DNA of 52,849 nt, taken from a virus (taxonomy: Duplodnaviria; Caudoviricetes). Position 1 is the stretch's first letter. Every line of letters starts with the position of its first letter. A program made the position numbers and the translations under genes. The stretch spans positions 1-52,849 of the IMG/VR virus record IMGVR_UViG_3300025459_000009; one strand, given 5' to 3'. Shown piece by piece: positions 1-52,849 of the stretch. The notes beneath the pieces are model-generated. The model did not search any database, had not been told where the DNA came from, and worked only from the letters and a program-made list of their open reading frames with translations.

Positions 1-743
1 CGGGCGATGTCGGCCATCAGGCCCACGCGCATGTAGAGAGCGTGATTAAGGCCATCCTGTCGAAGAACGAAGACAGACTGCTTGAACTGCTGGCAAAATT
101 CCCAGAAGACGAGCGGGCCGCGAACGGCTCTATCGCCGCGATACATTGGATGGTCGCGCATAGGGTTCGTTGGGTAAGCACTGAGCGCAAGGCTTATAGT
201 CGTGACCATCATTTTGCAGGAACGTGCGACGGTATCGCTTACGTCTGCTCGTGCGATGACCGAAGTTGCTGCCCTGTGCCGTGGGAAGGCGAGAGGCTTT
301 CACTCATTGACTGGAAGACTTCTAACGCGCTTCGCATCTCGTACCTTTGGCAATCTGCGGCGTATCAGCACTGCATCGAATCGGAAGACGAGATTGAGAT
401 TTTGGATAGGTGGGTGCTGCGGCTAGACAAAGAGACGGGCGAATTCGACCCGTGGTATCGCAGCGGGCGGGCCGCGTTCGAGGAAGACTTCGCGGGATTT
501 CTGAGCGCTCTGAATATGTACCGAGCGATGGGCAAGGCTGAAGATTGGGTAAGCGAAGTCAAGGCCGCGAAGACGGCCATGCGCCGGAAGATTGCTAAGG
601 AACTGAGAGACGCGGAGTACGCAATCAAGTGCCTCGAAGCGGAAGACTACAAGGGAAAGAGACGTAAGAAGGGCTGTAATGGCATGGACAAAATGTGTGA
701 ATTTTGCACAAAAACTTACCTTGACAACCACCCGGAAGTTTGA
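1..743 (+). CDS. PD-(D/E)XK (Cas4/RecB-like) exonuclease, probably 5' truncated by the window
   Basis: Motifs AGTCDG, LIDWKTS and WQSAAY; Cys clusters. Confidence 0.75.
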   Translation, partial: GDVGHQAHAHVESVIKAILSKNEDRLLELLAKFPEDERAANGSIAAIHWMVAHRVRWVSTERKAYSRDHHFAGTCDGIAYVCSCDDRSCCPVPWEGERLSLIDWKTSNALRISYLWQSAAYQHCIESEDEIEILDRWVLRLDKETGEFDPWYRSGRAAFEEDFAGFLSALNMYRAMGKAEDWVSEVKAAKTAMRRKIAKELRDAEYAIKCLEAEDYKGKRRKKGCNGMDKMCEFCTKTYLDNHPEV

Positions 744-749
744 TAGAGT
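721..749 (+). promoter_or_regulatory. sigma70-type promoter
   Basis: TTGACA-17 nt-TAGAGT, TG before -10, A-tract upstream. Confidence 0.6.
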
Positions 750-772
750 GTATATGTACAGAGGAGAGTGCT

Positions 773-1000
773 ATGGCGAAGACTGAGCAGACGAAGTGGG
801 TAAAGACGGAGGCAGCGGTCGAGCAGGTTGACACGGGCGACATTCTGAATCCGTTGCGACGTGTGCAGGCTCGATATCTGGAGCGTGCGGAGAAGCTATC
901 CGTTGCGGGCCACAAGGCGAACGCCGAGTATTACTATTCCGCTGCGTTGAATGTGGGCCGCTTGCTGGGCGATTCACTCGCACTGGAATTGAGGGGGTAA
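773..1000 (+). CDS. hypothetical protein
   Basis: ATG after GAGGAG; packed against next gene. Confidence 0.6.
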   Translation: MAKTEQTKWVKTEAAVEQVDTGDILNPLRRVQARYLERAEKLSVAGHKANAEYYYSAALNVGRLLGDSLALELRG

Positions 1001-1001
1001 C

Positions 1002-1547
1002 ATGGAACCAATTTTTCAACCATTTTCGAAGATTGCCCGGTACTCTCGTCTCTGTACGATTACAGAGAAGATTGACGGGACGAATGCGTCCATTTGGATT
1101 GACGACCTAGGCACAGAATTTAGAACTGCCAGCCGGACAAAGTGGATTACGCCGACTGACGACAATATGGGATTCTCCCGCTGGGCGCACGAACACAAAG
1201 AAGAATTGATGCAACTGGGGCCGGGGCACCATTTTGGTGAGTGGTGGGGTCAGGGCGTCCAAAGAAAATACGGCCAGACGCGGAAGCGTTTCTCGTTATT
1301 CAATACGTTCCTCTGGGGGCTAAATCGGCCCGCATGTTGTGACGTTGTCCCTGTCCTGTATGAAGGCATGTTCGAACAGGTGGCAATCGAAGCCGCTATC
1401 GAAACACTACGAGTCGAGGGCAGCAAAGCCGCACCGGGGTTCATGAATCCCGAGGGCGTCATCATCTACCATCAGGCAGCGAAGTTGTACCTCAAGAAGA
1501 CTCTCGTCGGTGACGAGAAGCCAAAAGGTTCCACGGAGGCGGCATGA
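1002..1547 (+). CDS. RNA ligase family (Rnl2-like nucleotidyltransferase domain)
   Basis: Motif I TEKIDGTN, FGEWWG, PEGVII, C-terminal KK. Confidence 0.8.
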   Translation: MEPIFQPFSKIARYSRLCTITEKIDGTNASIWIDDLGTEFRTASRTKWITPTDDNMGFSRWAHEHKEELMQLGPGHHFGEWWGQGVQRKYGQTRKRFSLFNTFLWGLNRPACCDVVPVLYEGMFEQVAIEAAIETLRVEGSKAAPGFMNPEGVIIYHQAAKLYLKKTLVGDEKPKGSTEAA

Positions 1548-1945
1548 CACCAGAATACAGAGCACGCAGGGAAGCCAAGCACGCAGCGGCATTCGCCAAC
1601 AGACAGGTAGAAGTCGCCGCTGGTATTTTTAACAACGCGACGGGCACGATTGACCTCACGCCGAGGATTCCGAAGTTGTCTTTCCTGCAAGGGAAGCAGT
1701 TTCGGCAGGGCAACGGCGGGCTTAAGAATCGGTCGGGCTATAGCCTTGAACACGCGCAAGCGAATAGGGACAACCTCAACCCGTATAAGGGTAATGACGG
1801 CAAATGGTATTTTATGGACGACGATGGAACGCCCAATGAGCGAGCATTTGTAACCCGCGACCAAGCGGCCATTGCACTAGAAGATTATCGGGCGTGGTTA
1901 GTCTCATCGAAAGAAGTTACTGCAGAACCGATGCTGAATTTATAG
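1544..1945 (+). CDS. hypothetical protein
   Basis: ATGA overlap, GGAGG RBS. Confidence 0.6.
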   Translation: MTPEYRARREAKHAAAFANRQVEVAAGIFNNATGTIDLTPRIPKLSFLQGKQFRQGNGGLKNRSGYSLEHAQANRDNLNPYKGNDGKWYFMDDDGTPNERAFVTRDQAAIALEDYRAWLVSSKEVTAEPMLNL

Positions 1946-1954
1946 AAAGGGAAC

Positions 1955-2701
1955 ATGGAAATATACGACATGCACCAGTCATTCGAGCAGCCGATGGTTG
2001 CTCCAATTGTGGGCGAAGCGATAGCGGGCGAAGCCGCTCAGACTCTCAAACAAGTGAAGCAGTTGGTCAAGAACATTTCAGTCAACACATTTGATTTAGC
2101 AGAAGCACTTTACAAGGTGAAGAAGAACAAGTTTTACCAGCCGAAGTACGATACTTTCGCAGAATATGCGAATAGCCTTGATATCAAACTCAGTAAACTC
2201 TACTATCTTACCAAGATGGTGGAAGTTCTTGAGCAATGCGGAATCGATCGATCTATATATGAACAAGTAGGGTTGTCCAAACTTCGCATCATCACGCGAG
2301 TGAAGGTAGTTGACGAAGGCAAAGACACTCTGTTCGAGGGTGTGCCGACGAAGTTGCTGGTAAAAGACCTAGTCGAGAACGCGAACAAGTGGGAGCCTGA
2401 AGCACTGGAATTGCGAGTCAAAGAGATTCAAGGTCTGGTAGGCGACAATGCTAGTGCGGGCTGGGTAAATTTCCCCGTGACGTACGCCCAGAGGGCCGCT
2501 TGGGAGAAAGCCGTGGCTCTAGCTCAATTAGGGATAGGGTCGGTTGGCAAAGACGAGAACACAGGTCAATACAAGGATGCTTCAGTAGGTTCTTGCGCCG
2601 AAGTAATCGCCGTTAGCTATATACTCGATCCTAACAACGTCAGTGAAGAAACGGAGCCAGATGGGGAAGTTGAACAAGTACCAGTTGTCTCGGAGATGTG
2701 A
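1955..2701 (+). CDS. hypothetical helical phage protein
   Basis: 248 aa ORF with RBS; YDTFAEY segment. Confidence 0.6.
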   Translation: MEIYDMHQSFEQPMVAPIVGEAIAGEAAQTLKQVKQLVKNISVNTFDLAEALYKVKKNKFYQPKYDTFAEYANSLDIKLSKLYYLTKMVEVLEQCGIDRSIYEQVGLSKLRIITRVKVVDEGKDTLFEGVPTKLLVKDLVENANKWEPEALELRVKEIQGLVGDNASAGWVNFPVTYAQRAAWEKAVALAQLGIGSVGKDENTGQYKDASVGSCAEVIAVSYILDPNNVSEETEPDGEVEQVPVVSEM

Positions 2702-3137
2702 CTGTCATCCCGAAAGAGAGCATGTAGCTAAAGGGATGTGTGGGCCGTGTTACTATCGTCAACATCGTCAAAAGACTAATAACGCGCAGCATATCAAATG
2801 GAGGTTAGAGCATCTTGACCAACTCAAAGGATATATACGTGAGTACGCTTACGGAATATCTCCCCAAAGATTCGCAGAGATGCTAAAATCCCAACGGGGT
2901 AAATGTGCAGTGTGTGACGAAATTTTAATCCTTGAGACTACCGCAGGAAAGGGAAGATCAAAAACCGTACATATCGACCACGATCATACTTGCTGTTCGG
3001 AGAGAATTAGTTGCGGGAAATGTGTTCGTGGGTTGTTATGTGGTGATTGCAACCGAGGTCTAGGCTCTTTTCATGACGACCCGATTGTTCTGTTGAAGGC
3101 TATTGAGTATTTGCTCAAAATCTCGTTTCAAGAATAG
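2661..3137 (+). CDS. Endonuclease VII-like homing endonuclease
   Basis: YGIS..QRGKCAVC..HIDHDH..VRGLLCGDCNRGLG. Confidence 0.85.
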   Translation: MGKLNKYQLSRRCDCHPEREHVAKGMCGPCYYRQHRQKTNNAQHIKWRLEHLDQLKGYIREYAYGISPQRFAEMLKSQRGKCAVCDEILILETTAGKGRSKTVHIDHDHTCCSERISCGKCVRGLLCGDCNRGLGSFHDDPIVLLKAIEYLLKISFQE

Positions 3138-4202
3138 GTGTATATGCGGACAATCAACACGGGACTGCGCGGCGACCAAGTGCGGTTGCTACTTCGTAAG
3201 TTCGAACACCTGATTGTGGGGCAAAATGAGGCTATTGACAAAATTACGAACCTTCTCGAACGCTTTTTGGGCGGCATGTCTGACAACCAGCGGCCCATCG
3301 GGTCTGCCTTGTTTCTTGGGCCTACCGGGGTGGGCAAAACTGCTGTAGTCGAAGCCATGTGCGAAGGCTTGTATGGCGACCGCAACCACATGATTAAGAT
3401 TGACTGCGCGGAATTTCAATTCGGGCACGAGATTGCGAAACTCATTGGCTCGCCGCCGGGATATCTGGGCCACAAAGAGACGCCCGCCCGACTCAAGCAA
3501 GAGACGGTCACAAAACTTTACACGGAAGACGTTCCCTTCGGCGTCATCCTGTTCGACGAGATTGAGAAGGCTTCGGATGAAGTCTGGCAGTTGCTGCTGG
3601 GTGTGCTCGACCGTGGGAATCTCACTTTGGGCGATAACAGCAAGACCGACTTTACGAAGTGCATAATCATCATGACCAGCAACTGCGGGGCGCGGGAGAT
3701 TATGGAGGGTACGGTCGGCTTCAATCGACCGAACGTAGAAGATGTATCGCAGGACGAGATTTCAGATAGTTCGATGTCCGCTGCAAGAGCCAAGTTCACG
3801 CCTGAGTTCCTGAACCGGCTGGACGAGGTCTGCGTCTTCAACACGCTAGACCGTGCATCCATCGAAAAGATTATGCACATGGAGGCGTACAAGTGCAAGG
3901 CGAAGCTGATGGTCAAGGGCGGCGTGAAACTGGAAATCTCGCCTGCGGCTTTCAATGAATTGCTTGACAGGGGATTTGACAAGAAGTACAACGCCAGAGG
4001 GATTCGCAGAACGCTCGAAAAAGAAATCATGACGCCGCTTGCCCGAGCAATCAGTTCGTTCGAAGTAGCATGGGGCGACTTTCTAGTCATGGACTATCGT
4101 GACGCGAAATTCAGCTTCTACTCTATGAAGCAGAAGGTAGGCACGGATGGCGTTCTCCGCGACAACGCGCAAAGCAATTTACCAGCGGAAAGGGAATTGT
4201 GA
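3138..4202 (+). CDS. Single-domain ClpA/B-family AAA+ ATPase (NBD2-like)
   Basis: VGQNEA, FLGPTGVGKT, KLIGSPPGYLG, LFDEIEKA, IIMTSN, PEFLNRLD, NARGIRR. Confidence 0.9.
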   Translation: MYMRTINTGLRGDQVRLLLRKFEHLIVGQNEAIDKITNLLERFLGGMSDNQRPIGSALFLGPTGVGKTAVVEAMCEGLYGDRNHMIKIDCAEFQFGHEIAKLIGSPPGYLGHKETPARLKQETVTKLYTEDVPFGVILFDEIEKASDEVWQLLLGVLDRGNLTLGDNSKTDFTKCIIIMTSNCGAREIMEGTVGFNRPNVEDVSQDEISDSSMSAARAKFTPEFLNRLDEVCVFNTLDRASIEKIMHMEAYKCKAKLMVKGGVKLEISPAAFNELLDRGFDKKYNARGIRRTLEKEIMTPLARAISSFEVAWGDFLVMDYRDAKFSFYSMKQKVGTDGVLRDNAQSNLPAEREL

Positions 4203-4963
4203 GTGCAAAAAGAGTTAATCTGCTAGGACAACGTTTTGGAAAACTCACAGTAATCGCAGAATCTCCTTCTCACATATTGGGAACTCATTGGCGATGGGTT
4301 TGTAAATGTGATTGTGGAAACATCAAGGAAGTTTCGTCCGGAGGCTTACGTCAGGGTCAGACTCGAAGCTGTGGATGCCTACTAGGTTCCCCAAAAAGGC
4401 CCTACGAATGGTTATATAATAGATTGACAAAATCCGCAAAAGCACAGGGTCACGAAATAACTCTTACCTATGAGGAGTTTTTAGTCTTTGTAGAAGTGAA
4501 AATGTGCCACTATTGCGAGGCCCCCATAGAGTGGTTGATGTTTTCCTCTTCTGGCGGGGCATGCCATGGTACGTCAAAATACAATCTTGACCGCATGGAT
4601 AATACCCGAGGGTATACCAAAGATAACATAGTTGTTTGCTGTGCCCGCTGCAATTGGGGTAAAGCCGACAAATTTTCTTACGAGGAGTGGTTGCAAATCG
4701 GACAGTTTATACGAGTCCTGCAATCTCCCAAGTCATACGCCGAGACAAAACGGATGATGTATGAGCGAGATGGTTGGAGATGCCGGTGTTGCAACAATAG
4801 TCGTTCGTTAACCCCCCATCATATCAAACATCGTAGCCAAGGGGGAAAAGATACCTTGTATAACTTGATATGTTTATGTGTAGCATGTCACTCAGCATAC
4901 CACGAAGGGAAATTATTTATTGAACAAATCGCGGGCAAAGTAATATTCAAGGAGAGGATATAA
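4199..4963 (+). CDS. Homing-endonuclease-like protein fused to a second HNH domain
   Basis: GQRFGKLTV..CKCDCG..SCGC; LDRMDNTRGY..CCARCN; then RDGWRCRCC..HHIKHRSQGG..NLICLCVACH. Confidence 0.8.
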   Translation: MSAKRVNLLGQRFGKLTVIAESPSHILGTHWRWVCKCDCGNIKEVSSGGLRQGQTRSCGCLLGSPKRPYEWLYNRLTKSAKAQGHEITLTYEEFLVFVEVKMCHYCEAPIEWLMFSSSGGACHGTSKYNLDRMDNTRGYTKDNIVVCCARCNWGKADKFSYEEWLQIGQFIRVLQSPKSYAETKRMMYERDGWRCRCCNNSRSLTPHHIKHRSQGGKDTLYNLICLCVACHSAYHEGKLFIEQIAGKVIFKERI

Positions 4964-5128
4964 ATGGCAGAGCGTAGAGGAAAGAAAACGAATCACAACA
5001 AGAATTTCGTCGCGGCGAAAGACTTCGCGGCGGGCAAGAAAGTTGGCAGGCCCAAGCAACGCTGGGTGCCTGCGCGTTTCGTGGAGCAAACTGGGGAGCC
5101 CGTTGGGGGCTACTGGGAGAAGATATGA
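4964..5128 (+). CDS. small basic hypothetical protein (54 aa, MAERRGKK...)
   Basis: Manual translation; GGAGAGG RBS; fills the gap with an ATGA overlap. Confidence 0.6.
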   Translation: MAERRGKKTNHNKNFVAAKDFAAGKKVGRPKQRWVPARFVEQTGEPVGGYWEKI

Positions 5129-5367
5129 GCGAGATTGACATCACCACGCAAGTGACCGAGAATGTAGTCGTCGCAGCGAAAGGCGGCGCGCACCCAGATT
5201 CCTATTCGCCGCGAGTCTTCGTGTACGTAAAGACCACGGACATCCACTACGAAATTCTGCGGACGGGCGAAGCCGTGCCATGGGTGACGAAGAAGCCCGA
5301 GGGATTTGAGTTCTGGATTTTTGACTGCCAGAATCTGAGTGACATCGGAGTGCATCGTGCAACTTAG
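5125..5367 (+). CDS. hypothetical protein
   Basis: ORF coupled to its neighbours. Confidence 0.55.
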   Translation: MSEIDITTQVTENVVVAAKGGAHPDSYSPRVFVYVKTTDIHYEILRTGEAVPWVTKKPEGFEFWIFDCQNLSDIGVHRAT

Positions 5368-7027
5368 ACCGTATCAGGAATCAGCCATCGACGCAGTATG
5401 CACCGCATATGATCAGAACTGGCGACAACAAATTCTGAGTATATGTACCGGTGCTGGGAAAACGGTCGTGTTTTCGTCTTTATATGAAAGATTGAAATCC
5501 CGATTGAATGGCAAAATGTTGGTCCTAGCTCATACAGAAGAGCTTATCGACCAGTCCATTGCCACGATGCGGGCTGTCAATCCAACGCTTCGCATTGACA
5601 AAGAGATGGCCGAATGCAAAGCAGATACGACTGCGGCGGATATAGTAGTCGCCAGCGTCGCAAGTTTGGGCCGAAAGAATACTCCCCGGCTTGACCGATT
5701 CAAGCGGGAAGATTTCAGTACGATTATCGTGGACGAGGCTCACCACACCCTCGCAGATTCTTATCGAAATATCCTGACGCATTTTGGCGTGCTGGAAGAT
5801 GGAACTGACAAATTGCTGTTGGGATTTACTGCTACCCCTTTTCGATCCGATGGCCGTGCCCTAGGAGAGGTTTACAAGAAAATCGTATACACGTACAGCC
5901 TGCGGCAAGCGATCACGGCGGGTTGGCTGGTCAAGGTCCGGGGGTATCTAATCTCTACCCAGACAGACATCTCTCAAGTCGGGATCACGGCGGGTGATCT
6001 AAACGCTGTGGAATTGGCCGAGGCCATTGACAATCCCGACCGCAACAAGCGGGTGATCGAGGCTTGGACGAAATGGGGTGAGGGCCGTCAAACCGTCGTA
6101 TACGCAGCTAACATAGAGCATGCCCAGCATCTAGCTACGGAGTTTACTGGGGCCGGGGTATCAACGGCGGCTATCTGGGGTAGTGATCCTGAAAGAGAGA
6201 AAAAATTACACAGTCATGCTGCGGGCGATCTGAGGGTGCTGGTGAACTGTTCCCTGCTGAATGAGGGTTGGGACAGCCCCAGCGTGTCCTGCATCGTCCA
6301 CGCCGCTCCTACGGCCTCCAGCGTTCGTTTTACGCAACGTTGCGGGCGTGGAACGAGGCTTTACCCCGGCAAGACGGACTGCTTAATCCTAGATATGGTT
6401 GATATGTCTGGAAAGCATAGCCTGTGTACCCTCCCGACGCTGATGGGGATGCCCGCAAATCTGGATTTACAGGGTTACAGATTGGTTGAAGCGGTAGAAT
6501 CAATCGAAGCGGCCCAAGAAGAAAACCCCAGCATTGACTTTGGGAAGCTAAAAAACATTGACAAGTTACAGCAGTTCATCGCAGAGGTCAATCTGTTCGA
6601 GATTCGATTCCCAGCAGAGGTCGAAGCCAACTCGGACTTCATTTGGTCGAAGGCGATTGACGGCGGCTATGTCATGCGCGTGCCTTTGCAGAAGAACGAC
6701 AGCACTGGCAACAAGCCCGGACTTGTACGGATACACCAGAATCTGCTTGACAAATGGGACATAGACGGTTATATTAACTGTAGGGCATTCCACGGTGAGC
6801 GCGGCAGCGTCGAAGAAGCCTTCGCATGTGCCGACCAGCAAATCAGAGAACGTGCGCCCGCGTCGGTATCATTAGTCAATCGCAAAGCGAGTTGGATGAC
6901 CAAGCCCGCGACGAAGGGCCAGATGACTCTACTCTCGCGCCTGTACGGAAAAGCACGAGCGTGGCCCGAACTAACGCAGGGTCAAGCGAGTCACTGGATT
7001 AACAAACGAATCGGAGGGAAGAAATAA
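5339..7027 (+). CDS. SF2 DEAH helicase (UvsW/Irc3-like); start probably GTG ~5357
   Basis: LRPYQ, TGAGKT, DEAHH, TATP, QRCGRGTR. Confidence 0.9.
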   Translation: MTSECIVQLRPYQESAIDAVCTAYDQNWRQQILSICTGAGKTVVFSSLYERLKSRLNGKMLVLAHTEELIDQSIATMRAVNPTLRIDKEMAECKADTTAADIVVASVASLGRKNTPRLDRFKREDFSTIIVDEAHHTLADSYRNILTHFGVLEDGTDKLLLGFTATPFRSDGRALGEVYKKIVYTYSLRQAITAGWLVKVRGYLISTQTDISQVGITAGDLNAVELAEAIDNPDRNKRVIEAWTKWGEGRQTVVYAANIEHAQHLATEFTGAGVSTAAIWGSDPEREKKLHSHAAGDLRVLVNCSLLNEGWDSPSVSCIVHAAPTASSVRFTQRCGRGTRLYPGKTDCLILDMVDMSGKHSLCTLPTLMGMPANLDLQGYRLVEAVESIEAAQEENPSIDFGKLKNIDKLQQFIAEVNLFEIRFPAEVEANSDFIWSKAIDGGYVMRVPLQKNDSTGNKPGLVRIHQNLLDKWDIDGYINCRAFHGERGSVEEAFACADQQIRERAPASVSLVNRKASWMTKPATKGQMTLLSRLYGKARAWPELTQGQASHWINKRIGGKK

Positions 7028-7491
7028 TGGGGGCTGAATATATAGCGGGTCTCAAAAAATTACTGATTTTATCGGAGCCAGCCATTTGTACACGTACGCA
7101 TAAGTGCGTGATAGACAATGAACCCTGCAATGGATACCCACGAGTCTGGACAGACGCGAATGCTTTCGGGGAATGGGCCGCGAGTATGTGGTTTAGCAAA
7201 GACCCCGAAGACAAAGAGATGGGTGAGCGAGACCTCGCCATCATGGGTCTGGGCATTGCGGGCGAAGCGGGCGAAGTCGTCGAGAAGATTAAGAAAGACA
7301 TTCGAGACGGCAAGCACATTCCCGTTGACCGCCAAGCGATTCTGAAAGAGTTGGGCGATGTCGTATTCTATGCGGTCACAATTGCTCGATACTACGGATT
7401 CACGTTCAGCGATATCCTGCGAGCGAACTACGAGAAACTGATGAGCCGCAGGGAACGTGGCACTGAAAGAGGAAGCGGAGATGAGCGGTAA
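7027..7491 (+). CDS. MazG-like NTP pyrophosphohydrolase
   Basis: GIAGEAGEVVEKIKK..KELGDVVFY..NYEKLMSR..GSGDER. Confidence 0.85.
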   Translation: MGAEYIAGLKKLLILSEPAICTRTHKCVIDNEPCNGYPRVWTDANAFGEWAASMWFSKDPEDKEMGERDLAIMGLGIAGEAGEVVEKIKKDIRDGKHIPVDRQAILKELGDVVFYAVTIARYYGFTFSDILRANYEKLMSRRERGTERGSGDER

Positions 7492-7963
7492 ATTCAATCG
7501 ACTCACACCTATTTGGCCCGTAGGCAAAGATAAGTGGAATAAGGCCATTTGGTTATGCGCCTGTGATTGTGGTAATTTGACTTTTGTCGCTTTGACGGAC
7601 GTAACTCGCAAAACCAAAGCGACCAAGAGTTGTGGATGTTTGAATAAAGAACTGGTCACTGCTAGAAGCTATAAACACGGGCACGCTCGTCGGGGACTTA
7701 AACCCGCCGAATATGATGCCTTCGTAATGATGAAACAACGCTGCACGAATCCTGCCGTGGATGGTTTCAAATACTATGGTGGGAGGGGGATTAAATTCAA
7801 GTTTACAAGTTTCAAGCAGTTCTATGATGAAGTGGGCGATAAGCCGTCGGCAAACCACTCCATCGACCGCATTAAGAACGACGGTCATTACGAAGTCGGA
7901 AACGTAAAGTGGTCAACTGCAAGTGAGCAAGCATACAACCGACGACCGAAAGGTTCCATATGA
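7481..7963 (+). CDS. homing-endonuclease-like HNH protein
   Basis: CACDCGN, SCGC, YGGRGI, SIDRIKNDGHYEVGNVKW. Confidence 0.8.
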   Translation: MSGKFNRLTPIWPVGKDKWNKAIWLCACDCGNLTFVALTDVTRKTKATKSCGCLNKELVTARSYKHGHARRGLKPAEYDAFVMMKQRCTNPAVDGFKYYGGRGIKFKFTSFKQFYDEVGDKPSANHSIDRIKNDGHYEVGNVKWSTASEQAYNRRPKGSI

Positions 7964-8145
7964 GACCGGACAACTGGTTCGAAGAAACGACTGCCGAAGT
8001 CATCGCGGGCTTCATATGGCGGGCGATGAAATACATTATCGAACGCCGCCCGCACGAGTTGGTGACCATCGCCATTCTCAACGAGAAGGCGTACGACGTG
8101 ATTGACGCAGAGAACGGGGCACTGAGGGCAAAGAGCATCAATTGA
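7960..8145 (+). CDS. hypothetical protein
   Basis: Overlap-coupled small ORF. Confidence 0.5.
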   Translation: MRPDNWFEETTAEVIAGFIWRAMKYIIERRPHELVTIAILNEKAYDVIDAENGALRAKSIN

Positions 8146-8522
8146 CATCCGCCGAGAAAGCAAAAGACAGACGCCTGCAACAGATTTATAAGAGATCATT
8201 AGCAGAATTCGAAGCCGCGAAAGCCGCGCAGGGAAATAAATGCGCTATCTGTGGTCGAGACTTTGATAAATTCATGGCACACCAAGATCATGACCATGCA
8301 TGTTGTCCGCCCGGTCGAAAGAAGCAACGGGAATACTGTGGCAAATGCAATCGTGACATCTTGTGCTATCTGTGTAATCGCTGGGCTGTAGGAGGGCTGG
8401 AGTATTGTCGTAAAGTGGGAATTGAGCCTGCCAGAGTTCTAGAATATGTGATTAAGTGGAACATGAATTCAGTGAAAGGTCATGATGAAAAGCCGAAAGT
8501 TAAAAACCGAAAAACCCTGTGA
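8142..8522 (+). CDS. Endonuclease VII-like nuclease (possible resolvase)
   Basis: QGNKCAIC..QDHDH..RDILCYLCN. Confidence 0.75.
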   Translation: MTSAEKAKDRRLQQIYKRSLAEFEAAKAAQGNKCAICGRDFDKFMAHQDHDHACCPPGRKKQREYCGKCNRDILCYLCNRWAVGGLEYCRKVGIEPARVLEYVIKWNMNSVKGHDEKPKVKNRKTL

Positions 8523-9165
8523 AAATTGTGGTGATTCTTTTTTGATAAAAAGCACCAACCAACGATATTGTTATAAAGATGAATGTCGTTTACGCGCACT
8601 GGCAGGCCAAAAGGGAAAATCAGGTCAAGCAAAGGCTTGCGCGAAATTAGGGTTGTGTAGAGAATGTGGATGTTCGCTGGACGAAAATGAAACCCACTTA
8701 TGTGGAGGATGTAGGGTTAAATTAGTCGAATATCACCGCCATCGCAGAGAATGGGCTAAGAAAAACGGAATATGTATGCTTTGTTTCGTAGACCCGGCGA
8801 CTACTGGGATTGCGTGTGGATACTGTTACGGCGAGGTTTTCAAACGAAAGTATGGCATAACCTTGGAAGATTTCAAAGAACTCATCTCTCATCAAGGCGG
8901 CGAATGTGCTTTAAAAGGATTCGGGCCGTGCGTATTTGATAAACGAAATAAAGGATTTCCCCTTGTTCCAGACCATGATCATACCAGCAATAAGATACGA
9001 ATGGCCCTATGTTCGGGGCACAACCATACCGTTGGAAAATTAGGAGATAGCATAGCGGGAGCACAGAGGTTACTAGAATTGTTGGTTAACCCTCCGGCAG
9101 AATTTATCTATCTTCGTGGTTGTGATAAAGTAAGGACAACCAGAAAATCAAAGGCCAAAATATGA
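8482..9165 (+). CDS. Endonuclease VII-like homing endonuclease with N-terminal Zn fingers
   Basis: Several CxxC; KYGITLEDF..PDHDH..IRMALCSGHN. Confidence 0.75.
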   Translation: MMKSRKLKTEKPCENCGDSFLIKSTNQRYCYKDECRLRALAGQKGKSGQAKACAKLGLCRECGCSLDENETHLCGGCRVKLVEYHRHRREWAKKNGICMLCFVDPATTGIACGYCYGEVFKRKYGITLEDFKELISHQGGECALKGFGPCVFDKRNKGFPLVPDHDHTSNKIRMALCSGHNHTVGKLGDSIAGAQRLLELLVNPPAEFIYLRGCDKVRTTRKSKAKI

Positions 9166-9584
9166 AGAAAAAACAAAGGCCTCAATTCGCGGCACGGAAG
9201 GCTGCTTTCGACGCTGTTTTAGAATCTTACCGTCAAGCACAAGATATGACTGGCGGCATAGGTGCGATAGTCATCGGAGATGGCGGCAAGGGTGTATCCA
9301 ACCCCGTGCGACCTTCACTGACTGACTTCCGCTGTGATGTCGAACGCGTATTTGGAAAGTGTCTCAAGGGGTCGCTCGCATGGAAGAATTTCTTTCTCGC
9401 GTACGTTCTCTATGACAGTGACGATGCGATTGACATGGGGATGCACGCCCAGAAGATTTTGGGCGACGGCATGCACGGACTCGAACAAGGAATGGGCGCA
9501 CTGTTCATCAAGCATGGCATTTACCCTCTCCATGGTGGCGGGGGTTATTTTCACTGCATTCGACAGCCGAGGGGGAGCGTATGA
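9162..9584 (+). CDS. hypothetical protein
   Basis: ORF coupled to its neighbours. Confidence 0.6.
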   Translation: MKKKQRPQFAARKAAFDAVLESYRQAQDMTGGIGAIVIGDGGKGVSNPVRPSLTDFRCDVERVFGKCLKGSLAWKNFFLAYVLYDSDDAIDMGMHAQKILGDGMHGLEQGMGALFIKHGIYPLHGGGGYFHCIRQPRGSV

Positions 9585-10021
9585 GAACACCAAAACTGAC
9601 CGAATACAATGATTACGCTACTTGGATGACTTTCGAAGTCATGTCAAACTACTGTGTTCGAATCATATTCACAGAAGACTTTAACAAGTCCGCCAAAAGT
9701 CGATTAGGGTATGCACCCCAGCAGGAAACCGCCGATGCTTTTTGCTTTCATTGTAAGGGGGATGGTAAATCATATCTTTTTCTAAAACTGGATTCCCCCG
9801 AGGGTACAATTGCTCACGAATGCTGGCACATCATCTTCCGCATGTTCAATCACTGTGGAGTGCGAGACTTCGACGACGAGACGACCGCGTATCATCTCGA
9901 CCATATGGTCGAACAAGTTTACAAGTTCAAAAATGCAATTCAAGCAGTCAAATCCAGCACCAAGAAAGAGGTCAGTCATGACCAATCAAAGCGTAGAGCA
10001 AGCAGTACGAAGCGCAATTAA
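9581..10021 (+). CDS. HExxH zinc-metallopeptidase-like protein
   Basis: TIAHECWH followed by DETTAY. Confidence 0.6.
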   Translation: MRTPKLTEYNDYATWMTFEVMSNYCVRIIFTEDFNKSAKSRLGYAPQQETADAFCFHCKGDGKSYLFLKLDSPEGTIAHECWHIIFRMFNHCGVRDFDDETTAYHLDHMVEQVYKFKNAIQAVKSSTKKEVSHDQSKRRASSTKRN

Positions 10022-10214
10022 ACTCGAAATAGGTGACGACGAGAACATCACCTTCAAGCAGAAAAACATGTTGTCCCAAAAGTACGGGATGACCCCAGCC
10101 ATCCTCATTGACAATGAACTGGACTATTGGGAGATGCGCGAGAAGGCAGGCGACCTGTCGATTGACTCATGGCAGGAACACGTGACATACATGGGGGGCC
10201 GCTATGTGCGATAG
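9978..10214 (+). CDS. hypothetical protein
   Basis: Start MTNQS after GAGG. Confidence 0.5.
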   Translation: MTNQSVEQAVRSAIKLEIGDDENITFKQKNMLSQKYGMTPAILIDNELDYWEMREKAGDLSIDSWQEHVTYMGGRYVR

Positions 10215-10773
10215 AGAAGAACCCGTCCACTGCTTTACTTCCGAGCCTGTCGTAGAGATGGTGAAAGAAGCCGTAGAGACAGATGCCCGCACTGAGGAGT
10301 TAGCGGCCCGTCTAAACGCCGAACCGAAGAAGCAACTATCTGAAGCACAGCTTCGGCAACTCCGAAATTTGTACTTTACCGTCCGCCATCATCGCGTTCA
10401 GCCGTGCGGACACCTGTTGGATCAGATCAATGAACCGACGTTCCGCAATTGCGAGGCGTGCTGGTTCTGTTTTTTCAATTCCCACGGTCAGTTGGTTGAA
10501 GTCACTGACAAAGCGTTCCAAGAGCAGGGCCGCGATTTCCTTGTGAAGATGCGTGGCGAGAGGTACGCCAAAATGTTCACACGGTTTATGAGCACTGTTG
10601 CACGAATGAAAAGGGAGAGCGATGAACAGCAAAGAAGCGAAATTCAAAGCAGTGGAAGCCTTGGGCAAGGCGATGGACAAAGCGAACGAGGGATCAATGA
10701 CGTTTCAACGGCAGGGAAACAAGGTGAACCAGCCAGTCCCGTCGATTTCGAGCAATCTAATATCGCTGGATAG
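10204..10773 (+). CDS. hypothetical protein, possible Zn-binding
   Basis: PCGH and CEAC motifs; tail overlaps recA. Confidence 0.5.
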   Translation: MCDREEPVHCFTSEPVVEMVKEAVETDARTEELAARLNAEPKKQLSEAQLRQLRNLYFTVRHHRVQPCGHLLDQINEPTFRNCEACWFCFFNSHGQLVEVTDKAFQEQGRDFLVKMRGERYAKMFTRFMSTVARMKRESDEQQRSEIQSSGSLGQGDGQSERGINDVSTAGKQGEPASPVDFEQSNIAG

Positions 10774-11596
10774 GGAAGTGCTCGGTTGTGGGGGGTTTCC
10801 GCGTGGCCGGATTATTGAAGTCTACGGTCCTGAATCTGCGGGGAAAACTGCGCTATGTCTACACGTAGCGGGGGAATGCCAGAAGGCGGGCGGGGTAGTT
10901 GCATTGGTAGACGCGGAACATGCATTATCGCCTACCTTCGCAGATACGCTCGGAGTCGATATGTCTGAGCTAATCATATCGCAACCGTCCTGCGGGGAAG
11001 AGGCTTTAGAAATCGTCGAGGGGCTGGTTGATGCTGGCGTTGATCTTATCATTGTAGATTCTGTTGCGGCTCTTACTCCACGCGCTGAAATCGACGGGGA
11101 TATGGGTGATTCACACATGGGGCTGATGGCGCGCCTTCTTAGCCAAGCTATGCGGAAGCTATGTGGGAAGACTTCCAAAGCCGGGACTGTTATTGTCTTC
11201 GTTAATCAAGTACGGGACAAAATAGGAATGGTGTTCGGTAATCCTGAGACGACGACTGGCGGCAGAGCCTTGAAGTTCTATGCCAGTGTACGGCTAGAGG
11301 TCCGCCGTGTGGCTGGATCAAAAGGGGGAGTTCTGAAAGATGGTGAGACTATCGTCGGTCATCGAGTAAATGTATCCGCAAAAAAGAACAAAGTTGCAAT
11401 GCCGTTCCGTGAGAGCATCATCGATTTGCTATACGAATCAGGATTTGATAAAGTAGACGATGCGATCCGCTACGCCGAGAAATTGGGCGTAATCACTGGC
11501 TCCGCGTGGCTGGTTTTTAAGGGAGAAAAATATCGCCGGGAAGATTTGACCCCGAAATATATGGAGATTGTGGAGGCGATCAAGTGCCACCAGTGA
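10622..11596 (+). CDS. recA: RecA recombinase (phage-encoded)
   Basis: GRIIEVYGPESAGKT, DAEHAL, IIVDSVAAL, NQVRDKIG..GNPETTTGGRALKFYASVRL. Confidence 0.95.
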   Translation: MNSKEAKFKAVEALGKAMDKANEGSMTFQRQGNKVNQPVPSISSNLISLDREVLGCGGFPRGRIIEVYGPESAGKTALCLHVAGECQKAGGVVALVDAEHALSPTFADTLGVDMSELIISQPSCGEEALEIVEGLVDAGVDLIIVDSVAALTPRAEIDGDMGDSHMGLMARLLSQAMRKLCGKTSKAGTVIVFVNQVRDKIGMVFGNPETTTGGRALKFYASVRLEVRRVAGSKGGVLKDGETIVGHRVNVSAKKNKVAMPFRESIIDLLYESGFDKVDDAIRYAEKLGVITGSAWLVFKGEKYRREDLTPKYMEIVEAIKCHQ

Positions 11597-11658
11597 TCGA
11601 TGTACTCAATCAGCGGTTTAGCCCCTATATTACGGGCCATTCGACAGGAGAGAATCCA

Positions 11659-11880
11659 ATGAAGAAGCAGACGAAGAAAGCACCCCCGACGCTTAAGGGT
11701 ACATCTATTTTTCTATACACAAGTTCTTGCTGCGGAGCGCAGGCGATGAAGACACCTTGCGTGAAGGTAGACAAGAAGACTGCGGAGACGCAGGGCCTTG
11801 GCACCTTCCGGTGCTCAATTTGCCACAAGGCGTGCAAGTGTGGCCGGACGAAAAATCCGCTTGACAAGGCGGGGGAGTAG
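11659..11880 (+). CDS. small Cys-rich protein
   Basis: GGAG RBS; CC..C..CSIC..CKC. Confidence 0.55.
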   Translation: MKKQTKKAPPTLKGTSIFLYTSSCCGAQAMKTPCVKVDKKTAETQGLGTFRCSICHKACKCGRTKNPLDKAGE

Positions 11881-11889
11881 TGGTAAGGT
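11861..11889 (+). promoter_or_regulatory. sigma70-type promoter
   Basis: TTGACA-17 nt-TAAGGT, TG extension, A-tract upstream. Confidence 0.55.
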
Positions 11890-11935
11890 AAGACTCTATG
11901 AAATCATCAGGTCGATTCGAAAGGTTTGGTGAAGC

Positions 11936-12322
11936 ATGATAAGCCGTAAGATAGCCTCGTGGATAATCATTTTGGCGGCACTCGCCTTCGCTCTGGCTGT
12001 AGGCAGGGCATTCGGGTCAACAGGGCAACTAAGACCGAATAGCCTTGGCGTGACCGAGACGTACCAGAATCCGAACACGTACCTACTCGCTCTCCCTGTA
12101 GACGGGAAGATTCTCGACGGGAGATTCACGAACATCAGATTCCAGCCGTACAACGCAGCGGCCTTGTTCGACGCGAGCCTTCTGTTCTGCGGGGACGTGA
12201 CCGAGCAGTTTGACGGTAAGAGAGGCCCGGTCGTCGTGACGTACCTTACGCGAGCGTCAGGCATGTACCAAGGCATCGGCTGTCACGAATTGGTCAGCGT
12301 GTTCACGGTGAACGAGCAATGA
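11936..12322 (+). CDS. secreted or membrane-anchored protein
   Basis: Basic N-terminus plus hydrophobic signal-like stretch. Confidence 0.55.
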   Translation: MISRKIASWIIILAALAFALAVGRAFGSTGQLRPNSLGVTETYQNPNTYLLALPVDGKILDGRFTNIRFQPYNAAALFDASLLFCGDVTEQFDGKRGPVVVTYLTRASGMYQGIGCHELVSVFTVNEQ

Positions 12323-12477
12323 CATCTAATTTTCTGGATTCGAATACGGCACAAGAACTAGAATTTCTCCTCTGGGGTTTAACCATGGTTGGGGTGTTCT
12401 CTCTAATCGTCGTAGCGATTTCGGTCGCTATGTACTTGTACAAAGAGTTGGGTTTACTGTGGTGGTGGAAGCCATGA
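12319..12477 (+). CDS. small single-TM membrane protein (52 aa)
   Basis: Manual translation MTSNFLD...WWWKP; ATGA overlaps at both ends. Confidence 0.55.
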   Translation: MTSNFLDSNTAQELEFLLWGLTMVGVFSLIVVAISVAMYLYKELGLLWWWKP

Positions 12478-12971
12478 GCGCCGAACATTTCCGCTGGGAT
12501 GAAAAAGTACGGAGATACATTCCGTGCACCGAAGAAGAAGGTTGGGAATCTGAAGGGGGCAAGCCCATGGAATTAGGTCCAGTATACGTTCCACCAACGA
12601 AGAAACTTTTGACCGACACGGGCACTCGCTTCGAACATCTCAATGATCTGCTCGATTATCTGGGTGAAGGCATCATCGCGGTCCAGAATTCTCTCAAACG
12701 CTATGACAATGAGAATGATGCTCTGCGGTTGAAGCGTCTAGAATCTGCTGCCACATTGATCCAAATTTATCAGAACCAAATGGCAAACGTGGACGGTGAG
12801 AAATGGGCTTTCAACAATATGCTGGATAAGTGCGCTCCTGAGCGTGGCGTGCTTGAGACGATTCGCAGAGAACGAATCGAAGCACTCAAAACAGGGGCTG
12901 ACCAAAAATCTTTACCCGCTCGACCGTTGGAAGATACAGGTAACGATCTACTTTCGGGAGCCGCCGACTAA
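12474..12971 (+). CDS. hypothetical protein
   Basis: ORF coupled to its neighbours. Confidence 0.55.
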   Translation: MSAEHFRWDEKVRRYIPCTEEEGWESEGGKPMELGPVYVPPTKKLLTDTGTRFEHLNDLLDYLGEGIIAVQNSLKRYDNENDALRLKRLESAATLIQIYQNQMANVDGEKWAFNNMLDKCAPERGVLETIRRERIEALKTGADQKSLPARPLEDTGNDLLSGAAD

Positions 12972-13516
12972 TGACCCGTGACGAGAAATACCGACAGACA
13001 CGCGCTAGAAACCGTGCGTATCGTACCCGGAGAGCGTTAGGGATCATACACCGTGCCCAGCCGAAGACCGTGGAAGAAGCCCGGACTGCTTTGGGCATGG
13101 CGTGCGTCGAAGTCGGCCAAGGGGCATTCAGGATCGCATACAGGGTTCACGGCACGAACCTGCTCATCAAATTCCCGATCATGTTCAACTATCCCACGCA
13201 TGAGGGGGATAACTGGCATGACAGGGAAGGTAAGAATCATACACGGATGGAGGTCAAGAAGATTCGTGCACTACTGGCCTATCCAATGATGGCAAAACAT
13301 CTGCCGCCGATCTATTATTTCAATGGACGGGATGGCGTCATGGTCACTCAATACTACCCGAAGTCGCGGTGGGTCTCATCCGCTACGAATCAACTGGTAT
13401 CTGAGATGTTCAAAGAATTTTGTGGTGTGGTCATGGGTGACATGTCCCCGGACAATCTACGAACAGGACGTGCGAGGTACATGGATAATCTGATCTTCAT
13501 TGACTGCGGGTACTGA
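12971..13516 (+). CDS. minimal protein-kinase-like protein
   Basis: VGQGAFR (Gly loop), LLIKF, MEVK, GDMSPDN (catalytic loop), FIDCG (DFG-like). Confidence 0.7.
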   Translation: MTRDEKYRQTRARNRAYRTRRALGIIHRAQPKTVEEARTALGMACVEVGQGAFRIAYRVHGTNLLIKFPIMFNYPTHEGDNWHDREGKNHTRMEVKKIRALLAYPMMAKHLPPIYYFNGRDGVMVTQYYPKSRWVSSATNQLVSEMFKEFCGVVMGDMSPDNLRTGRARYMDNLIFIDCGY

Positions 13517-14025
13517 TGAACGACATATTCTTCCAGAATAAACACAATACGACTCTCATACTTCGGCGTCGAAGTGGTGCGGATATGTATGTCACGTTAT
13601 CCACGCAGGATTACCCGATGGTGTCAAAATTCCGCTGGCATGCGGTACGCGGCAAGGATAAGAAATCGTTCTATGCAGTGGCAAACGTTCGAAAACCTAA
13701 CGGCTCTTGGACATGTGTCCTAATGCATCAAGTGCTCCGGGGAACTGGAATAGACCACGTAGACCGTGATGGACTCAACAATCAGGACTACAACCTTAGA
13801 CCCGCTAGTGGCTCAGAGAATTGTGCAAATCGTGGCATGATGAAAAATAATAAAAGCGGATATCGGGGCGTGTGGTGGAATAAACGGAGCAACAAATGGG
13901 TGGCAGGCGTGCGCGTTAATCGCAAGATGAAACATCTGGGATACTTCCCAATTCTTGAAGACGCCGTATTCGCGGTCTCGGTTGCACGGGAACATTACTT
14001 CGGTAAGTTTGCACCTAGTTACTAA
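13516..14025 (+). CDS. HNH-AP2 homing endonuclease
   Basis: MHQ..IDHVDRDGLNNQDYNLR; SGYRGV..WVA..HLGYF. Confidence 0.85.
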   Translation: MNDIFFQNKHNTTLILRRRSGADMYVTLSTQDYPMVSKFRWHAVRGKDKKSFYAVANVRKPNGSWTCVLMHQVLRGTGIDHVDRDGLNNQDYNLRPASGSENCANRGMMKNNKSGYRGVWWNKRSNKWVAGVRVNRKMKHLGYFPILEDAVFAVSVAREHYFGKFAPSY

Positions 14026-14031
14026 AGATTG

Positions 14032-14060
14032 TTGACGAGAACGGGCCGTACGCGTACACT
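14032..14060 (+). promoter_or_regulatory. sigma70-type promoter
   Basis: TTGACG-17 nt-TACACT. Confidence 0.5.
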
Positions 14061-14077
14061 TTTGATTGGGGGTGACT

Positions 14078-14362
14078 ATGTTCATCGAAGACTACATCAA
14101 ACAGCAACAGAATCCGCCGGTTAAAGAAGGGCTATCCATGGAAGTCGAGTACTCAATCGGCCCATTAAAAATTGCGGGCCATCGTGAACGCTACTCCGTC
14201 ACACAACAGAGAGTCGGTACAGTGTTCATAGGCAACGAGGCCGAATGCATCGAATACGTCCGTCAGAAACGAGTCCTGCAAGCTGTAAAGCAGGCTGAGA
14301 AGGCATTGGCTACACCGAGGCGAGATTACCGTCAGGGCGCGAACCCTGATTTCACCAGATAG
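14078..14362 (+). CDS. hypothetical protein
   Basis: ORF after promoter with GGGGGT RBS. Confidence 0.5.
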   Translation: MFIEDYIKQQQNPPVKEGLSMEVEYSIGPLKIAGHRERYSVTQQRVGTVFIGNEAECIEYVRQKRVLQAVKQAEKALATPRRDYRQGANPDFTR

Positions 14363-14369
14363 GAGTCAC

Positions 14370-14474
14370 ATGTACTGGAATGTCCGAAGGCTCGCAGTCG
14401 TCCGCACCGTCGGGCAGATTCTCGCACTGATCGCACAGATTACTATGCTCGCCGTCGTTCTATTCCGCAAATAA
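14370..14474 (+). CDS. small hydrophobic protein (34 aa)
   Basis: AGGAG RBS; MYWNVRRLAVV...LFRK. Confidence 0.5.
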   Translation: MYWNVRRLAVVRTVGQILALIAQITMLAVVLFRK

Positions 14475-14508
14475 AAATAAGCCCCTCACCGTTGAATTGG
14501 CGAGGGGC
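14469..14508 (-). terminator. Rho-independent terminator where the two arms converge
   Basis: - strand GCCCCTCGCC/GGTGAGGGGC stem followed by TTATTTTTATTT. Confidence 0.85.
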
Positions 14509-14543
14509 GTTTGTTCCAACGTAGGTTGTGTACTGCATTCGTG

Positions 14544-14732
14544 CTAAGATGACGGCGTGATGGTATTCCCGAAATTCTTTGGGAGAGTGACCGGACTGCC
14601 GAAATTTTTTGGCAGGGTCACTGGATTATCAAAGTTGTGAGTCGCCGTATTGATGATTTCGCCAAAAGTGTGTGGCAGAGTGATGGGGACTCCATTACGA
14701 AAATCCCCTGTTCGATTCAGTCCTAACGGCAT
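14544..14732 (-). CDS. 62 aa protein with ~10 aa repeats (PVTLPKNFG)
   Basis: AGGAG RBS; two repeats differ only at synonymous positions. Confidence 0.7.
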   Translation of the reverse strand: MPLGLNRTGDFRNGVPITLPHTFGEIINTATHNFDNPVTLPKNFGSPVTLPKNFGNTITPSS

Positions 14733-14747
14733 AATTCTCCTAAATTG

Positions 14748-15320
14748 TTAGACGTAAAAGAAGACTACTGGCGGTCCTACTCCATTACTCCCGAATGTCG
14801 CGGCCGATTTAGTTCCCAGCAACTGTGCAGGCAAAACTCCCCCCGAACTAGCCACGGATGATTGGAATGCATTCAAACCATTCACTCCTGAAAAGGCATT
14901 GATGAGGCTCGCATAAGAACCGTCAAGACCATAATCCATACTTAATCCGAGACTGCTATCATTAGTAGTCCAGCCGTAATAGTAAGTTCCGGGTTGGACT
15001 TGATAGGGGGTCACTGTTGATAAAACGTTACCCGCGATTGCACCGCTCATGGCCCCAGAAGATACCAACAAGTTGCCCGATAAATCGTATAACCCTACGG
15101 AGAATAATGCACCCGCGTCTGGGGTGAGTACGTAGGCCAGCACATTGTGCCAAGAAAAAGAATACGGGATCGTAAGCATCATCGCATAAGTAGTGTTAGC
15201 TACCAACGAAGCACTCCTACCCCCTCCAAAATCATTGTACGGATACATGCAAGGAAGAACAGCATATCCCGCACCGGGGGTAACTACGTTTAGACCACTT
15301 TGGGGATTCGAGATTATCAT
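14748..15320 (-). CDS. virion-type beta protein, paralog 3
   Basis: Shares GLYxLSGN, PGxYYxxW and GVLPxxL(L)G with the two upstream genes. Confidence 0.65.
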   Translation of the reverse strand: MIISNPQSGLNVVTPGAGYAVLPCMYPYNDFGGGRSASLVANTTYAMMLTIPYSFSWHNVLAYVLTPDAGALFSVGLYDLSGNLLVSSGAMSGAIAGNVLSTVTPYQVQPGTYYYGWTTNDSSLGLSMDYGLDGSYASLINAFSGVNGLNAFQSSVASSGGVLPAQLLGTKSAATFGSNGVGPPVVFFYV

Positions 15321-15323
15321 AGG

Positions 15324-15884
15324 CTATACCATGCTCACCATTGTAGGAGGGAGAATGCTGCTAAGAGCTAAATTCACCGGGGTTAACGTTCCGAGAGTAG
15401 CAGGAAGCACTCCGAGTGTGGCGGCATTAGCCGCTGTAAAAGTTACGTTCCCCATACCTGCGAAGAGGGCGCATAGATCATGGTCTAATCCGCCTTGACC
15501 GTACAGGGTACATCCCGTCCCGCCAGAAGTCCACGCATAGTAGTAAACGCCCGGAACCAGTGTGTATGGAGTAATGGAGGTGTTTATCACTCCAAGACCT
15601 GACGAAGAGGGGATTGGGTTATGCACCAATAGATTTCCACTTAAACTGTAGAATCCTATGTCAATGTTTTGGGCTGTACCGCTTATAGATACCGCCAAAT
15701 TTTGGAGTGTAACTGCCCCCGGAATAACCAATTGAAGAACGGCTACTAGATTGTTGGCGGGCATGGAGGCGCTGGCACCACCCGAGTTTATGGTCGGGGA
15801 CATGAAAGGGAAAGAAGCTACTCCAGTCAGAGTATAATCCGGCTGGGGACTTGCGGAAATATTTGGATTATTTATATTACTCAT
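15324..15884 (-). CDS. virion-type beta protein, paralog 2
   Basis: MSNINNPN start; same shared motifs. Confidence 0.65.
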   Translation of the reverse strand: MSNINNPNISASPQPDYTLTGVASFPFMSPTINSGGASASMPANNLVAVLQLVIPGAVTLQNLAVSISGTAQNIDIGFYSLSGNLLVHNPIPSSSGLGVINTSITPYTLVPGVYYYAWTSGGTGCTLYGQGGLDHDLCALFAGMGNVTFTAANAATLGVLPATLGTLTPVNLALSSILPPTMVSMV

Positions 15885-16699
15885 GGCGTACACACACAGA
15901 CTGGCACAGAGACCGATAATCCTGTAAGAGCACCTAACGTGGAAGGTAATACCCCTGATGAGGACGCGTTGGCCGCTGAAAACATCATAGGAGTCGGAAA
16001 GTAAGGCAATGCTAGTCCGAACCCTCCAGCCAATTGTCCCCCTGAACTTACCTTAAACCCCGAGAGAGACCCCGCCGAATTTGAGACACTGCTGCTCCAA
16101 CAAAACAGATAATTCCCCGGATTGATAACTGTAGTGCTAACCGACACGCTACTGACACCCAAAGTTGTACCCGGTGTCATAACCCCCGCCACTATCTGAT
16201 TGCCTGACAAGGTATATAGACCATAACCTATAGCAGCCCCTGTTGGAGGGGCTACAGAACACGAAGACCCCGCAGGGGCCGTTTCGGCCACACCATTAGG
16301 ATTAGTCAAAGTCATTGTGGTAGTCGTATTAGCAGTACACGGAAAGATTCCATTATTTCCCGCATGGGTGAAACCCGCGCAGATGATTTTGCTGCCAACA
16401 AGGGCACTTGCCAGGGCTATCCCCCCTGATCTAGTGTATACCGTACTCCCCCCAGAGGCATTGGCTACGAGATATCCCGACCAACCCAGAATAAGAGCCG
16501 AGTCAATCAATGTGTTGAAAGTGGTTATAGAAATCTGGAAGGGGATATTCACTTGCATTCCATAGACCACGTTGGCGGTAAAATTCGCAACCGACGATGC
16601 GGATTCAAAAGCAGGGTAGATTGTAGGAAAAACGATATATCCTTGTCCCGAAGTCGATATGTTCAGATACCCACTGTTAGGATTATTTACGTTACTCAT
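15881..16699 (-). CDS. virion-type beta protein, paralog 1, with inserted module
   Basis: MSNVNNPN start; shared motifs; ~75 aa insertion. Confidence 0.65.
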   Translation of the reverse strand: MSNVNNPNSGYLNISTSGQGYIVFPTIYPAFESASSVANFTANVVYGMQVNIPFQISITTFNTLIDSALILGWSGYLVANASGGSTVYTRSGGIALASALVGSKIICAGFTHAGNNGIFPCTANTTTTMTLTNPNGVAETAPAGSSCSVAPPTGAAIGYGLYTLSGNQIVAGVMTPGTTLGVSSVSVSTTVINPGNYLFCWSSSVSNSAGSLSGFKVSSGGQLAGGFGLALPYFPTPMMFSAANASSSGVLPSTLGALTGLSVSVPVCVCTP

Positions 16700-16707
16700 T
16701 CATCCGC

Positions 16708-17127
16708 CTAACTTTGCACTTGATACAACGCTCCGCTTATCTGTACCGCGTTACTAGAGTTGATTACAAAGCCAGCGCCCGCAGTCGTAGTGAACCAAGG
16801 TTCGCTCGAAAAATCAAGGGTAATAGAACCATTGGCTTGTAGGGGCATAGCTCCAGTGAATACAACAGGAGTACCCGCGTTGTCCTTGAAAGTAATGTTA
16901 GTCGCACCCGCTACTACCAAGAACAAACGATACACTCTCACGGATTTTGTACCTGACCCAGCAACAAGAACCGTAGACCCACTAGCTGAGATGTTTATCT
17001 CAACAGGAGTTGTGGCCGCTATCGCAGGAGCTACCGTTGTAGGGGCAGGGTTACCTGAAGTGAATAATATATTCGTGCCGTCGCTGATGCACGTTTTTGG
17101 AAATTGTACCTGTGAGTTGCTAATCAT
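16708..17127 (-). CDS. small structural beta-sandwich protein
   Basis: GGAG RBS; T/S/G/A-rich; late operon. Confidence 0.6.
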   Translation of the reverse strand: MISNSQVQFPKTCISDGTNILFTSGNPAPTTVAPAIAATTPVEINISASGSTVLVAGSGTKSVRVYRLFLVVAGATNITFKDNAGTPVVFTGAMPLQANGSITLDFSSEPWFTTTAGAGFVINSSNAVQISGALYQVQS

Positions 17128-17134
17128 AATGCTC

Positions 17135-17236
17135 CTAAACTACCCGCAATTGCTTATCGCCGCTTTCACTGATGAGAGTGCGTGTCGAGTGCGAGAAGAC
17201 CATGCAGCCATCGCTCGCGCAACGTGGATGACCTAT
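17135..17236 (-). pseudogene. orphan second copy of the Tlde1-like gene 3' end
   Basis: Frame reads IGHPRCASDGCMVFSHSTRTLISESGDKQLRVV*, aligning with ASEGCIIMSRKTRNQVITSGDNRLQVV*. Confidence 0.85.
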
Positions 17237-17762
17237 AATCAATGTATCTCGTACCCTTATGATTGTTACATCCGCCTACTGCCCCACGTTTATGGCCGTG
17301 ACATAGCGGTTGAATATTTGATATGTCGTTGGACCCACCAAGTGCGATAGGTAAAACATGGTCGGGCACGAGCGTCAATCCAGCGGCAATTAATTCTGGT
17401 TCGCTTCGACCGCAGCCAAGACAAACGTTGCCGAGAGCCTTAAATTGCTCCGTCGTAAAAGAACCGCCTGCTCCCGTCTTTCTAGCACGGCGACGATGGT
17501 GTATAGCTGCGACCTTTAGCGGATTATCTTTTGCCCATCGAGCACATATTTCACGGGCCTTTTCAGGGTTATCCTGACGCCATTGGCGGGACATCTCGCT
17601 ACACTTCTTGAGATTATTCTTTCGCCACTTGGTATAATACGCCCGCTGCTCTGTTCTGTGACCCTCGAACCATGTACGAGAATACTCAGGATGAGACTCT
17701 CGCCATCTACGACTCCGCAATATCTTTCGAAGAATCGGTGTCATGACATTGATATGGAGCAT
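17166..17762 (-). CDS. HNH homing endonuclease
   Basis: R/K/W-rich N-terminus; HRRRARK..GSFT..CLGC..PDHVLPIALGGSNDISNIQPLC..CN..KG. Confidence 0.85.
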   Translation of the reverse strand: MLHINVMTPILRKILRSRRWRESHPEYSRTWFEGHRTEQRAYYTKWRKNNLKKCSEMSRQWRQDNPEKAREICARWAKDNPLKVAAIHHRRRARKTGAGGSFTTEQFKALGNVCLGCGRSEPELIAAGLTLVPDHVLPIALGGSNDISNIQPLCHGHKRGAVGGCNNHKGTRYIDYRSSTLRERWLHGLLALDTHSHQ

Positions 17763-17769
17763 GTTATTC

Positions 17770-18144
17770 CTAAACTACCTGAAGCCGATTATCCCCACTG
17801 GTAATTACTTGGTTTCGAGTTTTCCTTGACATGATTATACACCCTTCTGAAGCTTTTCCGCTAGGGGTGGTATCGCCATGCAGATAAAAGTCTCCACGTC
17901 CACGCATGTCGTTATTCGCATCCGGCGTCAACGGAATTGCGAGCGGGCCGAGATGGGTTCCTTCGACCGCTGCGCCAAACGTGTAGTATCCGACAGGTAA
18001 CGGGCCGATGTCCTCTGTGTACTGGTACGCTTTGTTGCAAATTCCTTCGGGGTTCTTGCCTAAGTTCCCCCCGGCATATCCCTTCTCAATCTGCGTGCTG
18101 CTAGGGTCGGTGAGCCAACCCGTGCTACTGTCGAATGTCCACAT
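17770..18144 (-). CDS. Tlde1/DUF2778 L,D-transpeptidase-fold peptidoglycan enzyme
   Basis: GYAG, GPLPVGYY, RGDFYLHGD, ASEGCI (His/Cys catalytic motif). Confidence 0.85.
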   Translation of the reverse strand: MWTFDSSTGWLTDPSSTQIEKGYAGGNLGKNPEGICNKAYQYTEDIGPLPVGYYTFGAAVEGTHLGPLAIPLTPDANNDMRGRGDFYLHGDTTPSGKASEGCIIMSRKTRNQVITSGDNRLQVV

Positions 18145-18153
18145 TTCAGTTCC

Positions 18154-19239
18154 TCATGGTAAGCCGCCTACAAACACGGCTTTTAAATGGTAATTGAAAG
18201 CCAATGCCATGCCTACGGTGTTATCCATGAGCATGACGGGTGAGGTAGAAGCGCTTCCCAAAGTGCTTTGCCTTACGTTACCTATCACGCCTGTCATCGT
18301 TTCGCTGTTGACGTTGCCAAAACCAAAAACTACGGTATCCGTAGTCTCGTCTGGTGTGACAGTCAGGCTTGCAGTACCACTCGACCCTGAACCAGTATTG
18401 CCTGCCAGAGCTATATCAACAGAAGTTGCTCCGCTGTATTCTGTGACAGCCATTGATGCTTGCCGAGAAGTTGTCCACGTAGCCTTGTAGCTAGTGACTC
18501 CAGCAGGAACGCTGGCTTGACTGAAGGCTTTAAGCGTGCCTATGCTTGGTCCAGCGGTCAGAGTATTGCCGAGATTATCCTTCACAGTAACTGTACCCGC
18601 CGATGCCCCTGTATTGAATAGAATGACTGCAGCATTCCCAGTGGTCGGAGTGTATGTTACGGTCAACGTAGTTGCCCCAGCGCTCTCCGAAGCTGTTGCT
18701 CCACCTACATACAGTGGGGATGCGACAGTTGAACGTAGACCAATTGCTAAGGCATCCCAAGCAGTCGAGGGCATCGTTGCAGAACACTCCGTTGTCGTTG
18801 TGTTCGCCGGAGGATTGCTTGTATAACCAATGCTCACACCGATGGCAACTCCTGCCAGTGCGTTCACCACACAGCTACCTGTTAAGCAGGAATTTATTGA
18901 GTTATCACTATTGCTGGGGGCAACTGTTCCGTCCTGCAACAGTAGTCCAGCCTTCAATGTGACGGGGACAAGACAATCTGCACAGGTGAAGTACACTGTT
19001 ACTGGACCAAGGGTGCTGGTTGGGGTAGCTATGCTACCGCCACTCGCAGGTTGCACCGTGCGTAGGTAGAGCGTGACCAGATAAAGACCGCTCACCTCCG
19101 GGGGAGGGATAAACACAGTTTCTGGTAATGCCGCAGTGATGCTGTAGCCCGACTGAGACAAAGTTAAAGCGGGTGCGACGGTGCCCGTGTCTGCGCTATA
19201 TGTAGCGATGGCTCCGTCTATGTATAATGGAAGTGCCAT
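18154..19239 (-). CDS. structural or fibre-associated protein with nested domains
   Basis: T/S/A-rich beta composition; resembles the C-terminal domain of 19313-22021. Confidence 0.6.
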   Translation of the reverse strand: MALPLYIDGAIATYSADTGTVAPALTLSQSGYSITAALPETVFIPPPEVSGLYLVTLYLRTVQPASGGSIATPTSTLGPVTVYFTCADCLVPVTLKAGLLLQDGTVAPSNSDNSINSCLTGSCVVNALAGVAIGVSIGYTSNPPANTTTTECSATMPSTAWDALAIGLRSTVASPLYVGGATASESAGATTLTVTYTPTTGNAAVILFNTGASAGTVTVKDNLGNTLTAGPSIGTLKAFSQASVPAGVTSYKATWTTSRQASMAVTEYSGATSVDIALAGNTGSGSSGTASLTVTPDETTDTVVFGFGNVNSETMTGVIGNVRQSTLGSASTSPVMLMDNTVGMALAFNYHLKAVFVGGLP

Positions 19240-19312
19240 GATGTTCTCCTAAGAACACCGTTTACGATTCTTGCGGTTTTATTCTTTCCGTATTCGGAGT
19301 TGTTTTCCTTTC

Positions 19313-22021
19313 TTAAGCTAGGTACTCGGCGTACACCGCTATGGAATAACTCATGGCTGTTGCTCCTGAGCCTGTTGTGGTATATCCAAAATTATAGGTG
19401 ATCGCCGTTGCTGCTTTTGCGTACACATACAGATCGCCGGATATAGTCGTCCCCGTGGTGTTGCCCGCAGAGATGGTCGGAGTGGTTGGGTTGCTCGTCT
19501 TTGCTACGGAGTCATCAGGGTCTGTGAAATTCACAGCAAAACCTGTCACTCCACCGAGTACGCTGGATACTGTGTCAACCCGTGTGATATACGCGACGTA
19601 GGAAATGCGCCACATGCCCGCAGCCGCCGAAGCAACAAGGCTTACCGCAGACTGTGCAGCTTGCTGCCCTGTCAACTTCGTAGGTGCTGCAAGGATGGAA
19701 GGTACACCGGCATTGACCGTTGCGTTGCCGCCTACCACGGTTGGAACACCTTTATTGCTAACCCTAAACTCTGGGGTAGTACCAGCAGAACCAGCATAGC
19801 AATCAATTAGGCTATTGTTGACACCTGCAATAACTGCTGTCTCAACTACTGAAACGTTCAGACCAGTGTATGTTCCAAGAGACGGGTTCCATGCACCAAA
19901 TAGGACGTTACCGTTACAGGCAGCTTGTGCTTTAGCAGTCAGTCCCACGGTCGTCATCGTTAGAACAGTAGCAGTCGCAGAAGCCACAACCCACGTTCCG
20001 TTCAGACCAGTAAAGCCTGACGTGGAGACGTTGGCAATCGTGACACTTGCGCCCGTCACATAACCAGCGGTAGAACCAATCGTCACCGCAGCAGACGTCG
20101 CGCTGGTGATAACTGCGCTGGTGATTGTCGGTCCAACCGATGTGTTGTTGATGGTTGGGTTTAGTTTCAAACTTGCGAAGTTCGCATAGCCGGAAGTAGG
20201 AGCGAAGGTAGCAGTTTCAAATAAGTCTGCCTGAAGACCACTCACGCCTGTAAAGGGAGTTTGTGCTTGGAACGCTGTACCATAAACCGCCGTTCCACCG
20301 CCCGGTTGCATAAACAGGTACTCGTTACTCTGCCCCGTTTGTAATCCAAAAAAATTAGAGGTAGTGTTGCTGGTTACGTACCCCACTAAGGTAGTGCTGG
20401 CGTAAATACGAAAACCTGCGCTAGCACTGCCAGCAGGAACAAACACCGCAGGAACACCGGCTGCAATCCAGCCAAAGCCTGAAGTTGTGTCTGTTCCGAA
20501 GATTAGGGAAGGTGAAGGATTGTTGCTGTTAAAGCCGATAGATGGGATGCTAACATGCATGACCCCAGTACTGCCGCTGTGTGCAATAGTCAGCGTGCTA
20601 ATACCATTTGTGCCCGCAGCAATTGAAGAACCGAGGGTCCACGTATCTGCCGCCGATCCAGAACCAGTATAATAGTTCGCAGCAAGGTTTATAGAAGGAC
20701 TGTAAAGCACCGTCGAACCTGTTGCAGCCGTGGTATTAGCCCACGTCCACAAAGTTCCTGCGGCTGTCGTAGCCGTCTGCTGTTGAAAAGTAGTCGTATA
20801 CGCGACGTTGTTAAGCGTAAGATTAGCTGTTGCTGCGACAAGAGAAGACCAAGCAACCGCGAGGCTTCCGGGGGCAGTCCACGTCATGCTGGTAGAGCCG
20901 CCCGCCTGCGATGTAAGCACCGAGCCAGCCGCACCTACAGTAATGGGCAAGTTGAAATTGTATGCAGTTAATGCGCCCAGATTCTGGAGAGTGATCGTCG
21001 CACCCGCTGCGGCACTAGTCGCCAATCCAAGGGTGCCTGCGACTGAGGTATTTAAACCTAATACGGGTGTAGCCGTATATCCCGGCCCTGCGGCACTACC
21101 TGTTGCGTTGCCGAGAACGGTTCCTGCGGATGCGTTGCTCAATGCGAACGTCAAAGCGGGCGTAGTCGTAGCTGTCGCTACTGAGGTTGTAAACAGTGGT
21201 GAGAGGCCACCCGCGCTGAAACTAGTCACCGTCCCAGACGTAGCTGGCGCAGCCCAAACAGGATTTCCTGAACCGTCAACCGTCAACACATTGCCCGACG
21301 AACCCGTCGAGCCTGCTGAATCTTTCAGACCAGCGGCGGATGATTCAAGAGTCAATACACCTGTCATCGTGCCGCCCGCTTCAGGTAAGAAGCCCGCAGC
21401 GATGGCCGCTGTCGCAATAGAACCAGCGACAAACGATGTCGTACCGCCTACCGTGAGATTCGTGATAGAAATTGACGGTGTACCCGTCAGACCGCTTGCG
21501 ACGGTAGCGGTCGCTGCATTGCCCGTGCAGCTTCCTGAAGAACCTGTCGTACTCGCAGCGTTATTAGGTATGTCACCGCTAACCAAGGCACGAAATGCGG
21601 CTGCGCCAGAGCCACCCGATCCCGGTCCCGCTAAGACATAGTTCTGGCTTTGTGACGCGAAGGCTGAAAGTGTCAACGTCCCACCCAGAGTTGCAGGGGA
21701 GCCTGTGACAGTGAATAACCCTGTGCTGTCCGCTAAACTAATGGTGTCCGAGGCAAGGGCTGCGATGGCTATGGAACCTGCTTTGAAAGAAGTTGTGCCC
21801 GATATTACAAGGTTGGTAATGTCAACAGTAGACGGAAATGAAAGCGTCCACGAACCTGACGTAGTAATCGGGCTGCTGCCCGTGACAGTAATCTGGTTGG
21901 CTGTTCCTACAAGACCTACACTGGTGATTCCCCCACCCCCCACTGCGGCTGTTGTTTGTAACGTGCCATCGGGGAAGCGTACTCCAAGTTGAAAACAACT
22001 AGCAGTTTTTGAGGCAACCAT
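19313..22021 (-). CDS. tail fibre / receptor-binding protein
   Basis: 902 aa, G/S/T/A-rich; FPDGTLQTTA, FRALVSGDIP, AGGTMTGVL and GTVTS fibre motifs. Confidence 0.75.
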   Translation of the reverse strand: MVASKTASCFQLGVRFPDGTLQTTAAVGGGGITSVGLVGTANQITVTGSSPITTSGSWTLSFPSTVDITNLVISGTTSFKAGSIAIAALASDTISLADSTGLFTVTGSPATLGGTLTLSAFASQSQNYVLAGPGSGGSGAAAFRALVSGDIPNNAASTTGSSGSCTGNAATATVASGLTGTPSISITNLTVGGTTSFVAGSIATAAIAAGFLPEAGGTMTGVLTLESSAAGLKDSAGSTGSSGNVLTVDGSGNPVWAAPATSGTVTSFSAGGLSPLFTTSVATATTTPALTFALSNASAGTVLGNATGSAAGPGYTATPVLGLNTSVAGTLGLATSAAAGATITLQNLGALTAYNFNLPITVGAAGSVLTSQAGGSTSMTWTAPGSLAVAWSSLVAATANLTLNNVAYTTTFQQQTATTAAGTLWTWANTTAATGSTVLYSPSINLAANYYTGSGSAADTWTLGSSIAAGTNGISTLTIAHSGSTGVMHVSIPSIGFNSNNPSPSLIFGTDTTSGFGWIAAGVPAVFVPAGSASAGFRIYASTTLVGYVTSNTTSNFFGLQTGQSNEYLFMQPGGGTAVYGTAFQAQTPFTGVSGLQADLFETATFAPTSGYANFASLKLNPTINNTSVGPTITSAVITSATSAAVTIGSTAGYVTGASVTIANVSTSGFTGLNGTWVVASATATVLTMTTVGLTAKAQAACNGNVLFGAWNPSLGTYTGLNVSVVETAVIAGVNNSLIDCYAGSAGTTPEFRVSNKGVPTVVGGNATVNAGVPSILAAPTKLTGQQAAQSAVSLVASAAAGMWRISYVAYITRVDTVSSVLGGVTGFAVNFTDPDDSVAKTSNPTTPTISAGNTTGTTISGDLYVYAKAATAITYNFGYTTTGSGATAMSYSIAVYAEYLA

Positions 22022-22030
22022 ACGACCTTT

Positions 22031-22270
22031 CTAATTCCGGTCAGTGAACTCAAGTGAGGTCATCTGAAATTCAACCTTCGCATCTTTCGGGATGCCGTTC
22101 TCCGTGCCGATGCTCTGCACGATGTTGAACAAGTTCTGCTCAACCTGCTTGATGGCAGCGGCGGCTTGCTCTTTGATCTGCGTCAACTGAAACTGTGCTT
22201 CACGGACCTTTAGCTTTTGTTCAGATGACAAGGGTTGGTATTTCTGTTGTTCGCTGATATCTGCACTCAT
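22031..22270 (-). CDS. small coiled-coil protein
   Basis: AGGAGG RBS before MSADIS. Confidence 0.6.
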   Translation of the reverse strand: MSADISEQQKYQPLSSEQKLKVREAQFQLTQIKEQAAAAIKQVEQNLFNIVQSIGTENGIPKDAKVEFQMTSLEFTDRN

Positions 22271-22299
22271 GTTTCCTCCTTTGTACACGTACAACTAAA

Positions 22300-22377
22300 T
22301 GGTCGGGACAGAGCGATTTGAACGCCCGTTATTCTTGCTCCCAAAGCAAGTGCCATACCAAGCTAGGCGATGCCCCG
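22300..22377 (-). tRNA. tRNA-Pro (anticodon TGG) with encoded CCA
   Basis: CGGGGCA/TGTCCCG acceptor, CTTGC-TTTGGGA-GCAAG anticodon arm, GTTCAAATC T loop, ACCA end. Confidence 0.92.
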
Positions 22378-22384
22378 TTGGTCT

Positions 22385-22591
22385 CTATTGTTTTACTGGA
22401 ATTGCCGCGAGCGGGCGCGTAACTGCTGGGGCCGCTTTCGGCGCGAACGCTGCGGTCAGTGCCGCCCACTTCGCAGAGATATCGGCTACGGTCGCTTCGT
22501 GCGCTGCAATACGTGCGTTTAATTGCTCGATTGTCGCGGCGTGCTCCTGCACTTGTGTGACGAGAGAATCTATCTGTGAACCGACGGTCAT
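22385..22591 (-). CDS. small coiled-coil protein
   Basis: AAAGGA RBS; heptad pattern. Confidence 0.6.
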   Translation of the reverse strand: MTVGSQIDSLVTQVQEHAATIEQLNARIAAHEATVADISAKWAALTAAFAPKAAPAVTRPLAAIPVKQ

Positions 22592-22604
22592 GTGTTCCTT
22601 TCAG

Positions 22605-22712
22605 AATTTGTGCCCACTCCCTCACGGGCCGGTGGGCTGTCGGGTCAGATGTCACCTTAGGGCGACCAACGCTCTGACGGGCGAACTTGGTGGACAAAAC
22701 CGCCGCCCACGC
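22605..22712 (-). ncRNA. candidate structured RNA (unassigned)
   Basis: Stems GGGCG/CGCCC, GTCAGA/TCTGAC, GTCGCC/GGTGAC and GCCCAC/GTGGGC in an intergenic gap. Confidence 0.4.
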
Positions 22713-22808
22713 TTATTCTTTCGTTGCGATCTGGTACAAGGCTTTCAGCCCGACCAAGGTAAAAGCGATGATCGCCACGTCTACAATGACTTCCAGAAAA
22801 TTTTGCAT
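22713..22808 (-). CDS. small TM protein (31 aa)
   Basis: MQNFLEVIVDVAIIAFTLVGLKALYQIATKE; TAATG overlap. Confidence 0.5.
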   Translation of the reverse strand: MQNFLEVIVDVAIIAFTLVGLKALYQIATKE

Positions 22809-23545
22809 TAAACCCCCATTGCGTGACCCGCCCAGAGTCCTGAAATGAACCCGAGAACGAATCCTCGCTTGAACCACTTCACGCTATTCTTATGGCCTTC
22901 TGCCTTGACTGCCGCGACTTGAGCAGTACATGCCTTCGTCTGGTCGGCCAACTGCGTATTCAGTCCGGTCACTTGCGCGTTCAAATCGTTCGTGAGCAAA
23001 TCACCTTTCTGGACTTCCGCGAGATAGTTGCCCGCGATTTTTGTTTCGTCGGCCAAGTTCTGTACGAGTACAGGGACTTGTTCGAGCATGTCCAGCGTCT
23101 TGTGTGCGTCGGCTTCCGACACTATGATTGTGTTTCCCGAGGGTGTCACCAGTGTACCAGCGATGTCATCCCATCGAGCAGCCACACCCGCGACCGGCAA
23201 TGAGGCATCCGTCGTCCGTTGTGCCACGCCAGATGCTGTTCTTTGGGCAATAGAGGCGTTTAGGCTAGCATTTTGGGCAGCAAGGGCCTGAACCAGTGCT
23301 TGATATTGCTGGGTCATCTGGGACGTCGCTAGGGCTTGGGCGGCACTGTTCGCCTTTGCGTCGGCAAGCTGTTGTTGGGCAGCGGTGTACTTTGCATCAG
23401 CCCGAGCCGCTTCGACGTTATAGACCTTGTCGAGACCGAACGTCCCGAAGGCTAGAACTAATGCAACAATGATAATCCGTTCATGTTGTAGCAGCCAACT
23501 TTTCGTCTCTGTTATAGGGGTAGAAGCTGGCGGGGTTGTGCTCAT
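22808..23545 (-). CDS. membrane-anchored coiled-coil protein (spanin-like?)
   Basis: N-terminal TM, long coiled coil, C-terminal hydrophobic GxxxG segment. Confidence 0.5.
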   Translation of the reverse strand: MSTTPPASTPITETKSWLLQHERIIIVALVLAFGTFGLDKVYNVEAARADAKYTAAQQQLADAKANSAAQALATSQMTQQYQALVQALAAQNASLNASIAQRTASGVAQRTTDASLPVAGVAARWDDIAGTLVTPSGNTIIVSEADAHKTLDMLEQVPVLVQNLADETKIAGNYLAEVQKGDLLTNDLNAQVTGLNTQLADQTKACTAQVAAVKAEGHKNSVKWFKRGFVLGFISGLWAGHAMGV

Positions 23546-23553
23546 GTTTCCTC

Positions 23554-23844
23554 CTATTGCACCATCAAGCCCATTGCATTCACTACGAGTTTATCACCCG
23601 CAGAGCCATAACCGGGACTGTACATATATACAATTGCGTCAAAGCCTGCGGCAGTCTTGTTGTGCATATCGCCCGTGAAATAATCGAGGTCAATAGCGGA
23701 ATCCCTATCCTCAACACCCCATGCAGCGCCATAATTTGCGTTGGGCGTCTCCGAACGCCATAGAACAGGGATTACACACCATCCTTGGTTCACGTCCGCT
23801 TGTGTCACGGTGTAATTTACTGATTGAACTGAAACTGTTGCCAT
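23554..23844 (-). CDS. small beta protein, paralog of 23933-24595
   Basis: YTVTQADV..LW..NY..W..LDYFTGDMH.K..GF aligns with the upstream gene. Confidence 0.65.
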   Translation of the reverse strand: MATVSVQSVNYTVTQADVNQGWCVIPVLWRSETPNANYGAAWGVEDRDSAIDLDYFTGDMHNKTAAGFDAIVYMYSPGYGSAGDKLVVNAMGLMVQ

Positions 23845-23884
23845 AAATTCTCCTACTTCGATTTCACATGCTCTGGGAGTTTCT
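23840..23884. repeat. 45 bp perfect direct repeat, copy A
   Basis: GCCATAAATTCTCCTACTTCGATTTCACATGCTCTGGGAGTTTCT, identical to 24591-24635. Confidence 0.95.
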
Positions 23885-23915
23885 TACCCGTAGTTGTCGT
23901 TGTCGTTGTTGCCAT
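23853..23915 (-). CDS. mini-ORF MATTTTTTTGKKLPEHVKSK
   Basis: AGGAGGAG RBS; ends in the repeat. Confidence 0.45.
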   Translation of the reverse strand: MATTTTTTTGKKLPEHVKSK

Positions 23916-23932
23916 ACTCCTCCTGCTAGACC

Positions 23933-24595
23933 TTACCTGTGTGATGCCATCGCCTCAATCGTTACTTTCGCTCCCACTTCGGGAATGACCGCATTGTTGG
24001 GCATCTGCACGATACGTACAGCGACGTTCATCGGGAAGGAGCCGCCCACATAAGTTCCAGTCAGTGTAATCGGTGTGTTGGCCTCTGCGTAGAACGGAAT
24101 CGAATAGCTCTGATAGTTGTTGACATCCCCACCCGTGGCCACACCTAAATAGGGGTTAGTCAATTCCAGTGCGTTGCCTGCGGGGTCGGTCCAACGCATC
24201 GTCGGATACCATGTCTCTCCGCTGTTTCCGGTGTTGTCAGATGGCCCGTAATAAAAGGTCACTTGATACAACGTTTTGAACAGGGCGATAACCGAGATCA
24301 AATTGCCCGACGGCACGATACCTGCGGTCAAGTCATACTGTCCTTGAATCAATGGTGCCGCTGCGGGGAGTGTCACGACTGCGATAAATCCGTCTGGTCG
24401 TTTGAAATGTATATCACCCGTCGAATAGTCCAGACTCAGATAGTTCTGGCCAATATCGTTGATGCTCCATGCGATGTTGTAGTTCGTGTCGTTGAACGGC
24501 GAGTCCCACAACATGTCTACTCCAAAATATCCGTTGGTGATGTCCAGCTGTGTTATGGCGTAAGTCGTTCGTGCCATCGTTGAAATGTTAGCCAT
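23933..24595 (-). CDS. beta protein with inserted jelly-roll-like domain
   Basis: Paralog of 23554-23844 plus ~120 aa insertion. Confidence 0.65.
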   Translation of the reverse strand: MANISTMARTTYAITQLDITNGYFGVDMLWDSPFNDTNYNIAWSINDIGQNYLSLDYSTGDIHFKRPDGFIAVVTLPAAAPLIQGQYDLTAGIVPSGNLISVIALFKTLYQVTFYYGPSDNTGNSGETWYPTMRWTDPAGNALELTNPYLGVATGGDVNNYQSYSIPFYAEANTPITLTGTYVGGSFPMNVAVRIVQMPNNAVIPEVGAKVTIEAMASHR

Positions 24596-24635
24596 AAATT
24601 CTCCTACTTCGATTTCACATGCTCTGGGAGTTTCT
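24591..24635. repeat. 45 bp perfect direct repeat, copy B
   Basis: Identical to 23840-23884. Confidence 0.95.
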
Positions 24636-24687
24636 GATATCGTTCTCGCATGTAACGTTTGTGGGATTCGTAGTCTTTGCGTGGCAT
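24604..24687 (-). pseudogene. chimeric mini-ORF MPRKDYESHKRYMRERYQKLPEHVKSK
   Basis: N-terminus resembles the basic starts of phage homing endonucleases; C-terminus lies in the repeat. Confidence 0.45.
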
Positions 24688-24969
24688 TTACTTTTTCTTT
24701 TTAACTTTATAAGGTAGCGAACGGCCCTTGGTACTAGCGTCCCATTCTGCGAGACCTTTCTTTCCCAATTTTTCGGGGTGAGCGTGCAGGAAACCTTGCT
24801 GAGCAATTGAGGCAAAAGGGTTGTTCGATACTAGATTCCCACCATGCGGGCCTACACCAATTTCAACTTTCACTCCCCGCGTACGGGAGACTATTGTGTC
24901 ATGCTCCGCAGTTGACATCCCATGGAGTTTCGAACGGTCGGCTTTACCACAGCCTGTTAATTTAGGCAT
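24688..24969 (-). CDS. small basic protein (DUF3008-like C-terminal half)
   Basis: PFASIAQQGF..EWDASTKGRSLPYKVK. Confidence 0.55.
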   Translation of the reverse strand: MPKLTGCGKADRSKLHGMSTAEHDTIVSRTRGVKVEIGVGPHGGNLVSNNPFASIAQQGFLHAHPEKLGKKGLAEWDASTKGRSLPYKVKKKK

Positions 24970-24971
24970 AC

Positions 24972-25328
24972 CTATTTTCGCTTTCTGCTTGGCGTCTTAG
25001 GCCCGCAAGCTCTCATTCTCTCTTTGATTACAGCTAACTGCGTCAACACACCTTGCCACACTTCCAGATTCTTCGTCTGTTGGTCTGCGAGGGTAGCTTG
25101 TACCATGTCGATTTTGCCTGATTGACCAGCGATCAATTCATTTGTTTTGCGAGTCTCAACTTCGGTGTTCGTTGTAGCCTGTTCAATATGCACCAAATGA
25201 TTGTCAAGCAATCGAGAAGCCCACTCGGATACATTTTTCTTCCCGCTAGTATAAGCTTTTACAATCAACAAAAATGCTGAGACCATCGGAAGCCAATAAC
25301 GGATTTGCTCTGCGAATGTATATGTCAT
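24972..25328 (-). CDS. N-terminal TM plus coiled coil (holin/antiholin-like)
   Basis: YWLPMVSAFLLIV; DNHLVHI; helical tail. Confidence 0.5.
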   Translation of the reverse strand: MTYTFAEQIRYWLPMVSAFLLIVKAYTSGKKNVSEWASRLLDNHLVHIEQATTNTEVETRKTNELIAGQSGKIDMVQATLADQQTKNLEVWQGVLTQLAVIKERMRACGPKTPSRKRK

Positions 25329-25939
25329 TTGATTTTATACCCACTCTTTCCTTTATTCCACGGAATGTGCCCTAAGTGGGAATTCCTCAATCTTTGGCGA
25401 GTTTCCGCCGACACTATCTTACCCATATTGGCTTTACTAATCTTATCTCGGGTTTCTTGAGAAGTTTCATGACCGACCATAGCTATACGAAATTTTCGGA
25501 GGGACTCTGCGGATCGTTTTAACCCCATATGACTCAACCCATTCTTACGCCGGTGTTCTTCTGACTGTGGTCCTCGTCTCAGTCCGAGGGCGTAAGTGTT
25601 CCCCATCTGCGCTCTACTAATCTTTGCTGCGGTTTCAGGAGTTGCTCGCGTACCCTCACCACCATATGTACAGTTGTATCCGTGTAGTTTATCTGCGGAT
25701 TTATATACATAGATGCTGGCAATCTCTGCTAGGCTTAACTCCTCGTCACTCTCATGATGACTGAGTTCCTCAATCTGAAAATTATCTTCACCATATTTAC
25801 GAATGGCACGACAAAGGGCCAGATTATCTCCCCTTCTGGCACTACTTTTATGCTGGCTAAATCGCCAAGATATCGAACGAATCGTTTGACCAACATAAAC
25901 TTTTCCGTTAATCAAATTCGTTATCAGATAGACAACCAT
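25325..25939 (-). CDS. GIY-YIG homing endonuclease with NUMOD3 repeats
   Basis: VYLITNLINGKVYVGQT..R..H..GYN; SEEHRRK, SQETRDKIS, PWNKG. Confidence 0.9.
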   Translation of the reverse strand: MVVYLITNLINGKVYVGQTIRSISWRFSQHKSSARRGDNLALCRAIRKYGEDNFQIEELSHHESDEELSLAEIASIYVYKSADKLHGYNCTYGGEGTRATPETAAKISRAQMGNTYALGLRRGPQSEEHRRKNGLSHMGLKRSAESLRKFRIAMVGHETSQETRDKISKANMGKIVSAETRQRLRNSHLGHIPWNKGKSGYKIK

Positions 25940-25947
25940 AAAACTTC

Positions 25948-26211
25948 CTAATTCTCCGACTCTTGAATCGCGGGATGGCTCTTAGGAACGCCATGACCGA
26001 TAGGTGCTCGCGGGCCTTCATTCTCGAAGTGTTCTTCTAAGGGATGCTTCGGAATGAGTTTGCTGGTAGGATTGCTTATGTCCATCTTCACATACTGTTT
26101 CTTTGGAAGGTCTGGATTGTCTGTATCCATCTTCGGCGCAATGTTCTTGGGATTCGGGATGACCCTAGTTCCCTCGGCGGGTTTGGTGCTCAAATAGATA
26201 TCATCGGCCAT
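25948..26211 (-). CDS. hypothetical Pro-rich protein
   Basis: Start MADDIY. Confidence 0.5.
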   Translation of the reverse strand: MADDIYLSTKPAEGTRVIPNPKNIAPKMDTDNPDLPKKQYVKMDISNPTSKLIPKHPLEEHFENEGPRAPIGHGVPKSHPAIQESEN

Positions 26212-26341
26212 GTGGCCCCATTTCTCTCCTCGACAATTTCTGTTCCGCTTCCAAGCGGGCTTTCTCTCGTTGACACCGTGACCACGCCATTCCATATGCG
26301 ACCGCGAGTGTGAAGGCGAGTGCCGCCAAATAGGTTTCCAT
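26201..26341 (-). CDS. small TM protein (46 aa)
   Basis: AGGAG RBS; METYLAALAFTLAVAYGMAW... Confidence 0.55.
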   Translation of the reverse strand: METYLAALAFTLAVAYGMAWSRCQREKARLEAEQKLSRREMGPHGR

Positions 26342-26347
26342 GGTGTC

Positions 26348-26440
26348 TCCTACGTGCTCGACCAGTCCCGGCCTGTGGTCGTGCTCGAACGGTGGAATAA
26401 CGATGGGGCTTGCGGCCCAACACCGACCGGACGTTCATGT
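26348..26440 (-). ncRNA. candidate structured RNA (unassigned)
   Basis: Stems GAACG/CGTTC, CGGTG/CATCG, GGGC/GCCC, CGACCA/TGGTCG; possible TCCGGT:GCCGGG pseudoknot. Confidence 0.4.
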
Positions 26441-26447
26441 TCAGGCG

Positions 26448-26804
26448 TTAGCCTGAAACCTTAACAGTTGCTCCACGGGCGATTGGTGCGCCCGCGTCTT
26501 CCAGTTCCATTTGCAGAATTGCCAATGCCCGCCACACCATCTTTGCGGAGTGTCGAACACCATCCGTATCTATCGTTCCCCGTTCCGCGAAATGCCGAAG
26601 CATCGTATCGGAATGGTCGGTAGATTTACCACGCTCCCAATGTACCGGTGTGCCGGGGTTATGTTGCTCGTTCCCAAAGAAAGATACCTTCGAGACTTCG
26701 ATTAGTGCGCTGGTGAAATAGTCGAACATCCCACTTGCGAGCGGAATGCGTTTACGTTCTTTCGCGTCCTGTGGTAGCAGGGTCACGGCTTTCTTTTCGA
26801 TCAC
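26448..26804 (-). CDS. dATP/dGTP diphosphohydrolase domain (DUF5664-like)
   Basis: ALIEVSKVS..GN..WERGKS..MLRH..DTDGVRH.A..WRALA.LQ. Confidence 0.75.
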   Translation of the reverse strand: MIEKKAVTLLPQDAKERKRIPLASGMFDYFTSALIEVSKVSFFGNEQHNPGTPVHWERGKSTDHSDTMLRHFAERGTIDTDGVRHSAKMVWRALAILQMELEDAGAPIARGATVKVSG

Positions 26805-27400
26805 TACCCCTCCTGAGATGCGTCGTTCACAATCTTTGCGAATGCGTCAAAATCCTGTACACGTACGAGCCACTCAGGGGCTTCGAAGGCTGCATTGTGG
26901 CTACTGTTCTTAAGGTAGACCCTGCAATTCGGCAGAGCGTTGTGAATGTCGATGCAGTTTTTTGGCCGGTCATCAAGAAAGAAATCATACTTGAGAGCCG
27001 TAGCCATCGGGCCTTTCTCGTAAGCTGCGATGACTGCCGGGTAACGAATACCCGTCCAATTGTAAACCCACTCACTGCTTTGCTTCCTCGCGTTCCGGCC
27101 AACTGTGTTGACACGGGCGGTCGGAAAGTAGACTTCGTGCGCCTCATCCATCTCGCGTAAAAGAGACGGCGAGAAGCCCGGTTCCAATTCCAGATTCACC
27201 CAAAAGCGTTTGACTTGCTTGATATCTTCCCAGATCGCATCCTGCTGTTCTCTGGAGAGACCGAAGTTCGACCAAGCCCAATCAACAGGCTGGGTGCCAA
27301 TCGCGGGCGTCCCATACTTCGCATTCGCCAGTTTGGTGAACGCGGAAATGAAGTCCGCGAGGCAATCATCTAGGTCGATGCCGATGACGAATTTTCTCAT
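26804..27400 (-). CDS. HAD-family 5'(3')-nucleotidase-like protein
   Basis: IDLDDCLADF, PTAR, FLDDRPKN. Confidence 0.8.
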   Translation of the reverse strand: MRKFVIGIDLDDCLADFISAFTKLANAKYGTPAIGTQPVDWAWSNFGLSREQQDAIWEDIKQVKRFWVNLELEPGFSPSLLREMDEAHEVYFPTARVNTVGRNARKQSSEWVYNWTGIRYPAVIAAYEKGPMATALKYDFFLDDRPKNCIDIHNALPNCRVYLKNSSHNAAFEAPEWLVRVQDFDAFAKIVNDASQEG

Positions 27401-27639
27401 GCCGCCTCCGTTTGTTTCGGCAAACGACGAACCGTGTACGCGGTGATCTGGCGCAGAAACGAGTACGTCTGTAGTGCCGTGAAGTTGATGAGATTGTACG
27501 GGACAACGAAGATTTCTTCGACTTCGCCCTGTATGTCGTCAGTGCGATTGATGGTCAGACGTGCGAGGTCGCCCACGCCGCCTGATCCATCCATCTTGAT
27601 TCCACTACCACAATTGCAATTTCCGTCTTCGCAAGCCAT
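27397..27639 (-). CDS. hypothetical protein
   Basis: GGAGGAGGAG RBS. Confidence 0.55.
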   Translation of the reverse strand: MACEDGNCNCGSGIKMDGSGGVGDLARLTINRTDDIQGEVEEIFVVPYNLINFTALQTYSFLRQITAYTVRRLPKQTEAA

Positions 27640-27659
27640 ATCTCCTCCTCCCAGAGATT

Positions 27660-28922
27660 CTACTTTACGATTTCACGTTTGGTCGCAAGCGTATCGAACG
27701 CGGCGTCGTTATACAACACCGTGGCGATAAGCCCTTGGTCTTTATTCCAGATGAATGCTTCCGCTTGTCGTTGGTTCTCGACATAGCCGTTCTCAGCATG
27801 CCAGTCATCCGGCGGACATAGCGCAGGCAGAATTCGTACCTTCACGCCATGGTCTTCCGTGACCTTGTCGCAGTGACGATGTCCCGTGTGAATTTCACGG
27901 AACTGCGTCTCTGCCCACATCTTCGGTTCTTCGCTCGCCATGAGCATCGGGTAATCTGACCCTTTGTCTCCGTGCGTAAAACCTAGCGCAACCTTTCCAA
28001 ACTGAAAATACTTTCGATAGCGCGGGTCGTTCTCAACAGTGACATCCGGGTCGCTGCGATACCAGCACTCTAACGAATCGCCCATGTGCCAAGCGGCAAG
28101 TTGGTCGTGATTGCCAGGGACGACCATGACGGTCACCGGGGCAATCTTCTTCAACTTCTCAATCGCTTCGCACAGCGTAAAGCGAACGGTGCGATAAGTC
28201 TTGTGGTAACGAATATCGGTCGTAACCACTGTCCCCTTGGTCGTGGTGTTCTCCGCGTTGTCACTGTTCAACAGGTCATTCCCAATGACGAACAGGATGC
28301 GGTCAAACTTGTACCCAGACGACCGTTCGATGAGCGTGTTGAGTGCCCGCATGAACATCGCTTGAGCAATCTGCACGTCATAAGGCTCGTGCCCGGTTTC
28401 TTTAGGCCATGCCAGCTTGCCGAAGTGATGGTCGGAGATATTGATTTCGAGCAAATTGCCCGAGACACCCTCTGGTCGCTCGATTTTCAGAATCTTGCGT
28501 TTAAGACCCTTCGCGGCCAAATCTTTCAGGTCAGCGATCTCGTCAAGAATCTCGATGATGTGTTTACGTTTGCGGAAGAACGCACTGATCTGGAATTCAC
28601 CCTCGTCCAAATCCTTCGCACGGAAACGGTAAAGTTCCCATACGTGCGTGTCAACCTTCAATTGCTTGATGACCGCGTCGGGACTGCACACGGTTGTCTT
28701 TGGGATAAAAACATTCCAGTCATCGCCGTCGATCTTGCTCGTCATGCCCTCTTTGTTGACGCCAGCGGCATCAGCAAAATCTTGGAATGTGGCAAACTCT
28801 TTGCCCCATGCCGCTTCGGTATATTCGCCGTTCTCACGATAGAAGTTCCGGGTGACCTGTCCCCCATTCTTCTCTGCAACTGCCGTCAGATCGGCCAGTA
28901 GGGTTTCCTTGGAAACGTTCAT
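27660..28922 (-). CDS. calcineurin-like metallophosphoesterase with N-terminal helical (HTH-like) domain
   Basis: SDHHFG, GNDLLN, GNHD, THGD, TGHRH. Confidence 0.85.
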   Translation of the reverse strand: MNVSKETLLADLTAVAEKNGGQVTRNFYRENGEYTEAAWGKEFATFQDFADAAGVNKEGMTSKIDGDDWNVFIPKTTVCSPDAVIKQLKVDTHVWELYRFRAKDLDEGEFQISAFFRKRKHIIEILDEIADLKDLAAKGLKRKILKIERPEGVSGNLLEINISDHHFGKLAWPKETGHEPYDVQIAQAMFMRALNTLIERSSGYKFDRILFVIGNDLLNSDNAENTTTKGTVVTTDIRYHKTYRTVRFTLCEAIEKLKKIAPVTVMVVPGNHDQLAAWHMGDSLECWYRSDPDVTVENDPRYRKYFQFGKVALGFTHGDKGSDYPMLMASEEPKMWAETQFREIHTGHRHCDKVTEDHGVKVRILPALCPPDDWHAENGYVENQRQAEAFIWNKDQGLIATVLYNDAAFDTLATKREIVK

Positions 28923-28965
28923 TATTTCCTTTCAAACACGCCCTGCATGCTCCTCGCCAAAATAT

Positions 28966-28994
28966 AGAGTAACATTACCTGAGTTACTTGTCAA
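28966..28994 (-). promoter_or_regulatory. sigma70-type promoter with internal inverted repeat
   Basis: TTGACA-17 nt-TACTCT; AGTAAC-N9-GTTACT. Confidence 0.6.
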
Positions 28995-28996
28995 GC

Positions 28997-29254
28997 CTAA
29001 TTTTTCGTGATGGTGGTTGTGTCCGTCTTCGTGAAGACGCCCGATACCTTATTCACTGCGTAGCCTGAAAATGCCGACGACAGGAACAGGGATGCTCCAC
29101 CGAGGTCAGGAAGATGGTGCGTCGAGAAGGTGATAAATGACACCCAAACGATTGTGGATAGGACGCTTACGCCCGCGAGCACGCGAGTTGCGCTACCGCT
29201 GCCGTCTGCCTCAGAAAAGACGGACAGGATATACGAAAGAATTTTCGATTTCAT
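28997..29254 (-). CDS. holin-like two-TM protein
   Basis: FSEADGSGSATRV, two hydrophobic segments, YAVNK. Confidence 0.6.
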   Translation of the reverse strand: MKSKILSYILSVFSEADGSGSATRVLAGVSVLSTIVWVSFITFSTHHLPDLGGASLFLSSAFSGYAVNKVSGVFTKTDTTTITKN

Positions 29255-30027
29255 TAGTGGGCCTCGCCCAGATTCGCGTTGGTCTGACACATAGCGCCCG
29301 TACCCATCGCACCCGCAGTCCCCCCACAAATCGTATTCGAAGGCCACATCGAATCACCAATGTAGGGCTGGTACGGGAAAGGGACCAAGGGGCTAGGTGG
29401 GATTGACGTAATCGGCGGGAATACAAATTGGCCCTCTTGCAATGGGGAGCGAAGTCTGTCTATCGTCTCCTGCAATGCCTTGATTGCCTTTTCCTGCGCT
29501 TCAATGACTGCATACAACGCTTGTACGTCTACAGAAATTTTCTTTGCCTTTGCCACGTTCTCTCCTCTCAGCCCCCGCAGATAAGCGGCCAACTTCTCCG
29601 CTCTCTCGGGGTCGTCTTTTATATTCCCCAGAGCACAGTTGCAACCCAGACAGAGAATGCCTCTGACGCAGTTTGTAATGTGATCGTGGTCCGTCTGCCA
29701 GCCGTGTTTCGTGCCCGGCTCTGTGGCACCACATATGGCACAACATCGACCTTGGGACTCGAACAGGGATTCCCATTCTTGTGTCGTCATGTCGTACATA
29801 TGCTTTAAGTTGTTGGCTCTCTTGGTCGTTCTACCTTTCTCGCGGTTACATTTGACGGCGCACGGCGTACACCGATTATTCAAAAGATCAGGACTGGCAA
29901 TAGATTTCGAAAATAAATCAACAGGCAGTACATCCCGACAATGACCGCACTCCTTATGCGTCAGAGTTCCCCAAAAATCGTATTGCCTCATGAGAGGGCG
30001 TTGTTTCTGGCCTAAAATGTATGTCAT
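29254..30027 (-). CDS. Endonuclease VII-like protein read through into a downstream hypothetical gene
   Basis: QGRCCAIC..TDHDH..VRGILCLGCN; internal GAGGAG-GTG start of VAKAKK... Confidence 0.75.
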   Translation of the reverse strand: MTYILGQKQRPLMRQYDFWGTLTHKECGHCRDVLPVDLFSKSIASPDLLNNRCTPCAVKCNREKGRTTKRANNLKHMYDMTTQEWESLFESQGRCCAICGATEPGTKHGWQTDHDHITNCVRGILCLGCNCALGNIKDDPERAEKLAAYLRGLRGENVAKAKKISVDVQALYAVIEAQEKAIKALQETIDRLRSPLQEGQFVFPPITSIPPSPLVPFPYQPYIGDSMWPSNTICGGTAGAMGTGAMCQTNANLGEAH

Positions 30028-30464
30028 CGAAAAAAAGTGAGGCTGTTTAAATTTGCGACTGCCGGATGTTGACGCTGGCCCGCCTGCGGGCCGTCTTGCT
30101 TGATCGGGTCAACGATCTTGCTCTTGAACCAAGGCCGTTCGATGCGAGTCAGATCGGCCCAATACAAAGCACCTTTGGATATGTCAGGTACGCTTCCGTC
30201 GAACACTCCGTCCACAACATGCAGCAATTTCACGAACGACCCATTCCACCTATCAGGAAATTCTAACGGCGGGAGTTGATTCTCTGCCATGAAGTGAGGA
30301 ACTTTAGCAATTACGTCCAGCCAATCGCCCCAGCCACAACGCTTGCGGTTGGCGATTACGTGCATAATCATCTGGCCCGCGATGTGCCCGCCGCCGTATG
30401 ACTGCCCGAATGACCAGCCAATTTCAACCAGCTTTGTCTTCTGAACATCCTCGATCTTCAACAT
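30024..30464 (-). CDS. SleB/Hydrolase_2-like cell-wall hydrolase homolog
   Basis: HVIANR..W..V, PDISKGALYW, terminal LTFFR; expected catalytic Glu not evident. Confidence 0.65.
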   Translation of the reverse strand: MLKIEDVQKTKLVEIGWSFGQSYGGGHIAGQMIMHVIANRKRCGWGDWLDVIAKVPHFMAENQLPPLEFPDRWNGSFVKLLHVVDGVFDGSVPDISKGALYWADLTRIERPWFKSKIVDPIKQDGPQAGQRQHPAVANLNSLTFFR

Positions 30465-30618
30465 GAATCATCCTCGCCCGCAACTTCAAAGCATTGAATC
30501 GAATACGCGTACACTCAGTGTCACTCTTTTTCATCTCCTGAAATACTTTTCTCCACAACCACCCAGCCGCGAGTACACCGGATACAACCAAAGCCATCAT
30601 AACCTTATTATCGAGCAT
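30424..30618 (-). CDS. small TM protein
   Basis: GAGGAG RBS; hydrophobic N-terminus. Confidence 0.5.
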   Translation of the reverse strand: MLDNKVMMALVVSGVLAAGWLWRKVFQEMKKSDTECTRIRFNALKLRARMIHVEDRGCSEDKAG

Positions 30619-30638
30619 GGGTCTCCTCGCCTATTCAC

Positions 30639-30667
30639 AGCATAGCAGGGCTTGGCATCTCTGTCAA
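30639..30667 (-). promoter_or_regulatory. sigma70-type promoter
   Basis: TTGACA-17 nt-TATGCT with TG; AGGGCTTG/CAAGCCCT inverted repeat. Confidence 0.65.
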
Positions 30668-30681
30668 GCCCTATTTTTGCG

Positions 30682-32532
30682 TTATTTCAAAGCGTGGATA
30701 ACCCCGCCCGCAGCACCTGTAGCTAGCCCCGTATAAACAGCGATCTTGGCCGTCAACTTAGCCATTTGCTGTTTGCTCAGAGCGTCAATGCCAAGTCTTT
30801 GCGCGGCCTTCATATCTTCAAGCAACCCGCCCATACCTGCTTGTTCGAGCCGTGGTCCACCGTACTTCACATTGTCCTGAAGTTTCTGAAGTTGGCGTAC
30901 CGCTGCCTTGACGTTAACTTCTCCCGTAGTCGGATCAATGACAGAAGAGTTCTTATATACGAATCGCTCAACGTCTCGAAGAGCCGACATACGCTTGAAT
31001 TGCGATGAAGCCTCTTCGAGAACCTCTGGGCCGACACCCGCTGCCTTTGCATAGTTCTTGGCTGTGTCCAGCAAGAGTTCTGCGTCGTCGCGCTTCTTCG
31101 TCCACGCGGCAGCATCCGTAGGATTATGCGCTTGGAATATCTTCTTGTTATAGTCTCGGATGTCCTGTGCTGTTTTTTTGAAGTCCGTCCCTGCAACTTC
31201 ATCAATTTTGGCGTAAGAGGCGTCTGCGGCTTTGCCCGCATCAGTAATGGCTGGTCCTAATGCCTCCCTCGGTTGGAGAGGGGATTTGACTACCGGCTGT
31301 GCCTCAGGTGTTCCCGCTGGTGTCCCTGCGGGTGCGCCTTCGTGCGCTTCGGGCTCGGCTTCTGGCTCGCTGGCCGAAAGTTCTGGCTGTCTGCCATAAT
31401 TTTTAATCGGTGGATGTTCCTTATCCCACAAATCAAGATGCTGGTCGCCCTTAGTCCATGTCTCTCCGTGCGGTGTGTCCGCATTGAACTTGAATCCCAT
31501 ACGCTCTAGGGTTGGATGCGCATCGGAAAGTTTCCCACTCTTCTGCCAAACGTCTAAGTCATTAGCGGTTGACTTACCTTCGCTGACAGAACCTTTCAGT
31601 TCGAAGTTATCGCCTAACGCTTCCATTACAGGCTTGGCCTTTTCAGGAGTCCATGCTGGCCCTTCCTTCATGGCTGCTGCAACTGCGTCTTTGTACTCGT
31701 CAGGAATATGTGGCGTTGCTTCGTGGCCGACAGGCATGCGGTTAGGCGTGGCTGCTTCTGCCTTGGCAATCTTCGCTGCGTTAGTCGTCGCTTCTGTTTC
31801 GGCTGCTGCACCCGCGCCGGTGTTCGCTGCGGCTGCACGAGAAGCCATCGCTGACTTCGCGGGAGCCTGCGCGACTTTTGAACCACTAATAATTTTCTGT
31901 ACGAGATTCGGGGCCTCACCTTCGGCGGGCGTTGTGACCGCGTTGTACGCCGCCCCTGCTCCATGAAATAGACCACCTAACACCATGCCAAGAACTGTCT
32001 GTTGAGCGGTCTTGTTCAGGTGATGATACTCTGTCGGATTCTCGCCTCTAGCAATGTCCTCTGCGACGGAGTTCAAGAATCCCATTCCGCCGCCTGCTCC
32101 AACAGCTTGTGCTAGCGCCCCACCACCCGCCGCCGCAATACCTGCGGTAAGGATCGGGGCGAAAGGAAGAGTAGCGATAGTTGCACCAACAGATGCCTCA
32201 CGCTTTAAGCCCACGTTCACAGCCTCTTTCGGGGCTGTCGGCAAGCCTCTACCACTGGAGGTAGAGGCAGACGTGTTCTCAAATCCTGTTGCGCCCGGAA
32301 TCTCCGCTTCACCTTCTTTGATGTCAGAAGTACCTGCGGGGCCTGTTTGGGGTGTTTGAGCGACGGTAGCCGCTACTTGCGATTGTTCCGATGTTTGGCC
32401 TAAAGGATGAAAAGTTTGCATATCGACAGGCGGCAACCCTTGTACCGGGGCGGGATTTGCTGGTGTAGATGTAGAACCGAGCGGACGAAATGTTTGCATA
32501 TCTACAGGAGGGAGGGATTGATTGTCACTCAT
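30682..32532 (-). CDS. putative internal virion/ejection protein with embedded Pol-beta NTase motif
   Basis: Ala/Gly-rich with hydrophobic glycine-rich segments; GSVSEGKSTANDLDVW..HLDLW. Confidence 0.6.
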   Translation of the reverse strand: MSDNQSLPPVDMQTFRPLGSTSTPANPAPVQGLPPVDMQTFHPLGQTSEQSQVAATVAQTPQTGPAGTSDIKEGEAEIPGATGFENTSASTSSGRGLPTAPKEAVNVGLKREASVGATIATLPFAPILTAGIAAAGGGALAQAVGAGGGMGFLNSVAEDIARGENPTEYHHLNKTAQQTVLGMVLGGLFHGAGAAYNAVTTPAEGEAPNLVQKIISGSKVAQAPAKSAMASRAAAANTGAGAAAETEATTNAAKIAKAEAATPNRMPVGHEATPHIPDEYKDAVAAAMKEGPAWTPEKAKPVMEALGDNFELKGSVSEGKSTANDLDVWQKSGKLSDAHPTLERMGFKFNADTPHGETWTKGDQHLDLWDKEHPPIKNYGRQPELSASEPEAEPEAHEGAPAGTPAGTPEAQPVVKSPLQPREALGPAITDAGKAADASYAKIDEVAGTDFKKTAQDIRDYNKKIFQAHNPTDAAAWTKKRDDAELLLDTAKNYAKAAGVGPEVLEEASSQFKRMSALRDVERFVYKNSSVIDPTTGEVNVKAAVRQLQKLQDNVKYGGPRLEQAGMGGLLEDMKAAQRLGIDALSKQQMAKLTAKIAVYTGLATGAAGGVIHALK

Positions 32533-32792
32533 GATTCACGGCCTTCTTTAAAATACTTCCTAAGAGAAAGAGCTATTTTCTTACGAGTTTCAGGGGAGAC
32601 AACTCGCCCTTTAAAAACTTCACGCATTCTTTGCCGAGTCGCTTCTGAACGTTTCAGACCTCGGCCACTTTCGGATATCTTTCTACGATGTTCTAAAGAT
32701 AGTGGCTTACCAGAACATCGACCGCATCCTTTGCCGACATAATAAGGCGTTCCACCTTCGCGTAACCAAAGATAAGTGTAGAAAATCTTCAT
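32529..32792 (-). pseudogene. internally deleted GIY-YIG/NUMOD3 homing endonuclease
   Basis: FYTYLWLREGGTPYYVGKG joined directly to NUMOD3 repeats; compare the full-length copy at 45227-45949. Confidence 0.7.
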
Positions 32793-32801
32793 ATTATTAT
32801 T

Positions 32802-32830
32802 ATGATAACACACTTTCTTCGGCTACGCAA
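32802..32830 (-). promoter_or_regulatory. sigma70-type promoter of the deleted endonuclease
   Basis: TTGCGT-17 nt-TATCAT with TG. Confidence 0.45.
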
Positions 32831-32840
32831 GAGGGTTTCA

Positions 32841-35174
32841 CTACTGGAGCATCTCGCCTAGGTTTGTCTTACCGTCGGTCCAGTATGTCTTACCCTTGGA
32901 TTGGAATGTTCCCGTCGCACCTTTCGGTTGACCGGGGACAGTGAATCCGTTTTTGTTGAAGACATCTACCGTGGTAGGCGAGATGCCCTTGACGTGACGT
33001 CCCATATACTGCATACTGCGGTCGTCAATCTCCCCGATGCGTCCGTTCATCAAACCGATGTAAGACTTGATGACGTTCTTGATCTGTTCGGGTGACTGCG
33101 CGTTGTTGAGGCTCTCTTCGAACTGTTTCAACTCCGCTTCATGCGGTTGTCCGCCTGCGACTACTTTTGCGACTTCACTGTTGACTTGCTGCGCGATTGC
33201 ACGGAAAGTAACAGCAGGGGATTTACCAACAGCAATACCCAACGCATTTGCGACGGTATTGATTGCGGGTTCGTCCATGTTCGCCAGTTTGTCGGCTTGT
33301 TCGTTGAGCAACGCCAAGTGATTCGATGCGGTGCCAGCGGCGAGTAAAGAGCCGCCTGCGGTGCCCTGACGCGTGCTCTCCAACTCTCGTTGCAGGTTTG
33401 CGTTTGCCTTGAAATCGCCTTCCTGATACTGAGGGTTGATGAACGTCCGAATAAATGTCAATCCCTGATCGCGGGGCATGACACCTGATTTCGGTCGCGG
33501 GTTATTGGGCAGGGTTGCAAGGTCTGCTTGGTTATGAGCGATGGCATATAGGGCAGTAAAATTCGGTGGAATCTTCACACCCTTGTCGGCCAATTGCTTG
33601 CTCAGTGCATTCGTATCCAGAGTCACAGCATTCGGATCAGCAACGAAATTCTTTGGAATCTCGATGCCCACAGTTTGTGCTTGTGCTTGGGCCGCTGCTT
33701 GACGAAGTGCTGCATTCTCTAGAATCTTGTGCTCTAAATCCTGCTGGCCTTCAGGTGTTTGGCGCTTTTGATCGGCCAATTCCTTAGCCTTCTTCTCGGC
33801 TATCTCAGTCTTATCTTCCAGAATCTTATCAGCCTTAACACGATTCCAATCATTAGTGTTAACACCGCCGAGTAGGAGATTGAATTTACCAACGAGGGCA
33901 GGGTCTACCCCATCCTTGTTCATTTGCTGGATTGCTTCGGCGGGGTCCATACTCGAATATCGACCCAAGGATGGGACGAGTTTTTGGAGATAAGGGTCTT
34001 TCGCTATGGCGGCTTTTAGATCAATGGGTTTGATTTTCTCATCGCCATTAAAATCTGCGACTTGCTTGGCCCACTGATTTATGAATCCCTGTGCATTTTG
34101 GACGTCCGTCTTCTCGCGGTTGTACTTCCCTAATACCGCCATGGGAAGACTCGTGCCCGGTGCGACATATTGCAGGGCATGATTACCCTTCTTGAGTTCG
34201 TCAGTCAATGCGACTTGTGCGTTATGGTCATACACCGTGTACGTGTACTCTTGACGCGGAGTGCCATCTGGATTGAATACCTGCTTACCTTTCTCATCGT
34301 ACACATTCTGCACACCGTCACGCAACACGGAATCACGCGTAGTATGAGCTGATCCATCAGCCATCATCTTCTGTAGCGCCTTCTCAGAAACGTGCTCGCC
34401 TTTGATCGCAGACAGGACATTACCCTTCTCGTCCGTGATCGTGGGATTCAGCTTCATCGCTTCAATAAGAGGTGCATCCTGTTGGACTCCCTCATTGAGT
34501 ACTTCACCTTGGAGTTTCAAATTGCCCAGCATCGCTGCGTGCATTTTCAGGTTATGTTCAGTCGTAGCAAACTGGCGTGCTTGGGCCGCGTCCACTTGTC
34601 CTTGGGCGGCGGCTTTACGGGCCTGACCACCAAATTGTGATCCGGCTGCTGCTCCTGCGGCTGCGGCACCACTGTAATCTGCAATGCTGCGTCCGCCGCC
34701 GAGTTCCGTTCGTTTGTCGGGTGCCCCAAAACCCGCGACCATCCCCGACAATGCTCCTGCGAGAATAGACGCTCCGAGCGTTTTGACGTTGCCGCGTTGC
34801 ATAATGACATTGCCATTCGCATCCGTAGCTGGTTGTCCATTCGGACCCATTTGTGGTCGTCCGCTACCTTTCGTGAGCATGCCCAGAACATTCTTGAATA
34901 TGGACTGATGTAAGTCCTGTGGATTCTGCGGTGCTTGTGGTTGCGGTGGACGAGGTGTCGGCGGTGTTTGTCCTGCTGCCAATGCCGCACTCGTAACAGG
35001 TGCGGGAGCCGTCGGCTGGTTAGGCACGGGAACAGAAGCCACTCCCATGGATGCAGGACTGGTCGGAGGAATAGGATTCCCCATCGCCGCATTAGCTGCG
35101 TCAGTTCCCGTGACATCAGGAGTTGTGGGAGGACCGTTCTGTGCTGATTGAAGTGGTGCTTGATCTTCTGCCAT
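32841..35174 (-). CDS. putative internal virion/DNA ejection protein
   Basis: Large helical A/Q-rich protein located after the tail genes. Confidence 0.6.
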   Translation of the reverse strand: MAEDQAPLQSAQNGPPTTPDVTGTDAANAAMGNPIPPTSPASMGVASVPVPNQPTAPAPVTSAALAAGQTPPTPRPPQPQAPQNPQDLHQSIFKNVLGMLTKGSGRPQMGPNGQPATDANGNVIMQRGNVKTLGASILAGALSGMVAGFGAPDKRTELGGGRSIADYSGAAAAGAAAGSQFGGQARKAAAQGQVDAAQARQFATTEHNLKMHAAMLGNLKLQGEVLNEGVQQDAPLIEAMKLNPTITDEKGNVLSAIKGEHVSEKALQKMMADGSAHTTRDSVLRDGVQNVYDEKGKQVFNPDGTPRQEYTYTVYDHNAQVALTDELKKGNHALQYVAPGTSLPMAVLGKYNREKTDVQNAQGFINQWAKQVADFNGDEKIKPIDLKAAIAKDPYLQKLVPSLGRYSSMDPAEAIQQMNKDGVDPALVGKFNLLLGGVNTNDWNRVKADKILEDKTEIAEKKAKELADQKRQTPEGQQDLEHKILENAALRQAAAQAQAQTVGIEIPKNFVADPNAVTLDTNALSKQLADKGVKIPPNFTALYAIAHNQADLATLPNNPRPKSGVMPRDQGLTFIRTFINPQYQEGDFKANANLQRELESTRQGTAGGSLLAAGTASNHLALLNEQADKLANMDEPAINTVANALGIAVGKSPAVTFRAIAQQVNSEVAKVVAGGQPHEAELKQFEESLNNAQSPEQIKNVIKSYIGLMNGRIGEIDDRSMQYMGRHVKGISPTTVDVFNKNGFTVPGQPKGATGTFQSKGKTYWTDGKTNLGEMLQ

Positions 35175-35181
35175 ATATCTC

Positions 35182-35952
35182 CTATCCCTCGTCCTCGTCC
35201 TCGCCACCGGAACTACCGCCAAGTTTGTTCATCGCCATTTTAGCGAGTCCACCACCCATACCGCCAGTGAATGCATCAATTCCACCCATAACTGCGCCCT
35301 CAACAGGCTTAACCCACCAGTTGCTTGCGGCGTCCGCTGCTTGAGCATTTGCCATGTTCGCTTTGAGTCCACCTTCTGCTTGTTCTTCTAATCCAGCAAC
35401 GTTGCTGAATGATTTAGTAGACTCCCCGAGTCCTTGACCAGCGACTTTCCAATTCTCGTTTCCTTGTTTCCAATTTGCTTGCTGAATCTGGTTAAGTTCG
35501 CTCGCGGTGCTCCCCGCAATCTTTGCTTCTGCTCCTGCGAGTGAGGCACCCGCAGCGCCGGATGAACCGGGCGTGGCGAATCCACCGCCCGCCCCTGCTC
35601 CAGCACCTTTGACCATACCCGCTACGAATCGTGCTTGATTCGCTCCGCTCGTAATCGCGGAAGCGTCCATCGCACTTTGCTGGGCCGCGCTAAATCCTTG
35701 CTGGCTTGGTCCGGCTGCGAGCAAATTGCTATACGCAGATTTCATCGAGTTGAACACGATGTTGTCGGCACCAAAAACCTGCGTAGCCTGCGACATCATC
35801 TGGGAAGTAAATGCCTTCTGATCGGCGGCGGCGGCATTTTCTGCCCCGTGGGTGCCACACCCGCCCGAGACAGGATGAGCGATTATGAATTCCCACAGTT
35901 GTTCGTCAGTCATAAGGTTCATCAATGTATTAAACGTGGAGAACATAGTCAT
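35182..35952 (-). CDS. putative ejection/pilot protein
   Basis: A/G/Q-rich with glycine-rich hydrophobic C-terminus. Confidence 0.55.
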   Translation of the reverse strand: MTMFSTFNTLMNLMTDEQLWEFIIAHPVSGGCGTHGAENAAAADQKAFTSQMMSQATQVFGADNIVFNSMKSAYSNLLAAGPSQQGFSAAQQSAMDASAITSGANQARFVAGMVKGAGAGAGGGFATPGSSGAAGASLAGAEAKIAGSTASELNQIQQANWKQGNENWKVAGQGLGESTKSFSNVAGLEEQAEGGLKANMANAQAADAASNWWVKPVEGAVMGGIDAFTGGMGGGLAKMAMNKLGGSSGGEDEDEG

Positions 35953-36316
35953 CCTTCTCTTTCTCGAAGCCAAGTTTGTCCATGCAAAATCTGGCGAGCG
36001 ATGGTGATTGCGTGCTAAAAACTATTGTGGCATACCCGTTTGCTTTTGCTTTGCAGACGGTATCGGAAATGGCTTGGACTACTGATGCGGCATTTCTCTT
36101 CCTGTCGAGGTTATCACACCAGACAGTTATGAGCCGCAAGCGACTAGACTCTCTCGTGTACCGCAGGATACCGATTGGACCCTGTTCATCCTCATAAACA
36201 ACTGAGTATGCCGAGTCCATCGTGAAATTCTTCACTTCTAAATGTTCGAATTGGTCCTGAGCCAACGCACGCTCTAGCATGGGGAGGTCAGCGACCGCTA
36301 ATGGCCTGCTGGTCAT
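35930..36316 (-). CDS. GNAT-like small protein
   Basis: RPLAVADL..EDEQGPIG..LARFC..LGFE; podovirus-like gene position. Confidence 0.5.
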   Translation of the reverse strand: MTSRPLAVADLPMLERALAQDQFEHLEVKNFTMDSAYSVVYEDEQGPIGILRYTRESSRLRLITVWCDNLDRKRNAASVVQAISDTVCKAKANGYATIVFSTQSPSLARFCMDKLGFEKEKDDYVLHV

Positions 36317-36323
36317 ATCCCTC

Positions 36324-36647
36324 CTAGTGGACTACGCAAACTGGATCAGGGTTTGCCCCTGTTCGATAAAGGTTGCCTGCGACTAGCCCGCCTGAGATTG
36401 CGGCTGCGTTGTTCGCATAAACTGGAAGATTGAGACTGAGGACCGCTGGGAGTCCGGCGTTCACCCAATAGTACCCGTTCCACACGAGAATATCACCCGG
36501 AACCAGACTGATGATCTCTGATTCTGCTTCGGTGATCAACGGTGCGGGGACGTTGACAGACATGTTGCCGGAACCGTCCGTTTGCCAAGTGCCATTGACA
36601 GTGTTCGCTGGGGGTGCTGGTGTGCTGCTGCTGAAATTGGTTGACAT
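36324..36647 (-). CDS. small fibre-like structural protein
   Basis: GDILVWNG..WVN; YANNAAAISGGLVAGNLYRTG. Confidence 0.6.
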   Translation of the reverse strand: MSTNFSSSTPAPPANTVNGTWQTDGSGNMSVNVPAPLITEAESEIISLVPGDILVWNGYYWVNAGLPAVLSLNLPVYANNAAAISGGLVAGNLYRTGANPDPVCVVH

Positions 36648-36967
36648 TAGTTTCCTATCAGTTCCCCGTCCATACGGATACCGAGGAAGTCATCGGTCCC
36701 GTAGTTGGTCGTAATTGCCGTGCCACACAGTATTAGGTAGTCGGCACTCACGCCAACACCATCGACAGTGATTGCCGACCCCGGACCTTGGGTCCAATGG
36801 ATCGTGTTAGTCGCTGAGTCGAATGCAGGAACGTCGCCCTGCGCGGGTTGATTGTCAATCGGGTATGTTTGGATGCCGATGACTTCAACCGCGACTTGGC
36901 CCGCCTCTGCGGATATGTCACCCCTCAATGGGAAGAGACTTGCTGGATAAGTCATGCGATTAGACAT
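36647..36967 (-). CDS. small structural protein
   Basis: LRGDIS..VIGIQ..P fibre-type motif. Confidence 0.55.
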   Translation of the reverse strand: MSNRMTYPASLFPLRGDISAEAGQVAVEVIGIQTYPIDNQPAQGDVPAFDSATNTIHWTQGPGSAITVDGVGVSADYLILCGTAITTNYGTDDFLGIRMDGELIGN

Positions 36968-36968
36968 G

Positions 36969-37640
36969 CTAGCTCTCCATAGGCACAAATTGTATAGTCA
37001 CTGTGACTGGCGTCTGTATCAGTGGGTTCGTATTTATAACTGAAACATATAGCAGATTCGATTGCGGGTTCAGTTGATTTGCCCCACACACATTCTGAAA
37101 ACCCCACGTATATGGGGCCGTGTCAAATGTCACACAAGCAATTATGCCTGCCGTAGTCTCAGGGGGAACTGGAGCATCTGTTGCTCGATACGCATCTATT
37201 GATTGTGCGGTTGGAGTACCATAAAGCCGGACCTCGCACGCACGGTTTACACTGATCGAGAGAAGTTGAAAAGATTCAGCCATGACGACAGACCCAGAAA
37301 AAGATGTTAAAAGAGTAGCCGTTGTGACTGTAGCTGTCGCTGACGCAAGAGCGGCGGTCGATGAAGATGAAGAGGATGAAGACGACGTTGACGCAGCAGT
37401 CGTTGCGGTAGCTGCTCCTGCTGTCTGCTGTGGTCGAGGCCAAATTCGAATCTTGGGCGTATTACTTTCTGCCAGTCGAATCGAGTCTGGGTCTTGGTTG
37501 AACGATGGGAGGATAAACCTCATGTTCGCATTAGGTGAAGGGGTTGGGGGCTGTACTGATACAGCCATGGGTGCCCCTGGTACGGGTACATAGTTAGACA
37601 TGTTCTTTGCGGATTGGATTGCATCACGAAGACTCGGCAT
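36969..37640 (-). CDS. structural protein with Ser/Thr/Ala linker
   Basis: Late-operon ORF. Confidence 0.55.
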   Translation of the reverse strand: MPSLRDAIQSAKNMSNYVPVPGAPMAVSVQPPTPSPNANMRFILPSFNQDPDSIRLAESNTPKIRIWPRPQQTAGAATATTAASTSSSSSSSSSTAALASATATVTTATLLTSFSGSVVMAESFQLLSISVNRACEVRLYGTPTAQSIDAYRATDAPVPPETTAGIIACVTFDTAPYTWGFQNVCGANQLNPQSNLLYVSVINTNPLIQTPVTVTIQFVPMES

Positions 37641-37665
37641 TGATACCCTCTTGATGGGTTAGAAC

Positions 37666-37694
37666 GGGGTAGGTTGTTATAGGCAACCTACCCC
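37666..37694. terminator. 11 bp hairpin after the nozzle gene (terminator or processing site)
   Basis: GGGGTAGGTTG/CAACCTACCCC; weak U tract. Confidence 0.45.
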
Positions 37695-37719
37695 TACTCT
37701 CGGGTAACTAGTCCGAGGA

Positions 37720-40700
37720 CTATCCTTCTTGGACATAAAATCCAAAAATGGTAAACGTCTGCAACTCATTGATGGCGGCTTCTGCTGGCCATTGAACGAG
37801 TACCTGAATATCCGTACATGCTGCCGATTCTGTCGGCATATCCGACAAGTAGAATCGCTGCGAGTACCATGTTCTCGATACCTTCAACTCAGGCGGGTCG
37901 TTCACCCAATTCTTGAGAATCTCAAATGAACCCTTGTAATAGGGGAGTCCGTCATCAATGAGTAATCCTAGAACCGCAGGAGAACCCGTCTTAACAGATT
38001 TAAGAGTCACAAATAGGATGTTGGCAACCTGTCCGGGCTGTGCGAGCACATAGGAGCCATAGACCGCGTATGCGGGATAGGGCGTGCCTTCCGTGTATTC
38101 GCCAGCAGCCCCACCATCAGTGCTAGACAGAACATCGCGGTTCAGAATATGAACATCCGAGCCACGTGGTCCGACTAACAGGTGATGAACACCGGGTGAC
38201 GTTTCAACAGATTTGATCGCTCCGCATCTGCCAGTATTTGCTAGTGTCGCAAACGGACTCCATAAGGGGCCGGGAGTCTCCGGTGTAGGTGTAGTGATGA
38301 GACGATACCAACCGTTTGTGCCATCTGCTAGGAACCACCCCATGTCCTGTCCGCTCACATAGTGGGCGACGTAGACATTTTGTGGATACCAGTCTTGGCC
38401 GGGTGTACCCGTTCTCATTGCGAGTTGATCTGCGATTGGAACGCTTTCGTGAGAAGCACTGACACCGGGACTTAACACAAGGAATTGGCTGTCCGTCGTA
38501 AAGAAACCGATGGTAGGCCCATGTGTGTCCAAGGCATTATAGCTGCTCAACCCAACTCCGGGCATAAACGGCTGACTAGCTTGAATCTGGTCAGACGAGT
38601 TGATGGGGATTACATGGGTGTCCGATACCGTGAAAACCAGCATGCCAATCGCGGTAGGCACGAGTCTCTTCACGAGTGCGGGCATCTTATCGTAATTGTT
38701 AGGACCAAAACCATTCAGCCCATTCCCCATTGGATCATCCGGACCACTTGTCCAGAACACCGTGTTTCCGATGCTGTACCAAAGGCGGTTGAGATAATAC
38801 GTGAGATTGATCGCACCGGGTAGCGGTGGAGTGTTCTCGAAGGCTTGGGCTGCTTCTGCTTGGGTATCTAACCCGATATCAGGAGTCGTATCTATGTACC
38901 CGTTCAACATGTACTGTGAAAGAGGAACAGTATAGATCGTATTCCCGAAACCCGGAATGAGCAGTTCGGTCGTAAAACCATCTGTGGTTCGGTAGATCGC
39001 AACGTAATCAGCCTGTGGGTCAATTGCGGATGCGATGAGTCCCGAGCCGGGAGCAAAAGTTGGTGCTGCGTTCGTAAGTGGACCGGAGGAGATACTTACC
39101 GGGCCGATGTTAGATACAGTGTTGTCTAACGTGTTGACAAGAGCTAACGCCCAAGTCCAACCCGTCTTGCTGGTCGCAGTAATTTTCCCTGCGGCAGTCG
39201 CAGTCGTCGGCACTGGCCCTTCATTGATCCATGACAAAGGAACGTTCGGATCGAGCGTAATCGCGTTAGGGGTTGTAGACCATGGGGGAGTTGTCGTCCC
39301 GCTTACCCCCGTCGCATAAGCACCTTGCTCATCGCTGAACGTATCAACGATGGCTTGTCCGGGCAACGTATAATAGATGCCGGGTTGTCTGGTGAAAGTG
39401 CTTACAGGTCCGATATTATTCCATGTGTACTGGCCACCTGAATCTGTTGCAGTCTGGGCAAAATAAATCTCAGACTCCGCAGGATTCCACGTCGCTGCCG
39501 TTGGTGAAGTGGCAAACGGCACCCAGATAGGGGCTTGATAAACACCCGGCGACCCTAATGGCGTCGTACCACTAACCGTAGGTTCAACTCCGATATTCAC
39601 GGCGTTGCACGTAAAGTTCATGGTATTGGTGCCTGCGGAAGCCGCGAGCCAATCAATCTCCACAAAATACACACCCGGAGCCGAGAACGTCCATGTAGAT
39701 ACGTCCGTCGTGATCGTTGAAGGATATCCTACAAGATTGTTCGTTCCGCACGGAGTTGGGTATGCTTTGAGAGCTGTAGCATTTTGCCCGAAAGCAGTGA
39801 CGAAGGCTCCAGAGTTCTTAGTCGCCGTTCCGCCCGCTGCGTTGGTAGGTTCAAAGGCATAGAAACCACCACTATTGTGAGCCATGCTAAACGTGTATTG
39901 GCCCGCCGATGGAATTGTAAGGGGAAACCACGCACAATACTGCCAACTGTCCGTATATTCACTAACTTCAAATGCGGTGCCTTGGAAAACGTTACCCGTG
40001 ACCGGGGTGTTGTACAGATATGCATTGTCGAGATGGTAATAATTGAACAGCAAAGACCCCGACATCTGATTAGAATTGGGCGTAGGCGAGGCTGCGTATG
40101 TTATCGTGTCTATTGCCCCCGACGGGGAAACACTCGTCAATGCAAAGTTCTCCGTGTTAGGTGTTTGAGGTAGAGTTCGAGGATACCCATACATGACCGG
40201 AGGGTTTGCGTTACTGACGTTGACCGTTGGCTGGCCGGTGCCACTCGCTTGATTCGTTCGAAGTAACCAGTACGCGGGCTCACCGCCTGCACCATTCGGT
40301 GCAACAATATACGTTCCGCTTACATAATGCTGGTCAGCTACCCATGCGTTTGTGAGAGTCGAGGTTTGGATGCAAGTCCAATACGCCGCACCATCCGCCA
40401 CGATGGTTCCACCGTGTAAGAGAGTGCCTGCGGTTTGTACTTGTATCAAATCTGTTGGATAAGCGAAAGTTGCGACAAATGTGGTATCCGTTGGTGCCGG
40501 GGATGCCAGAACTGTCAATTGAACGCCGTCTAAGAAGGAAGATGGATTCATCCCCTGCAAAGAAACAACATCGCCCGCCGTGAATGGGCTACCTTGTGCT
40601 TCGATAGTAACCGTGATTTTACTTGTGGCCGAAACGATTGCAATCTCTTCAACCGCCACACGAGTCGCTGTTGAAGGTGACGCGGTGAACGGGGGAGTAG

Positions 40701-41985
40701 CAGAAGTGCTCAACTCTCCGGGCGTACTGATTTGCCACAGATATCCAGCACCATCTTGTACGATACTGGCTGGAGAAAAATATGTGTCCTCGACATATCC
40801 CGCGATGGAGCTATTCGCCACATACTTCGGGGCAATTGTCGGGGCTACGATCCCCCAATTCTGGGTCGGAATGCCGCGATTGTACCAGATAATATCTCCG
40901 TCAATCGTGAGACTGCCGCAGAAGCTATTTGACGCCGCTGGAACTGTCGTACCCCAAGTGGGTACAGCCGTACCCGTCGTGAGTCCGACCAGAGTGCTAG
41001 GCATGATCGCGGTAATCGTACCCGCACCTGTGAGTGCGTTCGGGGTGCCACATATCAAGCCGCTCGCTATCTGGAGATATCCCTTGCCTTCGACGCTGGT
41101 CGGAGCAAGAGTTGGTGCAGTAAAATCTGCGATAAGGGTAACTCCACCAGCAGTCGTCGGAGCACTGAGAGTGATGGTCGCTCCGTTTAGGAATGCCGCT
41201 GCGGTGCCTTGGAAACCCCATAGAACGAACTGAGTTCCCGTGTCGATAATAGGGCTGACATCGCCGGGGATGTCGAACATGCCGGGGAACTGCGTGTTAT
41301 CGCCTAGCTGGGCGTCTAGGGTAACCGTCAGAACGTTATCTGCAATCTTGACCGTACTGATCGTTGCGATGAGACATCCGATCATTTGCTGGATGTTCCC
41401 GTTCGGGTCAATCAGGTCTGTATTCATGAACGGATATGCGTCAACGTTTAATCCACTACTATCGTTGGCTATATTGCGAACGAAAAGGGACTGATTCCAT
41501 TTCTTCTGGTCGATGCCGTCGCCAAAATATAATTGCGTTCCGACTTCTTGCATGAAAGACTGACCCGCACCTGTGGATTTCGCCAACACTTCTGTACTTG
41601 TACCATTGTTGTTAGCATACAACGCGGTCGCTGTATCCACCATCGTATCAATCTGTTCCGTCGCTGTTCCCCAGATATCGCTTAAGGATTTGCTGTATCG
41701 AAACTCATCGAACGCGAGAATGTCGGTGTATGTATTAGTTCCATCGTACTGTGGATTACCCGGACGCCGGGTCAGGGTCAAACGGTTAGTGACTTCAACG
41801 TTTGAACCCGCGATCATCGCATCCCCAGAAGGACCGTAGTATTTTTCAGAGATACGCGAAGTGTTAGCATCACGCAACGGGGAACGATTTGTCCAGAGGC
41901 CAGTCGTATTTCGACCCACATATAGAGGAGTAGCCTTCACTCGTTTTTCGGATTGTGCCCCATTTATCTGCAAAGAATTTGACAT
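37720..41985 (-). CDS. tail nozzle/stabilisation protein (P22 gp10/T7 gp12-like) with insertions
   Basis: 1421 aa; LTRRPG near N-terminus, YLNRLWY..VFWT, LLVFT-type beta-propeller strands; follows adaptor genes. Confidence 0.65.
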   Translation of the reverse strand: MSNSLQINGAQSEKRVKATPLYVGRNTTGLWTNRSPLRDANTSRISEKYYGPSGDAMIAGSNVEVTNRLTLTRRPGNPQYDGTNTYTDILAFDEFRYSKSLSDIWGTATEQIDTMVDTATALYANNNGTSTEVLAKSTGAGQSFMQEVGTQLYFGDGIDQKKWNQSLFVRNIANDSSGLNVDAYPFMNTDLIDPNGNIQQMIGCLIATISTVKIADNVLTVTLDAQLGDNTQFPGMFDIPGDVSPIIDTGTQFVLWGFQGTAAAFLNGATITLSAPTTAGGVTLIADFTAPTLAPTSVEGKGYLQIASGLICGTPNALTGAGTITAIMPSTLVGLTTGTAVPTWGTTVPAASNSFCGSLTIDGDIIWYNRGIPTQNWGIVAPTIAPKYVANSSIAGYVEDTYFSPASIVQDGAGYLWQISTPGELSTSATPPFTASPSTATRVAVEEIAIVSATSKITVTIEAQGSPFTAGDVVSLQGMNPSSFLDGVQLTVLASPAPTDTTFVATFAYPTDLIQVQTAGTLLHGGTIVADGAAYWTCIQTSTLTNAWVADQHYVSGTYIVAPNGAGGEPAYWLLRTNQASGTGQPTVNVSNANPPVMYGYPRTLPQTPNTENFALTSVSPSGAIDTITYAASPTPNSNQMSGSLLFNYYHLDNAYLYNTPVTGNVFQGTAFEVSEYTDSWQYCAWFPLTIPSAGQYTFSMAHNSGGFYAFEPTNAAGGTATKNSGAFVTAFGQNATALKAYPTPCGTNNLVGYPSTITTDVSTWTFSAPGVYFVEIDWLAASAGTNTMNFTCNAVNIGVEPTVSGTTPLGSPGVYQAPIWVPFATSPTAATWNPAESEIYFAQTATDSGGQYTWNNIGPVSTFTRQPGIYYTLPGQAIVDTFSDEQGAYATGVSGTTTPPWSTTPNAITLDPNVPLSWINEGPVPTTATAAGKITATSKTGWTWALALVNTLDNTVSNIGPVSISSGPLTNAAPTFAPGSGLIASAIDPQADYVAIYRTTDGFTTELLIPGFGNTIYTVPLSQYMLNGYIDTTPDIGLDTQAEAAQAFENTPPLPGAINLTYYLNRLWYSIGNTVFWTSGPDDPMGNGLNGFGPNNYDKMPALVKRLVPTAIGMLVFTVSDTHVIPINSSDQIQASQPFMPGVGLSSYNALDTHGPTIGFFTTDSQFLVLSPGVSASHESVPIADQLAMRTGTPGQDWYPQNVYVAHYVSGQDMGWFLADGTNGWYRLITTPTPETPGPLWSPFATLANTGRCGAIKSVETSPGVHHLLVGPRGSDVHILNRDVLSSTDGGAAGEYTEGTPYPAYAVYGSYVLAQPGQVANILFVTLKSVKTGSPAVLGLLIDDGLPYYKGSFEILKNWVNDPPELKVSRTWYSQRFYLSDMPTESAACTDIQVLVQWPAEAAINELQTFTIFGFYVQEG

Positions 41986-41997
41986 GATTCAATTCCT

Positions 41998-43032
41998 TTA
42001 TGCTGCGTTCCATCCTGTGAGAAAATACGGCCCGAAACCCAACGGGAATGCCGCGCCAAAACCGCCGCCATTGCCTACAGACGTTGCCCAGAGAGTAGAG
42101 AGACCCCCCGTGTTCGGGTTCCCCGCGTAGCTGGTATACATGTACGCCCCACCTGAATCGTTGGATGCGATAGTACCCGTGCCCCCTGCAGTTCCTTGAA
42201 ACACAAAATAGTAATCATGAGCCGCGTCAATGGCAAGAGAAATGGCATCACTCGTCTTAATTCCCGTCGTGCTGAACAAGGGTATCGCACTCCCACCAAA
42301 AGTGATTGGAGTTATGTCAACCGTCGCTAAAGAACCTTTGAGTGTCCGCAGTATGAACATCTCTGTGATGTGATAGGTGAATGCTGAGGTCACGTCTATC
42401 TGAACTTTCCAGCTAGACGGAGAAGCTACGATAGAATCCGCGAACATGACTTGGCAATATGTCCCCGCTTCCGCGAGAGTGCTACTTCCACCACGTTCCC
42501 AGAAATTCCAAGGAAGGGTGGACACGTTCGAACCAGAAGAACTTCCGCCGCCAGAAGCAACAAACGAAATCTCGCCGCTACCTTCATCGGTCACGGTGAC
42601 GCTGGCTGAATTTACCAGATTCTGAACTGTCTGCGAACTGGCCGTTGTTCCATTGATTTCAAGCAACAGGGGTTGTTGCAATGCGGGAGACCAACTGATG
42701 ACGCTATTCGGTGTCCATGTGCCTACGTCAAAGGTTCCGCTGCCCGTGACTTGCTGGTTGTTCGGACCCCAAACGATCTGGCCTTCTGCGGAATAGACGG
42801 TGACTGTGTAATAGCTATTGATCGGGGACATGACATCATTGCCCCAAACATACTGGCCGTACTCACAATTGCCGGTGCTATCCAAATAAACCTTGGTGAT
42901 GATGCCCGAGCAAACCTGCGAATCGTTGACCGACTCGTCTTGGTTCAACCGCATCGTGAAATAGCCGAGGGCTAAAGGACCGCCTTCTAAATCTTGGAAG
43001 TTCCCACCTACGAGTCTGACTTGTGATGCCAT
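41998..43032 (-). CDS. tail fibre/spike with N-terminal anchor domain
   Basis: GGNFQD..G..VWGND..P..Y.V..Y.AEG..VW module. Confidence 0.6.
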   Translation of the reverse strand: MASQVRLVGGNFQDLEGGPLALGYFTMRLNQDESVNDSQVCSGIITKVYLDSTGNCEYGQYVWGNDVMSPINSYYTVTVYSAEGQIVWGPNNQQVTGSGTFDVGTWTPNSVISWSPALQQPLLLEINGTTASSQTVQNLVNSASVTVTDEGSGEISFVASGGGSSSGSNVSTLPWNFWERGGSSTLAEAGTYCQVMFADSIVASPSSWKVQIDVTSAFTYHITEMFILRTLKGSLATVDITPITFGGSAIPLFSTTGIKTSDAISLAIDAAHDYYFVFQGTAGGTGTIASNDSGGAYMYTSYAGNPNTGGLSTLWATSVGNGGGFGAAFPLGFGPYFLTGWNAA

Positions 43033-43040
43033 GATTGCTC

Positions 43041-44303
43041 CTATAAATTGCTGGGCACCCAAGACCCAATGTCGAACGAACCCATACCGCTAGGTATACT
43101 CATCTGATTATTCCAGACGAGTTCTCCTGCGGCGTTATATGCTCGAACGATGTAAACCGTGGCAGGGGTCAATTGGTCATTCGGCCAGATATACCCTGAC
43201 AAGTTCCCATTAGAGTCCAATGGAAAAGTGATTAGACGCCCTGCGGATATCTGGCAATCGACCGCAGTTGCATCCGTGTTTAGACGAAACGTCACATATC
43301 CGCCCGCCATCGGATTGCCAGCAGCGTCCTGAAAATTCCCGCCAGTGATAAGAATGGTAAAATATGGGGTGTATGTATACGATGCGAACGAACCTGTACC
43401 ACCAGAAGTCGTAACAGAAACCGTACATGCGCCCACTATATTTGCAGGTGTCACACAGGTGATTGTAGTTGAAGATACTACTGCAATCGAGGTCGCTGCG
43501 ACTCCTCCGAAAGTCACCACGGCTCCCGACACAAAATTAGTACCCGTGAGGGTCACCAGAGTTCCACCATTCTGGGTTCCGCTACTTGGTGACACAGAAG
43601 ACACGGTAGGTGTAGGTAGAGTTGTCAGGAATCCAGCGGATACTGCCCCCCAATAAGTAGGCTCAGTTCCCGAAAAAGAGGACGAAGTTGCCCCAGAGGG
43701 AACCGCCAGAGCATATTGCATCTGGCCGACTCCGTAGAGCGTACTTGCGTTAATTCCTAACGTATATCCAGTTCCGGCAGAGATATTGCTTCCAGTATCC
43801 GGTGCGATTAAAGCCGTGATTATTAGGTCTTCGGTACTCGTACTTCCAACAAAAGAAACATGCGGAGTGCCAACAGTCTGACCAGAGTTGACAAAATCAA
43901 ATTTTATGGTGCTCGCATTTGAAAACTCGTAAAGATCAAATTCAACATTGAGAGTCGTAGCCGCTACGGTACTGAGTTCCAAAGTGATCGTCTGCGAGGG
44001 ACTCATGGATGGGGCATTATTGATGTAATAGATTGCGACGGTGCCCGCACCACCATCTACAGCATTTCCAAAAGATGCTTGATTGGCTTTCGTCCATGCC
44101 GTTGAGTAACCGCCAGAATTCACTGGGGTGTGTATCGTCGGATTCCCCGCATAGGAATAACTTGTACCATAAGCAACCAAAATGAGCAGATTGCCGTTTA
44201 CTGTGGCATTTGCAAACCCCGCAGCACCGCTCGTGATGTTACCTGAACCCCCGAGCGTACCTGAACCTGCACCACCTGAACACTGCTGGATTAAAGTCGC
44301 CAT
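43041..44303 (-). CDS. structural protein with IPT/TIG domain and C-terminal anchor-like domain
   Basis: PTVSSVSPSSGTQNGGTLVTLTGTNF..VTFGG..ITCVTP (IPT/TIG). Confidence 0.75.
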   Translation of the reverse strand: MATLIQQCSGGAGSGTLGGSGNITSGAAGFANATVNGNLLILVAYGTSYSYAGNPTIHTPVNSGGYSTAWTKANQASFGNAVDGGAGTVAIYYINNAPSMSPSQTITLELSTVAATTLNVEFDLYEFSNASTIKFDFVNSGQTVGTPHVSFVGSTSTEDLIITALIAPDTGSNISAGTGYTLGINASTLYGVGQMQYALAVPSGATSSSFSGTEPTYWGAVSAGFLTTLPTPTVSSVSPSSGTQNGGTLVTLTGTNFVSGAVVTFGGVAATSIAVVSSTTITCVTPANIVGACTVSVTTSGGTGSFASYTYTPYFTILITGGNFQDAAGNPMAGGYVTFRLNTDATAVDCQISAGRLITFPLDSNGNLSGYIWPNDQLTPATVYIVRAYNAAGELVWNNQMSIPSGMGSFDIGSWVPSNL

Positions 44304-44310
44304 ACTACTC

Positions 44311-45255
44311 CTAGCTCTGTCTAGCCTGCATTCCCTGCTGGCCTTTGGCCGGACCCATTCCGGTAGTCGCGTTCCAGTTGTTCATGAAGATGTTGCGGTC
44401 CTCTTCGGTCAATCCTTCGGCACGAGCGAGCAGGCCCGCTGTGAATTTCGCGTTGGCAATCTGGAATCGAGCATCATCTGCGAAGGCCCAAATGAGCGAA
44501 AGGAATCCCCAACTGTATATGTACTGCATGAAGTCTGGCATTGGTCCCCATGTCTGGTTGACGCTAGTGATCTCTGGGGCTGCAAGTTGTACGTGTACGG
44601 AGACAGGATATGCGGCGTTAGGTGAAGGCATGACCCTGAAAGTCACGTTACCGTTGCCGTCTTCCACGTGCGGTCCTACGAACGTTGGTCGGGCACTCCG
44701 TGAATCGAGTGCGAGATTATCCTTGACTTCCAGTTCAATCCAGTTGTTCGGAGTCTTAGTGATATCTAACACCGATGCGTGCTCTATGTGCGAGAACGCC
44801 GGGGCCGCAATCGTGTAATCTTGCGTCGTCGCGTTGGTGGCCGTACCCGTGTCCGCATGTGACGCATAGTTCTGAAAATTCACCTGAGCGGTAAACTGTG
44901 TAGCGGATACTGTTTCGATGACAAGCAGAACGCCATTCAAAAACGTAGCATTAGCTAATGCTGATGGGATTATCAGATTGCCCACACCGAAAGTGTTGTT
45001 CGCAGTGACCGTGACTACCCCACCCGAGATGGCGATGTTGGTAATCGGTGCGCTGTTTGCAACCAGCGAAGTGGTGAAGGCCAATTCCTGCGTATTCCAC
45101 CACCAGCAAAAAGGAGGCCCGAGTATTGTTTCCATGACGATGTTGGCGGCTGTGAGGGCTGGCTCTAAATTATTTCCAATGGCAGAATTTCTATTAAAGG
45201 ATAGTTTCTTGCAGAATTCCATCGTGTCATACACCGTCACTGAACTCAACGCCAT
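44311..45255 (-). CDS. head-tail adaptor-like protein, paralog 2
   Basis: SSVTV..AN.VM..PF.W.WN..QDY..RP..MPSPN. Confidence 0.6.
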   Translation of the reverse strand: MALSSVTVYDTMEFCKKLSFNRNSAIGNNLEPALTAANIVMETILGPPFCWWWNTQELAFTTSLVANSAPITNIAISGGVVTVTANNTFGVGNLIIPSALANATFLNGVLLVIETVSATQFTAQVNFQNYASHADTGTATNATTQDYTIAAPAFSHIEHASVLDITKTPNNWIELEVKDNLALDSRSARPTFVGPHVEDGNGNVTFRVMPSPNAAYPVSVHVQLAAPEITSVNQTWGPMPDFMQYIYSWGFLSLIWAFADDARFQIANAKFTAGLLARAEGLTEEDRNIFMNNWNATTGMGPAKGQQGMQARQS

Positions 45256-45949
45256 ATTGTCTCTTTTCCCATCTAGCTTTGGCACCAAGTTTTCCCTGCT
45301 CGCTCATACGCTTTCTCCACTCGGGAGTTTCGCGCAAAGTCTTATTCGCAATAGAAATTTTTTGCTTGGTGGCGTCAGAGCACGGCAGATTTTTATTCCA
45401 AGCGGGAAGTCCTAGATGTTTCTTCCGATTCTTGTCGTTTGCTTCATCCGTGTGACGTTTGCCCTTCATTGGGCTGGGACAGCCTTTCTTGGAGAGGCTA
45501 ATCCTACTGCGCGTTTCAGCGGTGAGTGTAACACCTTTCCGTGGGCTGGTGCGCCCTTTCAGGGATGCTGACATCCTTGCGGTGTGCTCGTCCGACAACT
45601 TCTTATTTTTCCAATAGCCCGCTTTACCAAGATGGGCTTCTCGATTCTTCTGGTTGGATTCAGCAGTGTGCTTTGCGCCTTTTCGAGACGGCGGGCAGTC
45701 GCCGCCATCCGTTAGATTCCGCAAGCATCCCGTTCCAAGGTCTTTCCGACCATAATACGCAATCAGAAATACTTCAGCGAGGTAGGCTTCACTCTCTGAA
45801 GGATGCTCCTGAATTATAATACGGGAGTTATCCCGTGGGCACGGGAAGCGATGCATCTCGCTTGTGAAACCACGATGGTTGATGCCCTTGCCGACGTAGT
45901 AGGGTGTACCGTCTGGTCGCAACCACAAATATGTGTAGAAATTCTCCAT
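45227..45949 (-). CDS. GIY-YIG-like homing endonuclease with NUMOD3 repeats
   Basis: FYTYLWLRPDGTPYYVGKG..E..LIAYYGR..LRNLTDGG plus multiple NUMOD3 motifs. Confidence 0.85.
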   Translation of the reverse strand: MENFYTYLWLRPDGTPYYVGKGINHRGFTSEMHRFPCPRDNSRIIIQEHPSESEAYLAEVFLIAYYGRKDLGTGCLRNLTDGGDCPPSRKGAKHTAESNQKNREAHLGKAGYWKNKKLSDEHTARMSASLKGRTSPRKGVTLTAETRSRISLSKKGCPSPMKGKRHTDEANDKNRKKHLGLPAWNKNLPCSDATKQKISIANKTLRETPEWRKRMSEQGKLGAKARWEKRQYGVEFSDGV

Positions 45950-45955
45950 ATTTAC

Positions 45956-45984
45956 AGTATAGCACGTGCGAACCACCTTGTAAA
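45956..45984 (-). promoter_or_regulatory. sigma70 promoter giving a probable leaderless mRNA
   Basis: TTTACA-17 nt-TATACT with TG; ATG 6 nt downstream, no SD. Confidence 0.6.
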
Positions 45985-46009
45985 GTAGTCGTAAGTTGTT
46001 GATTTTAAA

Positions 46010-47083
46010 CTAGTAAGACCAAGGGCCATACGGAGAAGCGGGCGAGATAGGATTGTATGAATATCCAGAATCAAGGACGTTGCTCTGGGGCACGAAACCC
46101 CAATCATCTTCTTGGTTCGAACCAAACATCCTTGCGTTAGTCAATGCCCTCTGCCAGAGATTGTATTCCATCTCGAACTTGGCCCGCACTTCTCTGATCG
46201 GTGAGCGGCGATAGCATTGCGCGAAAAATCCTTGCTTGAAGAATACATAGAAGTCATCGGGAATCGGGTCGAGCGTAGTGCTCAGTGATTTCAGAAACGG
46301 AACTTTCATCTGGCCGACGGGCTGAATGAGCCACACAGGGCCAGTCTGACAAGGCAGAGGGTTGATTCGATATCCTTGTCCCTTTGGGTTGACTGCCGTC
46401 CATTGGACCGTGCCATCTGTCACGACAGTAGATACGATAGTCTGGTCTTGCACGGTCGGATAAGTCGGGTTTAGATTCGTGAGAAATGGATTGGTAGGCC
46501 CGCATGTTCCGTATTGCGTCAACACCCAGAGATTCCCGAAAGAATCCTTGATGCACGTAGTCGGATTGATGGGTTGCGCGGTTGCGGTGCTGGGATCGGT
46601 ATATACGACGCCGGGGCCGGGTTGTGATTGTCCTGTCGGGGTTTTCTGCGTCGTCGCGCCCCAAGTGCCTGCTTGCATCGTGTCGTTCTGCATCCAGCAA
46701 ATGCGTGCATCATTGTTGGTACTGAGATTGAACGTAATCAGAAGGTCACGCTTGACAATGACAGGATAAACGGGCTTTGGGAATTGTGTACAGCTATAGT
46801 TTACAGCCGTGCAACTTTCCAGCCATCCCACAGCCACTTGATTCGGGATGAAATAATCTTGTTGCCAACTGTTGATATAGAACGGCGTTTCAACCGCTCG
46901 ATTCCATTTCCAGTTGAAGGGCTGGCCTTGTGGCCCGCCGCAGAGCAGTGCTTGCATGACATCGTTTGCGATGGATAATGCGGGAGCGTCGGAGAATCCG
47001 CCAGTGGCGAGGGCAGGTGCGAGTTCACCATTGCTGCGTGCATCATCAACGACATCTTGAACGGTCACACTAGAATTTCCCAT
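46010..47083 (-). CDS. head-tail adaptor-like protein, paralog 1
   Basis: SSVTV..AN.VM..PFNWKWN..QQDY..INPLP..LDPIPD. Confidence 0.6.
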   Translation of the reverse strand: MGNSSVTVQDVVDDARSNGELAPALATGGFSDAPALSIANDVMQALLCGGPQGQPFNWKWNRAVETPFYINSWQQDYFIPNQVAVGWLESCTAVNYSCTQFPKPVYPVIVKRDLLITFNLSTNNDARICWMQNDTMQAGTWGATTQKTPTGQSQPGPGVVYTDPSTATAQPINPTTCIKDSFGNLWVLTQYGTCGPTNPFLTNLNPTYPTVQDQTIVSTVVTDGTVQWTAVNPKGQGYRINPLPCQTGPVWLIQPVGQMKVPFLKSLSTTLDPIPDDFYVFFKQGFFAQCYRRSPIREVRAKFEMEYNLWQRALTNARMFGSNQEDDWGFVPQSNVLDSGYSYNPISPASPYGPWSY

Positions 47084-47489
47084 GACGAACCTTCCTTGTA
47101 ATCCTACATGATTCTTTGGCGTTTATCAGGTTAAACTCTGGCGGGGCTGAGTTACTGATAATATACTCAACCGCTTTTTCCATGCGTTCAATATCTTCGC
47201 CTAATAGACCAATCGCATGATTACAGTTACTACATAATATGCCCCGAATCCATCCCGAGGAATGCTCGTGGTCAAGATGAGGATATCGAGCGTTATTACG
47301 AGGCTCCATCACAAACTCGATATTGCAAATAACACATTTATAGTTCTGCTGTTTTAGGAGGTTTTGATACTCTTCTGGCGTTGTTCCGTACACCGCCCGT
47401 AGTTTCCAGTTTTTATTCGTTTCAGTACGAGCGTGCTTGTTAGCTCTTAACCAACGTTGCTTGGCTTCCGCAGAAGGCTGATGTCCCAT
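47070..47489 (-). CDS. Endonuclease VII-like homing endonuclease
   Basis: YGTTPEEY..QNYKCVIC..HLDHEH..IRGILCSNCNHAIG. Confidence 0.85.
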   Translation of the reverse strand: MGHQPSAEAKQRWLRANKHARTETNKNWKLRAVYGTTPEEYQNLLKQQNYKCVICNIEFVMEPRNNARYPHLDHEHSSGWIRGILCSNCNHAIGLLGEDIERMEKAVEYIISNSAPPEFNLINAKESCRITRKVRHGKF

Positions 47490-47504
47490 AAGGCTCCTTA
47501 AACA

Positions 47505-47612
47505 CAAAAAGACGAGCATTGCCCGACCCCAACGCGATGGGATCGGGCCACAAACCGTGCTCTGCGGTGATGAGTGTTCCTTTCGGCATGGGCCGCACTC
47601 AGCGGCAATTCG
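47505..47612 (-). ncRNA. candidate structured RNA (unassigned)
   Basis: ATTGC/GCAAT, TGAGTG/CACTCA, CGGC/GCCG, ACCG/CGGT, CCGATCCCA/TGGGGTCGG; GAGC:GCTC pseudoknot; ends in a U tract. Confidence 0.5.
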
Positions 47613-47614
47613 AT

Positions 47615-47791
47615 TTACGCCTTCTGCGGGCGTGGATATTTCTGGGCGGCGATGGCCGAAAGTTCATCGACTCTCGCTGCGAATGCAGTCGGATTGGCTC
47701 TCAGGTTTGATAGATACACATCCGAAGACATGCGATCAATCTCTGAGATCGACAACGTGGCGATTTGTTCTGGCGTGAGATTGGGTGTCAT
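47615..47791 (-). CDS. small hypothetical protein (58 aa)
   Basis: Manual translation MTPNLTPEQIATLSISEIDRMSSDVY... Confidence 0.55.
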   Translation of the reverse strand: MTPNLTPEQIATLSISEIDRMSSDVYLSNLRANPTAFAARVDELSAIAAQKYPRPQKA

Positions 47792-47792
47792 A

Positions 47793-48452
47793 TTATCTCA
47801 GGTTCGTCGCCTTAACTAACCGACGATAGTCCTTCGTCGCATCCACCCACGCTTCGGCCTTATCATCCCATTTGCTAAACTTGCAGATGACGGAGCCTGA
47901 CGGGGTATTGTTCGTCTCGAACTGGACTGCTGTGCGATAATCTGCCTCAGCCTTCTCAAACTTCTCTTTCGAGAACACACCATCAACAGGAGCCACTTGC
48001 TTGCCCTTCGCGTTGAAATAGAAGTTCTCTTCAACGGGTGGGAGCCACGTCTTGCCGCAACGGAGACAGCGAACCCAGAAGTCGCCAGTAATCATCTGAT
48101 GCTTGATAACGGCATACTGCGGGCTGTTTCCACCAGTGCTGAGCACTTGCAGATTGCGTTGCGAAACGGTGCCACCCTTCTTGTGGGTGCATGCGTTCTG
48201 CTTCGCATCGTCTTCACGTTTCTGGGCAGCAAACACGCGACCTTGCATCGCCCTATCTTGCTCTTTTTGCTTCTGCTTGTTGAGGCGGTCACCAATCGTG
48301 CCGCGTTTTTCTTGGATGCTCAACTCGCGTTCTTGTTTCTGTAGCTCCAAGTCGGCCAACTGCGCCCGCTTGATGCTCAGTTCGATGGCTGCGATTTCCT
48401 CCGCAGCATTTGAGTAAACCTTTGCTGTTTCTTGCTTTTCCTGCTCACTCAT
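47793..48452 (-). CDS. coiled-coil plus Zn-finger hypothetical protein
   Basis: CTHKKG and RCLRCG; AGGAGG RBS. Confidence 0.65.
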   Translation of the reverse strand: MSEQEKQETAKVYSNAAEEIAAIELSIKRAQLADLELQKQERELSIQEKRGTIGDRLNKQKQKEQDRAMQGRVFAAQKREDDAKQNACTHKKGGTVSQRNLQVLSTGGNSPQYAVIKHQMITGDFWVRCLRCGKTWLPPVEENFYFNAKGKQVAPVDGVFSKEKFEKAEADYRTAVQFETNNTPSGSVICKFSKWDDKAEAWVDATKDYRRLVKATNLR

Positions 48453-48817
48453 ACTAGTCTCCTCCTAAGTATTTCTTTCTTCAAGTTGTGATTTGCACAC
48501 AACGTTTGATACCCCTCGGGAAAATCGTATCTAACGAGGTACTCGTACAACGTACTACCCGGCAAAGTTTTCCGTTGCTCAGACCCGTTATCCTTCACAT
48601 GGTCTAAACATAGGATATCGATATCAACAACGTCACATCCCGGCCAACAGCAATGCAACGTGTGATTCAACCCGTAATGAGAAAGAACCTTGATTTTTAT
48701 TTCTAATCTGCGAATCTTAGAATGGTCTCGGTTCCACTTCCGCATCGTGGGGTCAGTACTTACATGATGGCGTTGTCGGTCGTACTCTTTCTGAAATTCC
48801 TTATCTTTGTAAGGCAT
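48449..48817 (-). CDS. HNH-like homing endonuclease
   Basis: VLSHYG..CCWPGC..LCLDHV..YQTLCANHN. Confidence 0.75.
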   Translation of the reverse strand: MPYKDKEFQKEYDRQRHHVSTDPTMRKWNRDHSKIRRLEIKIKVLSHYGLNHTLHCCWPGCDVVDIDILCLDHVKDNGSEQRKTLPGSTLYEYLVRYDFPEGYQTLCANHNLKKEILRRRLV

Positions 48818-48818
48818 G

Positions 48819-49514
48819 TTACGCCCGATTCCTAAACGAGTGTAGAATGGTATTGTACCGTTCTGCACAGGGTAGGTTAGCCTCGCCGAAAACTTTGTGG
48901 GCTTTTTCAATCGTGATAATCTCTTTGATAATCAACTGTAGAAGTACAGTCCGCCAGCCGCGATATTTCTCCGCGAGCGGTACGCCATGGTCATCAAAAC
49001 CCATAACCGTATATTCAGGCATCCATCCACGCTGCACCCAGCACGCAATTTCGGGCTTCTTATTGCCGTACTCGTCGCTGTAAAGCAGTGTCAACTTGTC
49101 TGCGTGCGGATGCTCACGGTAATAAACTTTCAGCTTGCATTCGTCGCGTAGTTTAGTGATAAGCTGGTCATGGCTCATGATGCGGCCAAAACGTTGCTGG
49201 ATGTCCTTATATTCCTCTTCAGTGCACCACCGATACTCTTTTGCAACTTCCTCGTTGCCCTCTCGCCAGCGGCAGAGTTCTTCTTTCGTCTGATTGCTGC
49301 TGTCATCATGTACGTTTTCAGCGTACGCAGCGACTGCGGCTTCCTGCTCAGGCGTCAACTGCTCCTCCACCATGTAACTCTCCCACGGTGCGACATCGTT
49401 GTTACGGGTGCCCTGAACCTGCTTGATTTGGTCGGGGGTTAACCCGCTATCTACGGCTTTCGGGGCAGCGGCTTCCCATCTTTCGAGATACTCCTCATTA
49501 CTTATGTGCATCAT
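48819..49514 (-). CDS. hypothetical phage protein
   Basis: 231 aa; RGWRTVLL.L motif. Confidence 0.65.
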   Translation of the reverse strand: MMHISNEEYLERWEAAAPKAVDSGLTPDQIKQVQGTRNNDVAPWESYMVEEQLTPEQEAAVAAYAENVHDDSSNQTKEELCRWREGNEEVAKEYRWCTEEEYKDIQQRFGRIMSHDQLITKLRDECKLKVYYREHPHADKLTLLYSDEYGNKKPEIACWVQRGWMPEYTVMGFDDHGVPLAEKYRGWRTVLLQLIIKEIITIEKAHKVFGEANLPCAERYNTILHSFRNRA

Positions 49515-49858
49515 ATCGTTAAACCCCTCCGTTTAACTTCCGCCAACAACGCATCGTTCGAAAAGCTGGATAGAACATACGGTCGTCGATTGTACAACTG
49601 CTCTTTCGCAGTTGCCCATCTGACGTTCCCTACTTCGTAACTCCCGTCGTTGTTGATACGATCCAATGAATGCTTGGGTGTTGGTCGAAACCCTAGTTCT
49701 TTCAGAAAGTCTTCGAAACTTTCAAATTTGAACTGGATTCCTCGGCCACCATACGCGGGGTAGTCCCTGTTTGTCGTGAGAGTACAACGAGTTTTCGCAG
49801 AACAATATGCCTGATATTCGGGCATACTCTGCAACCCATTTCGGTTAGCGTAAGACAT
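49511..49858 (-). CDS. HNH-like homing endonuclease
   Basis: YGGRGI..SLDRINNDGSYEVGNVRWAT; related to 7481-7963. Confidence 0.8.
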   Translation of the reverse strand: MSYANRNGLQSMPEYQAYCSAKTRCTLTTNRDYPAYGGRGIQFKFESFEDFLKELGFRPTPKHSLDRINNDGSYEVGNVRWATAKEQLYNRRPYVLSSFSNDALLAEVKRRGLTI

Positions 49859-49867
49859 ATGCTCCTC

Positions 49868-50035
49868 CACTTTCGATAAGGCTCAGGCGTCCTGCACGAT
49901 CATGGAGGGGCCTACGTTGCGTGGAATCCACGTACACTCTGCGGATCAGGCAGAGCAACCATGAACACTTCGTTTGCCTTCTAGACGACAAACTCCGTTA
50001 GCACTCGAATCGAGCAATAACGCCCTATCGAAATG
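49868..50035 (-). ncRNA. candidate multi-branched structured RNA (~168 nt, unassigned)
   Basis: 12 bp closing stem TTTCGATAGGGC/GCCTTATCGAAA enclosing 5-6 further stems. Confidence 0.6.
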
Positions 50036-50050
50036 CACGTTCACTACAAA

Positions 50051-50239
50051 CTAGATATCTTCACACATCTCTTTGAACGCTTCGTCGTTCTGAATCTGAA
50101 TGTTCTTTAACCGGCGTAGGTCGCTCACTGTTTTTCTGAGCCTCCCAATCAACTTACGCTGTCTCGAATTCTCTTTGCGGAGTAGCTCAATCGAATCACG
50201 CAAAGCGTGCACTATCTCAATCTCATTAGGATTGTTCAT
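50051..50239 (-). CDS. small coiled-coil protein
   Basis: GGAGGAGG RBS. Confidence 0.55.
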   Translation of the reverse strand: MNNPNEIEIVHALRDSIELLRKENSRQRKLIGRLRKTVSDLRRLKNIQIQNDEAFKEMCEDI

Positions 50240-50661
50240 GCTTCCTCCTCCAAGGAATGACGTTCTAGATACTCTGCGGCAAGCCGACAAAGTTTAGGGT
50301 CGTCTAACAAATTTCCGATGCCAAGATTACAACGTCGGTGCAGAAACTCTCGAAGTGCCAGAGTCTCATGGTTGTGGTCTTGGACAGGACTACCTAACTC
50401 AGTATTGTCAAAAGGTTGCCTACAAAGAGCACACAGACCGTTCTGAGATGCTAATCTAGCTGCATACGCTTCCGGAGTACCCCAACGCTTCTTTCGAGCC
50501 GTGCGTAATCTATGTAGCCTATGCTTCTCTGCGTTTTCAGGGCTGGCTGCTATCCATGCCTGTTTACGAGCCGTATCCTTCGCCAAATTTTCAGGTCGTT
50601 TACGATACGCCCGCATATACGCATTATGGGCAAGCCTTCCTACTTCGGTATTTCTGTTCAT
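50236..50661 (-). CDS. Endonuclease VII-like homing endonuclease
   Basis: QNGLCALC..QDHNHET..REFLHRRCNLGIG. Confidence 0.8.
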   Translation of the reverse strand: MNRNTEVGRLAHNAYMRAYRKRPENLAKDTARKQAWIAASPENAEKHRLHRLRTARKKRWGTPEAYAARLASQNGLCALCRQPFDNTELGSPVQDHNHETLALREFLHRRCNLGIGNLLDDPKLCRLAAEYLERHSLEEEA

Positions 50662-50672
50662 AAATCTCCTTG

Positions 50673-50705
50673 AAAGAATTGAGGGGGAATTCAAGGTTCC
50701 CCCTC
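50673..50705 (-). terminator. terminator after the capsid and decoration genes
   Basis: GAGGGGGAA/TTCCCCCTC stem followed by AATTCTTT. Confidence 0.65.
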
Positions 50706-50738
50706 GTCTACCGTTCATGAGGCGATAGAAGTATACAA

Positions 50739-51266
50739 CTAGGGTACGACGGTCACGATAATCTGAGAAAATACATCGTTATCGGGAAGACCGAAGGCGT
50801 TGTTGCCGAGGGTGTTATCCGAAAATGGATAACAAACCTCGATAATCGCCTGACCGACGTTGTGGGCCGTGATGAGACCGCTGCCAGACACCGAGGCAAT
50901 CAGAGCCGAGTAAGGGCTGAGATTGGCGGGGTTGTATCCAGTAAAAGCTGGATAGTTATACGACTTGTAAGTCGCGGAAGCAACTGGCGTGTAGTCATTA
51001 CCCTTCACGTCAACTGCCTGCGGCGTCAGTTGCACAGTGTTATGACACGCCACGGGAGAACCGAGTGAATTCGGCTGTCCTTCAAAAACTGTGACTGTCT
51101 TGCTCGAAAGACTGAGCGTGACTGCGTACTGGTGCCCACCGGGAGTTACCCCGGCAGATTGTGCGACTTGGCTACCCACTTGGGCGACGTTGGTTCCCGA
51201 AACCAGAACTACTGCGAGAACACCGAGGCCGTCCGTTGGGTTGTGCTGTGGATTTGGATTTGCCAA
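50739..51266 (-). CDS. Ig-like (Big_2-type) capsid decoration protein
   Basis: IASVSGSGLITAHNVGQAIIEV; AAGGAG RBS plus TTG; directly after the MCP. Confidence 0.65.
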   Translation of the reverse strand: MANPNPQHNPTDGLGVLAVVLVSGTNVAQVGSQVAQSAGVTPGGHQYAVTLSLSSKTVTVFEGQPNSLGSPVACHNTVQLTPQAVDVKGNDYTPVASATYKSYNYPAFTGYNPANLSPYSALIASVSGSGLITAHNVGQAIIEVCYPFSDNTLGNNAFGLPDNDVFSQIIVTVVP

Positions 51267-51280
51267 AATAATCTCCTTTT

Positions 51281-51370
51281 CGCTAAGACTCAGGTGGGGC
51301 TGTATCTACCTCGTCCAATTATGCATTGTCTGCGTTGTACGAGTACAGCCCCACAAGGAAGTCGATTAGC
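51281..51370 (-). other. long intergenic hairpin (possible RNase III or stability element)
   Basis: GTGGGGCTGTA/TACAGCCCCAC and CTCGT/ACGAG stems. Confidence 0.55.
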
Positions 51371-51522
51371 TGATTGCGCTTGCCGCGTCGATCTGGCGCA
51401 TACGGATGGTCGTATCCGGGCCGAGCGAAGTCGTGAAGTGCACACGATAGCTCGTCCAGCCGGGGATCAATCCTTCCGGGTCGGCAACAGTTGGCTCTGC
51501 GTTCTGCACAATGTTGCATTCG
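51366..51522 (-). CDS. major capsid protein, exon 2
   Basis: Joins exon 1 in frame: WRN-I-ECNIVQ...DPEGLIPGWTSY..AIS*. Confidence 0.85.
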
Positions 51523-52297
51523 CAATTGTTAACCCGTGCAGTGGGTAGCAAGTCATTTCTGCTTGCTTCTTAAAGTTTGATGGACGACTACAGATTCGCA
51601 CGCTTTCAAGAACTCTTCAACCGTTCGAGTCCTCTTCATATCGTTACAAGTTTTACAGCAAGGAGCACAGTTGGTAAGCGTATAGCCTACGTTGTTGTCC
51701 TGCCTATCAACGCCGTTGTACAGGTATACACCGTTACAACTGCTGCCGAAATATTCTTGAACGGGTGCTAAACCACAATAAAAACAATTACCAGAGGTCA
51801 ATTCTCTAAAATCCTGCTTAGACAAATTGAATTCAAGTTTTCGTTTTTCGGCTTGCCATCTGTATGTAGAATACAGAAGGTTGAAAGATGCTTCGCCTTC
51901 GGGCAACGTATTGTTCAGAGAATTGAGTCTTGCTCTCTCTGCTGAAACTTCCCGACGCAAGCAACCACAGCTTCTCTTTTTATCTGAACGAAGAGAAGCA
52001 CCAGTCGCCACACACCTATTTCCGCAATCACATTGGCAAATCCAACGTGAACGATTGTGTTTTGATTCTGTAGAAGCGATTACGACAAGTCTGCCGTATC
52101 GTTCGCCAACATAGTTGGGCTTATCCATATTTTCCTTTAAGGTCGGACTATCGCACCCCCCGATACGATCTGGGGGTCTTCTCATTTAGTCTCTCACGGT
52201 CGCCTAAGCGTTCCGCCTTGTTGGCATTTCAGCTTCCAAGTCAATTAGAGAAGATTTTTTAACCTACAAACCTTTCAGTTAGTAGGACACCGAATTG
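51523..52297 (-). mobile_element. group I intron (775 nt) in the major capsid gene
   Basis: P1 ACAU:GUGU with U.G at the 5' splice site; P10 AUUCG:CGAAU; P3 TCTTCTC/GAGAAGA; P7 GACTA/TAGTC; terminal G. Confidence 0.92.
51553..52128 (-). CDS. intron-encoded homing endonuclease
   Basis: AAAGGA RBS just after P7; GERYGRLVV..CQCDCG..SCGC; NGVDRQDNNVGY..CCKTCN..K. Confidence 0.85.
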   Translation of the reverse strand: MDKPNYVGERYGRLVVIASTESKHNRSRWICQCDCGNRCVATGASLRSDKKRSCGCLRREVSAERARLNSLNNTLPEGEASFNLLYSTYRWQAEKRKLEFNLSKQDFRELTSGNCFYCGLAPVQEYFGSSCNGVYLYNGVDRQDNNVGYTLTNCAPCCKTCNDMKRTRTVEEFLKACESVVVHQTLRSKQK

Positions 52298-52849
52298 ATG
52301 TTACGCCACTCACCGTCACCGAAGCCCGTATCACCCTTCGCTCCGAGGTTGATGGAGAAGATACCATCGCGCCCGAAGATGTAGGTGCGGAGTGCGGTCA
52401 GACCCGTGATGCCGCTGTAGTTCGTGGTCTGGGTGACCAAGTTGGTCTGATAGAAGTCCACGCCCGTGGAAGGCAGCGTGATAACTTCGGTCAGGTCAAC
52501 CGAGACGAGACTGTCCATCTTCATCTGGCCCACCGGAGTGTGCTTCAAGATGTCGATTGGGGAATCGTTGCTGTTGTCAGCAAGGACATCGCCCAAAGCG
52601 AACGGATGGATCACGCCTGCGAAGGACTTGGAGCCTTCATCGAACGGACGCACGCTACGACCCGCCAGCGACTGAACGCTGTTACGGATTTGGCTGAGCG
52701 ACAGAGCGGTGAAACTCGAAGTGTTCGAAGCGGCCAGTTCGGTCAGAACACTGGCGTCGATGCTCGATGCACCGTCGGCAGTTGCACGCACGAGTGCGGA
52801 CAACGATTCGCCAAGACGATACGACATTTCACGAGCAACGTTCTCAACG
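52298..52849 (-). CDS. major capsid protein, exon 1 (5' truncated; N4 gp56/P22-coat-like)
   Basis: Open to the window edge; FAGVIHP..DV, TYIFG; heads the structural operon. Confidence 0.8.

Follow-up and report, generated by a model that had tools for sequence, protein, structure and literature searches.

A probable homing cassette that brings a replacement gene end and an HNH nuclease into the active-site codons of a phage Tlde1-like gene

A small phage gene for a Tlde1-like protein carries a 636-nt insert between the codons of its putative catalytic residues, and the end that the gene had before the insertion is still present farther downstream. According to the comparisons presented below, this arrangement probably results from nuclease-driven homing, in which a cassette composed of a class-A gene end and an HNH endonuclease gene enters class-B alleles of the target; both the cleavage and the position of the cut are presumed from the sequences. 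The gene lies in the window, i.e. the whole analysed stretch of 52,849 b, which is an uncultured virus record assembled from a metagenome with an estimated completeness of 55%. On the minus strand the order is replacement tail (17871-17770), HNH ORF (17762-17166), and stranded tail (17236-17135). The features are as follows:

17770..18144, minus strand: Tlde1-like live gene, 124 aa (ORF, PF10908, AlphaFold2/Foldseek)
17237..17872, minus strand: inserted segment of 636 nt, missing from the natural empty-site allele (contig joint 17236->17873)
17770..17871, minus strand: class-A replacement 3' end, about 32-33 codons (92-124) and TAG stop, 100% identical to the tail of P0004
17873..17920, minus strand: probable co-converted left flank, codons about 76-91, with presumed limits
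17166..17762, minus strand: HNH endonuclease ORF, 198 aa (Pfam and PHROG matches)
17135..17236, minus strand: stranded native class-B gene end, 33 codons and stop, out of frame with everything upstream
16708..17127, minus strand: native downstream gene, 139 aa, function unassigned (ORF, contiguous in the X13 contig)
17768..17779, with a second copy at 17133-17144, minus strand: 12-mer GGTAGTTTAGGA, the conserved end of the gene (V V stop), which overlaps a ribosome-binding site

The insert is made up of the replacement gene end of class A, a spacer of 7 nt, and that part of the nuclease ORF which belongs to the HNH family. The same 7-nt gap separates the stop of the live gene from the HNH ORF and the stop of the stranded tail from the 139-aa downstream gene. 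The peptides, the coordinates, and the shared 12-mer given by an earlier sequence-only reading of this DNA were all correct when the sequence was read again. GC content shows no anomaly that would mark the insert, and a blastn search of known phage records with 16000-19300 gave no match.

The live gene (18144-17770), whose C-terminus reads ...HGDTTPSGKASEGCIIMSRKTRNQVITSGDNRLQVV*, has a neighbourhood of tail-fibre-like genes. Its protein reaches 34.2 bits against Pfam Tlde1_dom PF10908 (cut-off 30.1), and the AlphaFold2 model has a pLDDT of 91.8, dropping to 68 at residues 91-100, the sole low-confidence stretch. The top Foldseek matches of this model are the Tlde1a structures 7uo8, 7uo3, and 7uma (TMq 0.65-0.67), followed by B. 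subtilis YkuD; a profile search of PDB sequences with the protein reports nothing at E<=0.01. The codons of His89 and Cys102 occupy 17880-17878 and 17841-17839, respectively. When positions are matched by motif, H89, S99, G101, and C102 are invariant across 40 relatives. The available excerpts of PMC9638812 quote the catalytic motif of Tlde1 as H ... (S/T)-H-G-C, whereas in the phage family the residue preceding G of the S-x-G-C motif is E or D and not H. As for the distribution of the gene, its protein is present on 9 contigs, and tblastn against known phages yields only relatives with <60% identity, from Erwinia and Dickeya jumbo phages. A single-protein search of viral contigs for the live gene, from which the window's own record was possibly excluded, found none.

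A search of 5.8 billion proteins returned 223 relatives, 120 of which are listed; with the window's own protein and its 94% twin excluded, 118 clusters were left. Their tails fall into class A (HGDTTPSG[KN]ASEGC, the live type; 65 of the 118 listed clusters), class B (H[GA]DTIGHPRCASEGC, the stranded type, beginning H[GA]DTIGHPRC; 23 clusters), and class C (HGDHIGAPGTASDGC; 24 clusters), with other tails in the remaining 6. The classes diverge in the loop from His89 to the S-x-G-C102 motif.

Compared with these relatives, the live gene changes its affinity along its length. Residues 1-45 are 93% identical to class-B P0003 and P0005, and the nine closest N-termini among the 118 other clusters listed all belong to class B. 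Residues 92-124, in contrast, are 100% identical (33/33) to class-A P0004, the first 45 residues of which are only 47% identical to the live protein. Identity to P0003 is 82/91 over residues 1-91 and 14/33 over residues 92-124 (Fisher p = 1e-7), while identity to P0004 is 31/58 over residues 1-58 and 65/66 over residues 59-124 (Fisher p = 3.5e-10). Compared as DNA, the gene is 77-97% identical to the class-B locus L019 up to about nt 260 and 37-60% from there on. The flip from class-B-like to class A takes place near residue 84-92; the live gene is a mosaic in which an N-terminus of class-B lineage is joined to a tail of class A.

The position of the insert agrees with the claim of the sequence-only reading that the breakpoint falls at a conserved site between the catalytic His and Cys. 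The class-B peptide HADTIGHPRCASEGC is the same in 10/10 distinct class-B DNA sequences despite synonymous changes, and its codons, which are split by 636 nt in the window, are the place between the catalytic residues where the breakpoint falls.

The stranded tail (17236-17135) translates as IGHPRCASDGCMVFSHSTRTLISESGDKQLRVV*. It has no internal stop, agrees with the tail of P0003, an intact relative, at 32/33 residues, and matches the tails of class-B loci in tblastn with up to 76% identity and E down to 2e-15 (in a small database); with such matches it is not a chance reading frame. By sequence, the native remnant belongs with the gene ends of the relatives; the inserted end, with 14/33 to P0003, does not. 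Between the stranded and the live tail, tblastn reports only 48% identity over 27 aa.

Both tails nevertheless end in the same GGTAGTTTAGGA, and in both an ATG follows 7 nt past the stop. In a repeat search, the 12-mer pair comes out as a direct repeat of 32 nt with 75% identity and a spacing of 635 nt. The 12-mer is a duplicate copy, as had been noted, but it is not specific to this locus, since the QVV-TAG-GAG end, followed by an ATG at a distance of 7 nt from the stop, is also found in the HNH-free loci L028, L029, L030, L032, L033, L037, and L052, and the HNH-free relatives with this arrangement represent classes B and C. The next gene's GGAG-type ribosome-binding site shares bases with the TAG of the Q-V-V-stop end. 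An insertion scar or target-site duplication was considered as the origin of the 12-mer and rejected, because the same arrangement occurs in HNH-free relatives, where it is the conserved gene end of the family together with the ribosome-binding site.

This arrangement shows that the start codon of the nuclease sits in the slot of a native downstream gene, and that the stranded tail still supplies the ribosome-binding site for the real downstream gene. Homologues of the latter directly follow the Tlde1-like gene in L026/L027 and L024/L025, and in the empty-site alleles described below it also lies immediately 3' of the gene end.

The HNH ORF scores 22.1 bits against PF01844 (cut-off 21.4) and 26.7 against PF14279, slightly below the cut-off of 27.5; several PHROG HNH families match it as well. 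The homology to the HNH family covers codons 1-177 (17762-17232); codons 178-198 and the stop codon (17231-17166) come from the old tail, which is read here out of frame. As the sequence-only reading had it, the nuclease lacks its own stop: after R177 the ORF runs on for 21 residues to a stop, all supplied by the old tail in another frame, so that the last about 22 codons of the ORF overlap the second gene end. The codon of R177 and the codons of the first old-tail residues share five bases. In a 30-sequence alignment of the HNH family, all 18/18 invariant columns are kept by the window's protein, including D134, H135, N149, C114, C117, C154, and C165. The last conserved residues of the alignment are IDYR (Y176, R177), beyond which the ends of the relatives are short and unrelated, and the window's nuclease is without the family's native C-terminal residues after R177.

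The exact HNH protein was found unchanged on 13 contigs. Its best relative, P0121 (183 aa), is identical at 177/183 residues, and other family members have at most 55% identity. When the large ORFs upstream of HNH relatives in viral contigs were scanned, 7/10 had a PHROG match, and all seven are conserved genes (portal/head-tail adaptor, protease, terminase, helicase or exonuclease V). Such a spread beside conserved genes is consistent with the pattern shown by free-standing homing endonuclease genes. The exact 30-nt junction between the HNH and the old tail was not found in viral contigs, with the window's own record possibly excluded from that search. The HNH family is large, with a variable number of N-terminal W-x-x-NPEK repeats.

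The stretch is present in 24 public runs from peat, wetland, and lake metagenomes, and contigs from four of them were aligned to 16000-19300. In each of the lake/freshwater runs X13 and X14, one contig joins 17236 to 17873, skipping the 636 nt, with 4 letters between. These empty-site contigs read HGDT|IGHPRC, i.e. an intact class-B gene, and continue into the same downstream gene. The X13 contig (867 nt) covers 16452-17236, with 23 other letters in 785, and then the joint; it stops at 17950, and a shared contig starts at 17921. The X14 contig has 361 nt. A contig of X21 matches up to 17236, and its loose end translates as RGEFYVHGDA, as in P0003. Pieces of the occupied form are also found in X13 and X14, the X14 contigs crossing both junctions (17142-17296 and 17712-17917), and a contig of X12 covers 16240-17310 with zero differences from the window.

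Both alleles coexist in the same samples, as a presence/absence polymorphism at one precise site. The empty-site form is seen as one short contig per run at a depth of about 4, and its right flank is about 3% off the window, so the empty-site genomes are near relatives and not isogenic ones. Their tails differ from the stranded tail at 7 or more positions, with four residues changed. Since the four letters at the joint differ from the occupied allele, the empty form is not a simple deletion of the latter.

The sequence-only reading had predicted HNH-less relatives whose gene ends in the IGHP..ASxGC version, and these were found both in the nine class-B clusters with the closest listed N-termini and in the empty site of X13 and X14. 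It had also named what would speak against it, namely empty sites with the TTPSGK tail and an orphan tail that travels with unrelated DNA; neither was seen, and the DNA downstream of the stranded tail is the native one. TTPSG-type tails are indeed found in HNH-free genes, but these belong to more distant relatives.

The cassette is also encountered next to a different N-terminus. P0121 (the HNH) and P0004 (class A) each come from a single JGI contig of 3449 b, and from this equal size and source they are probably neighbours on one contig. Residues 1-75 of P0004 are identical (75/75) to the HNH-free class-B locus L046, while residues 76-91 match it at 11/16. P0121 ends in ..IDYRSSTLRE, i.e. in the same out-of-frame codons of the old tail as in the window, with the stop 15 codons sooner. 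For a further protein, P0002, which comes from one ENA contig of 50,911 b, identity to the window's protein is 103/103 from residue 22 and 14/21 within residues 1-21; its N-terminus resembles class-B P0006. Taken together, these comparisons suggest that the cassette is present in at least two, perhaps three, gene backgrounds, each with a class-B counterpart.

The mobile unit that had been proposed, a new 3' end plus HNH, was recovered with an unrelated N-terminus in P0004 with P0121 (a 97%-identical HNH), their adjacency being deduced as above. Insertion into the active-site codons likewise agrees with the data, but the foreign stretch does not start exactly at HGD: in the second background it begins about 16 codons upstream of the insertion point, as would be expected for co-conversion during homing.

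No second locus of this kind was detected by two screens. The 95 other Tlde1 loci (15 viral and 80 metagenomic, 61 of them with at least 700 nt downstream) include none with an HNH or a second tail. As for the HNH family, 80 viral loci, 67 of which were evaluable, show no duplicated upstream gene end, with a maximal z of 2.6 versus 11.4 for the window; this screen is crude and considers only the last 45 aa of the same-strand upstream ORF. According to both results, the cassette is rare in the sampled data.

In the proposed mechanism, the target would be a small phage gene whose product has the Tlde1/YkuD L,D-peptidase fold and which occurs in several natural allelic classes. The nuclease would cut or nick class-B alleles near the HGDT|IGHPRC codons, and repair would copy the cassette from an occupied genome, with the conserved gene core as the left homology arm and the stranded class-B tail with the downstream gene as the right one. 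The imported class-A tail would complete the recipient gene in frame, so that neither an intron nor an intein would be necessary. The occupied allele would be immune, since its target sequence is split. The old tail would remain as an untranslated gene end that gives the nuclease ORF its last 21 codons and stop and the next gene its ribosome-binding site. The founding event was probably a one-sided repair, in which the 3' end of the nuclease would have been joined illegitimately to the cut class-B gene. The claim that no intron or intein is needed agrees with the Rfam search over 16500-18500, which gave zero RNA family matches at E<=1, and with the live ORF, which is complete and has its own stop.

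A similar arrangement could also arise passively, if a class-A phage that had the HNH recombined with a class-B phage through one illegitimate junction and the product spread by general means, with the HNH as a passenger. The tail-module genes are mosaic here anyway. Precisely where the gene starts (18144), contigs of X13, X14, and X21 part from the window. No upstream flanking gene is shared between the window and the 95 other loci, and the nuclease is minus its native C-terminus. Such a history is nevertheless unlikely, since the insertion point lies within an invariant peptide-coding stretch between the catalytic residues, the same cassette with the same right-hand reading is found in a second N-terminal background of 47% identity, occupied and empty forms occur together in two runs, and every invariant family residue is kept by the nuclease. 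Homing of the cassette is therefore the preferred reading.

Two further explanations are far less probable. The suggestion that the stranded tail is a silent alternative allele, i.e. a reserve that recombination could restore as a switchable active-site loop, draws on its nearly intact state (32/33 to P0003, no internal stop), but the same state is equally expected of a young remnant that encodes the nuclease end and the next ribosome-binding site. No inverted repeats or recombinase signs were found around the stranded tail, the ends of the two tails share just 75% identity over 32 nt, a stretch of homology poorly suited to switching, and at the single position where the stranded tail differs from P0003, with D for E before GC, it deviates from 10/10 class-B loci. 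Besides, the empty-site contigs are without the joint letters of the occupied allele and cannot have come from it by simple deletion. The suggestion found no support in these data and is very improbable. Scarcely credible is an artefact in the form of an assembly chimera, or splicing by an intron or intein to give one product. The window is indeed a virus record assembled from a metagenome, but the exact HNH protein and the live gene recur on 13 and 9 contigs, respectively, and contigs of independent runs (X12 and X14, at the coordinates given above) extend across both junctions; against an intron or intein, Rfam finds no intron and the complete live ORF has a confidently modelled Tlde1a fold.

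The closest known parallel to the homing cassette comes from fungal mitochondria. The available text of Beaudet et al. 2013 (PMC3630166) describes mORF 'gene hybrids' with carboxy-terminal duplication in atp6 of Allomyces macrogynus and in atp6, atp9, cox2, and nad3 of Glomus; there, the endonuclease ORF brings a foreign carboxy-terminus and the native one stays downstream (PMC3630166, PMC6279837). As far as these excerpts go, the likeness extends to the foreign C-terminal piece, in frame with the native core and directly followed by the endonuclease ORF, and to the native C-terminus downstream, which is nearer to that of relatives than the inserted one. The present host, however, is a phage and not a mitochondrion, the nuclease is an HNH and not a LAGLIDADG or GIY-YIG enzyme, the target is the active-site loop of a cell-wall enzyme, and the nuclease ORF ends out of frame in the old tail. 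In addition, natural empty and occupied alleles stand side by side here in the same samples. By this analogy the element appears to work like an mORF, although as an HNH element of a virus it is outside that set.

Among phages, intronless homing in T4-type genomes is attributed to the free-standing SegB, SegF, SegG, and MobE in the available portions of PMC2330249 and PMC2790892. With these systems the window shares a nuclease gene that is free-standing and lies next to or within a conserved gene, and their logic, in which the nuclease-less allele is cleaved, flanking markers are co-converted, and mosaic genes result, would hold here as well, with cleavage presumed. To our knowledge, in the T4 cases the flanks of the recipient are replaced and no duplicate gene end is stranded, and the nuclease genes are intergenic and do not interrupt a reading frame. 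This intronless homing in T4-type phages was reportedly treated by Belle et al. in 2002. Friedrich et al. in 2007 are said to have dealt with nrdA/mobE of Aeromonas phage Aeh1, where both halves of the gene are used as separate polypeptides. As in that case, the nuclease gene stands within a conserved phage gene without an intron or intein; unlike there, the old half is replaced here and unused. Friedrich et al. 2007 is mentioned in the consulted part of PMC8351571 for genes that are split by a homing endonuclease gene and yet active.

As for the target, the available text of PMC9638812 presents Tlde1a (PDB 7uma, 7uo3, 7uo8) as a type VI secretion L,D-carboxypeptidase/transpeptidase effector of Salmonella Typhimurium. 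The phage protein has in common with it, so far as those excerpts describe it, the Pfam domain, the fold, and, with positions matched by motif, a putative catalytic His with an S-x-G-C motif (H89, S99, G101, C102). It differs in being about 50 residues shorter, at 124 aa, in having E in place of the second His (H129 of Tlde1a), and in lacking a secretion or immunity context, and its enzyme activity is a prediction.

Full-text searches for a phage example of the tail-swap layout gave only fungal mitochondrial or chloroplast papers and general papers on phage homing, and the available portions of PMC10448857 and PMC8351571 describe no case of it. The layout is known from fungal mitochondria and hardly described in phages, and host type, nuclease family, and target differ from those of the mORF elements. 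The natural evidence for mobility is unusually direct here.

On the preferred homing reading, a phage homing endonuclease can invade a reading frame midway by bringing a replacement gene end, with no need of an intron or intein. For annotation this would mean that stranded gene ends and out-of-frame nuclease tails are liable to be misread as noise or frameshifts, and for phylogeny that such hybrid genes hold two histories. The split and intact sites also offer a concrete substrate pair for studying the specificity of a large HNH family. With regard to phage evolution, the selfish element would bear a functionally relevant allele of an enzyme loop. A more tentative idea, which may well be wrong, is that the cassette acts as a gene-end drive, pushing the immune class-A His-to-Cys loop through class-B phage populations, with rounds of nuclease attack and escape that maintain or generate the sharply distinct loop classes A, B, and C of an enzyme that is conserved elsewhere. 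If so, a cell-wall enzyme of phages would have its active-site loop, and perhaps its range of substrates, shaped by a selfish element.

The two natural types of enzyme-gene tail, class A and class B, which differ in the active-site loop, behave as alleles at a single syntenic locus, since genes of the same downstream family follow enzyme genes of both classes. Members of this family, having the N-terminus ..NQVQFP.., are found in the window (16708-17127) and at three loci with relatives of the Tlde1-like gene (L024, L025, and L027).

Further downstream, in the region 14748-16699 (minus strand), the two genes directly downstream of the 272-aa gene match it weakly, as paralogues, at 31-40% identity:

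within 14748-16699, minus strand, paralogue of 189 aa
within 14748-16699, minus strand, paralogue of 190 aa

These three genes form a tandem family, which is probably tail-fibre-like and whose proteins are rich in Ser, Thr, Gly, and Ala. Similar arrays are also present at loci L026 and L027.

As for the upstream side, contigs from three public metagenome runs (X13, X14, and X21) depart from the window at position 18144, exactly where the Tlde1-like gene has its start codon, and continue into different sequence. More contig loose ends are located at 18560 and 18609-18618, within the 361-aa upstream gene, and in a fourth run (X12) a depth spike falls on a 44-nt piece there. The tail-fibre-like gene upstream of the Tlde1-like gene seems to be a module swapped between variants.

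According to alignment A2 of the HNH family, the N-terminal half of these proteins consists of short W-x-x-x-NPEK-like repeats, which may represent modular DNA-recognition units. Their number varies from about two to five, which explains the range of family lengths (169-222 aa). The HNH ORF of the window carries them as follows:

17500-17700, minus strand, W-x-x-x-NPEK-like repeats (residues about 20-90)

The phage is distant from described phages. Among ten large window ORFs tested, those of 616-1421 aa have no PHROG match, and matches were obtained for only 3:

27660-28922, DNA repair exonuclease
5339-7027, DNA helicase
3138-4202, ATP-dependent protease-like protein

In prokaryote genomes, the Tlde1-like gene has its closest relatives (contigs with loci L179-L192, 37-48% identity) mostly in Acidobacteriota/Terriglobales genome bins of soils and peat, with some in Enterobacterales; these relatives give a weak hint of the host group and of prophage copies.
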